A stretch of DNA of 38,707 nucleotides. It comes from a virus. Taxonomy: Duplodnaviria > Heunggongvirae > Uroviricota > Caudoviricetes. The DNA lies in the IMG/VR virus record IMGVR_UViG_2529292997_000008, positions 1-38,707 of that record; one strand, written 5' to 3'. The notes under the pieces are model-generated. The model had not been told where the DNA came from, did not search any database, and was given only the letters and a program-made list of their open reading frames with translations. Both the position numbers and the translations under genes were made by a program. Positions 1 through 38,707 of the stretch are shown one piece after another (positions within the stretch are counted from its first letter, which is position 1; each line of letters begins with the position of its first letter).

Positions 1-129
<129 letters not shown>

Positions 130-330
130 TCAGGGACTTGTTCGCACCTTCCTTAAGTGTTTAATTGTCTCAGGCAAGCATCCTGCTTCGTCATATTCCG
201 CTGATAATCCTGTTTTCTGGCGTAACTGCTGCATTGTGTCGATGCCATCCAGTTCAAGGATGTTGATAATTTTTGTTTCAAGTTCAATGCTCATTGTTTT
301 TAGCCTCAATTTAAGCGCGAAAACAGCCAC
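130..330 (-). CDS. hypothetical small protein downstream of helicase gene
   Basis: 66-codon ORF in track, same orientation as replication operon; no recognisable motifs; alternative internal start at 294. Confidence 0.3.
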   Translation of the reverse strand: MAVFALKLRLKTMSIELETKIINILELDGIDTMQQLRQKTGLSAEYDEAGCLPETIKHLRKVRTSP

Positions 331-373
331 CAGAAAGCGGTAAACTTTCCGGTAAGCCGTTTGCTCAAGTTAA

Positions 374-1795
374 TTAAAAAGATGCTTTATTCTGGTTGTT
401 TCGTGGCGAGAATCGGCTTACCGCCGGACGTTGTTGCATTGACTGGATGCAAGCTGACGCCGCGCGGGCCTGGTCACACGGTAATATGTTGCCGTTGTCG
501 TCAAAACGCTGGTAAACAGTCCCGGTTTTTCCGTGACGGTTTTTTGAAACGATAATCTCCATGTATTCGCGTGCAACAGATTGTTCGTTGTAGTAGCCGT
601 CGCGGTATACCATGATGATCCGGTCTGCGTCCTGTTCAAGATTGCCGGAATCGCGCAGATCAGAATTGTTCGGTCGCTTGTTCGGTCGTTCCTCGACGCG
701 GCGGGATAATTGCGCCAGCGCCGCCACTGGTACGCGCAATTCTTTCGCCATCATTTTCAATGACCACGACAATTGCCCTACAGCGAGATCGTGACGTTCT
801 GCCTTAGCCAGCTTCATTAACCCGATGTAGTCAATCATTACCATACCCAGGTTGGGATAATCCTGCTTCATTCGTTCAGTTGTGGCGCGTATTTCCTCGA
901 CAGTTAACTGTGATGCATCAACAATCCACACATCGAGATCAGCAAGTGCGCTCATTCCCTGGGCAACGTGCGCCCATCCTTCGTCATCCAGTTTTACCGG
1001 ATTACGTAAGCAATCCGTTGACAAATTCCCTGCGCCAGCGATAGCGCGTTCAGTCATCTGATCGAGCGACATTTCAAGCGTGAACAGCAAAACGCCGACC
1101 CGCTGACCTTCGCCTCCAGGGTATGGGCGTTCAGCCGCCGCGCGGGCAATTGCCAACGCCAACGCCGATTTACCAGACCCTGGGCGTCCGGCGATAAGCA
1201 CCAGATCAGTAGCGTTAATGCCGCCTAACATTTCGTCGAGTGGGTCAATCCCTGTTTTGATGTTGTCAGAGTTCACGCCACACTCCATGCGTTTACTTAA
1301 CACTTCCGTGTATTCCTGGACCGCATCGCGCAACAGCACCGGGATAATTTGATCTTTTGTTACCTTTAATTTTGAATACCGGGAATCAAAATCTTTCATC
1401 GTCTCCCTGACGACTTCAAGCGTCCCTGTTTCCAGCTTGTAGCGAATGTCTTCCATTAGTTCCAGCATTTGCCGACGCTGGTGTTCTTCCTGTAGTAGTT
1501 GCGCATATCCTTTCAGGTTGGCAGCAGAAGGGCACGATCGTGCCGTTTGCATTAGCGGTACAAAGTTTTCATTGCCAATCTCATCGCCAACCAATAACGC
1601 GTCGATAAGATTTCTGTTTCTGGCTTGCGCCCGGATAACTTCAAACGCACGTTTATAAAGCGGGATCGTGAACACTTCAGGATCAAGTGTGGCGAGAACA
1701 TCTTGCGCGTTAGGAGTAAGGCCACCTAACAGTAGCCCGCCGATAACTGACGCTTCACGTTCCTGCCGTAGTGAGTTTATTTGCTCAGTTACCAT
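374..1795 (-). CDS. replicative DNA helicase, DnaB family
   Basis: 473 aa; Walker A GRPGSGKSALAL, DnaB-like N-terminal and RecA-like C-terminal layout; GGAGG RBS upstream of ATG at 1795. Confidence 0.9.
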   Translation of the reverse strand: MVTEQINSLRQEREASVIGGLLLGGLTPNAQDVLATLDPEVFTIPLYKRAFEVIRAQARNRNLIDALLVGDEIGNENFVPLMQTARSCPSAANLKGYAQLLQEEHQRRQMLELMEDIRYKLETGTLEVVRETMKDFDSRYSKLKVTKDQIIPVLLRDAVQEYTEVLSKRMECGVNSDNIKTGIDPLDEMLGGINATDLVLIAGRPGSGKSALALAIARAAAERPYPGGEGQRVGVLLFTLEMSLDQMTERAIAGAGNLSTDCLRNPVKLDDEGWAHVAQGMSALADLDVWIVDASQLTVEEIRATTERMKQDYPNLGMVMIDYIGLMKLAKAERHDLAVGQLSWSLKMMAKELRVPVAALAQLSRRVEERPNKRPNNSDLRDSGNLEQDADRIIMVYRDGYYNEQSVAREYMEIIVSKNRHGKTGTVYQRFDDNGNILPCDQARAASACIQSMQQRPAVSRFSPRNNQNKASF

Positions 1796-1813
1796 TATGT
1801 TATTGCCTCCGGT

Positions 1814-2932
1814 TTACAAAATGGAATATTCAGGGTAATAAACAAAGCGCCCAATTTCCCCATGATCCGGGCTGTAAATAATCACCGCTGCCAGACGCCG
1901 CGACCGCCAGCCGCCATTAGTTGAATATGCGTCTTTGCCAGCTAATGTGCCGTGGTGCTCAACTATTCCAAGTGATGTTTCAACAACTGATTGATGGTGC
2001 AGATGTCCAGTGTGAGCGTAAACAGCCACAGACCTTCCGAAATCCTCCCGCCAGTCAGCTACGCAAGCAGACAATAAATTTTCCGGCTTTTTGATAGTGT
2101 GCCCGTGGTGGTAAGCAAGGAATGTTTTGCCATACTGTGTGTGGTGGACAATGGCAGGTGACACGTCAACAGTCACGCGCGGCTCATCTTCGTAAAAAGC
2201 CGCAAGCGCAGCACGTAGCCAGATCATACCTGATTGGTCGTGATTACCGGATAATACCTGGATCTCGACATCCTTATGATTTAGTAACATCTTCCCGACC
2301 GCACGCCGGACCGACCGGATCGCCACATAAACCAGTTTTGCGTAGCGTGAATCACAATCTAAAACGTGATTACTTGATGGCGTCACTGGTAACAGGCCGT
2401 CAGTGTGAAGCACATCACCGCCGAGAAGTAAAACAGCTTTTTCAGACATCGGAGCAGCGCCAACAGCGTAGTCAAAGAAGTCATTCAACACGCGCTCAGC
2501 GATCCCAGTATCGTAGCTCTCACCGCATTCAGCTTTATGAGCAAGCGCCCCGATATGCAGATCAAACACCGGATAAAGTGCCAGGCTTTTTTGAAAATCA
2601 ATTTCAGGCACTGGCACAGCCTCCGCGCGTGGTATTTCATCAGTGAAAGCGTCGCGGGCCGCTTCCATTAGCTGTTCCATTTCTTCGCGGTCACGGGCTG
2701 TTTTAATCCAGCGCATGATAACATTGCCGTTCTTATCGACTAGCAACGACTCGCCATTGACGCCAAAACCAGGAGCGCGGCGTGTTGATAATAAACCACG
2801 TTTCGCCAGTTTTGCGCCCAGGCGCTCGACATTGCGTTTTGACATGCCATATTTTTCAGCAATCTGCTTGTACGTTAAACCGTTGTTATATTCAGCGATC
2901 AATTGCTCATCGCTGATTTTTCTTTGCGACAT
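1814..2932 (-). CDS. HTH domain protein fused to calcineurin-like metallophosphoesterase
   Basis: 372 aa; N-terminal HTH (LTYKQIAEKYGMSKRNVERL); metallophosphatase motifs DLH, GGD, GNHD, HHGH, GHLHH in canonical order; GAGGA RBS. Confidence 0.6.
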   Translation of the reverse strand: MSQRKISDEQLIAEYNNGLTYKQIAEKYGMSKRNVERLGAKLAKRGLLSTRRAPGFGVNGESLLVDKNGNVIMRWIKTARDREEMEQLMEAARDAFTDEIPRAEAVPVPEIDFQKSLALYPVFDLHIGALAHKAECGESYDTGIAERVLNDFFDYAVGAAPMSEKAVLLLGGDVLHTDGLLPVTPSSNHVLDCDSRYAKLVYVAIRSVRRAVGKMLLNHKDVEIQVLSGNHDQSGMIWLRAALAAFYEDEPRVTVDVSPAIVHHTQYGKTFLAYHHGHTIKKPENLLSACVADWREDFGRSVAVYAHTGHLHHQSVVETSLGIVEHHGTLAGKDAYSTNGGWRSRRLAAVIIYSPDHGEIGRFVYYPEYSIL

Positions 2933-2966
2933 AATGTTAATTCCTCAGGTTTACATTTTGTATACA

Positions 2967-4022
2967 TCAGGATATAGCACAACGAAAAAACTTGCACCCC
3001 AAATAATCCTCAATGCGTTTTTGTCTTATCGCATCGCTTTTTGCTTGCCGTTTGTGATGTGATTCATCAATTTCTACAGCAATATTATTCACAAGATCGT
3101 AGCCATCAATAAAATACTTGTTGCCAGCAACATTAACAGGATATTGCCTTATTAATTTAACTCCTTTTAGTTTTTCGTACATAGTTAATCCAGCATGTTC
3201 ATAACGCTTCCTAATCATATTTTTACAATTATAACTCATTTCTGATAATTTCTCGTCACATTCCCTTTTTATTTCCTCAATTACATTCTTGTCGCTTTTT
3301 AATTCAATAAAGTTTTCTATGTCGTTATAATTACCGCATTCAAAATTATTACTAAGACCTTTATTTTGACCCCATGTATGATACTTTTCCGCTATCTTAT
3401 CGCTAATATATCTTTCATATCCATAATTTGTTTTAACTGTAAAATATTCAATATTTAAATCAATGGTAAACTCATCATTATTAAGATGTTCATTTAAAAA
3501 CGTATCTGGATCTGCAATATCGCTTGAATGAAACAACCTTACCCATAGTTTTTCTATTGATACTCCGCGAGTAACGAACAACCATTTTTTATACTTTTCA
3601 GCATCTTCCTTTGACACATACACAGAGCATCGCCCGGGAGTATCACTAGTTTCAACATAGTTGTTACACCATAAAACATAATTATAAGCATAAGGACTAT
3701 CTTTTCTGGTATTATTTGAATATTTATTAAACACATCTTGTAAATCAACTAATCCACAAGATTCAATAACTGGCTTAACCCAATTTTCATTATATTCATA
3801 ATGTCTATATTTACCAGGTGTAACGAATCTAATAAACGTTATAGGTGTGATATACACATCATCACCATCAATAATAAAATCCTTGTATTCCTCAAATCCG
3901 TAAAGATCAGAGTATTTAACAAATGATTTAAGCCTATCGATTTCAAGTTCAGAAACAAGATTATTAACAGATAGTAATTGCGTGTCCTTACAATTTAGTT
4001 TCACATGATAAGTGGCAATCAT
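2967..4022 (-). CDS. low-GC accessory protein with C-terminal DUF559/Vsr-like (PD-(D/E)xK) endonuclease-type motif
   Basis: Track ORF 2967..4103 trimmed to ATG at 4022 preceded by AAGAGG; 351 aa; markedly AT-rich versus flanks; C-terminus FIDGYDLVNNIAVEIDESHH..DAIRQKRIEDYLGCKFFR fits pattern aIE.DG..HH...D..R...L...G..v.R. Confidence 0.6.
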   Translation of the reverse strand: MIATYHVKLNCKDTQLLSVNNLVSELEIDRLKSFVKYSDLYGFEEYKDFIIDGDDVYITPITFIRFVTPGKYRHYEYNENWVKPVIESCGLVDLQDVFNKYSNNTRKDSPYAYNYVLWCNNYVETSDTPGRCSVYVSKEDAEKYKKWLFVTRGVSIEKLWVRLFHSSDIADPDTFLNEHLNNDEFTIDLNIEYFTVKTNYGYERYISDKIAEKYHTWGQNKGLSNNFECGNYNDIENFIELKSDKNVIEEIKRECDEKLSEMSYNCKNMIRKRYEHAGLTMYEKLKGVKLIRQYPVNVAGNKYFIDGYDLVNNIAVEIDESHHKRQAKSDAIRQKRIEDYLGCKFFRCAIS

Positions 4023-4175
4023 ATGTACCTCTTTTCTTAATTTTATATATAACGCCTCAGACGTGCTACAACGCAAAAATCCCACCGCGTAACCCGTTTG
4101 CACAGGTTGCAGTGTCTTATTGCGTCAGAGGCGCTCTCAGGTGGCTAATTTTTGATTTACAGGCTGGTATGAAGG

Positions 4176-4277
4176 TTATGGATTGATAAGAAGGAACAAA
4201 CCGCCGAACAAAGCGACGTTAACAGCGATTGCAGCAGCGATGGCAAAGGCCAGGGCGAAAACGTGTTTACCGTCCAT
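4176..4277 (-). CDS. small hydrophobic peptide (33 aa, single predicted TM helix)
   Basis: MDGKHVFALAFAIAAAIAVNVALFGGLFLLINP; ATG with GAGAGGA RBS; not in track (<60 aa). Confidence 0.3.
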   Translation of the reverse strand: MDGKHVFALAFAIAAAIAVNVALFGGLFLLINP

Positions 4278-4410
4278 TTTAAAATCCTCTCTAAAACGCT
4301 CTATAACGAGCTAAATAGCTAAAGATATGCAATCGTAGCACCATGCGTGTTTTAGCTCGCTGGTGAGGTTGTTTTGTGGGTAATTTTGGATTTTTGCGAA
4401 TCGTGGTTGG

Positions 4411-5463
4411 TCAAAGAGCGCCTGCGCGTGTGTCGCGTAGCGTTTTTGGTTTAAGCAGGAAATCAAGTGTCGCTGTGAAGCCATTGCCGAAGTAAAAATC
4501 TGAAGCCGTGTTTTTGAATGTTTCGAAGTAGGCGACAAAGCCGTTAATGCTTTTGTCTTTCAGGTAGTCAGTGAACGCATAGATCTTGCGTTCAAGATCC
4601 CGATCCAGTTCGACAGGTGGTAACAGGCCGTCAAACGTGCTGTTAAATGCTTCCACCACGTCGGCAGCGTTTGCAGTGGCTGACAGTTTGCGCCATTGTT
4701 CAGCATCAGTCAGATACCCATCAAATTTAGTTACCCGGCAAATATTGATAGGCTTAGGTGTTCCACCACGGCTACGCCATTGCGTTAAAGCCCACTCAAT
4801 CACTAATGTGATCTCATCCTCCGTATACGCTTTACGTGTTTTTGTTTCTGTCAGTAGTTCGATGAATGGCTTCGCATCACGACATTTGCATCCTGCCTTG
4901 TCGTTGTAGAAGGCCAGGCAACGCAACGCCGCTTCGTTTACGCCATCATGATTGACCATTTTTTGTTCATTTTCGACAATACACGAAGTGTATATATCTT
5001 TTTCTCTTTCTTCTTCTACTTCTAATTCTAATTCATGACCCTTTCCTGACCCGGTCATGACCCTATCATGACCTTTTTGTGTTGGATTGATTAACTTTTC
5101 TAATTTTAATTGCTCCTTAGCTGTGTTTATGGCGGCCCTGTACGCGCTTTTAGAAGTCATTGATTGGTCAAGCCTTTTCAATAACTTTAAACAAGTTATG
5201 TGGCCTTGAGAACATTCAAACAAACCAATTTCGATGAAGTATTTCATCATTTCTTCTATACGTTTTTCAGTCGATCCGACGTTTCGCGCAATGATTCTCG
5301 CGTCATGTCGTAGGTCAAAAGTCAGATTGTGCTGATCTACGTCATAAGTTATTAGTTCGAGGCAATACCAATAAAGCCCGTACCCTTCCAGGCCATAATC
5401 TAACAAAACGTTTTGAAGTTTTTCATCGCGGTTCGCATCGCTGTCATGCTTAAACCACTTCAT
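4411..5463 (-). CDS. replication initiation protein, phage replisome-organizer N-terminal type
   Basis: 350 aa; N-terminus MKWFKHDSDANRDEKLQNVLLDYGLEGYGLYWYCLELI resembles replisome organizer N-domain; acidic linker; GGAGGG RBS; start overlaps upstream stop. Confidence 0.65.
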   Translation of the reverse strand: MKWFKHDSDANRDEKLQNVLLDYGLEGYGLYWYCLELITYDVDQHNLTFDLRHDARIIARNVGSTEKRIEEMMKYFIEIGLFECSQGHITCLKLLKRLDQSMTSKSAYRAAINTAKEQLKLEKLINPTQKGHDRVMTGSGKGHELELEVEEEREKDIYTSCIVENEQKMVNHDGVNEAALRCLAFYNDKAGCKCRDAKPFIELLTETKTRKAYTEDEITLVIEWALTQWRSRGGTPKPINICRVTKFDGYLTDAEQWRKLSATANAADVVEAFNSTFDGLLPPVELDRDLERKIYAFTDYLKDKSINGFVAYFETFKNTASDFYFGNGFTATLDFLLKPKTLRDTRAGAL

Positions 5464-5466
5464 AGA

Positions 5467-5724
5467 TCATCCCTCCGGCAACATCACTACATAGACATCA
5501 CTGAATGCATCAAGACGACAAACAAATCCTTTATCCATTAACGCGGCGAAGGCATCATGTACCGTATGAACAGGAAGTTCACACATTGCGGCTACTTCTT
5601 TGCGTGATGCATCATGTACCCGTCCTTTGTTATCTGCCTTTTCAGCCAGAGCCATTAAGACAAGTTTTTGAATCGGGCTATTAAGTTTTACGTTCCATGC
5701 TTTACTAATCATGTTTATACTCAT
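5467..5724 (-). CDS. small winged-helix DNA-binding protein at Cro/CII position
   Basis: 85 aa from ATG at 5724 with AGGAGA RBS (the 111-aa track version needs a TTG start); first gene of leftward operon divergent from cI. Confidence 0.5.
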   Translation of the reverse strand: MSINMISKAWNVKLNSPIQKLVLMALAEKADNKGRVHDASRKEVAAMCELPVHTVHDAFAALMDKGFVCRLDAFSDVYVVMLPEG

Positions 5725-5833
5725 CGCATTTTCTCCTATGGTTAGAGTGAACGCGCGGGCGGGCATCCCATTAGCATTAGATAGCAGTGACTGACCGCTC
5801 AACAGATCCCGCCGTTGCGTGATATTTGTTTTT

Positions 5834-5867
5834 CGCTTCGCAGCGACACCGGATTTTTAAAGAGCAT
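5834..5867 (-). promoter_or_regulatory. candidate nut-like site (boxA TGCTCTTTAAAAA plus boxB-like hairpin CGCU-GCGA-AGCG) in leftward leader
   Basis: Read on minus strand; boxA 11-12/13 to rrn/lambda boxA consensus, followed 8 nt later by 4-bp stem with GNRA-type loop. Confidence 0.35.
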
Positions 5868-6029
5868 AAGGTAAGTGCCTTTTTGTGCCTTCCGTTATCT
5901 TTTTCCTTGCGTCTTTGCAAGTATGGCCTTACCTTGTCTGCAAGTTTACAAAATGGAATTTTAAGATCAAGGCTTAAAATACACGTTTTGTGACTTGCAT
6001 CAAACTTTTTGAGGTTATAGGGTAGCGAC

Positions 6030-6677
6030 ATGAAAACAAAATGGTATGACTTAGCAAAGCAGCTCATGCGGGCGCAGGGCATGAGCCAGGATTCGCTCGC
6101 GGATCGTATGGGGATAACTAAAGGCGGCCTGTCACACTGGCTGAACGGTCGCCGAGAGCCAAATCTTGAAGATATTGCGCGGATTATGCGCGAGCTTGGT
6201 CGTCGGCAGTTTACTGTTACACATGATGGCATGGTCATTGATGATTCTGTTTCTAATACACTTCAGGCCGTGCCGCCGCGTGATTTAGGTAGTTACCCGG
6301 TTATTGACTGGAAGGACACAGTAAACAATATGGATGACGCAAGGCGTTCAGCATTACGACACGTTACGACTAGCGTTATTTGTTCAGATGACAGTTACTG
6401 GCTGGTTGCCAAAGGTGAATCAATGAACGCGCCGCAGGGGTTGAGCATCCCGGCGGGGACGATGATACTTGTGGACCCGCACGCGCCAGCTATTGACGGC
6501 AAACTGGTTATAGCCCAGCTTGAGGAAGGGCAGATACCGACGTTTAAACAGTTGATTATTGATGGAGGTCAAAGGCTTTTACGTTCGCTCAATCCGCTGT
6601 ATCCGCCAATCCCTATGAATCCAGAATCAAAAATTATAGGCGTGGTGGTTGATGCGAAGATCGTAAACCTGCCATAA
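6030..6677 (+). CDS. CI-type prophage repressor (HTH-XRE N-domain, LexA-like S24 peptidase C-domain)
   Basis: 215 aa; HTH QDSLADRMGITKGGLSHWLNGRR; C-domain with GESM serine motif and downstream Lys-containing segment; GAGG RBS. Confidence 0.85.
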   Translation: MKTKWYDLAKQLMRAQGMSQDSLADRMGITKGGLSHWLNGRREPNLEDIARIMRELGRRQFTVTHDGMVIDDSVSNTLQAVPPRDLGSYPVIDWKDTVNNMDDARRSALRHVTTSVICSDDSYWLVAKGESMNAPQGLSIPAGTMILVDPHAPAIDGKLVIAQLEEGQIPTFKQLIIDGGQRLLRSLNPLYPPIPMNPESKIIGVVVDAKIVNLP

Positions 6678-6684
6678 ACATTAG

Positions 6685-6708
6685 CCGCCGAATGGCGGCT
6701 TTTCTTTG
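6685..6708 (+). terminator. rho-independent terminator after repressor gene
   Basis: GCCGCC-GAAT-GGCGGC hairpin followed by TTTTCTTTG. Confidence 0.7.
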
Positions 6709-6800
6709 CCTGGGAAACACCAAAACGTAAACAGAAAACGTTATTTATTATTTAAATATCAATGGCATATAAAATATTTTAAAAAAGTATACAAAATGGA

Positions 6801-6829
6801 TTGACTCGATGTTTTACGGGGCGTATATT
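6801..6829 (+). promoter_or_regulatory. sigma70-like promoter (PL-analogue) driving rightward early operon
   Basis: TTGACT-17 nt-TATATT; TACAAAATGGA motif immediately upstream (6790-6800). Confidence 0.5.
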
Positions 6830-7082
6830 GCGAGTCAAAGGAAGGGCGCAGGTAACAAAAGCAACTTCCTGGCACTTTAAAAATCAGGCTTAACACCTTG
6901 TCAACCGTGGAGTAACTCCCCGATGGGGGACCGAAAGCGGCACTGATAACAAGGCGCATGGGGTGTTTAAAGCGTTACATCCCCCACGAAACCGCACGCA
7001 AGGCGACGAGTCAGCTTGCTTGGAGTGAGCAAGGTCACGCCGGGAACGGCGATGATTGCGGGATTAGTTGAAAGATGTTAAG

Positions 7083-7120
7083 CCGCTCATTAACAATCTG
7101 GTCAGCCGCTGGAAGTGCGG
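7083..7120 (+). promoter_or_regulatory. candidate nutL-like site (boxA CGCTCATTAACAA, boxB-like hairpin GCCGC-UGGAAGU-GCGGC)
   Basis: boxA 11/13 to consensus, 11-nt spacer, 5-bp stem hairpin; about 60 nt upstream of N-like ORF. Confidence 0.45.
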
Positions 7121-7177
7121 CAATTAACGAAGATGATTTTTTATTAAGTATCATCAAGGATATACGGAGATCAGATT

Positions 7178-7468
7178 ATGAGCGTTACAATTATATATGG
7201 TAAATGTGATAGCAAAATGAATGCCAGGGAACGCAGAAGGATAAAAAGAGAAAACGAAAGAAAATCATCACCTGCAATCAATAAAACAGACAATGTGGAT
7301 AAAGCTATTCGATTTGCAAACGAGGAAAGATGCAAACCAAATAGCATTAAAGAACGTCGCAAAGGATCAGTAAAATGGTATACGGAAAATGAAAGCGGCA
7401 GCTACTACCACGCAACGCAACCACGCCATTTAGGGGAAAAACCCCTGGATAAAGTCCGCTACCATTAA
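7178..7468 (+). CDS. N-like transcription antiterminator candidate (arginine-rich motif protein)
   Basis: 96 aa, basic; N-proximal ARM NARERRRIKRENERK; first gene after PL-like promoter and nut-like site. Confidence 0.5.
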   Translation: MSVTIIYGKCDSKMNARERRRIKRENERKSSPAINKTDNVDKAIRFANEERCKPNSIKERRKGSVKWYTENESGSYYHATQPRHLGEKPLDKVRYH

Positions 7469-7498
7469 TACAAAATGTAAACATCCGGAGATGACATT

Positions 7499-7621
7499 AT
7501 GGTTATTCAGGCGCTTCAATTCAAACTGGCAGTAGCGGAAATGCTTCACGATGCCGAAATGTGGAGCGCCGCGAATAAAGCCTTATACATAGTGTTAACA
7601 GCACGGGAGATTAAATGGTGA
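7499..7621 (+). CDS. small ORF (40 aa)
   Basis: ATG with GGAG RBS, preceded by conserved 15-mer ATACAAAATGTAAAC cassette; overlaps erf start. Confidence 0.35.
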   Translation: MVIQALQFKLAVAEMLHDAEMWSAANKALYIVLTAREIKW

Positions 7622-8259
7622 AAACAGAGTTACATAAAAAGCTATGGACGATTCAGCAAACGCTGAACGCGCCGAAAAATCAGCGTAATAATTTTGGTGG
7701 ATATAATTACAGGTCGGCGGAGGATATTTTAGAGGCGGTTAAACCACTGCTTCAAAATATCACGCTGACTGTTAGTGATGAAATTGTCCTGATCGGCAAT
7801 CGCTATTATGTGAAAGCAACGGCGACGCTAAGCGACGGTGAAGACGTAATAGCGGTAACTGCTTATGCCAGGGAGGAAGAAAACAAGAAGGGTATGGACG
7901 CCAGCCAGCTAACAGGAGCAACATCAAGTTACGCGCGTAAATATGCTTTGAACGGTTTATTCTGTATAGATGATGCTCGCGATCCTGATACTGATGCTTA
8001 CGCGAAGCAGACAGGCCAGCAGCCGCGACAACAGAAAAACCCACCAAAACAACAACCGCAGCAGAAGAAAGCGCCGCCAAATCCTGATGAAGTATTAGCA
8101 CGTTTCTGTGATGCAGCAGCGAAAGCGCAGGACGCTAACAAGCTGCGTGAAATATTTGGCAAATGCTGGAAATTACTACCGGAAGGATCGGAACATCGAA
8201 TCAAGGCAAAAGATGTTTATGACATCCGGGTCGCAGAGCTTAACGGGGAGATGGGTTAA
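7615..8259 (+). CDS. erf: ERF-family single-strand annealing recombinase
   Basis: 214 aa; N-terminal ERF-like core, Q/P-rich linker, C-terminal domain; GGGAGA RBS. Confidence 0.8.
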   Translation: MVKTELHKKLWTIQQTLNAPKNQRNNFGGYNYRSAEDILEAVKPLLQNITLTVSDEIVLIGNRYYVKATATLSDGEDVIAVTAYAREEENKKGMDASQLTGATSSYARKYALNGLFCIDDARDPDTDAYAKQTGQQPRQQKNPPKQQPQQKKAPPNPDEVLARFCDAAAKAQDANKLREIFGKCWKLLPEGSEHRIKAKDVYDIRVAELNGEMG

Positions 8260-8678
8260 TGAGTTTGAATTCAATTACGCTGGGCGGGAATATCGGAAAC
8301 GACATGGAAGTTCGCTACACGCAAAACGGTAAAGCGATTGGTAGTTTTCCGTTAGCTGTAACGAATGGCTACGGTGATAACAAGCGGACAATGTGGATCA
8401 CTTGCCTGGTATTTGGTGAGCGTGCGGAAAAATTAGCGCCACATATCCGCAAGGGTGGAAAAATAGTGGTAAGCGGTCGCCTGGATGTTCGGCAATATGA
8501 CCGGAACGACGGCACGAAGGGGACTGCGGTAGAAGTGGCGGTTAATGAATTTGAATTCATGAATGTTAACCAACAAGGCCAGCAGCAAGGACAGCAGCAG
8601 AAAGCGCCGCCGCAGCAGCAGAATAATAACGGGAATAATCCGCCTCCGATGGACTTCGACGACGATATTCCTTTTTAG
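8259..8678 (+). CDS. ssb: single-stranded DNA-binding protein
   Basis: 139 aa; OB-fold core, Gln/Gly/Pro-rich linker, acidic C-terminal tail DFDDDIPF. Confidence 0.9.
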   Translation: MSLNSITLGGNIGNDMEVRYTQNGKAIGSFPLAVTNGYGDNKRTMWITCLVFGERAEKLAPHIRKGGKIVVSGRLDVRQYDRNDGTKGTAVEVAVNEFEFMNVNQQGQQQGQQQKAPPQQQNNNGNNPPPMDFDDDIPF

Positions 8679-8694
8679 AATCAATGTGTTAGCG

Positions 8695-8973
8695 ATGAGT
8701 GATTATCTAAAACCGCCGCCGCAACCACGAACAAAAGAGCAAGTATTAAAAGAAGCCCGCGATCAAATCGATCGCGGGCTTTTTTTATGCGGCACGGCAG
8801 CGGAACGGATGGCAAAAAGATTTAGTGACCTGTACGCAAAACAAATATGGTTCGACAACTGGCAGGCAAGTTTTTATCCGCTGCAAAGAAAACCGGATAT
8901 GCATTGGCCTGAATATGTCGATCCGCGTATGCGCAAATATCGCGGGCGTATGGGCCAGGTTATTAACGATTAA
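8695..8973 (+). CDS. hypothetical protein
   Basis: 92 aa from first ATG after ssb stop; co-directional compact operon. Confidence 0.5.
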   Translation: MSDYLKPPPQPRTKEQVLKEARDQIDRGLFLCGTAAERMAKRFSDLYAKQIWFDNWQASFYPLQRKPDMHWPEYVDPRMRKYRGRMGQVIND

Positions 8974-8987
8974 TGAGGTATTAAATC

Positions 8988-9212
8988 ATGATCGAAGATA
9001 AAGAAGTTGACAATGAAATTCCTGACGGCGCTGATGAACTTATCACTTTCGGTGGCGGGCTGTACGAGTTTGAAACGTCGGCTGGGTGGACGGATAAGTG
9101 GCCTTTCCCAACGCGCCAGGAATTAAGCGTTCGTAAATCATTTGGCGAAGATGCCGAACGGCTGGCTAATAACAAGTGGCTTAATAAGTTTATTGCGGAG
9201 GGTGGCAAATGA
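8988..9212 (+). CDS. hypothetical protein
   Basis: 74 aa; GAGG RBS. Confidence 0.5.
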   Translation: MIEDKEVDNEIPDGADELITFGGGLYEFETSAGWTDKWPFPTRQELSVRKSFGEDAERLANNKWLNKFIAEGGK

Positions 9213-9322
9213 ACCTTGCAAAAATTGCCGCATTGCTTGCGGCTTTGTCTATCGCTGTGCTGTATCTCAGCGCATCTCTTTATATCACGGCAGCGATCAT
9301 TAAACTCATTACTAACATGTGA
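9209..9322 (+). CDS. small hydrophobic peptide (37 aa)
   Basis: MNLAKIAALLAALSIAVLYLSASLYITAAIIKLITNM; GGAGGGTGG RBS; ATGA overlap with upstream stop. Confidence 0.4.
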   Translation: MNLAKIAALLAALSIAVLYLSASLYITAAIIKLITNM

Positions 9323-9330
9323 GGCCAATT

Positions 9331-9450
9331 ATGAAAGTCGGTAAGGATATTGTGACTGTCGCGTTTTGCATTATTTGCTTCCTGTTTGTGTTTGTTTCTT
9401 GTGGCGCATTTGCTGCGCTGGTTAGCTTTATTTTCAGAGGGTTGCTGTGA
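9331..9450 (+). CDS. small hydrophobic peptide (39 aa)
   Basis: MKVGKDIVTVAFCIICFLFVFVSCGAFAALVSFIFRGLL; GAGG RBS; stop overlaps next start. Confidence 0.4.
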   Translation: MKVGKDIVTVAFCIICFLFVFVSCGAFAALVSFIFRGLL

Positions 9451-9722
9451 TGAAAACATGGGATGCAAAGTCTGGTGATCTTGTCGTGTTGCCTGAATAT
9501 CGTGATGACCCTGGCCTGGTTGTACTGAATAAGATGTATAACGATCTCGAGCGCCCGCTAGTGGTTAAATACCTGGACGGAACAATCATCGAACCGCGCT
9601 ACTTTGATGATATTGAACTGAAGGCCCGCAATGTTCGCGTTAAGCCGTTCCGGGCTTATGCTGAAAACCACTGGCGGAAATTGTTCGCCGGACTGAATGG
9701 GATGTTCGGCGTATGGCTATAA
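9447..9722 (+). CDS. hypothetical protein
   Basis: 91 aa track ORF, overlapping start/stop with neighbours. Confidence 0.5.
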   Translation: MMKTWDAKSGDLVVLPEYRDDPGLVVLNKMYNDLERPLVVKYLDGTIIEPRYFDDIELKARNVRVKPFRAYAENHWRKLFAGLNGMFGVWL

Positions 9723-9904
9723 AATTGGTGAAAGTTAAAGATTTAAAAGGCGGCGAAAAGATCCGAACGTGGTATGGGTATAAATTTATCATAGCTGCCT
9801 TTTCTTTTGGGCCTGGTGGTCAGGTAACATTATTTGACGAGGAAGATGATGAGGTGGGTCAATGGCATCTTGAACAATATGTTGAGGTGTTAAATGAAAA
9901 TTAA
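9713..9904 (+). CDS. hypothetical protein
   Basis: 63 aa track ORF. Confidence 0.45.
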   Translation: MAIKLVKVKDLKGGEKIRTWYGYKFIIAAFSFGPGGQVTLFDEEDDEVGQWHLEQYVEVLNEN

Positions 9905-10226
9905 ATTCCATAAAGCATATGATAGCGAAACAAACAAGCTATCACTATTTATCGAATTCGAACGCCGGATCGTGGTTGTGCCCTGGGCGCGGCGCTTCAA
10001 TGACGCTGGCGGACGTAGACAATTCGCGGTCGATATGCTGTTACGCGGCTGCGGCCTTATGCGTCCGCTATCTGATTTAAAACGAATGATGCCGGGATCG
10101 TTCGGTCAGATTGATGAAATAGAAATAAGCCCGGAAGAACTGAAACGGGAGCGTGATTTATTCCTTTCAAGCGAAGGAAACCCGTTTAATTCAGAAACTG
10201 AAATGAAATGGCATCACCCACTATAA
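9894..10226 (+). CDS. hypothetical protein
   Basis: 110 aa track ORF. Confidence 0.5.
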   Translation: MKIKFHKAYDSETNKLSLFIEFERRIVVVPWARRFNDAGGRRQFAVDMLLRGCGLMRPLSDLKRMMPGSFGQIDEIEISPEELKRERDLFLSSEGNPFNSETEMKWHHPL

Positions 10227-10239
10227 AAGGATAAATATC

Positions 10240-10860
10240 ATGAACGACATCAAAACAGCTTACTCTCTCGGTAATGAAGGTATGTTGATCACTCGCTATA
10301 CAGATGATGCAAACTTTCACGAAGTGGAAATTAAAGATTATCACGAAGTATTGAAAGATATGGAAGCTGGCGCGTATGACGCTGATTTGAATCTGGCGCT
10401 ACAGGTTGTTGATATTGTGATGGGTGCGTCAATCCGCGATTACGTGTCTTTAAGTATGGAAGAAAAAACATCGGTAGCGCGTTATGTATTCTCTCTTACT
10501 TTTGTGAAGCGCATGGAGGAAGAATTCGGACGCGTACCAGTGCCGGAAGAGGTTGATCCGCTCGCGTTCGGAAGTGCTGTCATTTTCCCGTTGAACAAGG
10601 AACAGCTTGGTAGTGTTTCACTGCATTCTATGCGCGTCCTGATGAAAAATATCTTTGAGGTTAAGATGTTGCAGAAATGCATTGAGGAAGGCCACAAAGA
10701 GGAAGAAGTAAAAGCGCTCATGCCATTGTTTTACGGTGAAATGGTTGGCAATGATATGCGTGCAAATGATTTCGGCGTACAGGCGGCTATCGCTGTGCTT
10801 AATTACGCACGGAAAAACGCACAGCCGACGCCTGAACAGGGAAAACGTGTACTGCATTAA
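10240..10860 (+). CDS. hypothetical protein (206 aa)
   Basis: Long ORF with RBS; no motif recognised. Confidence 0.6.
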   Translation: MNDIKTAYSLGNEGMLITRYTDDANFHEVEIKDYHEVLKDMEAGAYDADLNLALQVVDIVMGASIRDYVSLSMEEKTSVARYVFSLTFVKRMEEEFGRVPVPEEVDPLAFGSAVIFPLNKEQLGSVSLHSMRVLMKNIFEVKMLQKCIEEGHKEEEVKALMPLFYGEMVGNDMRANDFGVQAAIAVLNYARKNAQPTPEQGKRVLH

Positions 10861-10959
10861 CCGAGTAATTCCGATCACATAAATATACATTTTGTATTGT
10901 GATTGTATATCCGTTTTGTAAGCCGAAATCAAAAGGTTTACGGTGCGGAGGAAGCAAAA

Positions 10960-11178
10960 ATGGAACGCGAATTGATGCTTTATTGCGTAGAAGGTGGCGT
11001 AGGTCACGATGCCTACGTCGCCGGGAAAGACTATCCAGCCGATGAAGTGCTTTCTAATATGCACTTCAGAGAAAATGAAAGCCAGGTGTCTGTGTGGAAA
11101 CGGTGTATTGATGGTATTGAGGTTGTAAGTATCGAACGGTATTTAGGCACGTTTGATTACGGTGTTATTGAGGCTTAA
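10960..11178 (+). CDS. hypothetical protein
   Basis: Track ORF 10903 trimmed to ATG with GGAGGAAG RBS; preceded by motif-bearing intergenic region. Confidence 0.45.
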   Translation: MERELMLYCVEGGVGHDAYVAGKDYPADEVLSNMHFRENESQVSVWKRCIDGIEVVSIERYLGTFDYGVIEA

Positions 11179-11180
11179 TT

Positions 11181-11273
11181 ATGGACGATACATTGTTTTA
11201 TATGTGCTGTTTCTGGGGTTTTATTGCCTTATACCTGTTTATCAGGTGGTTTATTGAATACCATATGAGGTAA
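11181..11273 (+). CDS. small hydrophobic peptide (30 aa)
   Basis: MDDTLFYMCCFWGFIALYLFIRWFIEYHMR; GAGG RBS. Confidence 0.3.
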   Translation: MDDTLFYMCCFWGFIALYLFIRWFIEYHMR

Positions 11274-11276
11274 TGT

Positions 11277-11471
11277 ATGGAACAAGAAACTGATTATCGA
11301 ATACCTGATAGCCTAAAATTAGTTGGCATTGGTTTCGGGTGTAGATTTGTATCTGACGCAAAAGGAGCGATTTATTTAATACGTCTTATTGATGGCGTTC
11401 AACATATAAGGAGATTAGGAATTTACATCAAAGCATTCAGAAGAGGTTATTTAAAAACTCATGAAATTTAA
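11277..11471 (+). CDS. hypothetical protein
   Basis: 64 aa track ORF. Confidence 0.45.
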   Translation: MEQETDYRIPDSLKLVGIGFGCRFVSDAKGAIYLIRLIDGVQHIRRLGIYIKAFRRGYLKTHEI

Positions 11472-11664
11472 ACATTACATGGAATGGAAAATTCCAGAAG
11501 CAGCAACAAAGGCAGCGCCAGGAAATTTTTCTGGCGTTTATTTTTATATGGATGGCAAATGGTATTTCGGCAGCAGGCCGGATCACTACTATCAAGAAAT
11601 ATGCAAGCCTCACGTATGGGATATTAAAGAGCGCGTGAAAGGCGGGGTAATTGAGGACGTTTAA
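11461..11664 (+). CDS. hypothetical protein
   Basis: 67 aa track ORF. Confidence 0.45.
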   Translation: MKFKHYMEWKIPEAATKAAPGNFSGVYFYMDGKWYFGSRPDHYYQEICKPHVWDIKERVKGGVIEDV

Positions 11665-11665
11665 A

Positions 11666-11902
11666 ATGCTTAAGAGCTTTTTTAACTGGTTGGGGGCGTG
11701 GCTTTTGGCTACGCTTTTTGTTTTCCTGGCGGCCCTGACTGTTATCGGTGTTATTATGCTGGGGGCTATGTTTATTACGTGGTCGCTTCCTGAATTTAAC
11801 GACATTGGGAATATTCTTTTTGCAGCCCGCGCTTTATTGGCTGTTAGCGCATTCATTGGTTTTTGCTGGACTGCCGCGCCGGATTGGACTGACACATGGT
11901 GA
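11666..11902 (+). CDS. membrane protein (2 predicted TM helices)
   Basis: Track ORF trimmed to ATG after GAGGA RBS; hydrophobic segments. Confidence 0.5.
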   Translation: MLKSFFNWLGAWLLATLFVFLAALTVIGVIMLGAMFITWSLPEFNDIGNILFAARALLAVSAFIGFCWTAAPDWTDTW

Positions 11903-11906
11903 TCCT

Positions 11907-12140
11907 ATGGCCTTATTCAATATGTCAGAGCCGCAATTTAACGCCGTAAAGACTGCCGCCCGCGCCGCGCTTTCGGCCTGCAAAGCGGAGGTAGAGAAGA
12001 ACGGCTACAGCGATAAAGCCACGCGGCTGATACTCGACAAGCATTATCGCAAGGTCGCCCCGCTAATCAGCATTGAGCGTTTTGTGTGGTTGGTGGGGTA
12101 TCTGAATAACCGCTGGGGGACGGAGCAGGATTATTTCTAA
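11907..12140 (+). CDS. hypothetical protein
   Basis: Track ORF 11748 trimmed to in-frame ATG after previous stop. Confidence 0.45.
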   Translation: MALFNMSEPQFNAVKTAARAALSACKAEVEKNGYSDKATRLILDKHYRKVAPLISIERFVWLVGYLNNRWGTEQDYF

Positions 12141-12150
12141 GGGGGACGCA

Positions 12151-12690
12151 ATGAAAAATGATTACGGCGGCAGTCATACGCCGAAAGAAATAAAAGACCT
12201 ATGGCAGACGCCGAAACCTGTTTTTAGAGGAATGGATCGGGAATTCGAATTCGTCGCGGACGTGGCGGCAAACAAGGCAAATGCATTAGTTCCGCGATAT
12301 ATAACCGAAGAAATGAACACGCTTAATTACCCGTGGGGAGCGGTGGCGATGCCTGGTGAATATGTCTGGATGAATCCACCATATTCTAATCCGGGACCAT
12401 TCGTTGATAAGGCGGCGTTTGAACACCACCGAAATCATATTGGCTGTGTAATGTTATTGCCAGCCGACACTTCTGTTAGTTGGTTTATGAACGGCGTGGA
12501 GACGGCAAATGAATGCCGATTAATCACGCGCGGGCGGCTGGCGTTTATTAATGCCGCGACGGGTAAACCAGCAAGCGGAAACAATAAGGGGAGCTTGTTC
12601 TTGATCTGGCATCCACGGTGCAGACATGAATGTATTTTCACGCAGATAACACGTAAAGAGCTATATGCAAGAGGTGCAGATAATGACTAA
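12151..12690 (+). CDS. DNA N6-adenine methyltransferase, phage Dam family
   Basis: 179 aa; catalytic NPPY motif (WMNPPYSNPGPF); size and layout typical of small phage Dam-family enzymes. Confidence 0.75.
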   Translation: MKNDYGGSHTPKEIKDLWQTPKPVFRGMDREFEFVADVAANKANALVPRYITEEMNTLNYPWGAVAMPGEYVWMNPPYSNPGPFVDKAAFEHHRNHIGCVMLLPADTSVSWFMNGVETANECRLITRGRLAFINAATGKPASGNNKGSLFLIWHPRCRHECIFTQITRKELYARGADND

Positions 12691-13015
12691 GGCAGCAGAT
12701 TTATTGAGACTTGCAGCGGAAACCATAGAGCAAAGAGGTAAACAAAACGGCTACGACAAAAAAGAGGAAAAATCAGCGCCAAAAATAGCCACTATTTACA
12801 ACGCTAAGAAGGGAGCAGATTTAACCCCGCTTGATGTATGGGATCTGCTAATTTGTCTCAAGGAGGCGCGTTTAGAGGCCATTTTAAGCAATAAATCAGA
12901 TCCGACAGACACGCTAATTGATTTGATTAGCTATAACGCGCTAAAAGCGGAGCAAATATTAACGGAGCGGGAGGAAGCACAAAGAAAGAAACGGGCTGTT
13001 TTGATATACCGTTAA
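12683..13015 (+). CDS. hypothetical protein
   Basis: Track ORF 12665 trimmed to ATG after AGAGGTG RBS; overlaps methyltransferase stop. Confidence 0.5.
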   Translation: MTKAADLLRLAAETIEQRGKQNGYDKKEEKSAPKIATIYNAKKGADLTPLDVWDLLICLKEARLEAILSNKSDPTDTLIDLISYNALKAEQILTEREEAQRKKRAVLIYR

Positions 13016-13153
13016 ATTGCGGCTGTAAGAATGCCTCAATACCAGGCGACTTAATCGCCAGCAGCAAGGTAACGCTAAATAGTGTCCTTGCAAACAGGCT
13101 TGATGGTAAGTGTGATAACGAATCACTACTACGCGCGGCGGGGTATCATAAAA

Positions 13154-13657
13154 ATGGAAAGGGTGACAATTGACAGGTTATTGGCCTGCATTTATGTCGC
13201 CGTTTTCGTGATCATTAACCTTATTGTTAACCACTGCGGCCCGTGGGTAATTCCGATCACCACGGTAGCCGCCGTGTGCGTCAATATGATGATCCGTGAC
13301 TTCCTGTTATATGACGGCGGCCTGAAATGGTCGGCTACAACATGCGCCGCCGCTGGCGCAATCACGGTGCTGATAAACTACGATGCCGGGATGGTGGCGA
13401 TCGCGTCATTCGTCGCGGTTGTTTCCGGTGCGCTTATTTCTGGCGGTGTTTACCGGATTTTACCTGGCGATTTCGATTCAAAACGCTGGCCTGCGAATAT
13501 AGCGTCCGCCATTGGTGATGCGTTAATTTTTCCCACGCTATCGTTTATGGCATTTATGCCGGAAATATCAGCTATGCAATTCATCTCAAAAATGGCGGCT
13601 GTAACGGTGATCACTATCATCATTCGTCGCTATTTTACGTTCGAGGGTAGGAAATGA
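13154..13657 (+). CDS. polytopic membrane protein, possibly YhhQ/VUT-like transporter
   Basis: 167 aa, about 5 hydrophobic helices; loose resemblance to YhhQ from memory only, unverified. Confidence 0.45.
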   Translation: MERVTIDRLLACIYVAVFVIINLIVNHCGPWVIPITTVAAVCVNMMIRDFLLYDGGLKWSATTCAAAGAITVLINYDAGMVAIASFVAVVSGALISGGVYRILPGDFDSKRWPANIASAIGDALIFPTLSFMAFMPEISAMQFISKMAAVTVITIIIRRYFTFEGRK

Positions 13658-14418
13658 GTGGGCTTAGAAATTGGGTGGTGTGGTCGCTGTACGACGGCAG
13701 CGGGTACGCCGTTAAAGATTGGGCCGACGCTGGCTATAAGTGTTATTGTTTCAATTATGACGGCGCTAATCATGGCGATTATGAAGGCGTCAAGATCATT
13801 CATCCTAACATTGAATATGTCAACGTATGGATTGACAGCCATTTCCTGGTAATGTTCTCCCCTGAATTGTCTGTTTATCCAGATCCTGACATTATCCTGG
13901 GCTTTCCTCCGTGCGACGATCTTGCGGTGTCCGGCGCTCGTTGGTTTTCAAGCAAGCGTGAAAAAGATCCTTACTTCCAGCAGAAGGCGGCATACAACGC
14001 AAAACTGGTAGAAACGCTTGCTGACATGTACCACGTCCCGTGGATGGTGGAAAACCCGGTTGGAGCACTGTCAACGTTATGGCGTAAGCCGGATTTCATT
14101 TTTAATCCGTGCGCTTACGGTGGCTACCTGCCGGAAGATGATAAGCATCCAGCTTTCCCGGAATACATCGCCGACCGCGACGCCTACACGAAGAAAACTT
14201 GTATCTGGTGCGGCAACGGATTTAAACAGCCGCTATTTCGGCCTGTACCAATGCCTGATGAGTGGGAAGATAGTAAGCAGCACGCGAAGTTAGGCTGGAA
14301 GTCGAAGCGCACTAAGATGATCCGCTCACTCACGCCGCGAGGATTCGCCCGTGCTGTATTCCTGGCTAATGACCGGGCAATCACGCGGACTACTCTTAAC
14401 CGCGTTTTACCGGATTGA
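13654..14418 (+). CDS. compact C5-cytosine methyltransferase-like protein with PCD variant of motif IV
   Basis: 254 aa; motif I-like LYDGSGYA, motif IV GFPPCDD (PC then D instead of Q), motif VI MVENPVG; ATGA overlap with upstream gene. Confidence 0.55.
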   Translation: MSGLRNWVVWSLYDGSGYAVKDWADAGYKCYCFNYDGANHGDYEGVKIIHPNIEYVNVWIDSHFLVMFSPELSVYPDPDIILGFPPCDDLAVSGARWFSSKREKDPYFQQKAAYNAKLVETLADMYHVPWMVENPVGALSTLWRKPDFIFNPCAYGGYLPEDDKHPAFPEYIADRDAYTKKTCIWCGNGFKQPLFRPVPMPDEWEDSKQHAKLGWKSKRTKMIRSLTPRGFARAVFLANDRAITRTTLNRVLPD

Positions 14419-14440
14419 TGTTTACAAAATGGCGTCATTG

Positions 14441-14456
14441 TGTGATGCGGATCACA
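14441..14456. promoter_or_regulatory. CRP-type palindrome TGTGATGCGGATCACA
   Basis: Perfect TGTGA-N6-TCACA, lying between inverted TACAAAATGG motif copies in the 160-bp intergenic region. Confidence 0.4.
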
Positions 14457-14578
14457 TAATGGCGCTTTATTGTTTGTTCGCATGTATCCGTTTTGTATAC
14501 TTCAAACAAACAAAATGCTCTTTAAAAATCCGGTAACGCTGAAATGCGTAAAAATCACCTGAAAAAGGAGAGAGCATT

Positions 14579-14755
14579 ATGTCTTTTGAGAATTACCAAT
14601 GGCATGACGACTATGAACGGGAAAGTGTCATGCGTGCAATGTGCAGTGTATGCAGCACGAAGAAGGGAGAATGTAACGAGTGCAACGAATGCGTAGATCG
14701 CTTGCTAAGGGCTGGACACGCCGAAAGGCTGAACGAAACAGAGAATCAAGAATAA
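14579..14755 (+). CDS. small Cys-rich protein (58 aa)
   Basis: AAGGAGAGAG RBS; CSVCS and CNECNEC motifs; overlaps ninG start region. Confidence 0.35.
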   Translation: MSFENYQWHDDYERESVMRAMCSVCSTKKGECNECNECVDRLLRAGHAERLNETENQE

Positions 14756-14769
14756 TCGGGGTGGTTTTT

Positions 14770-15375
14770 ATGCAAAACCCTAAGAAACCAATAAGACGCC
14801 GTTGCAAATGCTGCGGCGTTTTTTTTGAGCCTAAATATCACAATCAAACGTGGTGCAGCGATGAATGTCTGGAAGAACTGAAGTTTGACCAGCTATGCCG
14901 CGACCGTGAGAAGGCTATGAAGGCTATGGAGCGGAAGAAACGCCGTGATAGCCAGAGGGAAGAACGCAACCGGAAGCGTAAACAGTTAAATCCGCGTAGT
15001 TATTGGATCAAACAAGTTCAAAATGTATTTAACGCCTATATTCGCGAACGTGACGCGCGCTTGCCGTGTATATCTTGCGGGACTTACTACGGTGAGCAAT
15101 GCGGGTGGGATGCAGGTCATTACAGGACGGTAGCCGCCGCCGGACACCTTCGCTTCAACGAGGATAATTGCCATAAGCAATGTAGGCACTGCAACCAGAC
15201 ACTAGACGGCAGCATCGGAGGGTATCGCCCGGCACTGATTCGAAAAATTGGCCTCGCAAGGGTGGTAGCACTGGAAAACAACAATGATACGCATAAATGG
15301 ACGATCGCAGAATGTAAGGAGCTAATAAACATCTATCAGGCGAAATTGGACGCCTTAAGGAGAAAGGCAGCATGA
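14770..15375 (+). CDS. ninG: NinG/Rap-family recombination protein
   Basis: Track ORF trimmed to MQNPKKPIRRRCKCCG; strong match to lambda NinG core (RSYWIKQ..ERD..LPCISCGT..WDAGHYRT.AAA..LRFNE.N.HKQC..CNQ). Confidence 0.85.
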   Translation: MQNPKKPIRRRCKCCGVFFEPKYHNQTWCSDECLEELKFDQLCRDREKAMKAMERKKRRDSQREERNRKRKQLNPRSYWIKQVQNVFNAYIRERDARLPCISCGTYYGEQCGWDAGHYRTVAAAGHLRFNEDNCHKQCRHCNQTLDGSIGGYRPALIRKIGLARVVALENNNDTHKWTIAECKELINIYQAKLDALRRKAA

Positions 15376-15779
15376 ATGAATATACTTTTAGCCTGCCTTA
15401 CCCGCCATCGAATAACCGCTATTACCGACATTCACGGGGTTTTCACTATATCAGCGAAGTGGGGAAGGAATACCGGGAACAAGTAAAAGACATCATCGAA
15501 TTATTAAATCTAGACATTAACCTGTCTTGCCGACTGGCAATCGCCATTTATGCCGCGCCGCCTGATAACCGGACCAGGGATCTTGATAATATCCCTAAAT
15601 GCCTATTTGACAGCCTTACTTATGCCGGATTTTGGAAAGATGATGGACAAATTGACTCAATAAAAATTGTCCGCTGCCGGAAGGTAAAAGGCGGACGCTT
15701 GTTTATTAAGATCCGCGAACGCGGCGACCTACTACCGGATATTGACGAATACGCGACTAATATGTGGGGTGAGCAATGA
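15372..15779 (+). CDS. rusA: RusA-family Holliday junction resolvase
   Basis: 135 aa; LPYPPSNNRYYRH, RDLDN, GGRL motifs as in E. coli RusA; ATGA overlap. Confidence 0.9.
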   Translation: MNEYTFSLPYPPSNNRYYRHSRGFHYISEVGKEYREQVKDIIELLNLDINLSCRLAIAIYAAPPDNRTRDLDNIPKCLFDSLTYAGFWKDDGQIDSIKIVRCRKVKGGRLFIKIRERGDLLPDIDEYATNMWGEQ

Positions 15780-15958
15780 AAAACGAAGTTAAAGATCTGC
15801 AAATAGATATTCAGCGCGATGAGCATGATTTAGCTACAGTCCGACAAATCCGGGCTTTTCATATGCGCGAATTGCTTGCATTGAAAGAGCTTGAGAAAAA
15901 GTTAGTCCAGTCTATTTCTGATCGTAAACAACTTATTGCTCGTTACGGGGGGAAATAA
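15776..15958 (+). CDS. hypothetical protein
   Basis: 60 aa; overlapping start/stop. Confidence 0.5.
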   Translation: MKNEVKDLQIDIQRDEHDLATVRQIRAFHMRELLALKELEKKLVQSISDRKQLIARYGGK

Positions 15959-16680
15959 TGAATTTAGAATCCATTCTGAAATTCCACTTTCCCAAATCAC
16001 CGCGATTATCAGACGAAAGCCGGGGCACATCCCCGGATGCGCTTAATACGACTGATGCGCTAACCGCTGCAGGTATGGCGCAATCGCGCGTAGAGCTTGG
16101 TTACAGCGCTTTTTTAGGGAAGATGGAACTATCGCAAGCCGAAAAACACAGGGCCGTAGTTTTGCTTACAGAGCGTTTAAGAGCTATGGCAAAAGATTAC
16201 GAATACGTCATGGAGCTGGACGAGGACAAACGCAATGATCTTATTATTCTTGTTGCCGTTTTCGCGTTTCGGGATTACTGCCAGAGTGCCGCGACAGAAA
16301 AAACTTGTATGGATTGCGGCGGATATAAATTTACGTTTGACGACTACGGAGAAAAACACCTTTGCAAAAAATGCAAGGGGCATGGAAAAGTTCGCAATCA
16401 TTGTAAACGATGCAAAGGGCGCGGCGAGATACCGGATAAAGCAGCCAGTGAAGCAGCGGAAATGCCAGTGTTCAAAACGTGCCAGCATTGCGGCGGGCGC
16501 GGGTACTCGCGTTTCCCTGTAGATCTTGTCCGGCGTGCGGTTAATCAGCTTGTATTTCCGGTAAGCCGATCAACATGGTGGAAAAAATACCGGGTTTTCT
16601 ATGAAGACGCCATCGCTGAATTGTTCAAGGAAGAGGCGCGGGCTGATAACGAAATTAAACGAGTTACGCGGGGTGAATGA
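15958..16680 (+). CDS. Cys-rich protein with four CxxCxGxG repeats; possible Q-type late antiterminator
   Basis: 240 aa; CMDCGGYK, CKKCKGHGK, CKRCKGRGE, CQHCGGRGY; sits after ninG-rusA where Q normally lies; function uncertain. Confidence 0.4.
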   Translation: MNLESILKFHFPKSPRLSDESRGTSPDALNTTDALTAAGMAQSRVELGYSAFLGKMELSQAEKHRAVVLLTERLRAMAKDYEYVMELDEDKRNDLIILVAVFAFRDYCQSAATEKTCMDCGGYKFTFDDYGEKHLCKKCKGHGKVRNHCKRCKGRGEIPDKAASEAAEMPVFKTCQHCGGRGYSRFPVDLVRRAVNQLVFPVSRSTWWKKYRVFYEDAIAELFKEEARADNEIKRVTRGE

Positions 16681-16883
16681 TGGATAAACTGGAAATAAAC
16701 GATCAGTTTGCCGTTATCTTGTTCGAAGATAAAACAGGCGGCGCATGGTGTAAGAAAGTCACTGGTGCTGAAGCACGCTTAATATTGGGTATGGCAAGCG
16801 CGTTAAATGATGGCGAATTGCCAGCCGTGCCAATTAAGCCAGTACATATTTACGGACGGAGTAACGACAATGAAAATACTTAA
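16677..16883 (+). CDS. hypothetical protein
   Basis: 68 aa track ORF. Confidence 0.45.
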   Translation: MMDKLEINDQFAVILFEDKTGGAWCKKVTGAEARLILGMASALNDGELPAVPIKPVHIYGRSNDNENT

Positions 16884-17217
16884 CATTGGGTGGCTGTATT
16901 GCGAAAACTGCGACGACGATGGCATGGTCGTAAAAACCGAAAAAGGTTGCGGCCTCATGCTGTATCAAGGTGATAAATTCGTTTGTCCTCGCTGCGGCGG
17001 CGGTGGTGAGATAGAAATTGTTAATGATATTGCTACAGCATATAAGCCATCTCGCATTGCCCTTGATGAAAAAATAAAAATTCATCCTTATTTATTACAG
17101 CAAATTATCGATCACGTATCGGCAGCCGCAATCTATAGCGGTAACAATTATCAGCGAGAAATGAACGTCAAACGTGCGATTGAGCAGTATTTCGAAGGTG
17201 ACGACAATGAAGCCTAA
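16870..17217 (+). CDS. zinc-ribbon protein
   Basis: Track ORF trimmed to ATG after GGAG RBS; CENC..(N)..CPRCGG motif. Confidence 0.5.
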   Translation: MKILNIGWLYCENCDDDGMVVKTEKGCGLMLYQGDKFVCPRCGGGGEIEIVNDIATAYKPSRIALDEKIKIHPYLLQQIIDHVSAAAIYSGNNYQREMNVKRAIEQYFEGDDNEA

Positions 17218-17476
17218 ATTAAAAGAGCATGAATTTAGGGATCTCATAAACGGAATAACCGATAAAGCTAGGATGTACTCAAATGCGCAACAGTTAAGGG
17301 CGGTTATAGTTACGGAATTAATGAAATACATTGAGCCATGCGGACCAGGCGACGAAATGACTATGGATAAGGCCATCAAGCGCCGTTCGGCTGATTGGTC
17401 GGTTAGTAACACTGGATTAACCGGATACATTGAAGGCTATAACGACTGTTTACAGGATCATGGCAATGAAAAGTAA
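17207..17476 (+). CDS. hypothetical protein
   Basis: Trimmed to ATG after GAAGGTGA. Confidence 0.45.
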   Translation: MKPKLKEHEFRDLINGITDKARMYSNAQQLRAVIVTELMKYIEPCGPGDEMTMDKAIKRRSADWSVSNTGLTGYIEGYNDCLQDHGNEK

Positions 17477-17681
17477 CCGCAAGCGCCTTGTAAGGGCATA
17501 CGATAAAGCATTAAAGGCTTTTGATGATCTGCGACACAATAAGCGCCAGCGCCGCAAATGGGCGCGTATGCTTGTTTATGAGTGGCATTATTCTGATGCT
17601 TTCATGGAAAGTGCGCCGCTATTAACACAGGAACAAGCCGACGAAGTAGCTAACGATAACGTTTATTATATGATGTGGTGA
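17460..17681 (+). CDS. hypothetical protein
   Basis: Trimmed track ORF 17430. Confidence 0.4.
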   Translation: MAMKSNRKRLVRAYDKALKAFDDLRHNKRQRRKWARMLVYEWHYSDAFMESAPLLTQEQADEVANDNVYYMMW

Positions 17682-17685
17682 TAAT

Positions 17686-18051
17686 ATGCAAATAATCATT
17701 GATTATCTTTGCCATGCTGCAAATACGCTTTTTGGTTTTTATCAACAACCATTCCTCAAAGAATGGGACGAAATGCTTAATGACATCATTGATAAAGGGT
17801 TAATAGTTGAGGTTGGCGAGCTAACGATAAAATTTAATTACGAAGGCAAAGAATATGATATATGGGTAGGTAACAGATGGTACGCATACGGGCATATTTA
17901 TTCAATTGGCGGCAAATACATTAAACGTAGCCAGGAGTTCAGGCCGCGATTCCGCACAATGCGCCGCCTGCGTGACCTGCATATGAATATATTTGAAAAT
18001 CAGGAAGCGTGTGAACTATTCAAAATCTACGGAGATAAATCATGGAACTAA
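17686..18051 (+). CDS. hypothetical protein
   Basis: 121 aa track ORF. Confidence 0.5.
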   Translation: MQIIIDYLCHAANTLFGFYQQPFLKEWDEMLNDIIDKGLIVEVGELTIKFNYEGKEYDIWVGNRWYAYGHIYSIGGKYIKRSQEFRPRFRTMRRLRDLHMNIFENQEACELFKIYGDKSWN

Positions 18052-18272
18052 AAATCTGGCAGGGTATCGACGTAGTTGATAATGAATTGTCTATGTTCGC
18101 CACTAACGGGAAACGCGTGGTGATCGCTACATGGACGCGCAACCATGATGATATAGCTTTTCGTCGCAAGGCTGCGGAGTGGCTTTTCTCTGATGAAGGC
18201 TACACGATGAATATCTCCCAGCTTGCCAGAATGAAGGATGAAAAGCTGGTTGATAGTTACACAACTGCATAG
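18042..18272 (+). CDS. hypothetical protein
   Basis: 76 aa track ORF. Confidence 0.45.
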   Translation: MELKIWQGIDVVDNELSMFATNGKRVVIATWTRNHDDIAFRRKAAEWLFSDEGYTMNISQLARMKDEKLVDSYTTA

Positions 18273-18282
18273 TGGGGCAAAT

Positions 18283-18516
18283 ATGTGTATCTATGAACAC
18301 AAGCGGGATAAAACCCGCTTTTTTGTTCGTGCTGGCGTGGCTTACCAGTATCACGACTGCGGATATATCGAGGCGCTTGCTTACGATCTGGACTTCGAAC
18401 AAGAAAAAGAATGGTTCGATTTCAAAATTTACCGGAAGCGTAAACCGACGCGCGACGAGCGACACGCTATCCGGGACTTTTTAATCAGCATAGACCGCTG
18501 GGAGACAGAGGAATGA
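18283..18516 (+). CDS. hypothetical protein
   Basis: Trimmed to ATG after GTGGGG. Confidence 0.45.
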   Translation: MCIYEHKRDKTRFFVRAGVAYQYHDCGYIEALAYDLDFEQEKEWFDFKIYRKRKPTRDERHAIRDFLISIDRWETEE

Positions 18517-18800
18517 GAGCGAAGAAAACAGCAGATCAGAAAGCGTTAGTTATCACTACAACTGATGTGTCGTTATTCACGAAGGGTGAAGAAATAGATC
18601 TTAAATTACTTTTCGGCATGTTTGAGCCACACGAAAAGCCGTGGTTCGTGCATGAAGACAAACAGGGAAATATGCGCGTAGTAGTGCCGGACAAAAACAG
18701 CGACATATTTTTTGCTATTCCAGACCCGTTACATGACGGTGAATTGCTGGCGGTATTGTTGATCGCTGATGCTGTTACTTATAAAGGGAAAGAAATATGA
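18513..18800 (+). CDS. hypothetical protein
   Basis: 95 aa; ATGA overlap. Confidence 0.5.
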   Translation: MRAKKTADQKALVITTTDVSLFTKGEEIDLKLLFGMFEPHEKPWFVHEDKQGNMRVVVPDKNSDIFFAIPDPLHDGELLAVLLIADAVTYKGKEI

Positions 18801-19024
18801 AAGTTAAATTCTTGCACGATCACGGCTACCCATCATTAAAACGCGTGGTAGGGGAAACGGTAGACGTTGTTCATTCTGATGATGTGACCTGCGTCATTTT
18901 GGGTAAAGACCTTATCGCTCACGGTGCTGATGATTACTACATTAACCCGGCGTGGTCATATACGTTTAGCCTGGGCGACTTCGTAGGCGATAAGGGGCGC
19001 GGCTTGCAAGTAGTCGAGGGTTAA
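18797..19024 (+). CDS. hypothetical protein
   Basis: 75 aa; ATGA overlap. Confidence 0.5.
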   Translation: MKVKFLHDHGYPSLKRVVGETVDVVHSDDVTCVILGKDLIAHGADDYYINPAWSYTFSLGDFVGDKGRGLQVVEG

Positions 19025-19028
19025 TATC

Positions 19029-19277
19029 ATGGACGTTTACGAAGATTTATACCTTCAAACAAATACCAGCACTTTTTATTTTTTGAAAAACGGCGTCGTA
19101 TATCGCAGCGACAACGGGGTGATAATGAAAGAGTGTTTATTTAAGCGTAAAGACCTACTCGAAGATCTGGTTTTTGCCGGGATATTTCGTAAACGTCCGG
19201 CTAACCTGGAAGAAGAAATGTTGATTGAGGTTATTAAACATGAAAATCAGGGTAAGTTATTTCCGGGCGAAAGATAA
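19029..19277 (+). CDS. hypothetical protein
   Basis: 82 aa track ORF. Confidence 0.5.
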   Translation: MDVYEDLYLQTNTSTFYFLKNGVVYRSDNGVIMKECLFKRKDLLEDLVFAGIFRKRPANLEEEMLIEVIKHENQGKLFPGER

Positions 19278-19491
19278 GGCAACAGGAAAGCGGATGGCGA
19301 TCCTGGTTAATGAAGCTAATTATATGTTTGTGCTTCAGCCGTGGTGCATAGCTGACTATAACGATGATTATCGCCGTCACGGTGCGCGGGGTGCTGTAGG
19401 GATGAAGGGATGGCAACCGCGTGACATGGAAAACTATTGTGAATGGAAATTGATAGCAAAATATACGGTCGATTATAAAGGTGTTTTCTAA
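19240..19491 (+). CDS. hypothetical protein
   Basis: Trimmed track ORF 19225; overlaps preceding gene in another frame. Confidence 0.4.
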   Translation: MKIRVSYFRAKDKATGKRMAILVNEANYMFVLQPWCIADYNDDYRRHGARGAVGMKGWQPRDMENYCEWKLIAKYTVDYKGVF

Positions 19492-19697
19492 TGTACGTCA
19501 GATGCACTGAATCAAAATCATCATGCTTTGAGGTTGGCGGAATATATACCGTAGATCACCTGACTGGTGATGAACTTAACACCCAATACATTAAAGACGA
19601 CCTCGGCGACGCGTGGCGCTATTGGGATTGCTACGCGCGTGGACACGTTACCAGTCAGTTTGGTACGGAACCGATCGCGCGTTTTGTTAAGTGGTGA
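19491..19697 (+). CDS. hypothetical protein
   Basis: 68 aa track ORF. Confidence 0.45.
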   Translation: MYVRCTESKSSCFEVGGIYTVDHLTGDELNTQYIKDDLGDAWRYWDCYARGHVTSQFGTEPIARFVKW

Positions 19698-19716
19698 GGC
19701 GTTGGACAACCATAAA

Positions 19717-19732
19717 TGTGATCTGTATCACA
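19717..19732. promoter_or_regulatory. CRP-type palindrome TGTGATCTGTATCACA
   Basis: Perfect TGTGA-N6-TCACA, flanked by AAA and A, close to the idealised CRP site; intergenic. Confidence 0.45.
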
Positions 19733-19735
19733 ATG

Positions 19736-19776
19736 TATACGAAATGGCATTGTTTCGACAGTGCCATTTTGTTATA
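19736..19776 (+). promoter_or_regulatory. inverted TACAAAATGG-type motif pair enclosing a sigma70-like promoter
   Basis: TATACGAAATGG-16 nt-CCATTTTGTTATA; TTGTTT-17-TATATA promoter inside; same architecture as 36082-36121. Confidence 0.4.
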
Positions 19777-19811
19777 TATAAGCCACGGAAAGACGGAGGG
19801 GAGGCAAGAAG

Positions 19812-19952
19812 ATGAGCGCTAACGCTAAATATCCGGCATGGGTTTTTGAGTTATACGCCCGCTACTTTGAATTGCTGGCACAAGGTGAAGAAGCATTAAG
19901 CATTGACGAGTACGCGGAGTGCTTAGGGTTTAAAGGAGACGAAGAAGCATAA
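19812..19952 (+). CDS. small protein (46 aa)
   Basis: ATG preceded by GGAGGGGAGG; below track cut-off. Confidence 0.35.
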   Translation: MSANAKYPAWVFELYARYFELLAQGEEALSIDEYAECLGFKGDEEA

Positions 19953-19995
19953 AACACGGGGCCGGATGGCCCCATCAAATCAGAAGGGTGTAATC

Positions 19996-20289
19996 ATGAA
20001 AAGCGCTAAATTTATTGCTTGCTGTTTTGTTGAAGTTCCCTATAACGATGCGTTCTATCACGCTACTTTTACCGATAAGAATGGGAATGATCACGTTATT
20101 GTCGGCAAGCGTGGTGACTGGCTTTATATAACTGATGATGATTGCATTTTCACTAAAAATCAGTTGCAAAAACTGGTTATCGGTAAACAGGAACAGGAAG
20201 GCTATCAAATCATCCCGGTGGAAAGACTGAAAAGGGAGCAGAGAATTAAACGCGCTCAAGAGGAATTAAATAACATAAAGGGTATGTGA
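19996..20289 (+). CDS. hypothetical protein
   Basis: Track ORF 19966 trimmed to ATG after AAGGGTG. Confidence 0.5.
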   Translation: MKSAKFIACCFVEVPYNDAFYHATFTDKNGNDHVIVGKRGDWLYITDDDCIFTKNQLQKLVIGKQEQEGYQIIPVERLKREQRIKRAQEELNNIKGM

Positions 20290-20290
20290 T

Positions 20291-20545
20291 ATGAAAACAA
20301 TCAGACTATGGCGCGGCAATAGCCGACTTGATGGTGAGTACATCCGCGTGATTGAAGATGTTAATCGTGGTCGGTTTTATGAATTGGCATACAGCGAAAA
20401 AAGGGAGAAAGAATATCTGAACGAATCGACCCCTATGTGGCGTAAAGTGGCTGGCCTTGCCTCAATTCTGCGCCACGGGTTTTATGCAGATCATAACACG
20501 CTAATTGATGCCGAACTGGTGACAACTCTTTACGAAGGAGAATAA
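20291..20545 (+). CDS. hypothetical protein
   Basis: 84 aa track ORF. Confidence 0.5.
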   Translation: MKTIRLWRGNSRLDGEYIRVIEDVNRGRFYELAYSEKREKEYLNESTPMWRKVAGLASILRHGFYADHNTLIDAELVTTLYEGE

Positions 20546-20548
20546 ACA

Positions 20549-20872
20549 ATGAGTAAATTTATCAGCGTTAAGGTTTTCCGTGGCAATTTTCCAGAAGATA
20601 AAGAAATTGGACAATTCGCAGGTGAACGTGGCGTATGTTTCCGTGTAGCTACTGAAGACGATGCGCACGTTAAATGCTTTCACGTATCTGAACCGCCTTT
20701 TAATGCAGACCATCTTGAAGACCTGAATAGAATTAAAAGCCTTATTTTTGCCTATCTGGCGTTCCCTGGCATAGCTGATGCTGATGTTGAATTGGTTGGG
20801 GCCGAACTGGTGGCAGAATACAAAATGACTGAAGGCGAAAACGGAGGGGTGGAAATTGAGCGCATCAAATAA
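20549..20872 (+). CDS. hypothetical protein
   Basis: 107 aa track ORF. Confidence 0.5.
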   Translation: MSKFISVKVFRGNFPEDKEIGQFAGERGVCFRVATEDDAHVKCFHVSEPPFNADHLEDLNRIKSLIFAYLAFPGIADADVELVGAELVAEYKMTEGENGGVEIERIK

Positions 20873-21107
20873 GCTGTATAAAGTCAGGTGTAAAGGCGAA
20901 TACCCTGGCTTTACGGTTGGTTGCGAATATCTGGGCCACATTGGGTACGGCCCTTTCGGTGAGTTGGGAATGAATACGATTGACGACGACGGCGACAGCA
21001 GGACGCTTGATCTTGATAGCGATGATTTCGAATACATCCCGCCAGTCACTTACCGCGTCGTCGATGATTTCCTGGCTGAACATGAAGACGAGGATGATGA
21101 TGATTGA
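20856..21107 (+). CDS. highly acidic small protein
   Basis: 83 aa; C-terminal half dominated by D/E, ending EHEDEDDDD. Confidence 0.5.
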   Translation: MSASNKLYKVRCKGEYPGFTVGCEYLGHIGYGPFGELGMNTIDDDGDSRTLDLDSDDFEYIPPVTYRVVDDFLAEHEDEDDDD

Positions 21108-21294
21108 ATGCCTTATCGCTGTGATTGTTTTGCTTTATATCGCTGGCGCGATCCTGATGTCATGTTTTATTAAGTTTAGCGGCGCTGAACCTGGTGGCCT
21201 TGAGATTCCTTTTTGGCCTGTGACTGTGTTTATCGCTTTCTTCGACGCTACGGCAGAGCAGATCAATCGAGCTATTAAGGAGCGCAAGAAATGA
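21098..21294 (+). CDS. small membrane protein
   Basis: Trimmed to ATG after GAGGA; two hydrophobic segments. Confidence 0.4.
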
Positions 21295-21470
21295 TTGAAG
21301 ATGGGGTGTACGCAACAGTAGTAGACGGGCTGTTTTACCGCGTAGAAGGTGATGATATTCGCATCCGCGTTGGCGGTGGTGAGTGGGTAGCGCCAATCAT
21401 TAAGACGACGCGAGAAACAATTAAAATATTTCTTGATGCTGGTGAACTGGTGAGGGTTAGCGACCTATGA
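21291..21470 (+). CDS. small protein (59 aa)
   Basis: ATGA overlap; N-terminus MIEDGVY resembles next ORF (MNEIEDGIY). Confidence 0.4.
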   Translation: MIEDGVYATVVDGLFYRVEGDDIRIRVGGGEWVAPIIKTTRETIKIFLDAGELVRVSDL

Positions 21471-21643
21471 ACGAGATCGAAGATGGTATCTATTTACATA
21501 AGGTATTTAACATCGTCTATTTGGTTAGAGGTGAATCGGTGATGATAAGACCTGATGATGATCCTTATTGGGAATTAAGCGACATGGATCGGTGGCATAT
21601 GCAAACATTGCTTGATAATGGCCTGATATATAGAAAGCCGTAA
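21467..21643 (+). CDS. small protein (58 aa), possible paralogue of preceding ORF
   Basis: ATGA overlap; stop lies inside the first copy of a 15-bp direct repeat. Confidence 0.4.
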   Translation: MNEIEDGIYLHKVFNIVYLVRGESVMIRPDDDPYWELSDMDRWHMQTLLDNGLIYRKP

Positions 21644-21655
21644 AGCCGTATTTGT
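21641..21655 (+). repeat. direct repeat copy 1 (TAAAGCCGTATTTGT)
   Basis: Identical 15-mer recurs at 21891-21905; both copies begin at a stop codon. Confidence 0.6.
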
Positions 21656-21665
21656 TGGGGGGAAT

Positions 21666-21893
21666 ATGGAAGAAATGGTTTTACTGTCATCAATATGGCA
21701 TCGGTTCGGAACTGAAAAAGGATACTCACCTGCTTGCTGGCTGGATAGTAAAAGCGGAAAGGAGTATCAAAACGAGTGCGAATTTAGAAGGGAGTGGCGA
21801 GGTGGTAAGGAAGTGCAAGGATATTTTGCACCAAAACACGTTGCCGCCAAATACAAAGAATGGCTTGTGCGTTTGCTTGGCCCTTATCGTTAA
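21666..21893 (+). CDS. hypothetical protein flanked by 15-bp direct repeats
   Basis: 75 aa; GGGGGGAA RBS. Confidence 0.45.
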   Translation: MEEMVLLSSIWHRFGTEKGYSPACWLDSKSGKEYQNECEFRREWRGGKEVQGYFAPKHVAAKYKEWLVRLLGPYR

Positions 21894-21905
21894 AGCCGTA
21901 TTTGT
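21891..21905 (+). repeat. direct repeat copy 2 (TAAAGCCGTATTTGT)
   Basis: Identical to 21641-21655. Confidence 0.6.
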
Positions 21906-21929
21906 AGGGCGTAAACAAACAGATTAAAA
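21902..21929 (+). promoter_or_regulatory. candidate late promoter (TTGTAG-16-TAAAAT) upstream of a terminator and the lysis genes
   Basis: Promoter-like hexamers about 30 nt upstream of hairpin 21959-21981; resembles lambdoid PR'-tR' layout. Confidence 0.35.
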
Positions 21930-21958
21930 TATTCTCTAACAATGCGAAACTGTAACTA

Positions 21959-21981
21959 CCCGGCCCAGCGCCGGGTTTTTG
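21959..21981 (+). terminator. rho-independent terminator upstream of holin (tR'-like)
   Basis: CCCGGC-CCAGC-GCCGGG hairpin followed by TTTTTG. Confidence 0.7.
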
Positions 21982-22000
21982 CTTTGTTGGAGGTAAATCT

Positions 22001-22201
22001 ATGTTCGACAAAATACGGGCGGCGTGCGCTTATGTAACAGGGACCGTAACCGCTTTTTTTGGTGCGATAACCATTAATGACGTTGCCGTCTTTGTGGGTA
22101 TCTTATCAACCATTGGCACATTTGCCGTTAACTATTACTTCAAATCACAGGAGAACAAGCGAGCGCAAGAGGAACACGACGCACGAATGGGGAATAAGTA
22201 A
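22001..22201 (+). CDS. holin, class II / pinholin-like
   Basis: 66 aa; two TM segments, charged C-terminus; immediately precedes SAR endolysin. Confidence 0.75.
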
Positions 22202-22202
22202 C

Positions 22203-22694
22203 ATGATTAGCCAATCGCTAAAGAATAAAATTATTGCTGCGGCGGCTGGTGGGGCTATCGCTATTGCGGCTGTGATGGTTAAACCATTGGAAGGCGTGGA
22301 ATATGATCCTTATCGTGATGTTGTCGGTGTATGGACTGTTTGCCACGGTCACACCGGAAAGGACATCATGCTTGGTAAGACTTACACGCAATTTGAATGC
22401 GATGCTTTGTTGAACAAAGATCTACACAAAACCGCAAAAGCGATTGACCCATATATCAAAGTCGAAATATCAGATTTTACCCGCGCAGCACTTTATTCAT
22501 TCGCCTATAACGTAGGCGCAACCAACTTCAAAACATCAACCTTATTAAAGCTACTTAATGACGGCAAGAAATCGGAAGCGTGCGCACAGCTTAAACGCTG
22601 GGTATACGCTGGCGGTAAGAAGTGGCAAGGCCTGGTTAACCGCCGTGATATTGAATATGCCGTTTGCGAATGGGGTGAAACATGGACAAGGTGA
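22203..22694 (+). CDS. SAR endolysin (phage lysozyme, R21-like)
   Basis: Trimmed to MISQSLKNK; Gly/Ala-rich SAR segment then [34 protein letters not shown], near-identical to phage 21 lysozyme core as recalled. Confidence 0.9.
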
Positions 22695-23152
22695 AGACGT
22701 TAATCATCGCCGTTGTTGTTTGCATTATTGCCGGGCTTACCGCCGTAACGTGTTATTACCAGGGTGAGGCGGCAAGGTTACAGGAAGAAGTCACGGTGAC
22801 GAAAGGCGCACTAAAAACAGCAAGTAACACTATCCAGCAGATGAAGGAGCGAAACGCCGAACTGTCAAAACTTGATAAGAGGTATCACGATGAGATTAAA
22901 GCTATCAGATCTGACATTGCCGATCTTCGCGCTGGCATTGATAGCGGTGCTATCAGGTTGCACGTCAACGCCGAGCCAGTGTACGTGCACGACGCCACCG
23001 GAACCGCCAGCAGCATTAATGGAGCCACCTGTAGACTTACTGCCAGTGCTCAATCAAATTATCTATCCCTCAGAGAACAACTAAAAGAGAAAGACGCGAA
23101 GATCACCGGATTACAGGACTACATCAAAACGCAGTGCATACGCAAAGAATAA
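22682..23152 (+). CDS. Rz: Rz-type i-spanin
   Basis: 156 aa; N-terminal TM helix then coiled-coil periplasmic domain; overlaps endolysin end. Confidence 0.8.
22890..23084 (+). CDS. Rz1: Rz1-type o-spanin lipoprotein embedded in Rz (+1 frame)
   Basis: Lipobox LSGC, proline-rich mature region; wholly inside Rz. Confidence 0.7.
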   Translation: MRLKLSDLTLPIFALALIAVLSGCTSTPSQCTCTTPPEPPAALMEPPVDLLPVLNQIIYPSENN

Positions 23153-23420
23153 CAGCGCGCGGACGTGTCGCCGTTTCCGCCAGCCAGCCATAACCGGGCC
23201 AATCCTTCCCGCGAGCGACAGCGGAAATTCAAAAACACGTAATACCGGATCAACAGTCCCATTAACAGGTCGGGCGCTACCTGGGTAGAAGAAAGCGCCA
23301 TTCACCAATTTTATAAAATTCTGGAAACGGTACTGATGAAGCGCCGTTCTCAGTGTTTTATGTCATTCCTGCCGCTGTATAAACAGGAAGTAAAAGCAAA
23401 CCAGACAGGAGATTATTCTG

Positions 23421-23993
23421 ATGGCTAAGGCTAAAGGCATTAAGTTGCCTCAATTCAAAGTCCCGCTCTTTGAGCATACAACCGTTTTCTTTTGCCCGAC
23501 CCGCGAGATGTTCTATGAATTTTGCGAAAAGGCCGGAATACCAATCGAACCTGATTTCGAACTAGCTGGCGGTCTGACGTTAACCTGTACTGGTGAGACC
23601 GGCGGTAATTTCTACGTGATCGCAGTATTCAACAATGAGACTGGAACGCTGGTCCATGAATGCGCTCACACTACATTCCACGTTTTAAGTGATGTAGGCG
23701 TCGTGGCGACCACTGATCCTACTCATCCTGCGAATGAGACTTACGCTTACATGGTTGGACGTATCTTTGACGCATTCTTCCCAATCCTGGCTGAATCAAA
23801 CGAAGCACAGATCACAGCGATGCAGGCGGCTGAAGTCGTTGAGCAGGCGTTAGAAAAGGCAGAGCAGGCGACTGATGCAGCAGAACAGGCAGAGGAGCCG
23901 AAAGAAGAGAAAAAACCAGCTAAGAAAGGCAAACGTAAGCCGAAAGCAAAAGAGGCGCTTGTACCGCGCGTTATGAGCTTTAAGAGAGGGTAA
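23421..23993 (+). CDS. HExxH-motif protein with Ala/Glu-rich linker and Lys-rich tail
   Basis: 190 aa; LVHECAHTTFH zincin-like motif; C-terminal KKPAKKGKRKPKAK; GGAGA RBS. Confidence 0.55.
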   Translation: MAKAKGIKLPQFKVPLFEHTTVFFCPTREMFYEFCEKAGIPIEPDFELAGGLTLTCTGETGGNFYVIAVFNNETGTLVHECAHTTFHVLSDVGVVATTDPTHPANETYAYMVGRIFDAFFPILAESNEAQITAMQAAEVVEQALEKAEQATDAAEQAEEPKEEKKPAKKGKRKPKAKEALVPRVMSFKRG

Positions 23994-23995
23994 TT

Positions 23996-24064
23996 ATGTT
24001 TACTTTTCTGTTAGGCGTATTTGTTGGCATAGCTGCCGCTGTGATCTTGATATACGGACATTGA
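23996..24064 (+). CDS. micro-ORF 1 of tandem array (22 aa, single TM helix)
   Basis: MFTFLLGVFVGIAAAVILIYGH; GAGGG RBS. Confidence 0.4.
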   Translation: MFTFLLGVFVGIAAAVILIYGH

Positions 24065-24068
24065 TATT

Positions 24069-24173
24069 ATGGATGCTTACATCATCGCCGGATTAATCGG
24101 CGTTTCTGTGTTTCTTGTGGGTTCTATTATAGTTGCGCTGATAAACGTATATATCAAGTATTTGGTGGGGTGA
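24069..24173 (+). CDS. micro-ORF 2 (34 aa, single TM helix)
   Basis: MDAYIIAGLIGVSVFLVGSIIVALINVYIKYLVG; weak GGA RBS. Confidence 0.4.
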   Translation: MDAYIIAGLIGVSVFLVGSIIVALINVYIKYLVG

Positions 24174-24178
24174 AAAAT

Positions 24179-24253
24179 ATGATTGACCCGCTAATTATCC
24201 TTTCTGCCTGCGTCGCTGTATGGCTGGCGATCATGATATTCATTGAAAGCTGA
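24179..24253 (+). CDS. micro-ORF 3 (24 aa, single TM helix)
   Basis: MIDPLIILSACVAVWLAIMIFIES; GGTGGGG RBS. Confidence 0.4.
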   Translation: MIDPLIILSACVAVWLAIMIFIES

Positions 24254-24264
24254 AGGTATCCACA

Positions 24265-24345
24265 ATGAACGCATACGAAATGCTATTGCTGGTGGCTGTT
24301 ATTACAGTTATTGCCGTAGATGTTTATCGGGAGTTTAAAAAATGA
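24265..24345 (+). CDS. micro-ORF 4 (26 aa, single TM helix)
   Basis: MNAYEMLLLVAVITVIAVDVYREFKK; GAAGG RBS. Confidence 0.4.
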   Translation: MNAYEMLLLVAVITVIAVDVYREFKK

Positions 24346-24410
24346 AATGGCTTGATTTCTTTTTCCTGATCGTTGCGATTGTTCTCACTATGACAGCGCT
24401 TGCTCAATAG
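24342..24410 (+). CDS. micro-ORF 5 (22 aa, single TM helix)
   Basis: MKWLDFFFLIVAIVLTMTALAQ; GGGAG RBS; ATGA overlap. Confidence 0.4.
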   Translation: MKWLDFFFLIVAIVLTMTALAQ

Positions 24411-24418
24411 GTGAAAGC

Positions 24419-24493
24419 ATGAACGCTATTGATATTATGTTGATCGTGTGTACCGTTGCATTAGTTATTATTGGGGTGATTATCAATGTCTGA
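24419..24493 (+). CDS. micro-ORF 6 (24 aa, single TM helix)
   Basis: MNAIDIMLIVCTVALVIIGVIINV; AGGTGA RBS. Confidence 0.4.
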   Translation: MNAIDIMLIVCTVALVIIGVIINV

Positions 24494-24554
24494 TGGTGAT
24501 TTCTTAATCATGGCTATATGCACGCTGTTAACTGTTATTGTTTTCTTCGCGTAA
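24486..24554 (+). CDS. micro-ORF 7 (22 aa, single TM helix)
   Basis: MSDGDFLIMAICTLLTVIVFFA; GGGGTGA RBS; overlaps ORF 6 stop. Confidence 0.4.
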   Translation: MSDGDFLIMAICTLLTVIVFFA

Positions 24555-24563
24555 AGGTAAACA

Positions 24564-24647
24564 ATGAAAGAATTATTCGATTGGTTGGAAGTATTAACAT
24601 ACTGTGCAAGTTTTGTTGCTTGCGTATATATCATCAATAAATATTGA
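24564..24647 (+). CDS. micro-ORF 8 (27 aa, single TM helix)
   Basis: MKELFDWLEVLTYCASFVACVYIINKY; AAGG RBS. Confidence 0.4.
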   Translation: MKELFDWLEVLTYCASFVACVYIINKY

Positions 24648-24657
24648 GAGGTGAATT

Positions 24658-25173
24658 ATGGCCCGCACTAAAAAGGCAAAAGCTGACGACAAAAAGCCAG
24701 CCGCAAAAAGGGTGGGCCGTCCGCATGGTTATACCGAAGAAAAGGCGTTAGAAATCTGTGAACTGGTGGCGGACGGTCAGAGCGTTAACAAAATTTCGAA
24801 GATGCCTGGTATGCCTACCCGTTCAACAATCCTGAAATGGTTTAGAGACGTGCCGGAATTCTCGGACATGTACATGCGCGCGAAGGAAATCGGCTTCGAG
24901 GTATTAGCTGATGAGATCCTCGATATAGCTGATGATGCTAAGAACGTTGATAAAGACCAACTACGCCGCCACCAATTAATGATTGAAACGCGTAAATGGT
25001 TATTGGCTAAGCTACAACCGCGCAAATACGGCGAACGCGTCACACAGGAGATCGTCGGTAACAAGGAAGAAGCACCCGTCCAGGTAGAAGTAAATCAGAC
25101 TACTGTCCTTGAGATAATCGATAACCTGAATAAGGAGTACAATACTCATGGAGACTGCGACGACAAAGATTGA
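24658..25173 (+). CDS. terS: terminase small subunit (Sf6/P22-like HTH type)
   Basis: 171 aa; pattern GRP..Y....IC..V..G.S..KI.KMPGMP..ST...W.......Y..A.E......EI..IAD.A......TRKW.LA...PRKYG matches Sf6-type small terminase as recalled; GAGGTGA RBS. Confidence 0.8.
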   Translation: MARTKKAKADDKKPAAKRVGRPHGYTEEKALEICELVADGQSVNKISKMPGMPTRSTILKWFRDVPEFSDMYMRAKEIGFEVLADEILDIADDAKNVDKDQLRRHQLMIETRKWLLAKLQPRKYGERVTQEIVGNKEEAPVQVEVNQTTVLEIIDNLNKEYNTHGDCDDKD

Positions 25174-26662
25174 CAGAGAGGTTCTAAGGGGGTTGTGTGT
25201 TAAAGGTTGTGCTCCCAAAGACATATCAGCACCTTTGTTTTTTAGTTCCTACTTTTATAAGCAACAGGTTGGCAAGGACTTTTTGGTTGGGCGTCATCAC
25301 AGAATAATTGCCGATACGCTACAACGAGTTATTAATGGTGAAATCACCAGGTTGATAATCAACATCCCACCGGGCTATGGCAAAACAATGATTGCCACAA
25401 TTCACATGATGGCCCGCTGCCTCGCAATAGAACCCCGCACCAGATTCCTGCATGTATCGTATTCACACGGACTCGCCTTGCTTAATTCCTCAGAGACAAG
25501 AAACATAATCACGATGCCGCAATATCAGGAATTGTGGCCTATGCAAATGCGCAACGATTCGAACGCGAAAAACCTGTGGTGGACCACTCAGGGTGGCGGC
25601 GTGTATGCGACGTCATCGCTTGGACAGGTGACAGGGTTCCGCGCCGGGTACATGGAACCTGGGTTTAACGGCGCAATGATTATTGATGACCCCCTGAAAC
25701 CAGCTGACGCTTATTCTGATGTGGTGCGAAAGCAGGTTAATACCAATTACAACGACACGCTTTCTTCGCGCCTGGCTGTGCAAACAACGCCAGTGATCGT
25801 CATCATGCAGCGTATCCACTACGATGATTTATCCGGCTACCTGTTACGTGGCGGTAGTGGTGAGAAATGGCATCACCTTTGCCTGCCAGTGAAGATCGAC
25901 AACAGTCTTGACTATTGGGATCTGTACCCGGAAAACAAATTCGCTATTCCTGTTCCTCACAACCTGCCGGATGGCTGGCTATGGTTGCATAAGCATAGTG
26001 ATAAAGATGAATCAACTCTTAAATCACATCGCCGAACATTCGAAGCTCAATATATGCAGTGTCCGCGCAAGTTCGATCAAGAGGGCGCATTGTGGACTGA
26101 AGCGATGATAACCGCCGCGCACATGATGCAGATAACGCGGGAGAAAATTCGCACGGTGATAGCCATCGACCCGGCGACAACATCATCTGATGAGTCAGAC
26201 GAAACAGGGATTGTAGCCTGTTCCGCTTATGGTGGTGGCAAGAATGCTCAGTATTCAGTAGACGGTGACTACTCAGGCCGCATGTCACCTAATGACTGGG
26301 CGCAAGCAGCAATGAACGCCTACAACATCCATGAAGCTGACGCGATGGTTATCGAAACCAACCAGGGTGGTGATATGGCAGAGGCCACACTACGCAATGC
26401 AGGATTTAAGGGCCGCATTGTTAAGGTGCACGCAAGCAAGGGTAAATTTGCCCGCGCCGAACCAATATCTGCATTGTATGCACAGGGTAGGGTAGCCCAC
26501 ACTGGCAGCCTGTACACGCTGGAAAATCAAATGATGGAATATGTGCCAGCTACCGCTAAAAAATCCCCTGACCGTATGGATGCGATGGTATGGGGGATCA
26601 CTGAATTAAGCCAACCACAGGCGATGGGGCTTATGTTACCTAAACGCCTGCGCGGATTTTAA
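25148..26662 (+). CDS. terL: terminase large subunit
   Basis: 504 aa; N-terminal ATPase with PPGYGKT Walker A-like loop, C-terminal nuclease-type region; AAGGAG RBS; overlaps terS. Confidence 0.85.
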   Translation: METATTKIDREVLRGLCVKGCAPKDISAPLFFSSYFYKQQVGKDFLVGRHHRIIADTLQRVINGEITRLIINIPPGYGKTMIATIHMMARCLAIEPRTRFLHVSYSHGLALLNSSETRNIITMPQYQELWPMQMRNDSNAKNLWWTTQGGGVYATSSLGQVTGFRAGYMEPGFNGAMIIDDPLKPADAYSDVVRKQVNTNYNDTLSSRLAVQTTPVIVIMQRIHYDDLSGYLLRGGSGEKWHHLCLPVKIDNSLDYWDLYPENKFAIPVPHNLPDGWLWLHKHSDKDESTLKSHRRTFEAQYMQCPRKFDQEGALWTEAMITAAHMMQITREKIRTVIAIDPATTSSDESDETGIVACSAYGGGKNAQYSVDGDYSGRMSPNDWAQAAMNAYNIHEADAMVIETNQGGDMAEATLRNAGFKGRIVKVHASKGKFARAEPISALYAQGRVAHTGSLYTLENQMMEYVPATAKKSPDRMDAMVWGITELSQPQAMGLMLPKRLRGF

Positions 26663-26680
26663 GTTATTGATTATTATCAA

Positions 26681-26699
26681 CTTCGAAAAATTTTCGAAG
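26681..26699. repeat. hairpin-forming inverted repeat CTTCGAAAA-a-TTTTCGAAG between terL and portal
   Basis: Perfect 9-bp arms with a single central base. Confidence 0.5.
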
Positions 26700-26810
26700 A
26701 TGAACAAGAATAATTCTCAATTGGCTACATAAAATCTGTCTCACAATCCCCCACAAGTTTTTCTATTTTTCGCGTAGCAACGCGTAAACATGTATTCAGG
26801 AGTAAACATT

Positions 26811-28196
26811 ATGCCATCCAATTTAGAATTGGCGGTTAATGCTGCCTTGTCACAACGCAAGGCGGCCTTTGCCCGCTATGCAGCCGCTAACCCATTCTCA
26901 ATGGGTATTGATGCAAAACGTGATGCTGCGTGGAGTGAATACGGATTCAAAGAAGAAATCACCTATGACGATTTATACAAACTGTATCGTCGCGGTGGTA
27001 TCGCTCACGGTGCTATTGAGAAGATCATCACTACGTGCTGGCGCACCAGGCCAACGCTGATCGAAGGTACGGAAGACGAGAAAGCAGAAAAGGAAACGCC
27101 GTGGGAAAGAGAAATCAAAAAACAATTTGATAATCGTTTCTGGCGCGTCATAGCTGAATGTGATCGCCGCCGCCTCATTGGTCGTTATGCTGGCCTGTTG
27201 ATTCATGTCAGAGATAACCAGCCGTGGGATCAGCCAGTAACAAAAGGCGTAGGCATTGCCAAATTTACTCCAGTATGGGCTGGTGCTCTGACGCCGAAGG
27301 ACTTCGAAGAAAACCCGGATAAAGAAAACTATGGCCTGCCTACATGGTGGGAATACAAGGAGCGCATCAATAGTAAGACCATAGCAAGAAAGATACATCC
27401 AGACCGGATATTCATCTTCGGTGACTATTCTGATGATGCTATCGCTTTCCTTGAGCCGTCCTATAACGCTTTTGTATCGCTGGAGAAAGTGGAAGGAGGT
27501 AGCGGTGAATCCTTTCTAAAAAACGCCGCACGTCAACTGGCTATCTCGTTCGATAAAGAGATTGATTTCCGTTCCCTGGCTGCAACATACGGTTGCGACG
27601 TTACAGAGCTACGCGAAAAATTCAATGAAGCGGCAGAGGATATAAACAAAGGGAATGATGTGATGATGGCATTACAGGGAGCCACCGTTAGCCCGCTGGT
27701 CACTGCCGTAGCAGATCCGTCCGCAACCTATGACGTCAACCTGCAAACCGCCGCCGCTGGTATCGACATTCCAACGCGTATCCTGGTTGGGAATCAGCAG
27801 GGCGAACGCGCATCAACTGAAGACCTCCGCTACTTCAATAATCGCTGTATGACCCGCCGTGAGGAAATAGGAGGCGAGCTTGAGGAACTATTCCGCAAGA
27901 TGGCAGATCTCCGCCTTATCAGTATGCCAGTCGATGTATCAGTGTTATGGGATGACCTTAACGCCATGACAAAAGCCGAACTACTGGAAGCGGCACACAA
28001 GATGGCGCAAATCAATCAGGCATGTCTCGCTACTGGTGAGGAAATATTTAGCGGCGATGAGATCCGCGAAGCTGCCGGATATGAAGGGCCAACGCAGGAA
28101 GTAGAAGTGGAAGACGAGGACGATAAAGATGAAGATGAAGATGAAAGTAAAGAGAATAATCAAAAAGATTCCGCCGTCCGCGATAATGCCATCTAA
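26811..28196 (+). CDS. portal protein (positional call)
   Basis: Track ORF trimmed to ATG after CAGGAGT; 461 aa directly after terL; acidic C-terminal tail. Confidence 0.6.
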   Translation: MPSNLELAVNAALSQRKAAFARYAAANPFSMGIDAKRDAAWSEYGFKEEITYDDLYKLYRRGGIAHGAIEKIITTCWRTRPTLIEGTEDEKAEKETPWEREIKKQFDNRFWRVIAECDRRRLIGRYAGLLIHVRDNQPWDQPVTKGVGIAKFTPVWAGALTPKDFEENPDKENYGLPTWWEYKERINSKTIARKIHPDRIFIFGDYSDDAIAFLEPSYNAFVSLEKVEGGSGESFLKNAARQLAISFDKEIDFRSLAATYGCDVTELREKFNEAAEDINKGNDVMMALQGATVSPLVTAVADPSATYDVNLQTAAAGIDIPTRILVGNQQGERASTEDLRYFNNRCMTRREEIGGELEELFRKMADLRLISMPVDVSVLWDDLNAMTKAELLEAAHKMAQINQACLATGEEIFSGDEIREAAGYEGPTQEVEVEDEDDKDEDEDESKENNQKDSAVRDNAI

Positions 28197-29082
28197 CACC
28201 GAAGACCCGACCATGACAGGTAAGTTGCGGTCTGGAGCTATTAAGCGTTTTAAATCCTGCCTGAAGAAAATAGCCGATCCATATATCGCCATACTGGACA
28301 AAATACAATATAGCCTGGCTGTTAATAAGAAATATACCTTCCAGATTTACATGGATGAATTGCACGACATGCTGGAGGACGCCAGCGACATGATTGATGA
28401 TATATTCGAGCTAACCGACCCGGAAAGTTTTTGGTTCTGGCAGGAATACGTGAAGGTCGCGTATCTGCGAGGCACGGCACAGGAATACGCCAACCTTGCT
28501 AACCAGTCTGTCACGTACTCAAGCGTTTATCCCGATGTATCTGCCGTACTATCAAGCACAACCTACCGCACGCGCCTTGCCCTGGTCCGTACCCGTGTAT
28601 TTGAGGAAATGCGCGGGCTGACAGCACAGATCAAAAAGGATATGGCCCGCCGACTAACTGAAGGCATGGCCCGTGGCTTAAACCCACTTGAAATAGCGCG
28701 CACATTGCAGCAGGAAACGCAATTGCCGCTATACAGGTGCAAACGTATTGCTCGAACTGAAATATGCACAGCGTTGCGCACAGCGCGTATGGATGAGGCA
28801 GAAGCAGCGTCAGAAGAGCTTAATTTGCGCACCATGCAAATGCATATTTCGGCATTATCACCGACTACCAGGTTATCACACGCACAGCGGCACGGGAAAA
28901 CATACACCATAGAAGAGCAGCGCGAATGGTGGAGCAGATCCCCTAATTCAATTAACTGCAAATGTAGCACGATTACCGTATTAGTTGACGAAGACGGTAA
29001 TATATTAAACAAACGAATATTAGATCGGGCGCAAGAAAACTATAAGGTTGCGCACGCTAAATATGGCGAAGATTGGGAGTAA
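28186..29082 (+). CDS. minor head / head morphogenesis protein (positional call)
   Basis: Track ORF trimmed to ATG at 28186; about 298 aa directly after portal. Confidence 0.5.
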   Translation: MPSNTEDPTMTGKLRSGAIKRFKSCLKKIADPYIAILDKIQYSLAVNKKYTFQIYMDELHDMLEDASDMIDDIFELTDPESFWFWQEYVKVAYLRGTAQEYANLANQSVTYSSVYPDVSAVLSSTTYRTRLALVRTRVFEEMRGLTAQIKKDMARRLTEGMARGLNPLEIARTLQQETQLPLYRCKRIARTEICTALRTARMDEAEAASEELNLRTMQMHISALSPTTRLSHAQRHGKTYTIEEQREWWSRSPNSINCKCSTITVLVDEDGNILNKRILDRAQENYKVAHAKYGEDWE

Positions 29083-29087
29083 AAATC

Positions 29088-30377
29088 GTGAGTAAAGAAC
29101 TGATTCAGGTTAATACCAAATTAACCGCTAATACCATCCGCCGGGAAACATATAACGGGCGTGAACACATTGTAGTCCCGTCGTATACGTTGCCCTTCAA
29201 TATCGTTATGAATCGTGAATATTACCCGGAAGCCGAAATCATTGCTAATTATCAATCTCTGGAAGGCACGCTCGCACCGCTGGGCCATCCTACGGTTGAC
29301 GGCGAATTTGTTTCCGCATTTAGCCCTGAAGGTCTGAATATTGGCTTTTGTGGCGCATGGAACAGGAATGTAGAATTACGCGGGAACCGTGTTTATGTGG
29401 AAAAGTGGGTGGATGTTGAAACCGCCAGCCATTCAGAACAAGGCCGCGAATTATTAAGCCGACTGGAAGCACTGGAAAAAGGCGAAAGCAAATATCCGAT
29501 CTGGTCATCTGTTGCCGTATATCGTCAGCGTATGCCAGCTACTGAAGAAATGAAAGCCCAGGGCGCTGACAGCGTTGTCAAAATCATGTCGATTGACCAT
29601 GACGCCATCTTACTGCATGAACCGCCAGCCGCATCGCCTGAACAGGGCGTTGGCCTGATGGTTAACACTGACCAGGCGAAACCGTTAATGGCGGTGGCAA
29701 TGAAAGAAAACAGTTACCGTACGCTTGAGAAACAATTAACCGACGCGGCGCGTGAATTATTTCCTGATGCCGATTACGTGTATGTTGTGGACTTCACTGA
29801 TAAAGAAGTGACGATTGCCACTAATACCGAAAGTGCTCAAGTTTGCGCATATGAAAAACAGGCTGATAAAATTATTCTCAATAATGGCGAGCTTGCAACC
29901 AATGAGGAAAGTAAATCATGGTTCGCTCAGTTCGCTGAACACCTGTCTAATCTTTTCTCCCTGAATGAAAAAATTAAGGCCAATAAATCGGAGGACGATC
30001 CCATGCCTTTGACCAAAGAAGAACGCGCCGAACTGGTAAAAGAAATTAACGAAGGCTTATCCGCCAATATCGCTAATGCAGTAGCAGAGGCATTAAAACC
30101 AGTACAGGCAAGCGTTGAAGAATTACAGACCAACCAAGAAGAATTACAGACCAACCAGAAAGCAATTAAAGAAGAAATTGCAGCAAACGCAAATAAAGAA
30201 GTAGCAGAAAAACGCGCCGCAGTAGCAAAAGTTCACGGAGAAATTGTTGCTAACGCATTAAGCGGTGAAGCATTAGAGGCAATGTTTAAATCCCTGGGTA
30301 AAGCAACTCCGCTAGCCGCCAACACAGCAAGTGAAGACAAAAAAGGTGAAGTCCCTGACTTTAACACTTATTTCTAA
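29088..30377 (+). CDS. putative scaffolding or head maturation protein
   Basis: GTG start after GGGAG (track start is TTG); C-terminal coiled-coil-like repeats EELQTNQEELQTNQ. Confidence 0.45.
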   Translation: MSKELIQVNTKLTANTIRRETYNGREHIVVPSYTLPFNIVMNREYYPEAEIIANYQSLEGTLAPLGHPTVDGEFVSAFSPEGLNIGFCGAWNRNVELRGNRVYVEKWVDVETASHSEQGRELLSRLEALEKGESKYPIWSSVAVYRQRMPATEEMKAQGADSVVKIMSIDHDAILLHEPPAASPEQGVGLMVNTDQAKPLMAVAMKENSYRTLEKQLTDAARELFPDADYVYVVDFTDKEVTIATNTESAQVCAYEKQADKIILNNGELATNEESKSWFAQFAEHLSNLFSLNEKIKANKSEDDPMPLTKEERAELVKEINEGLSANIANAVAEALKPVQASVEELQTNQEELQTNQKAIKEEIAANANKEVAEKRAAVAKVHGEIVANALSGEALEAMFKSLGKATPLAANTASEDKKGEVPDFNTYF

Positions 30378-30391
30378 CTGGAGGGAATACA

Positions 30392-30820
30392 ATGTCTCGT
30401 TTTCGTCGTGTAAATATTGATGGTAAATCCATTACCGAAACCTACACTGCTAAGGTCGCAGTAAAACCAGGTGAACTGGTAAAACTGGACGGAGGTAAGT
30501 TTGCAAAAGCAACCAGTGCTGATGTCGGTGCAGCTCAGTTGTACATCGTCAACCCGGCATTCCACGAAGGCAAAACCATTACTGATGCAATCGCTGCAAA
30601 TGAAACTGTTGTTGCTGATTATGTGGAACAGGGCCGAGAGTTTGCTCTCCTTGTTCCTGCAGCCGCTTATGTTAAGGGTGCAGCTATTGCTCTCGCAGCT
30701 GACGGGGTGAAACTGTTTGTTGCGCCAAGTGAACAGGCAGCGCCAGATCCGATCATCGCATACTGCCAGGAAGACGTAACCCTGGAAGCGGAAGATTTTA
30801 TCCGCGTTCGCGTGGCTTAA
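30392..30820 (+). CDS. small head protein (decoration/cement-like, positional)
   Basis: 142 aa, Ala/Val-rich, immediately upstream of capsid gene; GGAGGGAA RBS. Confidence 0.4.
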   Translation: MSRFRRVNIDGKSITETYTAKVAVKPGELVKLDGGKFAKATSADVGAAQLYIVNPAFHEGKTITDAIAANETVVADYVEQGREFALLVPAAAYVKGAAIALAADGVKLFVAPSEQAAPDPIIAYCQEDVTLEAEDFIRVRVA

Positions 30821-30837
30821 TTTAAAAGGGGAATAAC

Positions 30838-31902
30838 ATGTACTTTACTAAAGAAAACCTTGTCGCCAACTCCCGGATGCAGAGCCATTGGAAAGAACTG
30901 TGGGCGCAACGCAATATCTTCAACGAGCAGCACAACGCCATGATTGCAGCAAATCAGGCAAATATGACCGCTGAAATGTTGACCTGTAACGCCGTCGGCG
31001 GCTTCGCAAAAGAATTCTGGAAAGAAATCGATAACCAAATCATTGAACTGAACACCGAAGAGGTCGGTATCGAGATCGTAAACGACCTGATGGGTGTACA
31101 GACCGTATTACCAATCGGTAAAACGCTGAAAATGTACAACGTATCCGGCGACATTAACGATGAGGTCGTAATGTCTATGGATGGTCAAGCGCCACACAGC
31201 TTTGATCACACCGAATACGGCAGCGATGGCGACCCGATCCCGATGTTCGCAGCGGGTTACGGTGTTAACTGGCGTTTAGCTCAGGGCTTAAATACTGTAG
31301 GTATCGACCTTGCATTAGACAGCCAGCGCCTTAAACTGAAAAAATTCAACAAAGCACGCGTCCAGTTCTACCTGAATGGTAACGATCGCATCGTGGTTGA
31401 TGATCATAAAGCAATGGGTATTAAAAACCACAAAAACACCCAGCAACTTAAACTGAAAACTGTTGCTAAAATCGACCTTACCACTGCGGCTTTCGATAAG
31501 ATTATTGAATTCTTTACCACTGGTGAGTTCGGGAAACTGGCCCGCGCCAACTTCGTAGCTAAATACGATGTAATGTGGGTATCGCCAGAAATCATGGCTA
31601 ACCTGGCACGCCCACACATCGTTAATGGCGCAATTGTTGGTAGTGTGCTGGATGTTATCAAGCCGTTTGTCCCGGTTGGTGATATTCGCCAGACCTATGC
31701 GCTGACTGGCAACGAATTTATCGCTTATCAGCGTAGCCGCAGCGTCATCACCCCGCTGATTGGCATGACCACTGGCGTAGTTCCGTTACCGCGCATGATG
31801 CCGACTGATAACTACAACTTCCGCATCATGTCCGCTGAGGGTCTGCAAATCACCCGTGACATGGAAGGTCGTTCAGGAGTGGTCTACGGCAGCAATACCT
31901 GA
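30838..31902 (+). CDS. major capsid protein (positional call)
   Basis: 354 aa; strong RBS; followed by a strong terminator, typical of the highest-expressed head gene. Confidence 0.65.
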   Translation: MYFTKENLVANSRMQSHWKELWAQRNIFNEQHNAMIAANQANMTAEMLTCNAVGGFAKEFWKEIDNQIIELNTEEVGIEIVNDLMGVQTVLPIGKTLKMYNVSGDINDEVVMSMDGQAPHSFDHTEYGSDGDPIPMFAAGYGVNWRLAQGLNTVGIDLALDSQRLKLKKFNKARVQFYLNGNDRIVVDDHKAMGIKNHKNTQQLKLKTVAKIDLTTAAFDKIIEFFTTGEFGKLARANFVAKYDVMWVSPEIMANLARPHIVNGAIVGSVLDVIKPFVPVGDIRQTYALTGNEFIAYQRSRSVITPLIGMTTGVVPLPRMMPTDNYNFRIMSAEGLQITRDMEGRSGVVYGSNT

Positions 31903-31921
31903 TTGATATGTTTCTGTAGCT

Positions 31922-31950
31922 CCCCGGCGCAATGCCGGGGATTTTTTTTG
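31922..31950 (+). terminator. rho-independent terminator after capsid gene
   Basis: CCCCGGC-GCAAT-GCCGGGG hairpin plus T8; near-identical hairpin recurs at 38511. Confidence 0.7.
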
Positions 31951-31967
31951 TATGTGGAGAAAACAAA

Positions 31968-32354
31968 ATGGTTACCACACAACAGGCGCGGGAATATCTC
32001 GAAAGCCAGGGGATTGAAATACCAGACGTGGTTTTATCTTTGCTGGTGGAGCAGGCAAATAGCGTTAATGAATGCCTTGATGCCAATTATCCGTCCTCCA
32101 CTGCAACATTGATTCAGCTTTATCTCATTGGCCTGTTAGGACTCAGCCAGGCTGATAAATACGTTTCCTCGCAGACTGGTCCGAACGGTGCAAGCCAGTC
32201 TTACCGCTATGTCGATTTTAATAAGCGATGGAAGGCGGCCTATTCGTTGCTTTACTCACTGGACAAACACCATTGTACAGCCGAACTAATTCCACCAGAT
32301 CCAGAAAACACCGCGCACGCCGGGCTGTGGATTGGTAAGAGCAGGAGGATGTGA
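31968..32354 (+). CDS. head-tail connector/adaptor protein (positional)
   Basis: Track ORF trimmed to ATG at 31968. Confidence 0.45.
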   Translation: MVTTQQAREYLESQGIEIPDVVLSLLVEQANSVNECLDANYPSSTATLIQLYLIGLLGLSQADKYVSSQTGPNGASQSYRYVDFNKRWKAAYSLLYSLDKHHCTAELIPPDPENTAHAGLWIGKSRRM

Positions 32355-32542
32355 CAATGTGGAACGACCTGACATTACCAAATCCAGTATTGCCGAAACC
32401 ATTTACCCGCGTGTGGGTTAAAACGGATAGCGGACGCCAGGTGGCGGCCTACCTCAATGATGCTGGCTTATGGGTAATTCTTTGCCCGCGCGTGGCGAAA
32501 ACTCATCCAAAGGTCATTAGCTGGAGTTACGGCTATGAGTAA
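32351..32542 (+). CDS. hypothetical structural protein
   Basis: 63 aa; ATGA overlap. Confidence 0.45.
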   Translation: MTMWNDLTLPNPVLPKPFTRVWVKTDSGRQVAAYLNDAGLWVILCPRVAKTHPKVISWSYGYE

Positions 32543-32903
32543 GATTGCGCGATTCAGTTACAAGGCATTAGCCACCATCTACCCCGTAACGCATGACGAC
32601 TGGACAAACGCCGACGTATACGGCGCACCATACCTGATTAACTGCGCATGGGAGCGCACCGACGGCACTGCAACAGACACAAACGGTAATGAGGTTAGCA
32701 ATACAATAACCGTATTTACCGAACTGCTTCATAATATGCAGCCAGTGCAGCGCCCGAAAAACGGCTGGATGATTGCCACTGGCGACACCACTAATATTTC
32801 CGACCCGCTGGTGGCTGGGGCCAACGTTATTACCGGGATCGTTGAATGGGATATGAGCATGTTTAACGACACGCCGGATTATAAGATCGTGACAGGGGGT
32901 TAA
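32535..32903 (+). CDS. head-tail joining protein (positional)
   Basis: 122 aa; overlapping start/stop. Confidence 0.45.
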   Translation: MSKIARFSYKALATIYPVTHDDWTNADVYGAPYLINCAWERTDGTATDTNGNEVSNTITVFTELLHNMQPVQRPKNGWMIATGDTTNISDPLVAGANVITGIVEWDMSMFNDTPDYKIVTGG

Positions 32904-32905
32904 TC

Positions 32906-33370
32906 ATGCCTATCAAGGGGGTTAAACGCGTCCGTGAGAGATTAAAGCAGGAACTAAAGGAAATCACCGATAAAAAGACGCACGAAGTTTTATGGCGCGT
33001 CGGTATGCTGGCTGGTGGCTTCGCGGCAAACATGACACCAGTTGATACGGGTTTTTTAATTAACAGCCAATTTCAATATATAGGTAACACGGCGGACGGT
33101 ATGCAATTACGCCTGGGATATACGGCCCGCTACGCTGAATGGGTGCACAATATGCCGGGTACATTAAAAGGCCAGCCGCGCGAAGATTTCGGCAAAACGA
33201 ATAACCTTTCAGATTTCGGACCGAAACAGGTAATTAGTTTTGGTGGTGGTACTGGAAAGGGTAATTATTGGGATCCAAATGCGGAGCCTGGATTCTTGCG
33301 TAAGGCATTCGAAGATCCTAACCACGCCGATGATATTTATAAAGAAATTGTAGAAGGTTACAAAGTATGA
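32906..33370 (+). CDS. head-tail joining / tail completion protein (positional)
   Basis: 154 aa track ORF. Confidence 0.5.
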   Translation: MPIKGVKRVRERLKQELKEITDKKTHEVLWRVGMLAGGFAANMTPVDTGFLINSQFQYIGNTADGMQLRLGYTARYAEWVHNMPGTLKGQPREDFGKTNNLSDFGPKQVISFGGGTGKGNYWDPNAEPGFLRKAFEDPNHADDIYKEIVEGYKV

Positions 33371-33753
33371 AACGCAGCGAAGTTTACGACGAAATAAGGG
33401 ATTGGATTCAATCCCACGGATACGATGAAGGCTATATTTTGCAGGCCCGTTTCTGGAATGAGCGAAGTAATTCGAATAATGACAGATACATCGTGATCCA
33501 GCAAAACGGCGGCGCGGCTGGTGAGGAAGCAATAACCCGTGATTATTTCCGCATCCTGGTTATTTCAGCGCGTAATGATGCAAATATCAGTGAGGTGGAA
33601 GACCTTGCCGATGCCATCCGTCAAAGTATGTTAACAGAATATAAAACTGATAAAATTACACACATGAAGCCAGTTGGCGCTATTCCTGCAATACAGACAA
33701 GAGAAGGGCGCTTTATTTTTACCGTAGCCTTTCAAACCATCATATCAAGATAA
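33367..33753 (+). CDS. tail completion protein (positional)
   Basis: 128 aa; ATGA overlap. Confidence 0.5.
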   Translation: MKRSEVYDEIRDWIQSHGYDEGYILQARFWNERSNSNNDRYIVIQQNGGAAGEEAITRDYFRILVISARNDANISEVEDLADAIRQSMLTEYKTDKITHMKPVGAIPAIQTREGRFIFTVAFQTIISR

Positions 33754-33766
33754 GAGGTAAATTAAC

Positions 33767-34243
33767 ATGTCTCAGACTTGCGAAAAAGGCACGTTTACAG
33801 GCCGTGACGTTGCTGTATTCTTCGCTATCGCTTGTCCAAATGCGAAGCCGGAAGCTGAAGCGTACAAAGCGTTAGGCATGATGCGTGGTAAAACACTTTC
33901 CGTTGAATGGGAAACCGCTGACGCCACCGCCGATAAATCAGCCGATTACACGAAAGAATCAATGGTTACTTACAAATCCGTTTCTTTCTCCGGCGACGGT
34001 GTGTCCCGCACTGAAGAAATCCATAATCAGAAAGCGCTGAAACGCCACGTAATTACGCCAGGTGAAACCACCGGATCACAACCTTATGTATGGCTGAAGA
34101 TCGTTTCTCCTGTAGACGTAACTGAAGGCCCATTCCTTTGCACTTCCTTTAAAGAAGAAGATCCGCATGATGATGTTTCCACCTGGTCTATTGAGTGCGA
34201 AAGCGCTGGCAAGGTAACGGTAGGCGACGTTCCGCCAGCATAA
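33767..34243 (+). CDS. major tail (tube) protein candidate
   Basis: 158 aa; followed by terminator hairpin; upstream of chaperone-position gene and tape measure. Confidence 0.5.
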   Translation: MSQTCEKGTFTGRDVAVFFAIACPNAKPEAEAYKALGMMRGKTLSVEWETADATADKSADYTKESMVTYKSVSFSGDGVSRTEEIHNQKALKRHVITPGETTGSQPYVWLKIVSPVDVTEGPFLCTSFKEEDPHDDVSTWSIECESAGKVTVGDVPPA

Positions 34244-34261
34244 CAGCCAATATTAACAATC

Positions 34262-34286
34262 GGGGCCATTTGGCCCCTTTTCTTTT
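34262..34286 (+). terminator. rho-independent terminator after major tail gene
   Basis: GGGGCC-ATTT-GGCCCC hairpin followed by TTTTCTTTT. Confidence 0.65.
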
Positions 34287-34298
34287 AAGGTGAATACT

Positions 34299-34997
34299 AT
34301 GATCCATGTTCGTACAGGACAATTTGCTGCCGTGGTGAACGGTAAGCGCTATGAGTTTAATCCTTGCTTTGCTGCGATGGCTAAAATCGGCAACGATAGT
34401 GAGCTTGTCGAATATTTCGCACTTATCCACGGCGGCAAATATCCATCACGATTGCCAGCAGATCCAGACCTACGCAATCGCATTCTGGCGCGGTGTTATG
34501 GTGAAATAGTTCAGACATCAATGCACATCCTGAAATGTTGCTCAGACGACGAAATAGGCCCGTTATTGGGCGAATGCTGGTTTACTCCTTCGGGTAAGTT
34601 AAAGTTAAAGCCCGGATTAATGCCGATCGAGGATATCATCACGCTTGCGCAGCACTGCATGTACCACGGTCTTATTGGTGATGGCCCGGAAGAAGAGTCC
34701 GGGGAAATTCCGGAAGGGGAATATAAGCCGACTTTTAACGTCCTTGAATTCGTCTATTCTGCCGTTGCTCACCTGGGCTTGTCAGAATCGGAAGCATGGA
34801 ATATGACAATGACCGGATATAGGGCCGCTGTACGCGCTAAAACGCCGCCAGACGAAAGAAACGAGAAAAGCAAGCCAAACATTCACATAAATAAACGTGC
34901 TTATGACGAGCAAATGGAGGCCGCTAAAAAGGCACTAGAAAGAATGAAAAATCGTGAGCAAGAAAAGCCCGGTAGATCCGGGCGTTTTGCTAATTGA
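34299..34997 (+). CDS. tail assembly chaperone-position protein
   Basis: Trimmed to ATG after AAGGTGA (track start is GTG); last + gene before tape measure. Confidence 0.4.
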   Translation: MIHVRTGQFAAVVNGKRYEFNPCFAAMAKIGNDSELVEYFALIHGGKYPSRLPADPDLRNRILARCYGEIVQTSMHILKCCSDDEIGPLLGECWFTPSGKLKLKPGLMPIEDIITLAQHCMYHGLIGDGPEEESGEIPEGEYKPTFNVLEFVYSAVAHLGLSESEAWNMTMTGYRAAVRAKTPPDERNEKSKPNIHINKRAYDEQMEAAKKALERMKNREQEKPGRSGRFAN

Positions 34998-35364
34998 AAT
35001 CTTTAATTGCTGTACCTGGTGAACTGTGTGTGATTGTATTGTATACAGACTTTGCCTTACTGCGATCTTTCCATTCTTTTAGGATGCAGTTATCAAACTT
35101 TGCGATAACCCTTGAAGGGGATAATTCTTCAACATCCATGTAAGTAAATCCTATCGTGCTGGTTACTGAATACCATACGTGATAACTATAATTACCGTCA
35201 TGCTCGATTCTTTGTGGTTCCCCCATTATTTTATTCACTTGCTCACAAGTCATTCCAACTTGCAAATTTTTATCAGCTAACTTAACGAAATCAGTTGATC
35301 TTGCGCACCCTGTAAGAGCTAAAGCCATAACACCAATGAGAACCGCTTTGATTATTTTTTTCAT
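34990..35364 (-). CDS. moron lipoprotein with BamE/SmpA-OmlA-like motif
   Basis: 124 aa; signal peptide plus lipobox LTGC; GMTCEQVNKIMGEP resembles BamE motif; opposite strand inside tail module. Confidence 0.7.
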   Translation of the reverse strand: MKKIIKAVLIGVMALALTGCARSTDFVKLADKNLQVGMTCEQVNKIMGEPQRIEHDGNYSYHVWYSVTSTIGFTYMDVEELSPSRVIAKFDNCILKEWKDRSKAKSVYNTITHSSPGTAIKDFN

Positions 35365-35374
35365 GATTTACCCC

Positions 35375-36034
35375 TTAATTCCAGTTGCAAGCGTTTTTCA
35401 CTTTGTCGATGTGGTTATAAAGACCATCAATGTTAAACACTGCTTTCTCAATGTCGCCAGCTTCCGGCACTACTTCAATGATGAATTGTTTTTCGTTAAC
35501 CAGTTTTTTAATCATTGGGATGGCTTTTTTGCCGTCCCATAATCCAAGAGCTTTATAATTAGTTGACCGCCACCACTCAGTAGCTACAGCTTTGTGAACG
35601 CCGATCCGGTAGTTAATATAAGTAGTGTCCCCGGCGTCAGTTACATGGTGTGACCATGCTACGAACATTTTTGTTTTATTACCCTGGCAAGCGATTGTTA
35701 ATACCGGTTTATTCTTATCCTGTGCCTTCAGTGTCGGGAAAGCATCAAGACTTCCGCTGAATTGTTCTGCTTTCACAAAAAGGAATACGTTTTTTGCGTC
35801 CTGCATATCATCTTTTCTTTCAACTACAAGCCACTGTTTACCAGCATTTTCTTTTTCTAACTGTGCATCGTATGCGGCTTGTTTTGCTTGTTGTTCTGCA
35901 AGCCATTTAGCATTTTTCTCTGCTAATGCTTGTTGCTCTTGATTGGTCACTATAGGCGCTTTTTCATTATCCTCATTGCAACCAACCAGACCCAATACCG
36001 CCGCAATCATTGCCACTTTTGCTAACCGTTTCAT
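35375..36034 (-). CDS. moron lipoprotein (219 aa)
   Basis: Signal peptide plus lipobox LVGC; Gln/Ala/Lys-rich linker; GGTGGG RBS; own promoter at 36082-36121. Confidence 0.7.
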   Translation of the reverse strand: MKRLAKVAMIAAVLGLVGCNEDNEKAPIVTNQEQQALAEKNAKWLAEQQAKQAAYDAQLEKENAGKQWLVVERKDDMQDAKNVFLFVKAEQFSGSLDAFPTLKAQDKNKPVLTIACQGNKTKMFVAWSHHVTDAGDTTYINYRIGVHKAVATEWWRSTNYKALGLWDGKKAIPMIKKLVNEKQFIIEVVPEAGDIEKAVFNIDGLYNHIDKVKNACNWN

Positions 36035-36081
36035 AACCCACCACGCTAACTTGATTTACTGACCATTCCCTTTAGCTTCCT

Positions 36082-36121
36082 TATACAAAATGGAGTCGTT
36101 GAAGTAAAGCCATTTTGTATA
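36082..36121. promoter_or_regulatory. 40-bp inverted TACAAAATGG motif pair with divergent promoters
   Basis: TATACAAAATGG-16 nt-CCATTTTGTATA; minus-strand TTTACT-17-TATAAG inside; plus-strand TGTATAAAAT extended -10-like element. Confidence 0.5.
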
Positions 36122-36161
36122 AAATAGATACACAGATCACATTTTTGCATGAGGTTAAATC

Positions 36162-38504
36162 ATGGCTACCAGTGTAGGTACAATTTATTACGAAGTTGAT
36201 GCGAAAACTGGTCAACTTCTCGTTGCACAACGACAGGCAGACCAGGCCTTTGATCGTATAGAGCGCGGCGCAAAACAGGCTGACCGCCAGGTAAACACCC
36301 TGAAAACATCCATCAAGGCACTGACCAGGGTTATCCATCTGCTAATTGCTGCGGAGGCTGTGCGCCAATTTATGGATATGGCGGAGCAAGCAAAAATGCT
36401 TCGCGTAAAAATCAAAATGCTTACGGGCGATGCGGAGTCCGCCGGACGGGTTTTCGACGGCCTGAAAGCAATATCCAGGGAGACGGGGCAGAGCCTGAAA
36501 GATACTGGCGAATTATGGCAAGGCCTGGCTATCTCACTAAAAAACACCTCCGCTACGGAAGGGCAATTGCTTAACCTGGTTGGCACTATTCAGAAAATGG
36601 GTGCATTAGGCGGCGCGTCAGCGGAACAGATGTCTAACTCAATGCGTCAATTCCGTCAGTCTATCGACGGCGGTGTTCTTCGTGCCGAAGAATTTAACAG
36701 CCTGCTTGAAAATACGCCGACCATCGTACAAACAATGGCCCGCCATATGGGATTATCAATGGGCCAGTTCCGCGCCGAAATGCTGGACGGCAAGATCACG
36801 GCTGAAAGGATGGTTAACGCAATACAGGCGGCTACGCAGGAAACAAACGATAAGTTTGCTCAGTTGCCGCGCACATCCGGCATGGCTATCAATGAGCTTA
36901 AAGTAGAAATTATGGGCCTTGTTGAGCAGTTGGATGATCTTTTTGGCGTGTCAGATGGCGTTGTTTCAGCTATCGACTTGATCACGAAAGGCGTTAAAGG
37001 GCTTGGCGATGGCGCTAAATTCGCTAAAACCTGCTTCGACACACTCAAAACGGCTGGTAGCGAATTTATCGACATGTTTGATGATGTGGCTGTTAAGGCT
37101 GGAGAGGTGGCAGAGAAGATCATCGCAATGGTGACGCCAATCAAGGCGCTAATGGATGGCTATAAATGGATGAAGGAGGTAGTAGGAGAGCAAACCGACG
37201 AATATAACAGCAACTACGAGAAGAAATACGGGAAGACCGTTGGCAAGGTCATGCAACTACAGGATGATCTGACCGCAGCAATCCAGGCTACAGAAGAAGC
37301 AAGGAAAAATGAACAGAATGCTGCCAATGACGGAGCGATTACCGGATTCGACAAGCCAGTAGACAAGCCGAAAAAACAGAAAAAAGAGAAGAAATCGGAA
37401 GCTGATCGGCTTGGTGACAAAGGTATAAGCGTTTCTGATCAGTACAACAAAGACGCCGCCGCCATGCGCAAAGCGTTGGAGAACGGCAAGGCCATTGATG
37501 CTGCATTTGCCCAGGGTAAAATCACGCTCCTTGAGTACCGCGCCGCGCAAAAAGGGATCGGCAAGGAACTGAAAGAAGAATTAGCACAAATTCCGGTAGA
37601 TGAATTGCGTGATAAATGGTCACAAATAGTAAGCCCGATGGATCAGCTAAAAGGCGAAGTTGACCCCATCCAGCAGGCGCAAAATGAATGGGCCATCCGT
37701 AAGCAAATGCTTATAGACCTGGGCGCTACTGAAGCGCAACAGAAACAGGAATTGTTAGCCTATGAGCAACAGATCCGCGATCTGAAATGGGAACAATGGC
37801 AGGCGCAAAGCGACACAAACGGCCTTATCGGTGATTGTGTTAATGGCCTTAAAGGCGGAATGAGTAATGCGCTTGTTGGCCTGTTAAACGGCACTCAATC
37901 ATTGAGTGATGTTTTTGCTAACTTAGGAAGCAATATACTCGGCAATATCGGTAACAGACTCTCAGACATAGCTGCAAACTGGATAGCAGATCAGATCATG
38001 ATGGAGACACAAAGCAAGGCCACGCAAACAAGTACAACAGCAAGCGCGGTAGCAGCTCAGGGAAGCATTGCTGCGGCGGCGGCCCCAGCAGCGGCGGCAA
38101 CTGCGGCGTCAACTGGCGGTAGCTGGGCGGCGGCTGGTTCGGCGGCGCTCACTGCGATCATGTCGCTGGCTACGTCAATTTTCGGCGGCGGTCGCTTTAA
38201 TGGTGGTAGCGTCATTGGTGGTAATATGTACCGCGTAGGGGAACACAACAGGCCGGAGCTATTCCAGACATCTAACGGCAATCAATATATGATCCCTGGC
38301 GAGAACGGCAGAGTTATTCCGGGCCGTGATATTGGCGGCGGTGGCGGTATTAGTATGCCTGTCAGTATCAGCATTCAGACCACGAACGGATTCAGCGACG
38401 AAGACAGCCGCAGACTTGAATTAACAATGGAACGTGTAGCCATGAAAATGATAACAAGGGAATCTCAAAGACCAGGCGGAATGTTGCAACCTCGCCGCAA
38501 ATAA
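36162..38504 (+). CDS. tail tape measure protein
   Basis: 780 aa; long helical Ala/Gln/Glu-rich protein, Gly-rich C-terminal region, in tail module. Confidence 0.8.
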   Translation: MATSVGTIYYEVDAKTGQLLVAQRQADQAFDRIERGAKQADRQVNTLKTSIKALTRVIHLLIAAEAVRQFMDMAEQAKMLRVKIKMLTGDAESAGRVFDGLKAISRETGQSLKDTGELWQGLAISLKNTSATEGQLLNLVGTIQKMGALGGASAEQMSNSMRQFRQSIDGGVLRAEEFNSLLENTPTIVQTMARHMGLSMGQFRAEMLDGKITAERMVNAIQAATQETNDKFAQLPRTSGMAINELKVEIMGLVEQLDDLFGVSDGVVSAIDLITKGVKGLGDGAKFAKTCFDTLKTAGSEFIDMFDDVAVKAGEVAEKIIAMVTPIKALMDGYKWMKEVVGEQTDEYNSNYEKKYGKTVGKVMQLQDDLTAAIQATEEARKNEQNAANDGAITGFDKPVDKPKKQKKEKKSEADRLGDKGISVSDQYNKDAAAMRKALENGKAIDAAFAQGKITLLEYRAAQKGIGKELKEELAQIPVDELRDKWSQIVSPMDQLKGEVDPIQQAQNEWAIRKQMLIDLGATEAQQKQELLAYEQQIRDLKWEQWQAQSDTNGLIGDCVNGLKGGMSNALVGLLNGTQSLSDVFANLGSNILGNIGNRLSDIAANWIADQIMMETQSKATQTSTTASAVAAQGSIAAAAAPAAAATAASTGGSWAAAGSAALTAIMSLATSIFGGGRFNGGSVIGGNMYRVGEHNRPELFQTSNGNQYMIPGENGRVIPGRDIGGGGGISMPVSISIQTTNGFSDEDSRRLELTMERVAMKMITRESQRPGGMLQPRRK

Positions 38505-38510
38505 ACTAAA

Positions 38511-38538
38511 CCCCGGTGCAATGCCGGGGTTATTTTTG
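38511..38538 (+). terminator. rho-independent terminator after tape measure gene
   Basis: CCCCGGT-GCAAT-GCCGGGG hairpin plus TTATTTTTG; near-copy of 31922 hairpin. Confidence 0.7.
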
Positions 38539-38540
38539 TG

Positions 38541-38568
38541 CACAGAAAACCCCCAGCTAGGCTGGGGG
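38541..38568 (-). terminator. candidate convergent terminator for minus-strand transcription from beyond the window
   Basis: CCCCCAGC-TAG-GCTGGGGG hairpin with T-run on the minus strand only. Confidence 0.4.
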
Positions 38569-38707
38569 TTCCGGAAAGCTTTCAGCTTTAAGCCAGTTAT
38601 TAAAACCCCTTTTGATTTGTTAAAACACCTTGCGGTCTGGCAACTGCAAGTGTCAAACAAGAAATCAAAAGGGGGTCCCAATGGGGAACGAAAAGAGCTT
38701 AGCGCAC

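Follow-up and report, generated by a model that had tools for sequence, protein, structure and literature searches.

A divergent VUT/YhhQ-type membrane protein gene without a detectable DpdA partner in the methylase block of mEp021-like coliphages

What would a phage gain from encoding a polytopic membrane protein in one operon with two DNA methyltransferase genes? The question is raised by a block of four genes at positions 12151-14418 of the window, as we call the whole 38,707-nt stretch of viral DNA that was analysed. The first-pass annotation had read this block as a DNA-modification cluster, considered a membrane protein in such an operon unusual, and suggested that it could be a transporter for a modification precursor or cofactor.

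Gene content and phage context of the block

All four ORFs were verified on the + strand at the positions first given for them, closely spaced and closed by a strong terminator-like hairpin (Table 1), and their order is conserved among relatives; the cluster is thus real. Reading the junctions from the sequence, we found an 8-nt overlap between the Dam and DUF6378 genes and a 4-nt overlap (ATGA) between the stop codon of the membrane protein (VUT) gene and the start codon of the methylase gene behind it. The hairpin matches TERM_4, annotated downstream of the methylase gene in phage mEp021, and the mEpimmI paper locates nutR2 at the same site (PMC11893012). Identical gene order was found in mEp021, MagusPhagus and five further mEp phages, and in L003, a relative at 54% identity; among 5426 complete E. 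coli genomes, 30-35 (about 0.6%) carry it as well. The arrangement is therefore not due to chance, and the block is best explained as a delayed-early accessory segment of an mEp021-like temperate coliphage, at the position of lambda's nin region. The source of the window is an E. coli prophage, about 16 kb of which lies outside the 38,707 nt. Phage mEp021 is cultivable, with E. coli K-12 as its host.

Table 1 Features of the four-gene block, with positions in the window
Feature	Position	Strand	Remarks
Gene 1, phage Dam-family N6-adenine DNA methyltransferase, 179 aa	12151..12690	+	PF05869, TIGR01712, phrog_111, NPPY
Gene 2, DUF6378 protein, 110 aa, frameshift-shortened	12683..13015	+	PF19905, E = 1.2e-7
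Out-of-frame remnant of the variable DUF6378 C-terminal extension	13000..13170	+	+1 frame open
Gene 3, divergent short VUT/YhhQ (QPTR) membrane protein, 167 aa, putative 7-deazaguanine-base importer	13154..13657	+	
Gene 4, small C5-cytosine DNA methyltransferase-fold protein, 254 aa, phrog_757 family	13654..14418	+	
Terminator-like hairpin	14431..14466	+	16-bp stem and, behind it, a T-rich tail; just past the methylase stop

Both methylase assignments of the first pass, an N6-adenine enzyme of the NPPY type and a C5-cytosine-like one, were borne out. Gene 1 scored above the cutoffs of PF05869 (177.5 bits against a curated 28.1, E = 2.4e-52) and of the TIGR01712 equivalog (142.7 bits against 97.05), matched phrog_111 (E = 3e-66), and carries the catalytic (D/N)PPY motif, readable in its translation as VWMNPPYSNPG. 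Its dN/dS relative to homologues was 0.06-0.10. This family membership points to an orphan Dam-type methylase with predicted N6-adenine activity on DNA.

Gene 4 matched phrog_757, 'DNA methyltransferase' (E = 4.6e-87). PF00145 gave no match to it in Pfam even at E 10, and a few of its 2302 homologues, at 57-60% identity to it, carry this domain. In an alignment of 36 sequences, motif I reads FDGSG in most relatives and YDGSG in gene 4, motif IV has the consensus FPPC, and both its catalytic Cys87 and E133-N134-P135 of motif VI (ENPV) are invariant. The family also conserves IRSLTPRGFA, in which R229 (of 'TPRGFA') is invariant and lies in a C-terminal helix. The AF2 model of gene 4 (pLDDT 89.6) matched the catalytic domains of DNMT3A/3B in Foldseek (E = 6e-8, probability 1.0, TM-score 0.4-0.5), and a PDB profile search aligned motifs I-IV with DNMT3B (E = 0.13). 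Conserved motifs and a DNMT3-like fold suggest an orphan Dnmt-like methylase, predicted to act on C5 of cytosine in DNA. Some phage homologues of C5 methylases act as carboxymethyltransferases; CmoX, one of these, is marked by SPPC and by an Arg (R350) in place of the motif X Asn (PMC12783734), for which R229 of gene 4 would be a candidate counterpart. A carboxymethyltransferase (CmoX-type) reading of gene 4 was not adopted, because gene 4 has FPPC where CmoX has SPPC and a cmoA gene is lacking; neither cmoA nor a ligase gene (CmoY) was found among the scanned ORFs of the window or in the MagusPhagus annotation. Another non-methyl modification of cytosine would be conceivable, but nothing positive speaks for it.

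The second gene had been listed as an unknown 110-aa protein. The ORF is real and its role is still unassignable, but the family is now recognised as DUF6378 (PF19905), here in truncated form. Its relatives are 161-170 aa long, as alignments with the MagusPhagus, mEp021 and L003 homologues showed, and the 110-aa form is likewise annotated in E. coli M15. DNA alignment mapped the frameshift to about 12999-13005 (window GTTTTGATA, MagusPhagus GTTTTTGAT); the frame from 13000 contains no stop codon and ends in ...NGKGDN like the relatives. Searches of PDB profiles, of Pfam at relaxed thresholds and for homologues yielded no functional lead and returned solely close E. coli prophage relatives with a C-terminus of variable length. 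A PHROG label, 'phosphofructokinase', was not taken seriously.

A VUT/YhhQ protein without a detectable DpdA partner

Direct Pfam and NCBIfam scans of gene 3 gave no significant match. Vut_1 (PF02592) aligned at near full length (model positions 6-149 of 152) with a score below the gathering threshold (12.3-12.9 bits against 27.2, E = 0.15-0.22). The protein was identified in two steps: an exhaustive profile search returned 257 matches, and when these were scanned with Pfam, 56 of the best 60 were Vut_1-positive. In hhalign, gene 3 aligned over its full length with a set of 21 Vut_1-positive proteins (probability 99.8%, E = 1.7e-30), and it also matched phrog_4899 (E = 3e-46). The AF2 model (pLDDT 72) consists of six long helices; its best Foldseek matches in the PDB were weak (E = 0.5) and were six-helix ECF S components, and a PDB sequence search returned noise only. 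By homology, the guess of a transporter was right, and the profile search placed the membrane protein in the only well-known family that transports a precursor of nucleic-acid modification, not in an unrelated one.

QPTR proteins import preQ0/preQ1 or queuine, and their substrate specificity is variable and difficult to predict (PMC11130926). Gene 3 keeps the conserved QPTR positions RD, ASF, N, D-x-x-FP and K. In its clade, near-invariant positions of the family are altered (DS is replaced by DA, and the conserved K is no longer followed by GG); this clade is separate and small, accounting for three clusters at 50% identity in a set of 1.84 billion representative proteins. The altered positions together with the sub-threshold Vut_1 score leave room for a change of substrate or function. 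The putative transporter most likely still brings in a 7-deazaguanine base, for example preQ0 or preQ1.

A gene for a small DpdA-like DNA-guanine transglycosylase directly adjoins the VUT homologue of gene 3 in 74 of 80 IMG/VR loci; the other six comprise two with a TGT+DUF6884 fusion and four in which the VUT gene lies at the contig end. The same adjacency was found in five isolated phages, PEAT2, Opt-719, AB3P2, Phc and LHE71. The gene after VUT in Opt-719 was ruled out as a methylase relative, as it is DpdA-like (phrog_887). For this protein family, a position next to DNA-modification genes is therefore not unusual, which corrects the first-pass view. In a neighbour-joining tree, the DpdA-less VUT clade groups as sister of those Drexlerviridae VUTs that are linked to DpdA.

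7-Deazaguanine hypermodification of phage DNA is known to require DpdA, and the mEp021-like lineage has no detectable DpdA, TGT or Que gene. Searches with tblastn for DpdA/TGT were negative. A profile HMM of 67 DpdA-like sequences, run on six-frame translations, detected the CAjan DpdA that served as control (E = 4e-17) and missed the TGT+DUF6884 fusion type of locus L047; it found no match in the window, in parts of the mEp021/L003 genomes or in 52.4 of the 54.4 kb of MagusPhagus. Pfam scans of 10 large ORFs revealed no TGT, the annotation of MagusPhagus, the closest relative, lists no TGT, DpdA or Que genes, and no preQ1 riboswitch or other RNA element was found in the block. The nearest other DpdA-less VUT lineage, P0133, has entirely different neighbour genes. 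Phage yhhQ genes have so far been viewed as dispensable extras without a clear pattern. The yhhQ of phage CAjan is dispensable for dPreQ0 (PMC7544227), and phages with Q-pathway genes but without DpdA have been described, for which a boost of host Q-tRNA was proposed (PMC6884629).

Selection on the VUT gene and the possible roles of the block

The VUT gene had a dN/dS of 0.035-0.04 at dS 0.30-0.46, the lowest in the block and below those of the Dam and methylase-like genes. Its ORF is intact in all seven isolated phages that carry it (94.6-97.6% amino-acid identity), and although the clade has diverged to 45-54% identity, the conserved positions of the family are retained. These results indicate that the gene is functional and under strong purifying selection. 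They bear directly on the idea that VUT is a functionless leftover of a former DpdA-VUT module, for which one could cite the presence of DpdA in sister clades and its absence here, the sub-threshold direct Pfam score and the frameshift in the upstream DUF6378 gene of the window; the selection analysis largely refutes this idea, and we consider it scarcely credible. It speaks against a continued role in import that E. coli itself encodes a YhhQ and makes preQ0 de novo, which leaves a second importer without evident advantage. The share of NAU among the Asn, Asp, His and Tyr codons of the phage is 0.54, near the E. coli average, which is uninformative and gives no sign of a special Q-tRNA dependence. 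That a seemingly redundant importer should be under such strong selection hints at some role still to be understood.

That the host already possesses YhhQ also favours a re-purposed VUT scaffold, one that no longer transports a queuosine precursor and serves instead in superinfection exclusion, interference with a host membrane process, carriage of another vitamin or base, or export. The divergence of the clade with its altered DS and post-K GG residues, a genome in which no 7-deazaguanine genes were found, and the poorly predictable specificity of QPTR proteins (PMC11130926) fit this account. However, the core motifs are retained in a full-length profile match, the gene sits in an antiterminated early lytic operon and not in the position of a lysogeny-expressed moron, and nothing positive supports any of the alternative activities, so that we hold such a change of function to be on the unlikely side. 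A further possibility is a new integrated pathway, in which the C5-methylase-fold protein, the DUF6378 protein or an unrecognised phage enzyme would take the place of DpdA, install the base or cofactor imported by VUT and thereby create a non-methyl or 7-deazaguanine-type DNA modification. The ATGA overlap of VUT and methylase within a single terminator-bounded unit, the position of the methylase-like gene in the slot held by DpdA in PEAT2 and Drexlerviridae, the strong selection on VUT without DpdA, and the carboxymethyl-transferring C5-methylase homologues of phages (PMC12783734) all argue for it. The distribution of the genes argues otherwise: E. coli RM9245 has an HNH gene inserted between VUT and the methylase-like gene, STEC307/306 keep Dam-DUF6378-VUT with the methylase-like gene absent, almost none of the about 2300 methylase homologues has an adjacent VUT, and the DpdA-less P0133 lineage has no neighbour gene in common with the block. 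Gene 4 also lacks the SPPC of CmoX and a cmoA/ligase companion, and no TGT-fold protein was found. A joint VUT-methylase pathway is thus not supported, nor do the four genes appear to make up a single modification pathway, given the displaced or missing methylase genes and the pairing of VUT relatives outside this lineage with DpdA-like enzymes, not with methylases. We rate the integrated pathway as highly unlikely.

The best reading, which as a joint account we regard as somewhat probable, is that of two independent orphan methylases and an autonomous importer of a 7-deazaguanine base. Judging from family membership, the Dam-type N6-adenine and the small Dnmt-like C5-cytosine enzymes would methylate replicating phage DNA and blunt restriction. 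The six-helix VUT protein would derive from DpdA-associated phage transporters and most likely still imports a 7-deazaguanine base (preQ0, preQ1) across the inner membrane. With no detectable DpdA in the phage lineage, the known route into phage DNA would be closed to the imported base; it would rather add to the pool from which the host supplies tRNA queuosine or a Dpd system of its own. Alternatively, the substrate of VUT may have shifted. No role can be assigned to the DUF6378 gene in this scheme.

The two methylases are ordinary by themselves. Two findings bear on the view of phage yhhQ genes as dispensable extras: a distinct family of short VUT transporters is coupled almost always to a small DpdA in phages, and within it a sub-clade of mEp021-like gut coliphages has lost DpdA, yet very strong purifying selection persists. 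This sub-clade offers a concrete, testable case of how a phage might benefit from taking up a queuosine precursor although the known route of insertion into DNA is missing. The clade might even mark a new phage use of 7-deazaguanine-type bases, either in a non-TGT DNA modification by the neighbouring C5-methylase-fold protein or by some partner not recognised so far, or in deliberate control of the host preQ0/queuosine pool during lytic growth; we think this decidedly unlikely, but if true, pool control could, for example, turn Dpd or QueC-like systems of the host to the phage's advantage or help to escape them.

Relation to known systems

Gene 1 shows no notable difference from the PF05869/TIGR01712 family, sharing its cutoff-passing scores, its NPPY motif and its usual size. 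Gene 4 resembles the small orphan C5 methylases of phrog_757, which occur in Drexlerviridae and other enterobacterial phages and are distantly Dnmt3-like: it is 55-65% identical to the homologues of T1-like phages and has motifs I, IV and VI and the Dnmt3-like C-terminal helix in common with them. It differs in that it belongs to a temperate phage, has a VUT gene as its neighbour and itself gives no PF00145 match. With CmoX, the cytosine C5-carboxymethyltransferase of Synechococcus phage S-B43, it shares the C5-methylase fold and the catalytic PC cysteine, whereas FPPC is the consensus of its whole family and its phage provides no cmoA/CmoY ligase.

Gene 3 has in common with QPTR/YhhQ proteins (COG1738, PF02592; CAjan gp41, 'putative preQ0 transporter') the six helices, the conserved positions and the short phage form of ~160 aa; it differs from them in its sub-threshold Pfam score, its small clade of its own and its setting without DpdA/TGT/Que companions. 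Related to the block are also the DpdA-VUT modules, such as PEAT2 gp18-gp19, Opt-719 gp66-67 and those of AB3P2, Phc, LHE71 and the IMG/VR loci. Where these modules have a phrog_887 partner, the present block has Dam and DUF6378 genes upstream of VUT and a C5-methylase-fold gene downstream, but the VUT proteins of both are homologous (phrog_4899), and both arrangements belong to the early region of siphoviruses infecting Enterobacteria.

The four-gene block and its methylases

The four genes lie in a rightward early operon, 5' of NinG, RusA and a Q-like antiterminator. The 3-kb region around them shared 92% identity with Escherichia phage MagusPhagus and 85-87% with phages mEp013, mEp044, mEp010, mEp554, mEp515 and mEp021, relatives that belong to the 'mEpimmI' group of Nus-dependent non-lambdoid temperate coliphages (PMC11893012). 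The block matched a prophage on the chromosome of E. coli M15 at 99.9% identity; of 5426 complete E. coli genomes, 35 carried it, on the chromosome in every case. The Dam and DUF6378 reading frames share 8 nt, those of VUT and the methylase overlap at ATGA, and the hairpin that follows is the counterpart of an annotated mEp021 terminator, at whose matching position nutR2 has been reported (PMC11893012).

Coordinates of the four-gene block and of other features in the window and in retrieved loci (L numbers)
Sequence	Feature	Position	Strand	Basis or remark
Window	Phage Dam-family N6-adenine methyltransferase	12151-12690	+	PF05869 (E 2.4e-52); TIGR01712 above cutoff; NPPY motif
Window	DUF6378 protein, 110 aa	12683-13015	+	DUF6378 match
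Window	Membrane protein (VUT), 167 aa, six predicted helices	13154-13657	+	VUT/YhhQ by profile
Window	C5-cytosine methylase-fold protein, 254 aa	13654-14418	+	phrog_757 'DNA methyltransferase' (E 4.6e-87)
Window	Terminator-like hairpin, 16-bp stem	14431-14466	+	After methylase gene
Window	378-aa ORF	2967-4103	-	Weak DUF559 endonuclease-like C-terminus
Window	ORF in tail-gene region, opposite strand	35375-36034	-	VasI type VI secretion family PF11319 (E 1e-15)
Window	STnc490, Hfq-binding sRNA	38548-38671		Full-length Rfam match, 146 bits, E 5e-30
L005	DpdA-VUT module	5004-6226
L006	DpdA-VUT module	4989-6289
L011	DpdA-VUT module	3270-4477
L047	425-aa protein 5' of VUT	163-1437		Weak TGT (E 1e-5) and DUF6884 (E 3e-44)
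L048	Same type of protein	1-903		As for L047
L096 (E. coli RM9245)	HNH gene directly 3' of VUT	5018-5545
L097 (STEC307)	HNH gene directly 3' of VUT	5011-5538
L009 (LHE71)	phrog_757 methylase-like gene, split	2187-2899	-	Two neighbouring ORFs

All four ORFs of the first-pass annotation were present as described. Its N6-adenine methylase was borne out by both family profiles and a readable NPPY motif, and its 110-aa 'unknown' is a real plus-strand ORF that matches the DUF6378 family. The DUF6378 gene differs from those of MagusPhagus and mEp021 by a frameshift (window 12990-13170), with a single base of difference in a run of T near 13000; the outcome is the 110-aa protein and a 138-nt gap 5' of the VUT gene. 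E. coli M15 has the short form in its annotation too. Among E. coli prophages the extension at the C-terminus varies greatly (total protein length 103-170 aa), and it is missing in L003, a 54%-identity relative with the same gene order. A metagenomic ORF of 115 aa (P0010) has a PF05869 Dam N-terminus, and its last 82 residues share 90% identity with the C-terminal half of VUT; it looks like a deletion variant fusing Dam to VUT with DUF6378 removed.

The C5-cytosine-like assignment was confirmed at the level of the fold. The 254-aa protein had no Pfam match of its own, but it has 2302 homologues, some labelled DNA cytosine methyltransferase and a few of them matching PF00145. In an alignment of 36 homologues the conserved elements are motif I (FDGSG), motif IV (FPPC, its Cys invariant), motif VI (ENPV) and, near the C-terminus, the helix IRSLTPRGFA. 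The family profile aligns with DNMT3B in motifs I-IV and the AF2 model (pLDDT 89.6) matched the DNMT3A/3B catalytic domains (E 6e-8), which together with the motifs establishes the C5-methylase fold.

Elsewhere in the window, the STnc490 match lies just 3' of the tape-measure gene. The VasI-family ORF, probably a moron, sits where GC content is locally low (0.40). The 378-aa ORF, in very low GC (0.30 over 3001-4000), may have been acquired as a defence or accessory gene inside the replication operon.

Family of the membrane protein and its usual neighbour

A direct Pfam scan of the membrane protein aligned nearly the whole Vut_1 model at E 0.15-0.22 only, NCBIfam gave no match, PHROGs assigned phrog_4899 ('unknown'), and a word-indexed search of 5.8 billion proteins returned merely 12 close relatives. 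Exhaustive HMMER searching with a profile from seven clade members retrieved 257 proteins at E <= 1e-3, and 56 of the 60 best full-length hits matched Vut_1 independently (top 2.5e-15). The clade profile also matched a profile of 21 proteins, all Vut_1-positive and including CAjan gp41 ('putative preQ0 transporter'), with a probability of 99.8% (E 1.7e-30, 153 columns). These results place the protein, at the level of profiles, within the VUT/YhhQ (now QPTR) family as a short and divergent member. Family members that have been characterised take up preQ0/preQ1 in E. coli or queuine in Chlamydia (PMC11130926). By homology, the earlier suggestion of a precursor transporter is correct. Structure searches found no solved structure of the family, and the best fold matches, six-helix ECF S components, were weak. 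About one fifth of the best VUT hits (P0158, P0161, P0162, P0167, P0169 and others) were roughly 295-305 aa long, with no Pfam match in the extra C-terminal ~140 aa.

Among isolated phages, tblastn detected VUT homologues at 29-35% identity in five phages of three unrelated lineages: Drexlerviridae (Opt-719 with near-identical relatives, Phc and LHE71), Pectobacterium phage PEAT2 and Acinetobacter phage AB3P2. In all five phage regions fetched, VUT directly adjoins a gene for 243-275 aa; these neighbours are homologous to one another, and PHROGs scans of three of them gave phrog_887 'queuine tRNA-ribosyltransferase', i.e. like the DNA-guanine transglycosylase DpdA. Out of at least 542 positive IMG/VR contigs, 80 loci were retrieved by family profile; a DpdA-like gene adjoins VUT in 74, a TGT+DUF6884 fusion lies immediately 5' of it in two, and VUT is at the contig end in the remaining four. 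An HMM of the DpdA-like proteins detected the DpdA of CAjan (E 4e-17), an enzyme shown by experiment to be essential. From this adjacency and recognition we infer that short VUT proteins, as a rule, partner a DNA-guanine transglycosylase. For this family, finding a membrane protein in a DNA-modification locus is normal; the first-pass annotation had regarded it as unusual.

The compact two-gene module of DpdA-like (phrog_887, about 245-275 aa) and short VUT (phrog_4899, about 155-170 aa) genes is widespread, with examples among L005-L089 and in Drexlerviridae, Peatvirus and Obolenskvirus phages. No annotated preQ0 synthesis gene was found in the fetched flanks (about 4-6 kb each side), and no description of tight DpdA-VUT coupling in the literature surveyed. 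The TGT+DUF6884 protein may represent another kind of DNA transglycosylase fusion.

A conserved VUT gene in a lineage with no detectable DpdA

In the window and its relatives, VUT is flanked by Dam and DUF6378 genes (5') and the C5-methylase-fold gene (3'). Five DpdA-like proteins gave no tblastn match below E 0.1. A 67-sequence DpdA HMM reached E 1 at best against the window, 52.4 of 54.4 kb of MagusPhagus and the regions from mEp021 and L003, all translated in six frames. No TGT domain, the superfamily of DpdA, occurred in ten large window ORFs, and the annotation of MagusPhagus is free of Que, FolE and TGT genes. In a neighbour-joining tree, the DpdA-less clade (window, P0004, L003, P0133) was sister to the DpdA-linked Drexlerviridae VUTs, so loss or replacement of DpdA is the parsimonious history. 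Among the window, mEp021 and MagusPhagus, VUT dN/dS was 0.035-0.04 at dS 0.30-0.46, below that of Dam (0.06-0.10) and the methylase-like gene (0.04-0.09), and the VUT gene is not in decay. Key family positions are kept; DA replaces the near-invariant DS in the window and L003, P0133 still has DS, and all three lineages have lost the GG that follows the conserved Lys.

The proposal that methylases and membrane protein form one pathway was not supported. An HNH endonuclease gene is inserted between VUT and methylase in E. coli RM9245, and STEC307/306 keep Dam-DUF6378-VUT-HNH and lack the methylase-like gene altogether. The nearest other DpdA-less lineage, P0133, is likewise a temperate phage (45% identity). 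There VUT is followed by two unknown genes, 136-144 aa in length, an N6/N4 methylase is found in some copies and missing from others, and none of the window's neighbouring gene families occur. The methylase-like family is large and mostly without an adjoining VUT; in Phc and LHE71 its gene lies several kb from VUT on the opposite strand. Such arrangements are evidence against an obligate VUT-methylase link, and the VUT gene alone being constant across lineages suggests that it acts alone or with host factors.

In STEC307/306 the HNH insertion goes together with loss of the C5-methylase-like gene, and NinG and RusA are separated by a second HNH gene; these HNH genes look like mobile homing-type elements reshaping the block. 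The split phrog_757 gene of LHE71, where the DpdA-VUT pair is kept, may be a frameshift or pseudogene.

Possible roles of the transporter and the methylases

The most likely role of VUT is still the import of a 7-deazaguanine base. In a phage that lacks DpdA this base would be barred from phage DNA via the known route, and plausible sinks are the host Tgt/queuosine pathway, proposed earlier for phages with Q-pathway genes but without DpdA (PMC6884629), or a host Dpd system. A substrate shift is also possible. Against a simple importer story, E. coli has its own YhhQ and de novo preQ0 synthesis, the NAU codon share of the phage is unremarkable, and no preQ1 riboswitch was found in the block. 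Strong selection on an apparently redundant importer is the reason why two further accounts are kept: re-purposing of VUT to another function, which we consider rather unlikely, and a new pathway using it, which is more improbable still. With base import as the preferred reading, an orphan, strongly conserved QPTR-like transporter presents a tractable experimental question.

The two methylases are ordinary. Their family membership suggests independent orphan enzymes that would modify phage DNA against restriction; in the BASEL study such genes show no simple link to restriction resistance in Drexlerviridae. A CmoX-like carboxymethyl cytosine modification is not favoured: neither the ORFs scanned in the window nor the annotated genes of close relatives included a cmoA or ligase gene, and where CmoX has the motif SPPC, the window's methylase-like protein has FPPC.

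Follow-up and report, generated by a model that had tools for sequence, protein, structure and literature searches.

The window analysed here, a stretch of viral DNA of 38,707 nucleotides, corresponds at 99.9% identity to a prophage in the chromosome of E. coli strain M15 and, in DNA sequence, shares 85–90% identity with the phages MagusPhagus, mEp010, mEp013, mEp021, mEp044, mEp515 and mEp554; MagusPhagus and the mEp phages are Nus-dependent 'mEpimmI' temperate coliphages (PMC11893012). Within it, genes for a Dam-type methyltransferase, a DUF6378 protein, a 6-helix membrane protein and the methyltransferase with which this study is concerned are followed by a terminator and by the genes for NinF/NinG, RusA and antiterminator Q, a gene order that is found again in mEp021 and in a more distant relative (L006). 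The Dam-type gene (12151..12690, + strand) encodes a phage N6-adenine methyltransferase (PF05869, E = 2.4e-52), a second orphan methyltransferase of this early-right cassette, and the DUF6378 gene (12665–13015, + strand) lies on its 3′ side. On an unrelated contig (L010) a DUF6378 gene is likewise found near a Dcm-like gene, which hints at a recurrent association of DUF6378 with phage methyltransferases. The membrane protein of 167 aa, with 6 predicted helices, is encoded at 13154..13657 (+ strand; the longest open reading frame runs from a GTG at 13082) and adjoins the gene for a compact, Dcm-like predicted DNA cytosine-5 methyltransferase at 13654..14418 (+ strand). Directly 3′ of the latter, a terminator-like hairpin (14431–14466) and its T-rich tail (14431..14476 in all, + strand) match the position of the annotated TERM_4 that follows gp33 in mEp021.

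The methyltransferase gene, an orthologue of mEp021 gp33, is an intact reading frame of 254 codons from ATG to stop. A search of a collection of 5.8 billion proteins returns homologues with E-values down to 3.5e-170, and comparison with the mEp021 orthologue gives a dS of 1.08 and a dN of 0.088 (dN/dS 0.08), so that this is a real gene under strong purifying selection and not a chance reading frame. Its product (RefSeq WP_001530101.1) is named a 'hypothetical protein' by PGAP/RefSeq in E. coli strain M15, while homologues of approximately 90% identity in other E. coli genomes are labelled 'DNA cytosine methyltransferase' and mEp021 gp33 is annotated as a 'putative DNA cytosine methyltransferase'.

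Family membership and conserved motifs

The protein matches phrog_757, 'DNA methyltransferase', over essentially its full length (residues 5–247, E = 4.6e-87), and PHROG 757 homologues align with it end to end. The family is large: in the collection of 5.8 billion proteins it forms 2,302 clusters when grouped at 90% identity, at 50% identity it has 2,133 representatives (982 of them with E <= 1e-10), and 1,516 of 50,697 phage records (~3%) contain a match. Its carriers include Drexlerviridae (KarlJaspers, AAS23), many Klebsiella, Salmonella and Shigella phages, RB49, the P1-like phage D6, and Vibrio and Proteus phages. The median length of family members is 231 aa, and the 5th and 95th percentiles are 226 and 253 aa. 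The preliminary description had called the protein unusually compact; it is indeed small at 254 aa, the canonical bacterial C5 enzymes of PF00145 such as E. coli Dcm, M.HhaI and M.HaeIII being ~320–470 aa long, but the size is not unusual, since the family itself is of this size.

Despite its abundance, this family is not covered by any Pfam or NCBIfam model, and the window protein finds no Pfam or NCBIfam match even at E <= 1. PF00145 is touched by 19 of 46 family members, the window protein not among them, and then only at profile positions 4–94 of 324, the N-terminal third being all that matches; over these same positions some relatives clear the gathering threshold with 24.7–28.5 bits against a cut-off of 22. 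The result is an annotation gap, in which a protein passed over by Pfam and NCBIfam and 'hypothetical' in RefSeq belongs to a family present in ~3% of sequenced phages.

Where the canonical enzymes present the motifs F-x-G-x-G, P-C-Q and E-N-V, the PHROG 757 family, of length class ~210–260 aa, presents in order F-D-G-S-G, F-P-P-C-T/D-D, E-N-P, W-R-K-P, Y-x-K-K-T-C and R-S-L-T-P-R-G-F-A, all of which are found in the window protein. The three motifs from which a C5-methyltransferase had originally been recognised (LYDGSGYA, GFPPCDD and MVENPVG) are thus located in the 254-aa reading frame in the order described. The motif I variant L-Y-D-G-S-G-Y-A (13687..13710, + strand, aa 12–19; family consensus F-D-G/Y-S/T-G) aligns with L-F-D-G-I-A-T-G of DNMT3B and presumably forms the SAM-binding loop. 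Motif IV, G-F-P-P-C-D-D (13900..13920, + strand, aa 83–89), contributes the predicted catalytic residue Cys87 (13912–13914), which is conserved in at least 90% of sequences and is equivalent by alignment to C82 of the Dcm of phage K42, followed by Asp88 (13915–13917). The motif VI variant M-V-E-N-P-V-G (14044..14064, + strand, aa 131–137) contains Glu133, the counterpart of K42 Dcm E128; E133, N134 and P135 do not vary at all in one family alignment (A1), and in another (A4) their conservation is 90% or more. Across the family P86-C87 and E133-N134-P135 are invariant or almost so, and the P-C pair aligns with that of DNMT3B and of E. coli Dcm.

Beyond motif VI, the family motif W-R-K-P is present at aa 143–146 (+ strand) and the C-terminal segment I-R-S-L-T-P-R-G-F-A-R-A-V-F-L-A-N (14320..14373, + strand) would form a motif IX/X-like helix of conserved residues. 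The R-S-L-T-P-R-G-F-A block falls within aa 223–235; in alignment A4 R224, P228 and G230 reach at least 90% conservation, N239 is invariant in A1, and Arg229 of R-S-L-T-P-R-G is invariant. Both W-R-K-P and R-S-L-T-P-R-G-F-A...A-N stand where they would be expected, yet no sequence method aligned either to the canonical motifs VIII (Q-x-R-x-R), IX (R-E) or X (G-N). Between them, aa ~150–220 (14101..14313, + strand) form the presumed target-recognition region, with the segments F-x-P-x-x-Y-G-G-Y-L and Y-T-K-K-T-C and a variable loop at aa ~191–215; from its position and by comparison with DNMT3, it may serve in DNA recognition. The Y-x-K-K-T-C motif occupies aa 178–183, K180 and K181 corresponding to K175 and K176 of K42 Dcm. 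In the structure model, residues 201–220 are of lower confidence. The earlier statement that little room is left for a target-recognition domain does not hold, as these ~70 residues are available and, the loop at aa ~191–215 excepted, mostly well conserved in the family alignment.

No part of the family varies more than the loop itself (14224–14298), which is flanked by G-N-G-F and K-S-x-R-T-K. At least two types of it occur, Y-S-x-Q-H-x-K-L-G-G and D-N-P-G-W-A-K-T-G-G; with D-S-K-Q-H-A-K-L-G-W the window protein comes nearer to the first, but the second is found in its relatives P0002 (86% identical) and P0005 (65%). This distribution suggests mosaic exchange in a candidate DNA-recognition loop.

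A second P-C motif, F-N-P-C-A-Y-G-G-Y (14101–14127, aa 150–158), belongs to the family segment F-x-P-x-x-Y-G-G-Y-L, in which Pro152 is invariant; the pattern F-x-P-C-x-Y-G-G-Y is easily taken for motif IV and can distort motif counts made with regular expressions. Approximately 6–7 of 123 family representatives (among them P0227, P0232, P0240, P0244, P0246 and P0260) have a serine in place of the catalytic cysteine (P-P-S-R/S/A-D) and keep the remaining motif; these members may be inactive or mechanistically altered.

Fold and distant relatives

The structure model presents a class I SAM-methyltransferase fold with the C5-methyltransferase arrangement, as had been proposed from the motifs. In the fold comparison the highest figure is obtained for DNMT3B (14.1), followed by DNMT3A (12.6), the carboxymethyltransferase CmoX (8yf3; 12.3), a prophage methyltransferase (3g7u; 12.0), ZMET2 (11.1), M.HhaI (11.1), M.MpeI (10.8) and M.HaeIII (10.4), and all 50 matches listed by Foldseek are chains of the DNMT3 family. 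The relationship is far fainter at the level of sequence. A phmmer search of the window protein against PDB sequences gives no match; a narrow family profile reaches DNMT3B at a non-significant E-value of 0.4, and with a broad profile the DNMT3 match is gone and M.HaeIII (E = 0.45) and Dnmt2 (E = 0.72) appear, again without significance. As the DNMT3B match is both non-significant and lost with the broader profile, the sequence affinity to DNMT3 is not robust, and only the similarity of fold is. An hhalign comparison of the family with E. coli Dcm aligns just 23 columns around the P-C of motif IV. The catalytic domains of mammalian DNMT3A and DNMT3B share 12–18% sequence identity with the window protein, a resemblance that establishes no specific evolutionary link; the DNMT3 enzymes act as oligomers with regulatory domains and have a CpG target. 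Since the sequence links to canonical enzymes are weak while the fold is similar, the family constitutes a branch of the C5-methyltransferase fold that is both divergent and streamlined.

The protein might be thought catalytically dead or repurposed for DNA binding, or else an RNA methyltransferase of the Dnmt2 type. This is very improbable given that Cys87, Glu133, Asn134, Pro135, Lys180 and the glycines of motif I are all kept, that purifying selection is strong (dN/dS 0.08), that DNA methyltransferases outscore Dnmt2 in the fold comparison and that the K42 homologue methylates DNA in vivo.

The proximity of CmoX in the fold comparison (12.3) raises another prospect, that of a C5-fold enzyme which moves a group other than methyl, for instance carboxymethyl from Cx-SAM, with Asp88 as the mark of the altered chemistry; in E. 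coli Cx-SAM is made by CmoA. In phage genomes CmoX is associated with cmoA, the gene of the Cx-SAM synthase, and/or with cmoY, the gene of an amide ligase, and in CmoX an arginine (R350) that touches the carboxymethyl group replaces the asparagine of motif X (N304 in M.HhaI). Neither cmoA nor cmoY is present in the annotated neighbourhood (~4.7–23.4 kb), the K42 homologue makes 5mC, and Asp at position 88 turns up in scattered parts of the family, all of which leaves very little likelihood for a transfer of this kind. In our reading the window protein is very probably a 5mC-forming DNA cytosine-5 methyltransferase of the Dcm-like family PHROG 757, SAM-dependent and carried by the phage as an orphan enzyme.

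The residue after the catalytic cysteine and the membrane protein

The preliminary description drew attention to Asp88 as a replacement for an invariant glutamine after the catalytic cysteine. Glutamine is not invariant at this position in C5 enzymes, as DNMT3B reads P-C-N-D: its S-P-C-N-D-L-S aligns column for column with P-P-C-T-D-L-A of the family, whose motif IV consensus is F-P-P-C-T-D-L. In an alignment of 114 full-length representatives at 50% identity that retain the cysteine, position 88 is Thr in 103 (90%), Asp in 6 (5%), Glu in 3 and Gln and Val in 1 each; among the 120 closest homologues it is Thr in 110 and Asp in 6. The six Asp-bearing representatives share 24–37% identity with one another, one pair at 62% excepted, and, when ranked by similarity to the window protein, stand 1st, 12th, 25th, 70th, 84th and 89th. 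As the carriers of Asp are scattered over unrelated lineages, the exchange of Thr and Asp must have been repeated, which argues for a tolerated substitution and not for a specialised clade, and Asp88 is read, from these alignments, as a tolerated replacement of the usual Thr. The alternative foreseen at the outset, that the size and the PCD variant are both ordinary among phage Dcm-like methylases producing 5mC, is therefore essentially borne out, with the qualification that Asp is a minority state of ~5% and that the characterised homologues are of the Thr type.

The membrane protein encoded upstream presents a second peculiarity of the locus. Its TGA stop codon overlaps the ATG of the methyltransferase gene (A-ATG-A) and is preceded by AGGGT, an arrangement from which the two genes are predicted to be translationally coupled. 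The collection of 5.8 billion proteins contains only 12 homologues of the membrane protein, and every one belongs to an mEp021-like prophage. Pfam Vut_1, the family of the queuosine-precursor transporter YhhQ, is matched below threshold by 6 of 7 of these homologues (best E = 5e-4), and the hhalign comparison with E. coli YhhQ is weak (E = 0.097).

These features allow the proposal of a two-gene module, in which the VUT/YhhQ-like protein would import a compound that the methyltransferase uses, as its cofactor or its substrate, to modify DNA in a distinct way. The overlapping stop and start codons favour it, as do the Vut_1 matches, the presence of Asp88 in the clade that has the membrane-protein neighbour, and the fact that the pair still adjoins in the diverged relative L006, where the two proteins are 54% and 65% identical to their counterparts here. 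However, the Vut_1 matches lie under the Pfam threshold and the YhhQ match is weak, adjacency within one phage lineage may be plain inherited gene order, and no such neighbour stands beside the methyltransferase homologues of KarlJaspers, AAS23 or L010, the last of the Asp type. Nor do the 18.8 kb around the pair (~4.7–23.4 kb of the window), as annotated by PGAP, contain a gene of the tRNA-guanine transglycosylase type (DpdA) or any other modification gene. Such a module is accordingly most unlikely, and the membrane protein, which is part of the same lineage-specific cassette, is probably one that the methyltransferase can do without.

It could also be supposed that the Asp88-type enzymes of the mEp021-like lineage, always found behind the coupled YhhQ/VUT-like gene, differ in function from those of the Thr type, either by another target or a relaxed specificity, the loop at aa ~191–215 being different, or by another, possibly imported, cofactor through which a non-methyl group would be placed on cytosine; we regard this as very unlikely. 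The notion that Asp88 and the VUT-like neighbour together mark one special clade was rejected as the principal reading, Asp recurring in unrelated branches and in L010 without the membrane-protein neighbour.

Characterised homologues and probable role

The best characterised member of the family is the Dcm of phage K42, a KarlJaspers strain. Gene bas06_0055 of KarlJaspers (Drexlerviridae; 711 bp) encodes a 'Dcm-like C5 cytosine methyltransferase' of 236 aa, which shares with the window protein its architecture, its length class, its membership of PHROG 757 and 59% identity over 234 residues. All escape mutants of K42 from retron Ec86/Eco1 disrupt the 711-bp dcm gene (10.1101/2023.08.16.553469), expression of the K42 enzyme is toxic only in cells that carry the retron, and LC-MS reveals high 5mC in Ec86 msDNA with the wild-type enzyme and not with the C82A/E128A/K175A/K176A mutant (10.1101/2023.08.16.553469). 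Changing a CCTGG site in the msDNA stem abolishes defence; CCWGG as the target of K42 Dcm was taken by its authors from analogy with E. coli Dcm, without site mapping (10.1101/2023.08.16.553469). Triggering of retron Ec86 by Dcm is handled as established in later papers. The four residues mutated in the inactive K42 enzyme (C82, E128, K175 and K176) are all kept in the window protein, where the alignment places C87, E133, K180 and K181 exactly opposite them. The two proteins differ in the residue after the catalytic cysteine (Thr in K42 Dcm, Asp here), in the variable loop at aa ~191–215 and in an 18-aa C-terminal tail present in the window protein; K42 is moreover a virulent T1-like phage which has no membrane-protein gene beside dcm.

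A second homologue, gp52 of Pantoea phage vB_PagS_AAS23 (235 aa, 54% identical to the window protein), is likewise of the Thr type and comes from a virulent Drexlerviridae phage of a different host. Its authors obtained no conserved domain with BLASTP and matches to C5-methyltransferases with HHpred, and reported AAS23 DNA to be Dam- and Dcm-methylated from restriction digests that included EcoRII; phage and host methylation were not separated and sites were not mapped, and because host methylation is not excluded this restriction evidence is indirect. For these methyltransferase genes the BASEL authors saw no simple correlation with restriction resistance, and neither the Druantia preprint nor a Klebsiella phage paper contains methylome data on this family. 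Both the formation of 5mC and the Dcm-type resistance to restriction enzymes thus come from homologues and not from the window protein, to which they would apply by analogy.

The chemistry of C5-methyltransferases, namely attack by cysteine, protonation by glutamate, methyl transfer and elimination, is established. If the window protein follows it, Cys87 of P-P-C would attack C6 of a flipped-out cytosine while Glu133 of E-N-P would protonate N3, the methyl group of SAM would pass to C5, and β-elimination would release 5-methylcytosine. Given its place in the early-right operon of a temperate coliphage of the mEp021 type, the gene would be expressed during lytic growth, alongside the Dam-type enzyme, so that replicating phage DNA would become methylated. 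The most plausible role, we infer, is that this methylation blunts host restriction. Regarding the target sequence, CCWGG is a possibility by analogy with Dcm, to be held with much less confidence than the assignment as a 5mC methyltransferase.

Thus the protein had been correctly recognised as a divergent C5-methyltransferase and there is nothing unusual about it: it is a routine orphan phage enzyme of a known and very common family. The family as a whole is very abundant in phages and has DNMT3A and DNMT3B as its closest structural relatives. Possession of such an enzyme also carries a cost in the triggering of retron Eco1 (Ec86); because family enzymes are a known trigger of this retron, mEp021-like prophages may be counter-selected in hosts that carry it.

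Follow-up and report, generated by a model that had tools for sequence, protein, structure and literature searches.

The protein YhhQ of E. coli imports the queuosine precursors preQ0 and preQ1; in its family, COG1738, not a single residue is conserved throughout, and other purines may also be transported (PMC5372724). Homologues of YhhQ import queuine (PMC11570991), and homologues encoded by phages are known (PMC6884629). In phage CAjan, yhhQ is part of a dpdA/preQ0 cluster, and its deletion left DNA modification unaffected (PMC7544227). This gene is the published analogue of the phage dpdA-vut cassettes, in which a gene for the TGT-like DNA transglycosylase DpdA (phrog_887) is combined with a gene of the phage VUT branch (phrog_4899), as in Pectobacterium phage PEAT2 (gp18/gp19), Acinetobacter phage AB3P2, and the T1-like coliphages Opt-719 and LHE71. 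A further described group are the S-components of ECF systems, such as RibU and ThiT (TCDB 2.A.88, VUT/ECF), which are small six-helix substrate-capture proteins.

The gene analyzed here lies in a stretch of viral DNA of 38,707 nucleotides (IMG/VR record IMGVR_UViG_2529292997_000008; the whole stretch is termed the window in the following). The phage belongs to the mEp021/MagusPhagus group, also referred to as the mEpimmI group (PMC11893012). In these phages, the annotation of the gene reads "hypothetical" or "membrane protein", and the gene is not discussed in the description of the group (PMC11893012). The assignment to the VUT family is new for the mEpimmI phages; phage YhhQ homologues as such were already known as accessory proteins of DNA modification with 7-deazaguanines, and some relatives of the protein are already annotated as VUT family proteins.

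A matching prophage was found in E. coli M15 (NZ_CP185789.1, approximately 572088-626526), where it is integrated between dgcM and ynaN/zntB. The four-gene module at positions 12151-14418 of the window is 99.9% identical to the corresponding region of this prophage. The prophage also contains an IS903B insertion and a cor exclusion gene near the tail-fibre end. Of 5426 complete E. coli genomes, 35 contained the module, as did 46 IMG/VR contigs. A contig scan of a one-genome-per-species set detected no relatives of the query; the E. coli representative of that set is assumed to be free of the prophage. The features of the locus are compiled in Table 1.

Table 1. Features of the window, and residues of the transporter at which DpdA-linked homologues and the clade of the query differ
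Feature	Position	Strand	Description and evidence
Upstream terminator-like hairpin	11514-11538	+	Position of TERM_3 of mEp021
Dam-type DNA N6-adenine methyltransferase	12151-12690	+	PF05869, E 2.4e-52; phrog_111
DUF6378 protein	12665-13015	+	116 aa; PF19905, E 1.3e-7; phrog_9871, phrog_474
Spacer	13016-13153	+	138 nt, from the shortened DUF6378 ORF to the transporter start
Transporter CDS	13154-13657	+	ATG to TGA, 167 aa; ORF list and sequence
ATGA overlap	13654-13657	+	Transporter stop and start of the C5-methyltransferase-like gene share bases; read from the sequence
C5-cytosine methyltransferase-fold protein	13654-14418	+	254 aa; phrog_757, E 4.6e-87; AF2, Foldseek
Downstream terminator-like hairpin	14431-14466	+	16 pairs, then a T-rich tail; corresponds to TERM_4 of mEp021
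ORF inside the tail module	35375-36034	-	219 aa; type VI secretion VasI domain (PF11319, E 1.2e-15)
STnc490 Hfq-binding sRNA	38548-38671	+	Rfam, gathering level, 146 bits, E 4.6e-30; immediately behind the tape-measure gene
Transporter residue	36		Asn in 99% of DpdA-linked sequences; Thr in 4/4 clade members
Transporter residue	44		Asp in 98% of DpdA-linked sequences; Asn in 4/4 clade members
Transporter residue	52		His in 91% of DpdA-linked sequences; Leu, Phe or Ile in the clade
Transporter residue	96		Asp in 95% of DpdA-linked sequences, equivalent to YhhQ D126; Ser or Ala in the clade

The transporter ORF is a genuine gene. The RefSeq call in the E. coli M15 prophage has exactly the same boundaries, and a Shine-Dalgarno-like GGGG run at 13140-13143 is positioned 10 nt upstream of the ATG. 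A GTG start at 13082 would result in a protein of 191 aa; it was rejected, as the ATG is favored by the alignments of homologues, by the RefSeq call, and by the upstream GGGG run. Minus-strand ORFs of 57-70 aa within the gene were without support and were set aside. In direct comparison to mEp021, the gene is 90% identical at the DNA level and 96% identical at the protein level, with a dN of 0.017, a dS of 0.459, and hence a dN/dS of about 0.04. Intact copies were found in 44 of the 46 IMG/VR contigs; they comprise 37 DNA alleles and have a pN/pS of 0.06. The gene is under strong purifying selection.

The view of the original prediction that the gene is embedded between two methyltransferase genes was correct, because not only the upstream Dam-type protein (PF05869) but also the downstream 254-aa protein has a methyltransferase fold, in the latter case of the C5 type. 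A Pfam scan and a PDB sequence search with the 254-aa protein gave no match. Its motifs FDGSG, PPC-DLAVSG, and ENP could be recognized, its family profile touches motifs I-IV of DNMT3B, and its AF2 model (pLDDT 87.9) matched the catalytic domains of DNMT3A/B in a Foldseek search (E 6e-8). We found 2302 homologues of this protein, several of which are named DNA cytosine methyltransferase in their source records. As side aspects, the protein is short for a C5 methyltransferase, and members of its family are mostly missed by Pfam PF00145. We also considered that the 254-aa protein could be a cryptic DpdA, which was rejected because of the C5-methyltransferase fold and because there is no BLASTP similarity to the DpdA of PEAT2.

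The DUF6378 protein upstream of the transporter has 116 aa in the window, compared to 165-170 aa in mEp021 and MagusPhagus, and it gave no match in a PDB sequence search. The spacer that follows it in the window is hypervariable in alignments with relatives and corresponds to the 3' tail of the DUF6378 gene. Among phages that are otherwise 85-92% identical, this tail is a hypervariable mosaic segment. At the junction of the DUF6378 and transporter genes, a 20-nt overlap is the commonest arrangement (34 of 45 related loci), and the 138-nt gap occurs in three. An overlap of the transporter start with its neighbors, which had been claimed originally, is thus found in most relatives but not in the window, where it is the stop that overlaps with the start of the next gene. 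This ATGA overlap is kept in 43 of the 44 intact relatives and is consistent with translational coupling from the transporter to the C5-methyltransferase-like gene. The proposed operon coupling to both methyltransferases can be upheld for the downstream side, whereas coupling to the upstream gene is absent in the window. An Rfam scan of positions 12900-13300 had no match, and therefore no preQ1 riboswitch was found there.

The upstream hairpin is likely the 5' boundary of the methyltransferase/transporter unit, and a few small ORFs without assigned function lie between this hairpin and the module. On its downstream side, the module is followed by genes for NinG, RusA, and a Q-like antiterminator. 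The transporter gene is part of a transcription unit of the early lytic phase and does not have a position that is expressed during lysogeny. Farther away in the window, an STnc490 sRNA and an ORF with a VasI domain were recognized (Table 1), and the latter may be a moron gene.

As to the protein family, the original prediction had tentatively named a YhhQ/VUT-like protein. Single-sequence searches for such a relationship all remained below significance: Pfam Vut_1 (PF02592) scored 12.9 bits (E 0.15), which is below the gathering cut-off of 27.2 bits, a limit that is set for practical and not for biological reasons; a BLASTP comparison with E. coli YhhQ gave an E-value of 0.26; and an NCBIfam search had no match. 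The sub-threshold Vut_1 alignment was full length, covering residues 13-157 and profile positions 6-149 of 152. The protein matched phrog_4899 with an E-value of 1.8e-46 over residues 2-163, and tblastn identified proteins with 29-35% identity in 14 other phage records, several of them annotated as "VUT family protein". The phrog_4899 homologues of PEAT2 and AB3P2, which were found by tblastn with the query at E-values of 5e-12 and 2e-10, are above the Vut_1 cut-off with 38-39 bits. An exhaustive phmmer search resulted in 145 cluster representatives at E<=1e-3, and 80 of these constitute the family alignment. Vut_1 was matched at E<=1e-3 by 76 of these 80 aligned homologues, and the profile of the 80 sequences aligned with E. 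coli YhhQ over 140 columns in hhalign (93.8% probability, E 1.7e-7). At the level of the superfamily, the prediction was thus borne out by the Vut_1 matches of the homologues, the hhalign result, and phrog_4899, the similarity to YhhQ being evident with the family profile and not with the single sequence.

The motifs of the family and YhhQ correspond to each other: ANL of the family aligns with SNY of YhhQ, GLDLxxRD with ATDLTVR, and AxAS...D..VY with ATAS...D..VF. The family motif N...DS..FP..AF corresponds to the segment around YhhQ D154, and the lysine of QF.AK corresponds to YhhQ K186. All family-invariant residues (N22, G29, R48, D49, N115, D122, F131, and K146) are kept in the query, of which D122 and K146 are the equivalents of YhhQ D154 and K186, and R48 is the equivalent of the arginine in the YhhQ sequence TDLTVR. 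The query resembles YhhQ as a six-helix protein with a colinear core of about 150 residues. It differs from YhhQ in its length (167 aa versus 221 aa), in the lack of detectable pairwise similarity, and in having Asn44 and Ser96 at the positions of the TDL aspartate and of D126 of YhhQ. Moreover, it is a putative transporter that is encoded by a phage, without the context of a Q pathway or riboswitch. The protein is very probably a divergent member of the YhhQ/QPTR family (COG1738, Vut_1) that belongs to the phage branch phrog_4899.

Approximately 22 of the 145 representatives (P0029, P0038, P0045, P0052, P0055, P0061, and others) are about 300 aa long, as their VUT domain is extended at the C-terminus by about 130 aa. 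These extensions share homology with each other, begin with a signal-like hydrophobic stretch, and often end near an aromatic residue. One protein of the scanned set matches DUF5020. It is conceivable that the extension is an outer-membrane partner that has been fused or is made by read-through.

The 167-aa product is a polytopic membrane protein, as had been predicted, with a GRAVY of 0.94. The number of about five hydrophobic helices has to be corrected: there are six hydrophobic stretches, six transmembrane helices are noted in the mEp021 record (TMHMM and Phobius), and six membrane spans are also seen in the AF2 model. This model was all-helical and had a pLDDT of 94.3 and a pTM of 0.88, with helices at residues 2-28, 30-74 (two membrane spans), 76-102, 107-131, and 136-160. 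In a Foldseek search against BFVD, the three best matches, one of which is a "Putative vitamin uptake transporter", had probabilities of 0.99-1.0 and TM-scores of 0.5-0.6 with weak E-values of 0.013-0.08. Against the PDB, which has no YhhQ structure, the best matches were the ECF S-components RibU and ThiT (TM-scores of about 0.47-0.50, probabilities up to 0.94, weak E-values of about 0.4). These are the solved structures closest to the query; however, there is no sequence match between the query and solved S-components, and a PDB sequence search with the VUT profile yielded only weak chance matches to Tim22. Genes for EcfT/EcfA partners do not occur in the annotations of mEp021 and the M15 prophage, and E. 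coli K-12 is not known to have an ECF module.

In the mainstream of the phage branch, the VUT gene is closely associated with dpdA. Seven phrog_887 proteins encoded next to phage VUT genes were used to construct an HMM for DpdA, and 80 IMG/VR loci with mainstream homologues were located using a 14-sequence alignment. In 74 of these 80 loci, DpdA is encoded adjacently on the same strand, usually directly upstream and with overlapping frames, and in at least two of the remaining six the VUT gene is at the end of the contig. The pairing was also found in all seven isolate phages examined. Because of this near-obligate pairing, import of the DpdA substrate is the natural function to assume for the mainstream phage branch. 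The query has the same PHROG assignment (phrog_4899), the same size, and the same helix layout as the VUT proteins of these cassettes, but its phage has no DpdA, neither adjacent nor elsewhere, and the gene is coupled to the C5-methyltransferase-like gene instead. With the DpdA HMM, no match with an E-value below 0.1 was obtained in the window, in bases 1-50000 of mEp021, in the M15 prophage, or in the 46 related contigs. The same regions and contigs contained no homologues of Tgt, QueA, QueC, QueD, QueE, and QueF when the E. coli proteins were used as seeds. Neither Pfam and PHROG scans of the remaining unassigned ORFs nor the annotations of mEp021 and the M15 prophage revealed DpdA or Que genes. 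The original prediction had named 7-deazaguanine pathway genes elsewhere in the phage as a check, and no homologue of DpdA, Tgt, or QueA/C/D/E/F turned up; as a preQ1 riboswitch was not found either, its suggestion that a precursor for DNA modification is imported is unsupported.

The contigs of the three nearest representatives, P0009, P0014, and P0020, also gave no hit with the DpdA HMM. P0009 is 54% identical to the query and is found in the same Dam-DUF6378-VUT-phrog_757 module. In the case of P0014 (47% identical; locus 8516-9363), the VUT-like gene precedes a tandem pair of phrog_2510 paralogues and, after these, an N6/N4 DNA methyltransferase gene, and this lineage represents a second methyltransferase association without DpdA. 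The gene of P0020 (37% identical) follows a DNA ligase gene in a phage contig of 128 kb. The closest DpdA-linked relatives of the query are proteins of T1-like coliphages with 35-40% identity, which suggests that dpdA was lost in the lineage of the query.

In a neighbor-joining tree, the query, P0009, P0014, and P0020 formed a separate clade; these four lineages are only 29-54% identical. Residue conservation, which was computed over 81 DpdA-linked sequences, differed from this clade at the four positions listed in Table 1. The positions of Asp44 and Asp96 align with aspartate residues of E. coli YhhQ, and the joint loss of Asp44, His52, and Asp96 was observed only in the clade of the query, in which it is a further difference to the dpdA-vut cassettes. 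The exchanges are suggestive of an altered specificity or coupling mechanism of the putative permeases. The examined proteins of T1-like coliphages, which are DpdA-linked, also have Ser or Ala in place of Asp96, and the family members of about 300 aa are variable at Asp44. The loss of Asp44 and Asp96 as a proof of a new function was therefore downgraded, as each change occurs singly elsewhere, including DpdA-linked members.

The missing DpdA partner and the sub-threshold Pfam score could in principle mean that the ORF has arisen by chance or is the decaying remnant of a former dpdA-vut cassette. Such decay is effectively refuted by the selection data, that is, by the low dN/dS and by the intact copies that persist in many alleles with a similarly low pN/pS, and the conservation of the protein in lineages with only 37-54% identity to the query also speaks against it, which leaves this explanation practically negligible. 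It is quite improbable as well that the polytopic membrane protein has been co-opted for something other than transport, such as superinfection exclusion, interference with the host YhhQ, or a perturbation of the membrane. Small membrane "moron" genes are common in phage early regions, acidic and polar residues have been lost from the helices, and a metabolic partner is lacking, all of which would fit such a role. However, the whole six-helix VUT core is kept, together with N22, R48-D49, N115, D122, and K146, the confident AF2 model matches a transporter fold, and the gene belongs to an early lytic unit and is not in a position expressed during lysogeny.

If the protein is a transporter, the VUT fold could have been kept for another small substrate, for example a nucleobase, a nucleoside, or a vitamin-like compound, from which the phage or the methyltransferase module would benefit, and queuosine precursors would then not be transported. 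This neo-functionalization is in line with the clade being monophyletic and alone in lacking Asp44, His52, and Asp96 together, and the presence of the same or similar replacements in four such distant lineages suggests that the new state is under selection. That DpdA is missing in all four contexts of the clade, and that COG1738 might accept other purines and has no residue common to all members (PMC5372724), points in the same direction. As each substitution also exists singly elsewhere, the three residues are not proven specificity determinants, and the context does not name a candidate substrate; we regard this explanation as unlikely, albeit one to be taken seriously. The original idea that a phage enzyme installs the imported base or nucleoside precursor in the phage DNA, resulting in a hypermodification that involves the neighboring enzymes, would agree with the conserved ATGA coupling to a C5-methyltransferase-fold gene, with the recurrence of the same four-gene module around the 54% identical homologue, and with the wider family being overwhelmingly paired with a DNA base-exchange enzyme. 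We nevertheless consider it improbable: homologues of DpdA, Tgt, and QueA/C/D/E/F are encoded neither in the prophage nor in its relatives, the neighbors belong to ordinary and very widespread phage methyltransferase families, as seen by the 2302 homologues of the C5-like protein, and other members of the clade occur in different contexts. It would be highly speculative to assume that the DpdA-less clade represents a re-purposed VUT permease that has co-evolved with the translationally coupled enzyme of C5-methyltransferase fold, the DUF6378 protein perhaps being involved as well, and that provides a non-queuosine substrate for a DpdA-free route of DNA or nucleotide modification. If this were true, a previously unrecognized phage modification module would exist in common gut coliphages.

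We infer the transport activity, the substrate, and the physiological role of the protein from the comparisons described above. The protein is probably a transporter, namely a six-helix inner-membrane permease of the YhhQ/QPTR family. In its mEp021-like temperate coliphage, the gene would share an early transcription unit, which is flanked by terminators, with the genes of the Dam methyltransferase, the C5-methyltransferase-like protein, and the DUF6378 protein, and its translation would be coupled to that of the C5-methyltransferase-like gene. In most phages, such a permease is tightly combined with DpdA in a dpdA-vut cassette, of which it is the second part, and it presumably feeds 7-deazaguanine bases of the preQ0/preQ1 type to DpdA. 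For the gene in the window, homology speaks for a base permease. A DpdA-independent role is favored here because the phage has no recognizable enzyme that would use a 7-deazaguanine base in DNA. Most likely, although with moderate confidence, we are dealing with a base permease that has lost its role in DNA modification. It would take up a base of the purine or 7-deazapurine type while the phage develops, and the imported base may be used only by host enzymes, for example by TGT and in the queuosine salvage in tRNA, or the substrate may have drifted. A 7-deazapurine as the actual substrate is a tentative assignment that we regard as somewhat doubtful. E. coli has its own yhhQ and synthesizes preQ0 de novo, which counts against the need for a second importer.

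The phage VUT branch is almost always welded to dpdA, and one conserved orphan sub-branch in common gut coliphages is not. This orphan sub-branch, with mEp021 growing on E. coli K-12, is a natural test of a possible VUT role that is independent of DNA modification, be it the salvage of host Q-tRNA or the transport of another substrate.

Follow-up and report, generated by a model that had tools for sequence, protein, structure and literature searches.

Genomic setting of the palindromes

The DNA analysed here (the window, the whole stretch of 38,707 nucleotides) comes from a temperate gut coliphage related to the mEp021/mEpimmI group, and its relatives are phages and prophages of E. coli. Two of its intergenic regions carry a perfect TGTGA-N6-TCACA palindrome, the sequence recognised by CRP, the regulator through which the host responds to sugar starvation. 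Site 1 lies between a cytosine methyltransferase gene (13654-14418) and ninF/ninG-rusA-Q, and site 2 between 19491-19697 and small accessory ORFs starting at 19812. A first-pass annotation had reported both sites as intergenic and ahead of these gene blocks; the coordinates were correct, and the window holds no third perfect copy. It had also reported a weaker match, TGTGACTTGCATCAAA, upstream of the repressor start. This match is present 25 nt before the repressor ATG (6030), but its position on the minus strand suits the predicted leftward promoter pL and not the repressor gene. The features discussed below are collected in Table 1. The mEp021 and mEp554 records and the study of the mEpimmI phages (PMC11893012) make no mention of CRP, a promoter or a repeated cassette for this DNA, and the searchable literature reports no cAMP-CRP binding for these phages.

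Table 1. Palindromes, hairpins and promoter-like elements of the window.
Feature	Position	Strand	Score, basis or detail
Predicted leftward early promoter pL	5943..5970	-	-35 TTGATC (5970-5965), -10 TAAACT (5948-5943)
pL CRP-like site TTTGATGCAAGTCACA, centre 48.5 nt upstream of -10	5989..6004	-	13.6 bits
M1, whole cassette, with degraded CRP-like site AGTAATTCCGATCACA (10864-79)	10864..10924	+	8.8 bits, offset 47.5
Upstream exact TACAAAATGG box, 3' end entering the site 1 hairpin stem	14423..14432	+	
RNA hairpin of 16 bp whose tip is the site 1 palindrome, then TTTATTGTTTG	14431..14466	+	terminator-like scan
Site 1, perfect CRP-type palindrome TGTGATGCGGATCACA	14441..14456	.	16.0 bits
M2 -35-like TTGTTC, starting 25 nt past the site 1 centre	14474..14479	+	sequence
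CCGTTTTG box (reverse complement of TACAAAACGG) abutting -10-like TATACT (14496-14501)	14488..14501	+	
nutR2-like boxA (TGCTCTTTAAAAA) and boxB hairpin (ACGC-TGAAAT-GCGT)	14516..14549	+	sequence
Site 2, perfect CRP-type palindrome TGTGATCTGTATCACA	19717..19732	.	16.8 bits
Long hairpin on inverted boxes TACGAAATGG (19738-47) and CCATTTTGTT (19764-73)	19733..19779	+	fold
M4, whole cassette, with CRP-like site TGTGATCTGTGTATCT (36141-36126)	36080..36141	-	7.1 bits, offset 48.5

Strength of the matches to CRP sites

The window was scored with a symmetric CRP matrix built from 54 RegulonDB core sites, which are the first quarter only of one supplementary table (Table S4, PMC3105977). On this matrix the 54 known E. 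coli sites have a median of 8.4 bits and a maximum of 15.9 bits. The three highest scores in the window belong to site 2, site 1 and the pL site, all of which reach the experimentally supported range and stand above background; sites 1 and 2 exceed every one of the 54 training sites. Both half-sites, with their G/C pairs, are perfect at sites 1 and 2, and the pL site retains 9 of the 10 core bases. Dinucleotide shuffles contained on average 0.03 perfect palindromes, and none of 100 reached the two found here. Likewise, 300 Markov-simulated windows gave a mean of 0.077 sites of at least 14 bits (two observed), with a top score averaging 12.2 bits. Weaker CRP-like sites (at least 10 bits) were not enriched, with five observed in the window and five expected. 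The TACAAAATGG motif, which the first-pass annotation had seen beside the palindromes, was borne out as a genuine repeat: there are 17 matches with at most one mismatch against 3.9 expected, a count that 0 of 100 shuffles attained, and six copies are exact.

Five cassettes built on one plan

Judged by their sequence, both perfect sites fall within a group of five conserved cassettes that resemble promoters and are similar in construction, namely pL, M1 (10864), M2 (site 1), M3 (site 2) and M4 (36126, minus strand). In each, the centre of a CRP-like 16-mer precedes a weak TTGnnn -35 by 25-26 nt, and this -35 is followed by a 16-17 nt spacer ending in CC(A/G)TTTTG and by a TAnAnn -10. Every one of the five has its CRP-like centre 47.5-48.5 nt away from the -10-like hexamer. 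When the best CRP score was sought over a 45-nt range upstream of each of 17 CCATTTTGTA-type anchors, 5 of the 17 had their peak at precisely 47.5 or 48.5 nt ahead of the -10; the scores there are 16.8, 16.0, 13.6 (the pL site), 8.8 and 7.1 bits. A score of even 5 bits at two adjacent offsets is attained by only 0.8% of window positions, and a conservative binomial estimate, which is our own arithmetic, puts the probability of such phasing by chance below 1e-6. With transcription starts predicted from the hexamers alone, 7-8 nt past the -10, the centres would fall at about -60.5 to -61.5. A generic promoter scan did not list the cassette promoters; their weak -35 hexamers (TTGTTC at site 1, TTGTTT at site 2, TTGATC at pL) are as expected for activator-dependent promoters.

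For each cassette, conservation was followed in 18-37 distinct IMG/VR relatives. By and large these keep the GTGA/TCAC cores, which are invariant at pL and site 1 and have one variable arm at site 2 and 36126. The N6 spacer varies, and the offset is constant. Median CRP scores among the relatives are 13.6 bits at pL, 10.7 at M1, 14.0 at M2, 12.4 at M3 and 8.3 at M4. Relatives keep the -35 and -10 hexamers, and at pL and M2 the promoter spacer varies in its 5' part. Also conserved is the CC(A/G)TTTTGTA or TACAAAATGG box, which abuts the -10 and often the -35. A phage protein probably binds this box, and the lambda-CI-like repressor, the only clear helix-turn-helix regulator found, is the obvious candidate. 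Nut sites follow two of the cassettes. M1 and M2 have TCACATAA in common and M3 and M4 are evidently paralogous, so that the five cassettes do not represent five independent inventions.

Site 1 and its hairpin

Among 37 distinct relatives, GTGA and TCAC of site 1 are invariant and the N6 between them varies more than any other stretch of this intergenic DNA (entropy 0.00 in the core, 0.85 in the spacer and 0.21 elsewhere). The first T is a C in 23 of the 37. Variation of the outer T together with constancy of the two G/C pairs matches the positions that CRP contacts. Downstream, CTTGTT is kept and the following 5-6 nt vary, and GTATCC(A/G)TTTTGTATACTTCAA is invariant in the 37 relatives. The nutR2-like element begins about 9 nt past the predicted M2 start and has a 20-nt identity to the minus-strand nutL-like sequence at about 5852-5868; nutR2 has been placed downstream of the methyltransferase gene (PMC11893012).

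The first-pass annotation had missed that site 1 is also the apex of an RNA hairpin, as well as the further cassettes with sites at 10864-10879 and 36126-36141. The hairpin folds at -26.6 kcal/mol (z -6.3) on the plus strand and at -15.2 on the minus strand, a preference that arises because its G-U pairs work only in plus-strand RNA. It combines a stable, G+C-containing stem-loop with a T-rich tail directly behind it on the transcribed strand, as terminators do, and it corresponds to the predicted terminator TERM_4 (t4) in the mEp021 annotation; t4 is listed as predicted only (PMC11893012). Fifteen of its 16 pairs are essentially invariant among 37 sequences, which contain no compensatory or double changes; the variable pair, 14441-14456, is broken in 23 of them. 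In many relatives the tail is shorter and interrupted (e.g. TTTTCGCC), which makes the strength of t4 as a terminator uncertain. Since site 1 also forms the tip of this strand-specific hairpin, it is probably dual-coded.

The other four cassettes

Around site 2, 18 of the 22 positions of the 22-mer AAATGTGATCTGTATCACAATG agree with the CRP consensus. Site 2 itself is one base, in the spacer, from the RegulonDB azuC site TGTGATTTGTATCACA; that site belongs to a host gene and is listed as repressing, at -48.5, unlike site 2. Homology to the relatives starts exactly at AAATGTGAT, the left half-site, which 27 distinct relatives retain as (T/C)GTGATCT. About half of these have ATCACA as their right arm, and the others have CYCGCA. 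The CRP centre lies 25 nt from the -35-like TTGTTT (19750-55), which falls in the loop region of the hairpin 3' of site 2 (-28.1 kcal/mol, z -5.9), and the -10-like TATATA (19773-78) is at the hairpin's 3' end. The mEp554 annotation places terminator T10 at this hairpin. In one relative, L025, our reading of the alignment finds a compensatory U-A to C-G change in this hairpin.

M1 stands upstream of a 75-aa ORF (10951-11178) and comprises a -35-like TTGTGA (10897-902), a CCGTTTTG box (10911-18) and a -10-like TAAGCC (10919-24), the last being TAAACT in the largest group of relatives. In 33 distinct relatives its site reads [N]GTGATTGCGATCACA or similar, with GTGA-N6-TCACA present and scores up to 15.2 bits. 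M4 has a TACAAAATGG box (36119-36110), a -35-like TTACTT (36107-36102), CCATTTTG (36093-36086) and a -10 TATAAG (36085-36080); it is the predicted minus-strand promoter of VasI-like (36034-35375) and DUF7738-like (35364-34990) genes, both named from Pfam matches. AAATGTGATCT occurs only here and at site 2. TGTGATC of M4 is invariant in 30 distinct relatives, and the right arm is mostly TCTCT. M4 has one perfect half, and the TCTCT arm of most relatives keeps both C positions where the window copy (TATCT) keeps one. By CRP score, M4 and the window's copy of M1 rank only at or below the median.

At pL, the CRP-like site gives the best CRP score at the fixed offset, and all of 18 distinct relatives have TTTGA..CAAGTCACA, together with a conserved -35 and -10 and a variable spacer. 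The spacer is 16 nt long and ends in CCATTTTG (box 5947-5956). Downstream are a nutL-like boxA at about 5868-5855 (nutL placement after PMC11893012) and O-like replication genes (5802-5467 and 5463-4411) with PHROG replication-initiator matches. Centred at about -60.5, the site would serve pL rather than the repressor gene. The rightward promoter pR (TTGACT-17-TATATT, 6801-6829) has no GTGA-N6-TCAC palindrome, and no cro-like ORF was found downstream of it. Operators of CI-type repressors, usually several, lie over the core of both early promoters; the palindromes do not follow this pattern, being absent at pR and placed outside the core promoter, at about -60, at pL.

Possible readings of the palindromes

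We consider it fairly likely that the palindromes are high-affinity sites for host cAMP-CRP, at the class I position of the sub-consensus sigma-70 promoters of this five-cassette family. The first-pass annotation had proposed CRP-type input into phage transcription, and score, background, conservation and phasing all favour such input, although the target of the third site was misassigned. An account in RNA alone would make site 1 the upper stem of t4, ending the methyltransferase transcript, and the site 2 hairpin a terminator, with the resemblance to CRP sites incidental. The energy, strand bias and T-rich tail of the 16-bp hairpin are in keeping with this, as are TERM_4 in mEp021, T10 beside site 2 in mEp554 and the outer stem, which CRP does not need and which is conserved as well as the inner one; a stable hairpin could by itself account for conservation of the site 1 palindrome. 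Left unexplained, however, are the CRP-like sites at pL, M1 and M4 and the site 2 palindrome itself, all of them outside the extended hairpins (M1 z -0.55, M4 z -1.8), and the equal distance of all CRP-like sites from promoter hexamers. Moreover, the one pair that often varies is compensated in none of the relatives in which it is broken, and many relatives have only a short, interrupted T-tract. In E. coli, CRP is expected to occupy a perfect consensus site whatever else the DNA encodes, given the established affinity of CRP. We regard the RNA-only account as unlikely, and the terminator and CRP readings are in any case compatible, not mutually exclusive.

It is similarly doubtful that a phage-encoded protein binds GTGAT-N4-ATCAC palindromes about 60 nt upstream as an activator or looping partner, the CRP match being convergence or mimicry. 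The sites do accompany the phage-specific TACAAAATGG box in a fixed arrangement, the conserved core is GTGAT...(A/G)TCACA with the first base of the left arm unconstrained, and the regulator search covered the window, beyond which lies about 14 kb more of the phage genome. But no CRP/FNR-family protein was detected among the proteins encoded in the window, a result in favour of host CRP and against a phage regulator of CRP-like specificity, the other suggestion of the first-pass annotation; and the CI-like regulator is of a type whose operators cover core promoters. Besides, the resemblance at site 2 and M4 continues through the flanks (AAATGTGATCT) to the 22-bp CRP consensus, and many relatives keep the left half-site alone, a typical feature of natural CRP sites. 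That the two palindromes are functionless products of chance in AT-rich intergenic DNA agrees with the unremarkable number of sites of at least 10 bits, but hardly with the expected 0.03 perfect and 0.077 strong sites, nor with sites kept across dozens of relatives at a fixed offset in five cassettes while their spacers vary; we hold this to be very improbable.

Comparison with known systems and proposed mechanism

A close parallel is lac P1, a class I promoter with its CRP site centred at -61.5 and 25 nt from TTTACA; promoters of this class have their site near -61.5, -71.5, -82.5 or -92.5, on the face of the DNA that RNA polymerase occupies. Like lac P1, the cassettes of sites 1 and 2 have a symmetric TGTGA-N6-TCACA whose centre lies 25 nt before the first base of a weak -35, a spacer of 16-17 nt, a recognisable -10, and an A/T-rich stretch between CRP site and -35, where the C-terminal domain of the alpha subunit would sit. 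In contrast to lac P1, the phage sites are far nearer to consensus, the offset to the -10 is shorter by 1-2 bp, and the predicted phage promoters add the conserved CC(A/G)TTTTG box at the -10. In coliphage T1, host cAMP-CRP acts directly on the pir promoter, inhibiting transcription of one regulator gene and linking development to sugar availability (Laganenka et al. 2019, PMC6737242). Direct action of host CRP on phage promoters is predicted here as well, but in an unrelated phage family, at five transcription units, among them that of the early leftward promoter, and with a position that predicts activation. The t4/TERM_4 locus of mEp021 (MH706966) has essentially the same sequence, with site 1 inside it and upstream of nutR2, and T10 of mEp554 (PP180005) adjoins site 2 at the same locus; both annotations treat this DNA as terminator only. 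As in lambda, promoters are followed by boxA/boxB, terminators precede ninG-rusA-Q, and Gp17 is an N-like antiterminator. Unlike lambda, terminator, promoter-like cassette and nut site stand together before the Q operon, and pR lacks a cro-like ORF. Lambda itself is not known to have a third nut site or a CRP site at pL.

If CRP does occupy these sites, each cassette would start its own unit: pL would serve nutL and the replication genes, M1 a unit at about 10.9 kb, site 1 the nutR2-ninF-ninG-rusA-Q unit, site 2 the accessory genes and M4 a minus-strand moron within the tail region. At high cAMP, RNA polymerase would be recruited to the weak -35 through contact of its alpha C-terminal domain with CRP bound 25-26 nt farther upstream, as happens at lac P1. 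The DNA of site 1 would also encode the apex of the intrinsic-terminator-like t4, where transcription from upstream may stop, and a new CRP-dependent, N-modifiable transcript would begin just before nutR2. Altogether, the cassettes suggest that this phage may tie several of its transcription units to the carbon status of its host.

CRP-like sites and their background

Both of the perfect TGTGA-N6-TCACA palindromes reported in the first-pass annotation were found at the positions claimed (sites 1 and 2; Table), and the 38.7-kb window has no other perfect match. On average, a dinucleotide shuffle contained 0.03 such sites, and two were reached in 0 of 100. The matrix scan and background estimate suggested in that annotation were carried out with a symmetric log-odds CRP matrix, built from the 54 alignable RegulonDB core sites in the first quarter of Table S4 of Shimada et al. 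2011 (PMC3105977); all scores given here refer to that part of the table, whose sites had a median of 8.4 bits and a maximum of 15.9 bits. The three highest scores in the window belonged to site 2, site 1 and a third site with the sequence TGTGACTTGCATCAAA. When the window was simulated 300 times with a first-order Markov model, the best score averaged 12.2 bits, and there were on average 0.077 sites of at least 14 bits per simulated window. Since the top scores were this high and weak CRP-like sites of at least 10 bits were not enriched (5 observed versus 5 expected), the signal consists of a few very strong sites and is not a compositional effect. Within the same quarter of the table, the RegulonDB azuC site differs from site 2 by one spacer base. 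At the level of sequence, the phage elements have all the properties of CRP sites.

A repeated promoter-like cassette

The TACAAAATGG motif described earlier held up, with 6 exact copies and 17 copies at no more than one mismatch versus 3.9 expected, and the promoter-like hexamers and motif copies that had been placed beside sites 1 and 2 are indeed present in each of the two cassettes. The reverse complement of the motif, CC(A/G)TTTTGTA, lies directly against a TAnAnn hexamer at many places. We used all 17 copies (at most one mismatch) as anchors and ran the CRP matrix over the region 30-75 nt upstream. Five of the 17 peaked at a common offset, with 47.5 or 48.5 nt between the site centre and the first hexamer base: those of the leftward cassette containing the third site (pL), of a cassette near 10.9 kb (M1), of sites 1 and 2 (M2 and M3), and of a cassette in the tail region (M4). 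As only 0.8% of window positions reach at least 5 bits at two adjacent offsets, this phasing is far beyond chance (binomial estimate <1e-6), with the reservation that some cassettes are paralogous.

Coordinates of the cassette sites, the box copies and neighbouring features
Feature	Position	Strand or direction	CRP matrix score at fixed offset (bits)
Site 2 (M3)	19717-19732		16.8
Site 1 (M2)	14441-14456		16.0
Third site (pL)	5989-6004	read leftward	13.6
M1 site	10864-10879	plus	8.8
M4 site	36141-36126	minus	7.1
Box (GT[A/T])TACAAAATGG	1815, 2953, 5947, 6790, 7469, 10887, 10911, 14423, 14488, 19738, 19764, 36084, 36110
GATC within CRP-like site	14449-14452, 19720-19723, 10874-10877, 36135-36138
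GATC within pL -35	5965-5968
Hairpin at site 1	14431-14466	plus-strand transcript
Hairpin after site 2	19733-19779
GGGGCCGGATGGCCCC hairpin	19956-19975
nutR2 boxA/boxB	14516-14549
nutL-like sequence	near 5852-5868	minus
Presumed pR	6801-6829
pR-flanking repeat TTGACTCG	6801-6808
pR-flanking repeat CGAGTCAA	6831-6838
Leftward element at pR	6786-6799	minus
Bidirectional terminator	6683-6700	both
Repressor gene	6030-6677	as pR
N-like gene	7178-7468
Junction strings	1796-1830, 2930-2965	minus
Junction string	7466-7501	plus
STnc490	38548-38671	plus

In these cassettes a -35-like hexamer (TTGTTC, TTGTTT, TTGATC or TTGTGA, and TTACTT in M4) starts 25-26 nt after the site centre and is followed, after a spacer of 16-17 nt, by a -10-like hexamer (TATACT, TATATA, TAAACT, TAAGCC or TATAAG), against which the box is set in all five. 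Transcripts are predicted to start near 14508 (M2) and 19785 (M3) and, on the minus strand, near 5936 (pL) and 36073 (M4). At site 2, in the M4 cassette and at the presumed early promoter pR, the -35 is immediately preceded by a second box in opposite orientation, which could double as an A-rich stretch contacted by the alpha subunit. The string AAATGTGATCT occurs without mismatch only in the site 2 and M4 cassettes. In lac P1, CRP is centred at -61.5 and the distance from this centre to the -35 hexamer TTTACA is exactly 25 nt, which is also the layout of the phage cassettes. It seems reasonably probable that the phage elements work in the manner of class I promoters and are functional, CRP-dependent promoters.

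The third site had been described as a weaker half-match lying upstream of the repressor start. This position stands, with 25 nt separating the site from the ATG of the CI-like repressor gene, but its geometry does not fit that gene: read leftward at the common cassette offset, it is placed for pL, which we take to be the early leftward (replication) promoter. Predicted pL leads to a nutL-like boxA and O-like replication genes, and the third site would overlap the -35 of a possible repressor promoter. The M4 cassette faces VasI-like and DUF7738-like genes that lie within the tail region on the minus strand, a typical moron arrangement. GATC is found in each cassette, within the CRP-like site or, at pL, within the -35, and the mEpimmI family encodes its own N6-adenine methyltransferase; as GATC belongs to the CRP consensus and some relatives have lost it, its presence in the cassettes may mean nothing.

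Conservation among relatives

By megablast, the window belongs to the mEp021/mEpimmI group of Nus-dependent, non-lambdoid temperate coliphages (mEp021, mEp010, mEp013, mEp044, mEp515, mEp554 and MagusPhagus; 86-91% identity). Related prophages were present in 35 of 5,426 complete E. coli genomes, and E. coli UMNK88 (NC_017641) is an example of a carrier strain. In one human-faeces coliphage collection, mEpimmI phages reportedly equalled lambdoid phages in prevalence. The family encodes a CI-like repressor and an N-like antiterminator (Gp17), and has three nut sites, of which nutR2 is located downstream of the methyltransferase gene (PMC11893012). Site 1 lies in this same intergenic region and is followed by the nutR2 boxA/boxB, 20 bases of which are identical to the nutL-like sequence.

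We retrieved IMG/VR relatives around the Q gene (45), the repressor gene (46) and the tape-measure-like gene (51); Q is the late-gene antiterminator. Among the 37 distinct sequences at site 1, GTGA and TCAC were unchanged throughout and the N6 spacer was the most variable part of the whole intergenic region (entropy of 0.00 in the core, 0.85 in the spacer and 0.21 elsewhere), with the outer T replaced by C in 23. At pL, TTTGA..CAAGTCACA was invariant in 18 distinct sequences and the promoter spacer was variable in parts. Both pL and M2 combine conserved -35 and -10 hexamers with a variable 5' part of the spacer, a pattern with the appearance of a promoter footprint. M1 is degraded in the window (AGTAAT, and TAAGCC as its -10); relatives carry [N]GTGATTGCGATCACA, with TAAACT as the -10 in the largest group. 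The left half of site 2, (T/C)GTGATCT, is conserved among relatives, and its right arm reads ATCACA in approximately half of them and CYCGCA in the others. Because the homology of mosaic relatives starts exactly at AAATGTGAT, this left half-site marks the edge of a conserved block. In M4, TGTGATC is invariant and the right arm is TCTCT in most relatives, with both C positions kept. Median scores at the fixed offset were 13.6 (pL), 10.7 (M1), 14.0 (M2), 12.4 (M3) and 8.3 bits (M4), and the offset was retained in relatives apart from a 1-nt indel in two sequences.

A genome-contig scan with the Q protein gave no more distant relatives. A DNA-pattern scan with the site 1 block yielded just six matches; all were in unrelated bacterial phyla and were taken as chance. 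The conservation evidence thus comes from relatives of at least 80% identity. Six IMG/VR contigs unrelated to the window (L076, L093, L096, L106, L121 and L127), found in a pattern scan, carry tandem copies of TATGTGATAANNNTCACAC upstream of GTCCGTTTTGTCTGTCAAATCGACACGCCG, that is, CRP-like palindromes in an iteron-like array.

Hairpins and alternative readings of the palindromes

The palindrome of site 1 forms the apex of a 16-bp hairpin (-26.6 kcal/mol, z -6.3) that is followed by TTTATTGTTTG, and in mEp021 its counterpart, cGTGATGTGGATCACA, is annotated as TERM_4, the predicted terminator t4. The opposite strand reaches only -15.2 kcal/mol owing to several G-U pairs, which makes the hairpin specific to the plus-strand transcript. 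The t4 stem is nearly invariant in relatives, its single variable pair being broken in 23 of the 37 sequences, and as these contain no compensatory changes, covariation has no power to separate an RNA from a DNA constraint. A second strong hairpin (-28.1 kcal/mol) follows site 2, where it is formed by the inverted box pair and encloses a -35-like hexamer; by our reading of the alignment, one relative has a compensatory change in it. In mEp554, the annotated terminator T10 adjoins a perfect site 2. Further downstream, a G+C-rich hairpin, GGGGCCGGATGGCCCC, follows the first small ORF after site 2; it resembles a terminator on the minus strand but lacks a T-tract on the plus strand, and it also occurs in mEp021, which is without the site 2 cassette. 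An Rfam scan of the whole window gave no family at site 1 or site 2. The scan's only match, full-length and at the right end of the window, was to STnc490, an Hfq-binding sRNA (146 bits versus a gathering score of 56).

These hairpins could mean that the palindromes are terminators and nothing else, which we regard as improbable, since this would leave the pL, M1 and M4 cassettes unexplained: folding of the 10.9-kb and 36.1-kb cassettes did not exceed that of shuffled sequence, and extended stem complementarity was absent from these two and from the pL site, yet each of the three has a CRP-like site at the common offset. Most parsimoniously, sites 1 and 2 would each be a junction of terminator and promoter, and at site 1 the same bases would serve both the terminator stem and the putative CRP site. 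Site 2 as a late promoter with a Q-binding site was judged unlikely, as mEp021 is without the cassette and the hairpin precedes or overlaps the predicted promoter instead of following it.

The palindromes might instead be bound by a phage protein with CRP-like specificity. The window encodes no CRP-family protein (the best tblastn match with E. coli CRP had E = 4) and its single clear regulator is lambda-CI-like, so that this explanation is an unlikely one. Nor do the palindromes look like operators of that repressor: operators of CI-type repressors overlap core promoters, the pL site is at about -60, and pR has no such palindrome. An FNR site (TTGAT-N4-ATCAA) is unlikely, since four of the five cassettes have an invariant first G in GTGA and only at pL does the left half read TTTGA. 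Host CRP remains our preferred binder. A near-consensus site in E. coli would be occupied by CRP whenever cAMP is present, and this known affinity would make CRP binding more certain than any regulatory consequence.

The box and the early control region

The box variant TACAAAATGTA is itself palindromic (TACA-N3-TGTA). We rejected the box as a universal -10 extension, since a start placed 7 nt downstream of the "-10" would lie past the Shine-Dalgarno sequence at 1815, 2953 and 7469. These three copies are at gene junctions, just before the Shine-Dalgarno, and therefore cannot be promoters for the next gene. The junctions share a near-common string, TACAAAATG(T/G)..TGTAAAC, 1-3 nt, GGAG, ..ACAT(T/A)ATG, with the box ∼25 nt before the start codon. 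This string may represent an intercistronic repeat unit, or else a protein site or RNA site close to where the ribosome binds.

The obvious candidate for a box-binding protein, as a lead, is the CI-like repressor; look-ups in the PDB and of distant homologues did not identify a binder. In L175-L177 (positions ∼1400-1500), which encode distant homologues of the repressor with 38% identity, three GTATACA boxes, copies of (A/G)GTATACAT, lie in the divergent promoter region beside the homologue's gene. They hint that this repressor lineage may read GTATAC-type operators, and the box of the window often begins with GTATAC.

The presumed pR, TTGACT-17-TATATT, is the best sigma-70 match of the early region. 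It is flanked by an 8-bp inverted repeat, and the repressor gene is transcribed in the same direction. No cro-like ORF was found in the ∼340-nt leader between pR and the N-like gene. Read leftward, the pR box gives a promoter-like CCATTTTG-TATACT that points to a bidirectional terminator just after the repressor gene, and could yield a short antisense or non-coding transcript.

Discussion

The cassettes can be accommodated in a model that we put forward tentatively, as a possibility that is more doubtful than probable, in which the mEpimmI programme would largely be run from one reusable promoter cassette requiring two inputs. Host cAMP-CRP would act at about -61.5, and a phage protein would act on the dispersed 10-13 bp box (GT[A/T]TACAAAATGG) flanking the -35 and -10; a possible candidate is the CI-like repressor, which would then have at least 13 scattered sites. 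Immunity and host carbon status would jointly gate replication from pL, accessory genes, the prophage moron and the Q operon, the last with a terminator, promoter and nut unit of its own. We know of no lambdoid phage with gating of this kind.

That lambda lysogeny depends on cAMP has been known since the 1970s, and to our knowledge no CRP site has been mapped on that phage. In coliphage T1, host CRP acts on phage promoters (PMC6737242). With these precedents, CRP input to a phage is a known kind of element. The mEpimmI family paper makes no mention of CRP (PMC11893012). As judged from sequence, what is new for this family is the presence of CRP-type sites at all, their recurrence at five transcription units, among them pL and the Q operon, a promoter-like cassette ahead of nutR2, and the overlap of the annotated terminator t4 with a probable regulatory site.

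If CRP drives these cassettes, the third nut site would be explained, as nutR2 would serve a separate promoter. The family would sense host cAMP at several points (pL, the promoter before Q, and the tail-region moron), which would provide a direct route from gut sugar to phage replication, late-gene timing and prophage accessory functions.

Follow-up and report, generated by a model that had tools for sequence, protein, structure and literature searches.

A characterized relative of the gene analyzed here is the late antiterminator Q of phage lambda. This protein consists of three parts. Its N-terminal 60 residues are disordered, and the first 44 of them, together with NusA, refold to give a torus at the RNA-exit channel. 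The four-helix body includes a helix-turn-helix (HTH), and the "arm" (residues 114-152) is a zinc ribbon that touches the Q-binding element at positions 11-13 and, with its tip, sigma region 4 (PMC9388147). In the crystal structure, a single zinc is bound by the cysteine pairs on either side of the arm loop (PMC9388147). Phages of the mEpimmI group are Nus-dependent and possess an N-like protein, Gp17, three nut sites and a "Q-lambda-like" protein (PMC11893012); experiments on the Q of these phages are not reported in that paper.

The window, i.e., the whole stretch of viral DNA that was analyzed (38,707 nt), comes from a mEp021-like (mEpimmI) temperate coliphage. Its Q gene (15958..16680, +) starts with ATG and encodes a protein of 240 aa, a late antiterminator of the lambda Q family in its long-arm form; the open reading frame is real and has exactly the boundaries proposed earlier from the DNA sequence. 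The gene was also correctly placed at the Q position, since ninG (14680..15375, +; PF05766, 1.9e-65) and rusA (15372..15779, +; PF05866, 7.3e-16) are encoded just upstream, and the lambda Q gene likewise follows ninG and rusA. The protein is 96% identical to the Q protein of phage mEp013 and 84% identical to that of MagusPhagus. In close relatives, the gene is already annotated as Q: gp37 of mEp021 (MH706966, AXN54156; 240 aa) is a "putative late gene regulator Q" and the MagusPhagus homologue an "anti-termination protein Q-like"; the homologues of mEp013 and mEp554 are labelled hypothetical. Near-identical "antitermination protein" clusters were found in E. coli prophages (P0001 and P0002, 96% identity, with 981 member sequences in P0001). 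These clusters and mEp021 gp37 are of the same 240-aa type as the window Q, with four zinc knuckles, the same neighbours and the same terminator-holin junction, and are annotated by similarity only. The annotation can be regarded as settled, the gene being the Q antiterminator of this phage.

Our analysis identified the gene as an ordinary full-length member of the lambda Q family and ruled out a distinct new regulator. The protein matches Pfam family PF03589 (Antiterm) with 102.3 bits (gathering cut-off, GA, 26.7), as do all 124 aligned homologues, and PHROG 127, "anti-termination protein Q-like", over residues 1-238 (7e-79); a PF27659 domain has been precomputed for its relatives. The best sequence match in the PDB is lambda Q (7ubm/7ubn, 3e-39), followed by 4mo1 (1e-25). 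HMMER aligned residues 1-122 (lambda 1-123) and 148-238 of the window Q to lambda Q, and the two proteins are 40% identical in the MAFFT alignment. No match at E <= 1 to the Q21 (PF06530) and Q82 (PF06323) families (accessions from PMC9388147) was found in the Pfam scan of the protein. The AlphaFold2 model built from the 124-sequence alignment (pLDDT 86.2, pTM 0.76) contains the four-helix body with the HTH and the zinc-ribbon arm that make up the lambda Q fold. In the Foldseek search with this model, the top matches were seven lambda Q chains (E from 3e-15 for 7ubn_Q to 3e-7), and nothing significant was found beyond them, the next match having an E of 0.9. Both the family membership and the predicted fold are established computationally.

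The sequence-only reading had described the protein as resembling the cysteine-rich domain of DnaJ rather than a classic Q fold, and had left open whether it was a divergent member of the Q family or a different late regulator. As PF03589, PHROG 127 and the lambda Q structures all match, the gene at the Q position does encode a Q-family member, and its end-to-end match to a characterized Q family rejects the different regulator. Membership in the family was thus rightly suspected, while "divergent" overstated the case, the four-knuckle pattern being the commonest one in the lambda Q family. Nor is the fold a non-classic one: lambda Q is matched across residues 1 to 238, lambda Q itself has a sub-threshold match to the DnaJ profile PF00684, and a CxxCxGxG zinc ribbon belongs to the classic lambda Q fold (CRDCHGTG and CGRCKGVG). 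The profile comparisons suggested earlier gave a clear result for lambda Q, none for Q21 or Q82 and a sub-threshold one for the DnaJ domain, and in structure prediction, also suggested earlier, the structures closest to the model were lambda Q chains. A clear profile match to a characterized Q family, which the sequence-only reading had named as refuting it, was thus obtained, with a cysteine pattern that is not lambda's own.

The window Q is collinear with lambda Q over its full length and has the same predicted fold; like lambda Q (PF03589; PDB 4MO1, 7UBJ-7UBN), it has a torus segment, a helical body with the HTH, and a CxxCxGxG ribbon with a 26-aa spacing. The N-terminal segment equivalent to the torus (nozzle), aa 1-44 (15958..16089, +), is the region best conserved with respect to lambda Q (57% identity); lambda G39 is retained as G39, and V6 is replaced by I6. 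By analogy with lambda, this segment would play the torus role in the window Q as well. The second half of the body (aa 184-240; 16507..16677, +) corresponds in the alignment to the HTH and the C-terminal helix, lambda T206 being T237; helices 188-198 and 204-238 are present in the model, and the HTH was assigned by homology to lambda Q (PMC9388147). The DNA-recognition residues of the two proteins differ, and hence a different Q-binding element is expected.

The arm of the window Q (aa 114-183; 16297..16506, +) has four zinc knuckles and is about 32 aa longer than the lambda arm. The zinc ligands of lambda Q lie in two knuckles, whereas the window Q has two further cysteine pairs. Its four CxxC knuckles (C117-MD-C-GGYK, C136-KK-C-KGHG, C149-KR-C-KGRG, and C175-QH-C-GGRG) start at aa 117, 136, 149, and 175, with spacings of 19, 13, and 26 aa, and are all contained in 62 residues; four or more CxxC motifs arose in a fraction of 7e-5 of 200,000 shuffles of the protein. 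Four CxxCxGxG repeats had been claimed for this stretch. Four knuckles are indeed present, of which three are strict; the first fits CxxCxG only, with K in the last position (CxxCxGxK), and is a full CxxCxGxG in relatives with 82-90% identity (P0005-P0008). Knuckle 3 (CKRCKGRG, aa 149-156; 16402..16425, +) is equivalent to lambda C118/C121, and knuckle 4 (CQHCGGRG, aa 175-182; 16480..16503, +), 26 aa from it as in lambda, to C144/C147, so that the lambda zinc ligands C118, C121, C144, and C147 correspond to C149, C152, C175, and C178, which are invariant in the family. The loop between these knuckles, with a tip helix at 161-167, resembles the lambda loop (lambda E134 being E165). Knuckle 1 (CMDCGGYK, aa 117-124; 16306..16329, +) and knuckle 2 (CKKCKGHG, aa 136-143; 16363..16386, +) have no counterpart in lambda Q; together with the short beta-hairpin between them (strands 125-127 and 133-135 in the model), they extend the arm by 32 residues at its N-terminal side. 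All eight cysteines, C117 and C120 of knuckle 1 among them, are invariant in the alignment of 124 homologues, a conservation that is established computationally.

The cysteine-rich "DnaJ-like" stretch is thus an enlarged version of the zinc arm of the Q family, and the arm of lambda is a cut-down one. Representatives of 50%-identity clusters were taken from an exhaustive search, and among the 58 that were full-length (at least 190 aa), 34 have three or four CxxC motifs and about ten have two, as lambda Q does; most of those with three have CxC at knuckle 3. The 124 aligned homologues come from Escherichia, Xenorhabdus, Providencia, Morganella, Proteus, Yersinia, Serratia, Pantoea, Pectobacterium, and others, and nearly all of those given a name at source are called "antitermination protein (Q)". 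The spacing between knuckles 2 and 3 is constant in the family (13), that between knuckles 3 and 4 is nearly so (25-26), and that between knuckles 1 and 2 is variable (14-59). The long arm is also found in phages phi80, HK225, S149, and Stx2c phages: phi80 gp17 (Q-like, 269 aa), the Q proteins of the other phages and Qin-type quuQ have a four-knuckle arm with the same spacings of 13 and 25-26. These proteins differ from the window Q in having 35-57 aa between knuckles 1 and 2, compared with 19, and are only 31-36% identical to it. In a large long-arm subgroup (phi80, Xenorhabdus, Providencia, Pectobacterium, and others), knuckle 3 is CxC (e.g., SCRCNGRG), both cysteines still being aligned.

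The family is well characterized, and the four-knuckle arm is the norm in it; the textbook structure of lambda Q represents its minority short-arm form. For the common long-arm form, which probably binds two zincs, there is neither a solved structure nor a defined DNA site, and nothing relevant was found in a literature search on the four-knuckle Q arm. The gap is modest, and the current understanding of Q-type antitermination is unchanged by these results.

In lambda, the late-promoter cassette is about 80 nt from the Q gene, whereas the candidate cassette of the window is 5.2 kb away. The intervening block consists of about 20 tightly packed small ORFs (16677..21893, +), the first of which overlaps the Q stop codon (ATGA), with PHROG matches that are all or nearly all of "unknown function". 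Comparison of the block at 16677-21893 with four other loci (L001, L003, L004, and L005) showed that it is hypervariable, with a length of about 2 kb in mEp021, about 3 kb in mEp013, 5.2 kb in the window, and about 6 kb in MagusPhagus. In the mEpimmI group, a variable block of accessory genes uncouples Q from the candidate cassette. Two genes downstream of Q, a 115-aa ORF (16870-17217) has the zinc-knuckle motifs CENCDDDG and CPRCGGGG, a weak match to PHROG 4446 and no Pfam family; it may encode another small DnaJ/anti-TRAP-like zinc protein.

The candidate late promoter (PR' equivalent; 21902..21930, +) consists of a -35 box TTGTAG (21902-07), weak in that it retains 3 of 6 positions, a 17-nt spacer, and a -10 box TAAAAT (21925-30). 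The spacer (21908-21924), in which a conserved AAACAAAYRGAT is located at 21913-24, probably holds the Q-binding element. A candidate sigma-dependent pause element, AACAAT (21938..21943, +; AACGAT in lambda), is found 7 nt after the -10 box, and an intrinsic terminator, equivalent to tR', was identified in the terminator scan at 21958..21983 (+), with a stem CCCGGCC/GCCGGG and then a U-run (fold -22.1 kcal/mol, z -3.5). It is the first strong intrinsic terminator at a suitable position and ends about 45 nt after the putative transcription start; its stem is invariant in relatives, and a terminator is annotated at the equivalent site in mEp021 and mEp013. A conserved AAACAAACAGAT lies within the promoter/pause/terminator stretch (21880-22000). 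The first late gene past the terminator encodes the holin (22001..22201, +; PF16080, 4.5e-16; PHROG 20, holin), with its ATG 17 nt downstream of the terminator. The lysis genes continue with the endolysin (lysozyme; 22203..22694, +; PF00959, 2.2e-43) and the Rz spanin (22682..23152, +; PF03245, 1.1e-24), within which an embedded Rz1-like lipoprotein ORF (22872-23084) is present in the ORF list.

The layout of the candidate cassette, TTGTAG-17-TAAAAT-7-AACAAT-14-terminator, is the same as that of lambda PR' (TTGACT-17-TAAATT-6-AACGAT) and of phi80, whose annotation includes pR', the Q site, and a promoter-proximal terminator, and is shared by the PR' regions of HK225, S149, and Stx2c phages. 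The cassettes of phi80, HK225, S149, and Stx2c phages, which have promoter-proximal terminators, directly follow Q, whereas that of the window is remote; the terminated leader is about 190 nt in lambda (counted from L002) and would be about 45 nt in the window. In five related phages the cassette is retained, except for the -35 box, which is replaced in MagusPhagus, and the block from AAACAAA to the terminator is nearly invariant. Of the 65 distinct IMG/VR loci that were examined downstream of a long-arm Q gene, 22 fit the strict layout pattern, and nearly all the others proved on reading to be variants of it, with -35 boxes such as TTTACT or TTTACA; the AACAAT element is identical in one of the IMG/VR loci (L074). 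The bare promoter/pause pattern occurs three times in the window, with 1.3 matches expected from shuffling, and is not discriminating alone; the assignment of the cassette therefore rests on its position, the terminator, and conservation. While the presence and conservation of the cassette are established computationally, the stretch 21902-21983 is the putative site of action of Q. For the mEp021-like group, on whose Q system no experimental study was found, it provides candidates for the late promoter, the pause site, and the terminator.

A sequence resembling a lambda late promoter just past the Q stop codon (TAAACT-7-AACGAT, 16685-16703) was considered and rejected as coding sequence: it falls within the following ORF, is not accompanied by a terminator, and is absent from relatives in which the downstream gene differs (mEp021, L010, L014, and L020). 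The Rfam scan of the window yielded no match within or near the Q gene or the late cassette. A perfect 19-bp direct repeat, TAAAGCCGTATTTGTnGGG, occurs at 21641-21659 and 21891-21909 (0.03 expected by chance) and flanks a 75-aa ORF (21666-21893; PHROG 23715, unknown function). The flanks of this ORF directly adjoin each other in mEp013, mEp021, and mEp554, which suggests that the ORF was inserted precisely where the -35 region of the candidate late promoter lies.

In our view, the gene is highly likely to encode the Q protein (late-gene transcription antiterminator) of a mEp021-like (mEpimmI) coliphage, a member of the lambda Q family that acts as in lambda and whose arm is the long-form Q arm. 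The steps beyond family membership are given as conditional, since they are transferred from lambda. Q would be expressed along with the small ORFs by early rightward transcription and would use its HTH body and zinc arm to bind an element within the late-promoter spacer (21908-21924). It would then engage RNA polymerase paused at about +16 with sigma70 bound to AACAAT, and, together with NusA, the conserved N-terminal 44 residues would fold into a ring narrowing the RNA-exit channel. Such a ring would block formation of the hairpin at +21 to +39, so that transcription could continue past the terminator (21958-21983), first through the holin, endolysin, and Rz genes and then into the structural (morphogenesis) genes. 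Antitermination activity and NusA dependence of the window Q are thus predicted by analogy. The second zinc module could provide an extra DNA contact, a contact with sigma region 4, or rigidity of the arm.

The absence of a promoter right after Q, and the continuous series of same-strand small ORFs from Q to the terminator, would also suit a Q-derived DNA-binding regulator that has lost antitermination, the late genes being reached by read-through from the early operon under the N-like Gp17; an N-like system with three nut sites does exist in these phages (PMC11893012). We consider this very unlikely, as the torus segment, which in lambda serves antitermination only and is not required for DNA binding, is more conserved than any other part of the protein (57% identity) and is invariant at many positions family-wide, and as the lysis genes are immediately preceded by a conserved promoter/pause/terminator cassette of the Q-lambda type, whereas the ORF block ahead of this cassette differs in length between phages (2 to 6 kb). 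The likeness of the arm to DnaJ, for its part, is genuine at the motif level, sub-threshold, and family-wide. PF00684 scores 26.0 bits with the whole protein and 30.8 bits with the isolated arm (GA 32.7), is matched at E <= 1e-3 by 108 of the 124 homologues, and has a sub-threshold match in lambda Q (8.9e-5); the arm profile retrieved lambda Q first (8e-11) and then DnaJ 1exk (E 2.2e-5) from the PDB. The DnaJ models (TIGR02349, PRK) match about 50 residues with at most 23 bits against cut-offs of 338-619, and neither a J domain nor a DnaJ C-terminal domain was found in the protein with Pfam and NCBIfam. Membership in the DnaJ cysteine-rich domain family was rejected, the match being below the Pfam cut-off, shared by lambda Q, and devoid of a DnaJ context. 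A DnaJ-like zinc-finger co-chaperone or protein-interaction module without a role in transcription could be derived from these sub-threshold matches to PF00684, TIGR02349, and the PRK models; however, the scores are below or far below the cut-offs, the accompanying DnaJ domains are absent, and the remainder of the protein is lambda Q end to end, a full-length homology that refutes this explanation and leaves it practically no probability.

The pairing of the knuckles is a separate question. In the DnaJ cysteine-rich domain, closely spaced adjacent motifs bind different zincs, and motifs sharing one zinc lie on either side of a beta-hairpin. Judging from the alignment, the lambda-type zinc ribbon of the window Q is made up of knuckles 3 and 4, and a second zinc is most probably bound by knuckles 1 and 2, with the beta-hairpin between them forming a second prong. 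We favor this tandem pairing (1+2, 3+4) over the nested arrangement of DnaJ (1+4, 2+3) because knuckles 3 and 4 with their loop are the lambda zinc site, because profiles align knuckles 2-3-4 with DnaJ motifs 1-2-3, so that knuckle 2 matches a motif whose partner lies elsewhere, because the 13-residue spacing between knuckles 2 and 3 resembles the DnaJ linkers that join motifs on different zincs, and because the hairpin of the model sits between knuckles 1 and 2. Were the zincs nested, the arm would be a true DnaJ-type cysteine-rich domain grafted into the Q body, and lambda Q would have arisen by loss of the inner hairpin (knuckles 2 and 3) instead of knuckles 1 and 2. Knuckle 1 does follow the conserved DYCxSAAT at the exact position of the first lambda knuckle, C117/C120 and C149/C152 are both aligned with lambda C118/C121 by HMMER, deletion of either 32-aa segment would restore the lambda spacing, and the matches of the homologues to PF00684 point the same way. 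We nevertheless regard the nested arrangement as rather unlikely: the loop between knuckles 3 and 4 aligns residue by residue with the lambda loop, the flanking cysteines of which bind a single zinc (PMC9388147), and the register of the profiles, the 13-aa spacing of knuckles 2 and 3, and the hairpin of the model fit the tandem pairing. Apart from the zinc sites, which are probably tandem instead of nested, the arm differs from the DnaJ cysteine-rich domain (PF00684; 1EXK), BSD2 (6EKB), and anti-TRAP (2BX9) in its spacings of 19, 13, and 26 aa and in its location inside a DNA-binding antiterminator, without a chaperone context.

Taken jointly, the observations allow a broader reading, to which we would give an even chance. 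Most members of the lambda Q family, among them the window Q, would carry a two-zinc, four-knuckle DnaJ/BSD2-like arm, and the single-zinc arm of lambda, the only form solved, would be a reduced derivative. A second prong, made up of the extra zinc module and its variable hairpin (11-51 residues separating knuckles 1 and 2), would contact DNA or sigma region 4 and set the specificity for the Q-binding element, and in the mEpimmI phages Q would have been split from its cassette by a 2-6 kb zone of accessory-gene accretion.

Two minor observations concern other regions. Near the end of the window (38548-38671, +), a full-length Rfam match to the Hfq-binding sRNA STnc490 (RF01405) was found, with 146 bits against a gathering score of 56. 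In lambda, a -35-like TTGACT docks sigma region 4 against the tip of the Q arm. In the IMG/VR loci L022-L089, which belong to many Enterobacterales phages, a strongly conserved late-promoter region, e.g., CTATTTACTTTTCCCGAATCTGTGTTAATTT..(T/C)AACGATGGG, is located 0-150 nt after the Q stop codon; the 6-7 nt between the -10 box and the pause element are pyrimidine-rich (CCCT, CTCT) in these long-arm loci and lack the -35-like TTGACT of lambda.

Follow-up and report, generated by a model that had tools for sequence, protein, structure and literature searches.

Comparative genomics of enterobacteriophages has been used to define phage accessory regions (ARs; Silas et al., bioRxiv 10.1101/2023.04.06.535777). 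In these regions, gene content varies between conserved flanks in syntenic relatives, and the genes are small, many of them dispensable and some horizontally mobile. It is often the presence of ocr, ral, abc2 or genes like them that has led to the recognition of published ARs. In lambda and P22-like phages, the nin region, which extends from the replication genes to Q, is a run of packed, co-directional small ORFs in which stop codons overlap the following starts; it belongs to the rightward early operon, displays fixed-order presence/absence mosaicism and is largely dispensable. A third comparable system is rV5 ORF121-141, an early small-ORF array of a large virulent phage, consisting of a long run of hypothetical genes of 40-130 codons.

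The array described here was found in a mEpimmI (mEp021-like) temperate coliphage, an E. coli prophage, and the assignment to this phage group is supported by published work (PMC11893012). The whole stretch of DNA analysed (38,707 nt) is referred to below as the window. The array shares with ARs the features listed above, but it has no characterised counter-defence gene, and its rigid core is interspersed with three variable zones in what appears to be one translationally coupled array. It likewise resembles the nin region in its packing, its mosaicism, its apparent dispensability and its probable place in the rightward early operon, and NinG and RusA genes lie just upstream of Q in the window. 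Unlike the nin region, the array lies downstream of Q, its expression from pR is presumed, and Pfam yields no Nin-family match for its 21 proteins. The rV5 array is similar in layout, and its ORF127 is a homologue of g9 (43% identity), but rV5-type arrays belong to virulent myoviruses, whose regulatory logic differs, and single genes, not the array, are held in common.

Gene content and boundaries

The location originally predicted, between a Q-like gene and the lysis cassette, was confirmed (Table 1). The Q antiterminator carries DnaJ-like CXXCXGXG zinc fingers, and the TGA of its gene overlaps the ATG of g1 (ATGA), as read from the sequence. Downstream, holin, lysozyme and Rz are 77-100% identical to proteins so annotated in most relatives; a few alleles are divergent. 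Identity of the holin (annotated as HP1 family or class II) is 89-100% in most relatives but falls to 52% in two that have a divergent allele.

Between these boundaries, a chain of plus-strand ORFs tiles positions 16677-21893 and comprises 21 genes encoding proteins of 46-121 aa (about 81 aa on average), with a coding fraction of 96%. Overlaps (ATGA or longer) occur at 13 of the 21 junctions, five others fall at 0-12 nt, and there are three larger gaps, of 114, 43 and 22 nt. The dense co-directional block with overlapping starts and stops that had been predicted is, thus, real, but the predicted number of genes (about 25) is replaced by 21 in our model. All 21 genes show purifying selection in comparisons with relatives (pN/pS 0.07-0.44, with a third-position excess), g17 and g20 evolving fastest (0.42 and 0.44). 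An ORF in the 114-nt gap (19691-19822) was rejected as a 22nd gene and considered non-coding because of its pN/pS of 0.68 and flat codon-position profile. Long minus-strand ORFs were dismissed as shadows; a 182-aa example is interrupted in 35 of 36 relatives.

Table 1. Coordinates and properties of the features of the array and its flanks (blocks, number of relatives' blocks with the gene).
Feature	Coordinates	Strand	Length (aa)	Blocks	PHROG	pN/pS	Remarks
Q antiterminator gene	15958-16680	+	240				Pfam PF03589 Antiterm, E 1.6e-29
g1	16677-16883	+	68	40/43	phrog_35000 ("unknown function")	0.21	zone A
g2 cassette	16861-17211	.					14-nt direct repeats GTRACGACAATGAA at 16861-16874 and 17198-17211 (family D17)
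g2	16870-17217	+	115	19/43		0.20	zinc-ribbon protein; optional cassette
g3	17207-17476	+	89	37/43	phrog_29262	0.32	
g4	17466-17681	+	71		phrog_8758	0.31	basic (pI 9.6)
g5	17686-18051	+	121	42/43			
g6	18042-18272	+	76	43/43	phrog_38280	0.15	universal
g7	18283-18516	+	77	42/43	phrog_30442	0.07	alternative start 18238
g8	18513-18800	+	95	24/43	phrog_33175		
g9	18797-19024	+	75	universal	phrog_5009	0.17	
g10	19029-19277	+	82	universal			orthologue of mEp021_41
g11	19240-19491	+	83	universal	phrog_38609	0.13	basic
g12	19491-19697	+	68				zone B; sole window copy of a family with 0-5 copies in relatives
Non-coding gap	19698-19811	+					long hairpin; RNA fold z -4.2
g14	19812-19952	+	46	29/43	phrog_22232	0.11	acidic (pI 4.05)
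g15	19996-20289	+	97	32/43		0.13 (single pair)	
g16	20291-20545	+	84	27/43	phrog_32200		
g17	20549-20872	+	107	39/43	phrog_23107		acidic
g18	20856-21107	+	83				TTG start; net charge -16; pI 4.05
g19	21100-21294	+	64	39/43	phrog_10061		small membrane protein
g20	21291-21470	+	59		phrog_15318		paralogue of g21
g21	21467-21643	+	58		phrog_15318		paralogue of g20
g22	21666-21893	+	75	8/43		0.12	rare cassette
Conserved non-coding element	21923-21985	+					GATTAAAAT (-10-like), CTAACAATGCGAAA, then GC hairpin with T-run
Holin gene	22001-22201	+					first lysis-cassette gene; downstream array boundary

Several descriptions of individual genes in the original prediction also held. The zinc-ribbon protein g2 has four cysteines (C11, C14, C39 and C42) invariant among 12 homologues and a weak match to DnaJ_CXXCXGXG that falls short of the Pfam cut-off (E 0.009). 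The small membrane protein g19 is strongly hydrophobic (19-residue Kyte-Doolittle maximum 2.76), and g20 and g21 are indeed tandem paralogues (BLASTP E 1e-5, 30% identity), from a family with 1-3 copies per block. The g5 protein has the invariant motifs DYLCH..NT, W..NRWY and RPRFRTMRRL. The start of g15 agrees with the PGAP call in a relative (L048), g16 and g17 have a C-terminal motif, AELV..EGE, in common (repeat D8), and g22 has a weak match to KilA-N (E 0.0065, below the cut-off). The genes g10 and g11 overlap by 38 nt. No PDB sequence match was found for g10, and a proposed RegA-like similarity was not reproduced at the sequence level. Its orthologue, mEp021_41, has been found by mass spectrometry in virion preparations, which could mean late expression or a structural role and would count against the reading preferred below (PMC11893012).

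Variation among relatives

The array was compared with the blocks of 43 distinct relatives, which are 2.0-7.1 kb long and contain 8-29 genes. Gene order never changes (647 family pairs, zero order conflicts). The comparison revealed three hypervariable zones, as sought by the synteny check originally proposed: from Q to g5, from g11 to g17 and from g17 to the holin gene, with 12, 29 and 13 gene-content configurations, respectively, the 29 of zone B being counted among 40 blocks. The block is, therefore, far from invariant; presence/absence variation is abundant, though order is fixed. The notion of a reservoir of variable genes applies to these zones but not to the core genes g6, g7, g9, g10 and g11, which are near-universal (68-100% identity, pN/pS 0.07-0.26), or to g5, absent from only one block. 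Within the core, g8 is an optional ATG-to-ATG cassette, as revealed by its junctions in relatives without it.

The zones change in three ways. Whole ATG-to-ATG cassettes are gained or lost, and two of these are bounded by short direct repeats. Each repeat copy bounding the g2 cassette contains a start codon, and one junction variant of the blocks lacking g2 (2 blocks) has exactly one copy, GTAACGACAATGAAG; the other g2-less variants have diverged. The g22 gene is flanked by 24-nt direct repeats (21641-21664 and 21891-21914; repeat D4), present as a single copy in relatives without g22. Tandem duplication followed by divergence has occurred in the g12, g20/g21 and g4 families. The diverse members of the g12 family are 24-41% identical to the window copy (alignment A2), and the g4 family has 1-2 copies per block. 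At the position of the gap at 19698-19811, relatives have extra g12 copies or one of four other families (F22, F23, F25, F27). In-frame deletion fusions have also generated chimeras.

Identity is mosaic; in one relative (L039), for example, Q is 86% identical, versus 98-100% for g1-g9. The viable, plaque-forming phage mEp021 lacks 13 of the 21 array genes; its block has eight genes, against 25 in MagusPhagus with the same gene caller (31 CDS in the MagusPhagus record). Several cassettes are also found in unrelated virulent or P2-like enterobacterial phages. Sashavirus phages and E. coli phage PJ16 have homologues of g4 (47-51% identity). P2-like Salmonella prophages carry g5 homologues in their early operon, Edwardsiella phages also have g5 homologues, and the g18 core occurs in phage LL5. 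Full-length homologues of g9 (42-45% identity) are present in 119 phage records, and those among the matches listed are rV5-like Vequintavirinae of about 130-140 kb.

The variation of the array, its dispensability in mEp021, the sharing of cassettes and its probable early placement fit the operational definition of ARs. We infer that the variable zones behave as accessory regions, and that the role of the conserved core is more likely one shared by all phages of this group.

End of the array and timing of expression

In the element preceding the holin gene, GATTAAAAT and CTAACAATGCGAAA are invariant across 31 distinct upstream regions, and half the third codon positions of the holin gene vary. 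The -10-like motif lies 27 nt upstream of the pre-holin terminator, the only strong terminator conserved throughout the group; it was detected by scanning and agrees with TERM_5 of the mEp021 record. Positions 21923-21985 are a candidate Q-dependent late promoter and terminator. The -35 region of this candidate is weak, with two alleles, and a consensus promoter scan did not list it.

The array is probably transcribed together with Q, because Q and g1 leave no space for a promoter between them and because it ends at this -10-like/pause-like/terminator element. We infer delayed-early timing and this promoter assignment from sequence features. The early rightward operon would extend through Q into the array, subject to N-like antitermination by Gp17, as described in these phages. 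Translation would be coupled, and the array, lying upstream of the Q-dependent late promoter, would be a post-Q extension of a nin-type delayed-early region. Given the terminator-like hairpins within g7 (18301-18320) and at 19698-19811, the distal genes may need antitermination or unrecognised internal promoters.

Alternative explanations

The array might instead belong to the late operon, with a Q-dependent promoter in or next to the 3' end of Q and products assisting lysis, assembly or the virion. In lambda, pR' directly follows Q. The interval between Q and the lysis genes is the site of lambdoid late leaders and morons, and in the array the membrane protein g19 is encoded close to the lysis cassette. 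We nevertheless consider this unlikely, because there is zero intergenic space between Q and g1, because g6 abuts Q instead in mEp021, in the same overlapping manner, and because the conserved terminator with its -10-like motif directly precedes the holin gene. The early-operon location of the g5 homologues in P2-like prophages points the same way. Virion preparations of mEp021 contain the g10 orthologue (PMC11893012), but that proteomic study also reported Ssb in virions, suggesting carry-over of abundant non-structural proteins.

The whole block could be core machinery (small regulators, replication/recombination accessory factors) that the phage group requires, as opposed to host-directed cargo, its variation reflecting neutral loss in decaying prophages. 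The near-universal, constrained core genes and the unchanging order are consistent with this idea. Many of the relatives are prophages or metagenomic contigs, and fragments and fusions occur. This reading seems improbable given that isolated plaque-forming phages, such as mEp021 and MagusPhagus, vary widely in gene content, that variable genes are also under purifying selection and recur in unrelated virulent phages, and that zone B alone is so rich in configurations. Still less probable is a block that is primarily an anti-defence island, with g18 as a DNA-mimic anti-restriction/anti-recombination protein and the g12 array as diversified inhibitors. The strong acidity of g18 was correctly predicted, with acidic residues in loops (residues 43-57) and in the tail, and its negative charge is comparably extreme to that of Ocr and ArdA. 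The antirepressor CarS is a DNA mimic with SH3 topology. Moreover, g18 and g12 have the motif C-x(6-7)-F-x2-G-x2-Y ... D-x2-G-D in common, natural g12::g18 chimeras occur, and arms-race genes typically show high divergence and variable copy number. The proposed candidacy of g18 as a DNA mimic was not supported: neither its sequence nor its fold matches Ocr, ArdA or any other mimic, and it is predicted to form an SH3-like barrel over residues 8-61, followed by a helix (residues 66-75) and a disordered poly-D/E tail, whereas the charges of known mimics are laid out in extended arrays resembling DNA. When g18 and g12 were compared profile to profile, the result was not significant (probability 1.7-2.8%), an exhaustive g18-family profile search recovered g12-like sequence only in a chimera, and simple deletions between neighbouring genes explain all the chimeras.

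The best explanation for the whole locus, with a probability of roughly 0.6, is that 21 independent small protein genes form a collinear array, expressed with delayed-early timing and made up of accessory zones and a core.

Possible functions

Pfam, PHROGs, NCBIfam, PADLOC and PDB profiles revealed no known function for any array gene, and the profile screens originally proposed yielded no anti-restriction, anti-CRISPR or other named family in these collections. No product had a homology or fold match to host modulation or counter-defence. Because no array gene matches a known function, the array is an ordinary phage accessory region. An anti-defence role is a plausible hypothesis. Each product of the array would work on its own as a small binder or modulator, affecting host or phage processes during early lytic growth, and the variable zones would be the most likely site for counter-defence, superinfection or host-takeover factors.

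Organization and coding status of the array

The interval between the Q gene and the holin gene is occupied by 21 small genes (g1–g12 and g14–g22; 46–121 aa, mean about 81 aa) that tile the plus strand and cover 96% of the interval. Gene starts were chosen on the basis of ribosome-binding sites and the annotation of relatives. Thirteen of the 21 junctions overlap, the Q/g1 junction among them, five have a spacing of 0–12 nt and three are larger (114, 43 and 22 nt); this count bears out the original prediction of a dense block of small genes. In a codon-aware comparison with relatives, all 21 genes had pN/pS values of 0.07–0.44 and a clear excess of change at third codon positions. An open reading frame spanning the 114-nt gap was rejected as a gene because its pN/pS was 0.68 and change was equal at all three codon positions, and the long minus-strand frames in the array are shadows, a 182-aa example being interrupted in 35 of 36 relatives. 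Scans of the array interval for tRNAs, tandem repeats and Rfam families returned nothing.

The individual proteins singled out in the original prediction were recovered as described: a zinc-ribbon protein, g2, with two motifs of the CXXCXGXG type (CENCDDDG and CPRCGGGG) and four invariant cysteines (Pfam score for the DnaJ CXXCXGXG domain 16.7 bits, below the 32.7 cut-off); an acidic protein, g18, with a TTG start, a net charge of -16, a pI of 4.05 and 26.5% Asp plus Glu; the tandem paralogues g20 and g21; and a small, hydrophobic protein, g19, corresponding to the predicted membrane protein. The C-termini of g16 and g17 carry the same short motif, AELV..Y..EGE (85% identity at the DNA level over 20 nt), which may be a common interaction tail or a recombination footprint.

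Positions of the array, its flanks and associated sequence features
Feature	Position	Strand	Description
Low-GC island	~2500-4300		GC 0.30-0.38 versus ~0.46 elsewhere
ORF in low-GC island	2967-4103	-	378 aa
Q gene	15958-16680	+	antiterminator
Array g1-g22	16677-21893	+	21 genes
Direct repeats at g2	16861, 17198		14 nt, including start codons
g2	16870-17217	+	zinc-ribbon protein
Hairpin in g7	18301-18320	+	terminator-like
Rejected ORF	19691-19822		spans the 114-nt gap
Non-coding gap	19698-19811		114 nt
g14/g15 hairpin	19956-19975		GC-rich
g16 terminal motif	20505-20524	+	AELV..Y..EGE
g17 terminal motif	20796-20815	+	AELV..Y..EGE
g18	20856-21107	+	acidic protein
Repeats at g22	21641, 21891		24 nt
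Leader fold	21917-22000	+	predicted RNA
Terminator	21958-21985	+	hairpin and T-run

A genuine Q antiterminator is encoded by the upstream gene, whose PF03589 match (E 1.6e-29) scores 102.3 bits, above the threshold of 26.7, and which is preceded by the NinG (PF05766) and RusA genes; holin, lysozyme and Rz/Rz1 genes lie 3' of the array. By DNA searches, the element belongs with the mEp021-like temperate coliphages, which are the mEpimmI group described in PMC11893012; seven isolated phages matched, as did prophages of 35 complete E. coli genomes out of 5,426, each match spanning only 26–82% of the block at 85–91% identity. About half of all mEpimmI genes are described as flexible and located in variable regions, and these phages are reported to be as common as lambdoid phages in human gut samples (PMC11893012); text searches of that article located no analysis of the Q–holin interval. 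Elsewhere in the window, the low-GC island contains a minus-strand frame with a C-terminal DUF559/Vsr-like endonuclease domain; a Lin1244-like gene lies on one side of it and, on the other, a 372-aa frame adjoining a DnaB-like helicase gene. It has the look of acquired cargo, and is possibly a defence or exclusion gene.

A fixed core and three hypervariable zones

For the comparison across relatives, Q served as the anchor for fetching 45 IMG/VR loci, the source of the window itself included, and four annotated relatives were added. Among the 43 distinct blocks, the distance from Q to holin is shortest in mEp021, at 2.0 kb with 8 genes, and reaches 7.1 kb with 29 genes at the other extreme. 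Clustering of the encoded proteins yielded 43 families, including 13 singletons, most of which derive from the main families as fragments or in-frame fusions. Gene order is absolutely conserved, with zero conflicts among 647 family pairs. Four genes (g6, g9, g10 and g11) are present in all 43 blocks and two (g5 and g7) in 42; the runs g5-g6-g7 and g9-g10-g11 are never interrupted by another gene, and the interval from g7 to g9 varies only by an optional g8 cassette and a rare insertion, family F40, in one block. Most variation falls in three zones, with 12 configurations from Q to g5 (zone A), 29 from g11 to g17 (zone B, 0.4–2.3 kb across relatives) and 13 from g17 to holin (zone C). The expected hypervariable slots thus exist, as three zones, but five of the 21 genes form a fixed core, with g5 nearly so, and this core probably serves the whole phage group.

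Zone B of the window is comparatively reduced: it has one copy of g12, as against up to five in relatives, and families F14 (which PGAP names ASCH or RNA-binding protein), F20, F21, F22, F23 and F25 are absent from it, as is a PAPS-reductase-like cassette. This cassette encodes a 274-aa protein (PF01507, E 2.4e-9) in three relatives (L012, L013 and L028), shares its slot with g12 paralogues and is by far the largest cassette of the pan-array. Plaque-forming mEp021 has no counterparts of 13 of the 21 genes, comparative evidence suggesting that many array genes are dispensable for lytic growth.

The cassettes are gene-sized and retain overlapping stop/start junctions. The gene g2 is flanked by direct repeats; in blocks lacking it, one junction variant has exactly one repeat copy and the junctions of the other variants have diverged. 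An ATG-to-ATG insertion accounts for g8, and g22 is a discrete insertion between repeats of which relatives without g22 have one copy. Tandem duplication followed by divergence gave rise to the g12, g20/g21 and g4 families, and deletions between neighbouring genes to in-frame chimeras (g1::g3, g7::g8, g12::g18, g16::g18, g17::g18, F25::g18 and g18::g21). In the chimeric g18 relatives (P0043, P0044, P0046, P0047, P0051, P0056 and P0160), the C-terminal acidic module of g18 is fused to the N-termini of g12-, g16-, g17- or F25-type proteins, or the g18 N-terminus is fused, once each, to g21 and to the last 43 residues of Q; in several of these fusions the junction lies at a shared DDDGD-coding motif. 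Identity is also mosaic: in one relative (L039), Q is 86% identical and g1–g9 are 98–100% identical, whereas in another (L044) Q is 100% and g1 78% identical.

Searches for function and the DNA-mimic proposal

None of the 21 proteins matched a Pfam family above threshold, g22 giving a KilA-N score of 16.7 bits (E 0.0065) where the cut-off is 23.8. In the PHROG scan, which covered all proteins but g22, g10 and g15 had no match and all matches were to families of unknown function, except that g5 weakly matched one that carries the label membrane protein and is placed in the moron category. A scan of 10 of the 21 genes against NCBIfam returned nothing, nor did PADLOC, and sequence-profile searches of the PDB with seven families (g18, g12, g5, g10, g9, g11 and g2) returned nothing below E 0.1. 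No named anti-defence family was matched in any of these searches, and the Pfam and PHROG scans detected neither a helix-turn-helix domain nor an Acr family in any of the 21 proteins. In Pfam scans of eight cassette families found only in relatives, the sole functional assignment was the PAPS-reductase domain. The profile screens proposed with the original prediction have, therefore, linked the block to no known anti-defence or takeover family.

Several genes have homologues in other phages. Homologues of g9 that are 42–45% identical occur in 119 phage records, those listed being rV5-like virulent phages of about 130–140 kb, and the rV5 homologue, ORF127, also sits in a run of small ORFs. Edwardsiella phages carry homologues of g5, as do P2-like Salmonella prophages in their early operon; the g5 protein has sharply conserved motifs, and its predicted model (pLDDT 80) had no fold match. 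Homologues of g4 are found in Sashavirus phages. The orthologue of g10 was found in mEp021 virion preparations, with a proposed similarity to RegA (PMC11893012), which the PDB profile search did not reproduce at the sequence level.

The suggestion that g18 is a DNA mimic agrees with its strong negative charge but gains no structural support: no Pfam, PHROG or PDB profile places it in the Ocr or ArdA families, and its predicted fold, an SH3-like barrel with a helix and an acidic tail, does not form the DNA-like array of carboxylates of those proteins. A single superfamily of small beta proteins making up much of the block was also considered and rejected, as all-against-all hhalign comparisons were not significant and the top links were artefacts of fused or mis-started frames. 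The comparison of g18 with g12 was likewise not significant, and an exhaustive profile search with the g18 family returned only 17 representatives, none of them a free-standing g12 member.

Expression and the leader of the holin gene

The stop codon of Q overlaps the start codon of g1 (ATGA), and another gene, g6, adjoins Q with such an overlap in mEp021, so there can be no intergenic promoter between Q and the array. The sole strong terminator conserved throughout the group lies 16 nt 5' of the holin start codon and corresponds to TERM_5 of the mEp021 annotation. Its location, together with the overlap of Q and g1, leads us to infer pR-type transcription of the array with N-type antitermination; a Gp17/nut system has been described for the mEpimmI group (PMC11893012). 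The array would then be a delayed-early, nin-like extension transcribed together with Q.

A -10-like sequence, GATTAAAAT, is located 27 nt upstream of the terminator hairpin and is followed by CTAACAATGCGAAA; both are invariant in 31 distinct upstream sequences, whereas 33 of 66 third codon positions of the holin gene vary. The late promoter pR' of lambda has a -10, an AACGAT-like sigma-dependent pause element 6–7 nt beyond it and, further on, a terminator, the layout expected of a Q-dependent late promoter. Because the order of -10, pause-like and terminator elements matches this arrangement, a candidate Q-dependent late promoter can be placed just before the holin gene with moderate confidence. 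Its -35 region is poor and has two alleles, and a consensus promoter scan did not list the site. The 111-nt region 5' of the holin gene had no DNA similarity outside the group.

In the predicted leader RNA, CUCUAACAAUGCGAAA pairs with UUUUGCUUUGUUGGAGG (z -4.5), and in the same fold the 5' motif pairs with the T-run and the holin Shine-Dalgarno sequence. Such pairing would mask the ribosome-binding site of holin in readthrough RNA, and less so in transcripts starting near 21939, and may thus distinguish early readthrough from late transcripts for holin translation.

Other hairpins are present inside the array. One in the highly conserved g7 coding sequence resembles an intrinsic terminator (7 bp, 5 GC pairs, followed by TTTTTGTT) and, if functional, would make the distal genes dependent on antitermination. 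The most variable slot is where the non-coding gap lies; the gap has a hairpin of about 20 bp (fold z -4.2) and a smaller one upstream, and may represent a terminator, a site of recombination or the scar of a deletion. The GC-rich hairpin between g14 and g15, GGGGCCGGATGGCCCC, occurs once, on the plus strand, in 22 of 52 loci searched; it has no T-run on that strand, and on the minus strand a T-rich tail follows the hairpin.

Relationship to known systems

Among known systems, the array comes closest to phage accessory regions and the lambdoid nin region. With the former, the array shares variable content between conserved flanks in syntenic relatives, dispensability, on the comparative evidence from mEp021, and horizontal transfer between unrelated phages (g9, g5 and g4); it differs in having no gene with demonstrated or homology-inferred counter-defence activity. 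The nin region lies between the replication genes and Q and encodes Nin-family proteins, whereas the array starts at the Q stop codon and runs downstream, and none of its 21 proteins has a Pfam match to a Nin family (NinB, E, F, G, H and others), NinG being encoded upstream of Q. A moron is an inserted gene with a promoter and terminator of its own; g22 is a discrete insertion flanked by 24-nt repeats, and no terminator belonging to it was seen.

The array is an ordinary example of a phage accessory region. Its hypervariable slots are genuine, many of its genes appear dispensable, horizontal sharing is seen for some of them, and the array is placed where early expression would be expected. The reading of the block as a reservoir of anti-defence and host-takeover factors is supported in part: these features speak for it, and the fixed core and the negative searches for known families speak against it. 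A more specific proposal, which we consider unlikely, is that the variable zones hold new counter-defence or takeover proteins, with g12 and g18 in particular forming one SH3-like family, amplified to 0–5 copies and diversified to inhibit variable E. coli immunity proteins or to act as their decoys, a portable acidic tail module being added in g18; and, separately, that the array separates Q from the promoter that Q acts on, and that a leader structure masks the ribosome-binding site of holin in early readthrough RNA while leaving it free in late transcripts.

The array makes up about 10% of the mEpimmI genome. The comparison turns this set of hypothetical proteins into a map with a fixed core, three hypervariable slots and a candidate late promoter/terminator unit. 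Screens for anti-defence activity or toxicity could sensibly begin with the three slots. Should any cassette turn out to inhibit a defence system, it would be the founder of a new family, since none of them resembles a known one.

Follow-up and report, generated by a model that had tools for sequence, protein, structure and literature searches.

The segment 21902-21980 on the + strand of the window, i.e. of the whole analysed DNA stretch of 38,707 nucleotides, is most likely a PR'-qut-tR' late-gene control cassette of the Qλ type on which the antiterminator Q acts in trans. Judged from the sequence elements, their conservation among relatives and the family membership of Q, we assign a probability of about 0.7 to this reading.

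The window belongs to the mEp021/mEpimmI group

The window is a member of the mEp021/mEpimmI group of temperate coliphages: the DNA of the locus is 91-96% identical to that of seven group phages and the gene order is the same. In the GenBank records of the group (MH706966, PP180001-5), the terminator, the holin and a "putative late gene regulator Q" are annotated. According to PMC11893012, the mEpimmI group is prevalent in the human gut, and N-like and Q-like proteins as well as the terminators t1-t5 are mentioned for the group. A late promoter, a qut, a pause element or a separation of Q from the lysis genes is not described in the searchable part of PMC11893012 or in the group records.

Sequence elements of the late unit

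The following elements were located in the unit and at the start of the late operon; +1 designates the predicted transcript start at 21938.

21902-21907, + strand: -35-like hexamer TTGTAG (three of six positions match the consensus; four of six columns are variable among relatives)
21908-21924, + strand: promoter spacer of 17 nt, read directly from the sequence
21913-21924, + strand: conserved part of the spacer, AAACAAACAGAT, a candidate Q-binding element (QBE; 3 of 12 columns variable)
21925-21930, + strand: -10 hexamer TAAAAT of the putative late promoter PR' (five of six matches; invariant in 34 unique variants from 54 genomes)
21931-21937, + strand: pyrimidine-rich discriminator ATTCTCT of 7 nt, complementary to the holin Shine-Dalgarno sequence (SD); three of seven positions variable
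21938-21943, + strand: AACAAT, predicted σ70-dependent pause element (-10-like, 7 nt after the -10 hexamer, invariant in the group)
21951-21954, + strand: TGTA, predicted pause region at +14 to +17
21958-21980, + strand: intrinsic terminator tR', hairpin ACCCGGC-CCAGC-GCCGGGT at 21958-21976 followed by TTTT GCTTTG (stem +21 to +39, T-run to +43)
21989-21993, + strand: holin SD GGAGG, read directly from the sequence
22001-22201, + strand: holin gene, the first late gene (ATG at 22001; Pfam Phage_holin_2_3, 4.5e-16)

A promoter composed of TTGTAG and TAAAAT had been proposed in an earlier note on this DNA. Both hexamers are present, but they are separated by 17 and not by 16 nt, and TAAAAT ends at 21930 rather than at 21929. 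As a promoter-like site, the pair is also weaker than had been implied: the -10 hexamer is close to the consensus and invariant, whereas the -35 hexamer is poor and the site at 21902-21930 is not listed by a consensus promoter scan. In this region, promoter-like sites are no more frequent than in shuffled sequences.

The hexamer AACAAT, which occupies +1 to +6, qualifies at the sequence level as a -10-like pause element in the initially transcribed region, and together with TAAAAT it forms a tandem pair of -10-like hexamers. It is a key feature that was absent from the earlier note. A window-wide scan for a -10 hexamer followed by N5-7 and AACNNT gave 23 sites compared to 24±4.5 in shuffles, i.e. 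no enrichment; the weight of the combination therefore lies in its position, its invariance and its recurrence in the family. The recurrence was assessed with nine Qλ-family late units that served as comparators. In all nine, the -10 hexamer is followed after 5-7 nt by AACNNT, and in eight of them the terminator stem starts at +26 to +44. The PR'-qut-tR' layout that had been suggested for the window is strengthened by this common architecture and by the invariant AACAAT at the position of the λ/P22 pause element.

The predicted pause region fits T-3 and Y-1 of the scrunched-pause consensus T-N-Y-G (PMC9191641). Position +17, where the consensus has a G, is an A, which counts against the PR' reading. 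T14, T16 and A17 are invariant, and G15 is replaced by A in one variant.

Within AAACAAACAGAT, all variable columns lie at 21919-21921, and the parts AAACAA and GAT are invariant. Just upstream of 21913, five of five columns vary, which places a sharp 5' boundary of conservation at -25. For a comparison of the register, we take the λ QBE to extend from -25 to -13. An AAACAA..GAT spacer with a variable centre is compatible with a candidate QBE, without sequence similarity to known QBEs. In λ, the QBE comprises 13 bp with contacts at positions 1-4 and 11-13 (PMC9388147), and qut is located partly between the -35 and -10 hexamers (PMC6266700).

The strong terminator that had been noticed ahead of the holin gene stands: scan, folding and GenBank annotation (TERM_5 in mEp021, T9 in mEp010, T8 in mEp044) agree. 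The terminator scan calls the hairpin independently (7 pairs, 6 of them G-C), and folding of the 81-nt terminator segment yields z=-5.1. Terminated RNA is predicted to be about 43-46 nt long; for a predicted short RNA of 47 nt, a folding energy of -17.2 kcal/mol (z=-2.9) was computed. The hairpin start at +21 is nearer to the pause than in any comparator, which again counts against PR'. A search for known RNA families at the site gave no hit; the best match was the rnk leader with 23 bits versus 55. The holin gene is followed by genes for a lysozyme (Phage_lysozyme, 2.1e-43) and an Rz-like protein (Phage_lysis, 1.1e-24), as assigned by means of Pfam. Further strong intrinsic terminators lie within the late operon at 24086, 31921, 34262 and 38509, so that a processive antiterminator is called for.

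Conservation among relatives

In the 34 unique variants, only 3 of 35 columns vary in the -10 hexamer, AACAAT, the stem arms, the T-run and the SD, compared to 31 of 64 elsewhere (p=3e-5). Two of the 14 stem-arm columns are variable, both at the stem ends, as are four of the five loop columns. The -35 hexamer TTGTAG, in contrast, is not a conserved part of the unit. Among relatives it is replaced by TTGTGG, by TTGTAT or, in 12 of the 34 unique variants, by TCGCGC, which amounts to no -35 and is not accompanied by a TG extension. Which of these alleles a genome carries is not linked to its Q variant, in keeping with a Q that reads the invariant part.

Each genome has a single copy of the conserved core, which is confined to contigs that carry this Q clade; 43 contigs are shared, of 45 and 46. 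Scanning one genome per species with Q brought up no more divergent relatives. Q identity outside the group is at most 37%, and phylogenetic footprinting is therefore limited to sequences that are about 90% identical.

Two further ideas about the unit were discarded. Covariation between discriminator and SD (TTACCT/AGGTAA and TTTCCT/AGGAAA, noticed by eye) is contradicted by mixed combinations across genomes. A conserved minus-strand ORF at 21784-22011, which overlaps the unit, is unlikely because relatives have indels of 1-2 nt in the loop, the T-run and the SD-ATG spacer.

Q, encoded at a distance, belongs to the Qλ family

The elements upstream of the unit are as follows.

15958-16680, + strand: gene for the antiterminator Q, a 240-aa protein of the long Qλ-family form (CxxC at residues 117, 136, 149 and 175)
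16677-21643, + strand: variable block with about 24 short ORFs, closely spaced and all in the same orientation (from the ORF list; 2.0-6.8 kb long among relatives)
21641-21664, + strand: TAAAGCCGTATTTGTTGGGGGGAA, direct repeat of 24 nt, upstream copy; left junction of the ORF75 cassette
21666-21893, + strand: ORF75, encoding 75 aa; optional cassette inserted at the upstream border of the late unit (carried by 12 of 55 genomes)
21891-21914, + strand: downstream repeat copy TAAAGCCGTATTTGTAGGGCGTAA, which holds the -35-like TTGTAG (one allele of a segment that has at least three)

The product of 15958-16680 had been regarded as not a typical Q, and a profile search against Q families had been proposed. 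This search speaks to the contrary: the protein scores 102.3 bits with PF03589 (cut-off 26.7, E=1.6e-29), which is the Qλ family (PMC9388147). It also aligns end to end with λ Q (structure 7UBM, 3e-39), residues 1-122 with λ residues 1-123 and residues 148-238 with λ residues 117-207. The homology thus covers the N-terminal RNA-exit torus segment, the HTH body and the zinc-ribbon arm. The extra CxxC pair is an arm insertion common to other family members; φ80, HK225, Eho49, Kp φ5.1, Brookers and 2H10 likewise have the four-CxxC form. Within the group, Q is 93-96% identical (93% to mEp021_37, the "putative late gene regulator Q"); outside the group, the most similar Q is that of Salmonella phage SEN22 with 37% identity. 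Among 42 group variants, hardly any variation is seen in the first 60 residues and in the HTH region, and the gene is intact in 54 of 54 loci without any sign of decay. Q is a bona fide, full-length member of the Qλ family, for which antitermination at a cognate qut is predicted.

As had been stated, Q is remote from the unit: 5.2 kb separate its stop codon at 16680 from the -35-like hexamer at 21902, and the holin gene begins 5.3 kb after Q. Both were located in 53 related genomes; the distance between Q and the late unit is 2.0-6.8 kb in every one of these, and in none are the two adjacent. That the Q gene does not adjoin PR' in the window is a matter of layout and not of mechanism. A canonical-looking PR' right after Q, TAAACT-N7-AACGAT at 16685, was rejected; it is an unconserved part of the ORF that follows, is missing from phages in which another gene comes after Q, and lacks a terminator.

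The small-gene block is presumably transcribed together with Q from the early operon. Its gene set differs among genomes (8 genes in mEp021, about 25 in others), whereas the unit and Q stay. As the block separates Q from PR', Q would have to act in trans. Of the three options offered by the earlier note, a regulator acting at a distance is favoured, as Q is diffusible and the gap is found in all 53 of these related genomes.

Downstream of the block lies the ORF75 cassette. ORF75 is located between both repeat copies in all 12 genomes that possess it, and the upstream copy is restricted to these genomes. The copies (scan family D9) are 88% identical and 250 nt apart. ORF75 has a weak match to KilA-N (E=0.0065, below the cut-off) and is a hypothetical protein in the annotation of strain FAH. 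A role of the motif CGTATTTGTWGG as a repeated regulatory site was also considered. The third of its copies, at 24016, however, lies inside a hydrophobic mini-ORF of 22 aa, and its three occurrences are uncompelling, as three were reached in 4 of 100 shuffles; it was treated as a two-copy insertion scar.

Alternative explanations

The competing explanation that survives best, which we nevertheless deem unlikely, is a terminator without a promoter. The hairpin would then be the end of the early-right operon ("t5"), Gp17-modified early polymerases (nutR1/nutR2) would transcribe the late genes, and the leader would control the holin at the RNA level, by SD occlusion or as an RNase III site. In agreement with this, the window encodes a Gp17 homolog (93% identity) and has a nutR2-like site at about 14518, and the terminator scan found no convincing + strand terminator between nutR2 and the late unit. 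For the group, PMC11893012 reports that t1, t2 and t5 were shown experimentally, that early antitermination is Gp17-dependent and that terminator read-through is credited to Gp17. The lack of a -35 in a third of the variants points in the same direction, as does the predicted folding of read-through RNA:

21896-22020, + strand: predicted long imperfect hairpin (z=-4.0; shuffle controls on three alleles)

This hairpin of ~125 nt is predicted to be possible only in RNA that begins upstream of PR'. In it, the -35 segment would pair with holin codons 4-7, enclosing SD and AUG. In the predicted folds, the holin start is buried to a greater extent with native than with shuffled 5' arms. In each of three alleles of unrelated sequence, the -35 segment pairs within the holin coding region such that SD and AUG are buried. 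Moreover, AACAATGCGAAA is also able to pair with the invariant UUUUGCUUUGUUGG, which could account for the invariance of AACAATGCGAAA. The same does not hold for GATTAAAAT, which is invariant although its fold partner TAAATCT varies at six of seven columns; RNA pairing therefore does not account for the invariance of the -10 hexamer. A terminator alone would leave this invariance unexplained, as well as the match to the -10/N7/AACNNT geometry of the nine Qλ-family promoters. It would also leave a conserved full-length Qλ-family protein without any qut, as no alternative one was found beside Q and no second copy of the conserved core in the window.

A second explanation, still less probable, is a promoter-independent qut. 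At least in the allele lacking a -35, TAAAAT and/or AACAAT would pause complexes that come from the early operon and have kept or regained σ70, and Q would load from the adjacent site. The TCGCGC allele and the tandem pair of -10-like hexamers are in line with this idea, and early transcription must enter the site, since it is preceded without a gap by Q and the small genes. However, σ70 occupancy at 5-14 kb from a promoter should be low, and the arriving polymerases would already be modified by Gp17. The geometry furthermore agrees with that of the comparators, in which a promoter is combined with a pause element, and all characterised Q proteins load at promoter-proximal pauses (PMC9388147).

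It is highly improbable that the late promoter depends on a different activator, the product of a small ORF in the block that separates Q from the holin gene, with Q being vestigial or serving another site: a poor or absent -35 is typical of activator-dependent promoters and the function of about 24 upstream ORFs is unassigned, but these ORFs contain no Pfam family and no DNA-binding or regulator domain, their PHROGs matches are all of "unknown function", their set varies while the unit is invariant, Q shows no decay, and the unconserved DNA upstream of -25 leaves no room for a conserved activator site. The suggestion that a small intervening protein is the true regulator is thus not upheld.

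Proposed mechanism

According to the favoured PR'-qut-tR' reading, σ70 RNA polymerase would start at about 21938 from TAAAAT, the -35 being weak and dispensable. Re-recognition of AACAAT by σ70 at +1 to +6 would cause the complex to pause near +16/+17. In the absence of Q, transcription would terminate at the hairpin and T-run (+21 to +43), which would release an RNA of ~45 nt. Q would be made from the early operon 5.2 kb upstream, following N-like antitermination by Gp17 and nut. It would then bind the AAACAA..GAT spacer and load onto the paused complex, allowing read-through of tR'. The Q-modified complex would likewise pass the four terminators within the late operon, so that the genes for lysis and for the virion are expressed.

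Instead of a plain PR', the unit may be a gate with two inputs, since early Gp17-modified polymerases constantly enter it. Such read-through into the lysis cassette poses the problem of premature lysis, for which the predicted hairpin, burying the holin start in read-through RNA only, is a possible solution. That the holin is translated solely from RNA starting at PR', SD and AUG being buried in read-through RNA, is a tentative proposal derived from folding models, which we consider possible but rather doubtful.

The main value of the analysis is annotation: for the mEpimmI group it provides a putative late promoter, a predicted pause element, a candidate Q-binding site and a tR', which are missing from the published records. 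With accessory genes placed between Q and qut, the cargo would come under early and not late control. λ Q acts preferentially in cis, according to an old observation; a Q working in trans over 2-7 kb bears on this preference.

Comparison with known systems

The cassette of the window is a layout variant of a known system and ordinary in its design. Like the window, λ has a -10 hexamer followed after 6-7 nt by a -10-like AACNAT hexamer at +1 to +6 (TAAATT-N6-AACGAT in λ and P22), a T at +14, a pyrimidine at +16 and an intrinsic terminator ahead of the holin. λ also possesses a separate N-like early antiterminator with nut sites, and the two Q proteins are homologous over their full length with 35% identity. 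The differences concern mainly spacing and the -35: λ PR' lies 42 nt after the Q stop compared to 5.2 kb in the window (2.0-6.8 kb in the group), the λ -35 is TTGACT whereas that of the window matches at three of six positions and is absent in some relatives, and λ tR' is found at about +190 whereas the stem in the window spans +21 to +39. Moreover, λ Q has two CxxC motifs instead of four, and the spacer sequences that contain the (candidate) QBE are unrelated. In all nine comparators, the -35 has 4-5 of six matches and begins 4-42 nt after the Q stop.

The unit of P22 (gene 23, P-late, qut, t-late; AF527608) is compact, like that of the window. The annotated 5' end of its late RNA is the first A of the AAC..T hexamer, and qut spans this A. 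According to the annotation, t-late of P22 spans +31 to +59, so that short terminated leader RNAs are normal for the Q family. In contrast to the window, gene 23 lies directly upstream of P-late, the -35 is consensus-like and the Q protein is short (207 aa).

φ80 (pR', JX871397; Q = gp17) and SEN22 share with the window the long form of Q, with the insertion in the zinc-ribbon arm at the same point, and a pyrimidine-rich discriminator of 7 nt followed by AACNNT: CATCTCT-AACGCT in φ80, CATTTCT-AACAGT in SEN22 and ATTCTCT-AACAAT in the window. Their terminator stems start at +42 to +44. Unlike in the window, pR' follows the Q stop by 41-42 nt, and the -35 hexamers are TTGCAT (4 of 6 matches, φ80) and TTTACA (5 of 6, SEN22).

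In Stx phages, PR' gives rise to the short RNA StxS (PMC7547250), to which the predicted ~45-nt RNA of the window would be an analogous by-product. The insertion zone for accessory genes is located downstream of tR' in the Stx phages, whereas it lies between Q and qut in the window.

A putative late control unit precedes the holin gene

The unit, a putative late control cassette at 21902-21980, lies directly 5' of the holin gene and comprises the following elements.

21902-21907, + strand: -35-like TTGTAG (sequence reading; 3/6 match)
21925-21930, + strand: -10 TAAAAT (sequence reading; 17-nt spacer to -35)
21938-21943, + strand: AACAAT, predicted pause element (sequence reading; 7 bases past TAAAAT)
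21958-21976, + strand: terminator hairpin ACCCGGC/CCAGC/GCCGGGT, then TTTT (sequence reading, terminator scan, folding)
21989-21993, + strand: holin SD GGAGG (sequence reading)
22001, + strand: holin start ATG (sequence reading)

An earlier note had recognised the -35-like and -10 hexamers, followed by a terminator and the holin, and had likened them to the lambdoid PR'-qut-tR' layout (late promoter, Q utilisation site, late terminator). The observation was confirmed, with the spacer corrected by one base from 16 to 17 nt. The interpretation is supported in part: AACAAT, the family-wide arrangement and conservation speak for it, whereas the view of Q as atypical is not supported and the -35 is not conserved. 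The 81-nt segment folds with z=-5.1, the 47-nt predicted short RNA with -17.2 kcal/mol, and the holin, lysozyme and Rz-like genes were confirmed with Pfam. The promoter was not listed by a consensus scan because its -35 matches in only three of six positions. AACAAT, which the earlier note had missed, takes the position of the σ70-dependent pause element (SDPE) of λ and P22. The SDPE is AACGAT, with a pause at +16/+17 (PMC9191641). Counted from 21938, the predicted transcript start (+1), positions +14 to +17 of the unit read TGTA; compared with the pause consensus T-N-Y-G, this agrees at T-3 and Y-1 and differs at the G.

We consider it likely (probability roughly 0.7) that the unit is a Qλ-type PR'-qut-tR' cassette on which Q (ORF 15958-16680, + strand) acts in trans; start site, pause, binding site and antitermination are predictions. 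The σ70 polymerase would start at about 21938, pause through AACAAT and, if Q bound at AAACAA..GAT had not loaded, terminate at +43-46. Q would be supplied by the early operon, antiterminated by the N-like protein Gp17, and would reach the unit in trans. Additional strong + strand intrinsic terminators lie within the late (lysis, structural) region at 24086-24102, 31921-31941, 34262-34277 and 38509-38531; the one after the capsid gene (31921) has a 9-bp stem and T8. They fit late transcription from one promoter with a processive antiterminator and imply that late transcription is processively antiterminated.

Conservation of the unit

The 140 nt preceding the holin gene were collected from 54 related loci and gave 34 unique versions, whose columns were scored as variable or invariant.

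Variable columns per element in the 34 versions
-35: 4/6
5' spacer: 5/5
AAACAAACAGAT (conserved promoter spacer): 3/12, central three only
-10: 0/6
Discriminator: 3/7
AACAAT: 0/6
GCGAAA: 0/6
+13 to +20: 5/8
Stem arms: 2/14, both at stem ends
Loop: 4/5
T-run: 0/4
SD: 1/5
SD-ATG spacer: 6/7

In elements that had been defined in advance, 3/35 columns are variable, compared to 31/64 elsewhere (Fisher p=3e-5). At least three alleles of the -35 segment exist (TTGTAG/TTGTGG, TTGTAT, TCGCGC), and they combine freely with Q of either the 240- or the 242-aa class; TCGCGC, present in 12 of the 34 variants, is without any -35. Conservation begins sharply at -25, and the candidate Q-binding element (QBE) has invariant ends and a variable centre. 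It was compared with the λ QBE in what we take to be the λ register. The λ element comprises 13 bp with contacts at positions 1-4 and 11-13 (PMC9388147), and qut lies partly between -35 and -10 (PMC6266700). The onset at -25, the invariant ends and the variable centre would be the pattern expected of a λ-like 13-bp QBE.

A predicted long hairpin in read-through RNA

RNA begun upstream of the unit (read-through RNA) is predicted to form a single long hairpin at 21896-22020 (z=-4.0 for 141 nt, 0/200 shuffles). In this fold, holin codons 4-7 are the partner of the -35 segment CCGUAUUUGU, with terminator, SD and AUG enclosed; for the unrelated allele b of the segment the partner is GUGCGCG, deeper in the holin gene. 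As a control, shuffling was confined to the 36 nt 5' of the -10. In the five representatives that have the common holin, the native arm buried SD-AUG more than shuffled arms did, and a fraction of 0 to 0.025 of the shuffles came up to the native value. With the second holin type, burial of SD-AUG did not clearly exceed that in shuffles (fractions 0.28 and 0.085). Across 37 variants, the start region pairs with a mean probability of 0.82 in read-through RNA versus 0.51 in RNA begun at +1. Folding suggests that early read-through RNA may keep the holin silent, or that the hairpin may be a processing site.

The cassette reading is weakened by the ability of AACAATGCGAAA to pair with the invariant UUUUGCUUUGUUGG. 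The unit might instead be no more than a terminator that is read through under Gp17 and has a leader acting at the RNA level; this is unlikely, and GATTAAAAT, which is invariant though its fold partner varies at 6/7 columns, speaks against a purely RNA-level account. Also unfavourable to the cassette are a -35 that is poor or absent and a generic -10 plus AACNNT motif that is not enriched window-wide (23 vs 24±4.5). Promoter-independent loading of Q on arriving elongation complexes is less probable still.

The Q protein and its distance from the unit

A Pfam search of 15958-16680 yielded PF03589, the Qλ family (PMC9388147), with 102 bits (cut-off 26.7), and the protein aligns with λ Q along its whole length (7UBM, 3e-39). 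An insertion of about 25 residues in the zinc-ribbon 'arm' provides the second CxxC pair. The Q proteins of SEN22, φ80, HK225, Eho49, Klebsiella φ5.1, Brookers and 2H10 likewise have an insertion there and three or four CxxC motifs; λ and P22 Q are the short form, whereas the window Q has the long, common one. Judged by its sequence it is a typical Qλ-family protein, contrary to what the earlier note had supposed. Among 42 group variants, the inserted zinc-knuckle segment (16309-16398, residues 118-147) is the most variable part, including a 2-aa indel; the N-terminal 60 residues (torus-forming in λ) and the HTH region show almost no variation.

The remoteness of Q noticed earlier holds throughout: Q stop and holin are 5,324 nt apart in the window, and the distance ranges from 2.0 to 6.8 kb among the 53 related loci with both located, so that they are never adjacent. 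IMG/VR contig 2563366998_000011 has the same Q, holin and spacing as the window. A PR'-like motif directly past Q, at 16685, was rejected as a chance match within coding sequence. The conserved core of the unit is single-copy in the window and occurs in only 46 of 2.9 million viral contigs, matching the 45 with this Q clade; 43 are common to both sets, and of the five seen in one set only, four are fragments belonging to two split assemblies. The gap holds co-oriented, overlapping small ORFs without recognisable domains in Pfam or PHROGs, and that one of them encodes a different activator of the unit is very improbable.

The phage group and neighbouring features

The locus is 91-96% identical to seven mEp021-group coliphages (mEp010, 013, 021, 044, 515, 554, MagusPhagus) and occurs in 35 of 5,426 complete E. 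coli genomes, in single copy and always before the holin. PMC11893012 describes the mEpimmI group as Nus-dependent, non-lambdoid temperate phages and its terminators t1, t2 and t5 as experimentally demonstrated. GenBank carries the unit hairpin as a terminator (TERM_5 in mEp021, T9 in mEp010, T8 in mEp044) and mEp021_37 as 'putative late gene regulator Q'. Because the GenBank numbering begins after the repressor, t5 is probably the unit hairpin. A Gp17 homolog (93% identity) lies at 7178-7468 and a nutR2-like boxA/hairpin at ~14518; the stretch 14431-14560 contains, in this order, a 16-bp hairpin (TERM_4 equivalent), boxA-like GCTCTTTAA and an A-rich-loop hairpin, the group's nutR2.

ORF75 (75 aa, 21666-21893; weak KilA-N match below cut-off) is an optional cassette, which 12/55 genomes carry. 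Since it is always flanked by two copies of AGCCGTATTTGT, a 24-nt direct repeat (span 21641-21914) whose copies each start at the TAA that ends the preceding gene, a recombination junction forms the upstream edge of the unit. The preceding ORFs 21291-21470 and 21467-21643 are tandem paralogs matching phrog_15318. The early-transcribed accessory block contains a GC-rich hairpin without + strand T-run between two small ORFs (19956-19975; a terminator per ARNold in the mEp010 and mEp044 records) and a terminator-like hairpin with T-run (18301-18320) inside ORF 18238-18516. An 82-aa protein encoded between Q and holin in mEp021 (L001, 8004-8252) was found in purified virions by mass spectrometry (GenBank annotation; discussion of PMC11893012), which is unexpected because its gene is not part of the late operon; window ORF 19029-19277 equals it in length (82 aa) and has a similar position. 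The apparently non-coding gap between lysis region and small terminase (23996-24647) holds eight consecutive + strand mini-ORFs of 22-34 aa with one hydrophobic helix each (23996-24064, 24069-24173, 24170-24253, 24265-24345, 24342-24410, 24419-24493, 24486-24554, 24564-24647). Directly past the bidirectional-looking terminator 38509-38531 is a full-length Rfam STnc490 match (Hfq-binding sRNA; 38548-38671, + strand; 146 bits vs gathering score 56).

Comparison with late units of the Qλ family

On the favoured reading, the unit is a switch of a familiar type whose layout is unusual; records of the group have the terminator and Q, not the promoter or qut. The λ layout is TTGACT-17-TAAATT-TGACTC-AACGAT. 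That of P22 is the same, and its GenBank record places the late-RNA 5' nucleotide at the first A of AACGAT, the qut site across it and t-late from +31 to +59. A single procedure served to extract the late units of nine Qλ-family phages. In all nine, the -35 starts 4-42 nt past the Q stop, and the -10 is followed after 5-7 nt by AACNNT (AACGAT in six, AACGCT in φ80, AACAGT in SEN22, AACACT in Eho49); the terminator stem begins at +26 to +44 in eight. The window unit reads TAAAAT-ATTCTCT-AACAAT with the stem at +21. Nearest in form are CATCTCT-AACGCT of φ80, where pR' and the Q-binding site are annotated, and CATTTCT-AACAGT of SEN22, whose Q is the most similar to the window Q outside the group (37% identity).
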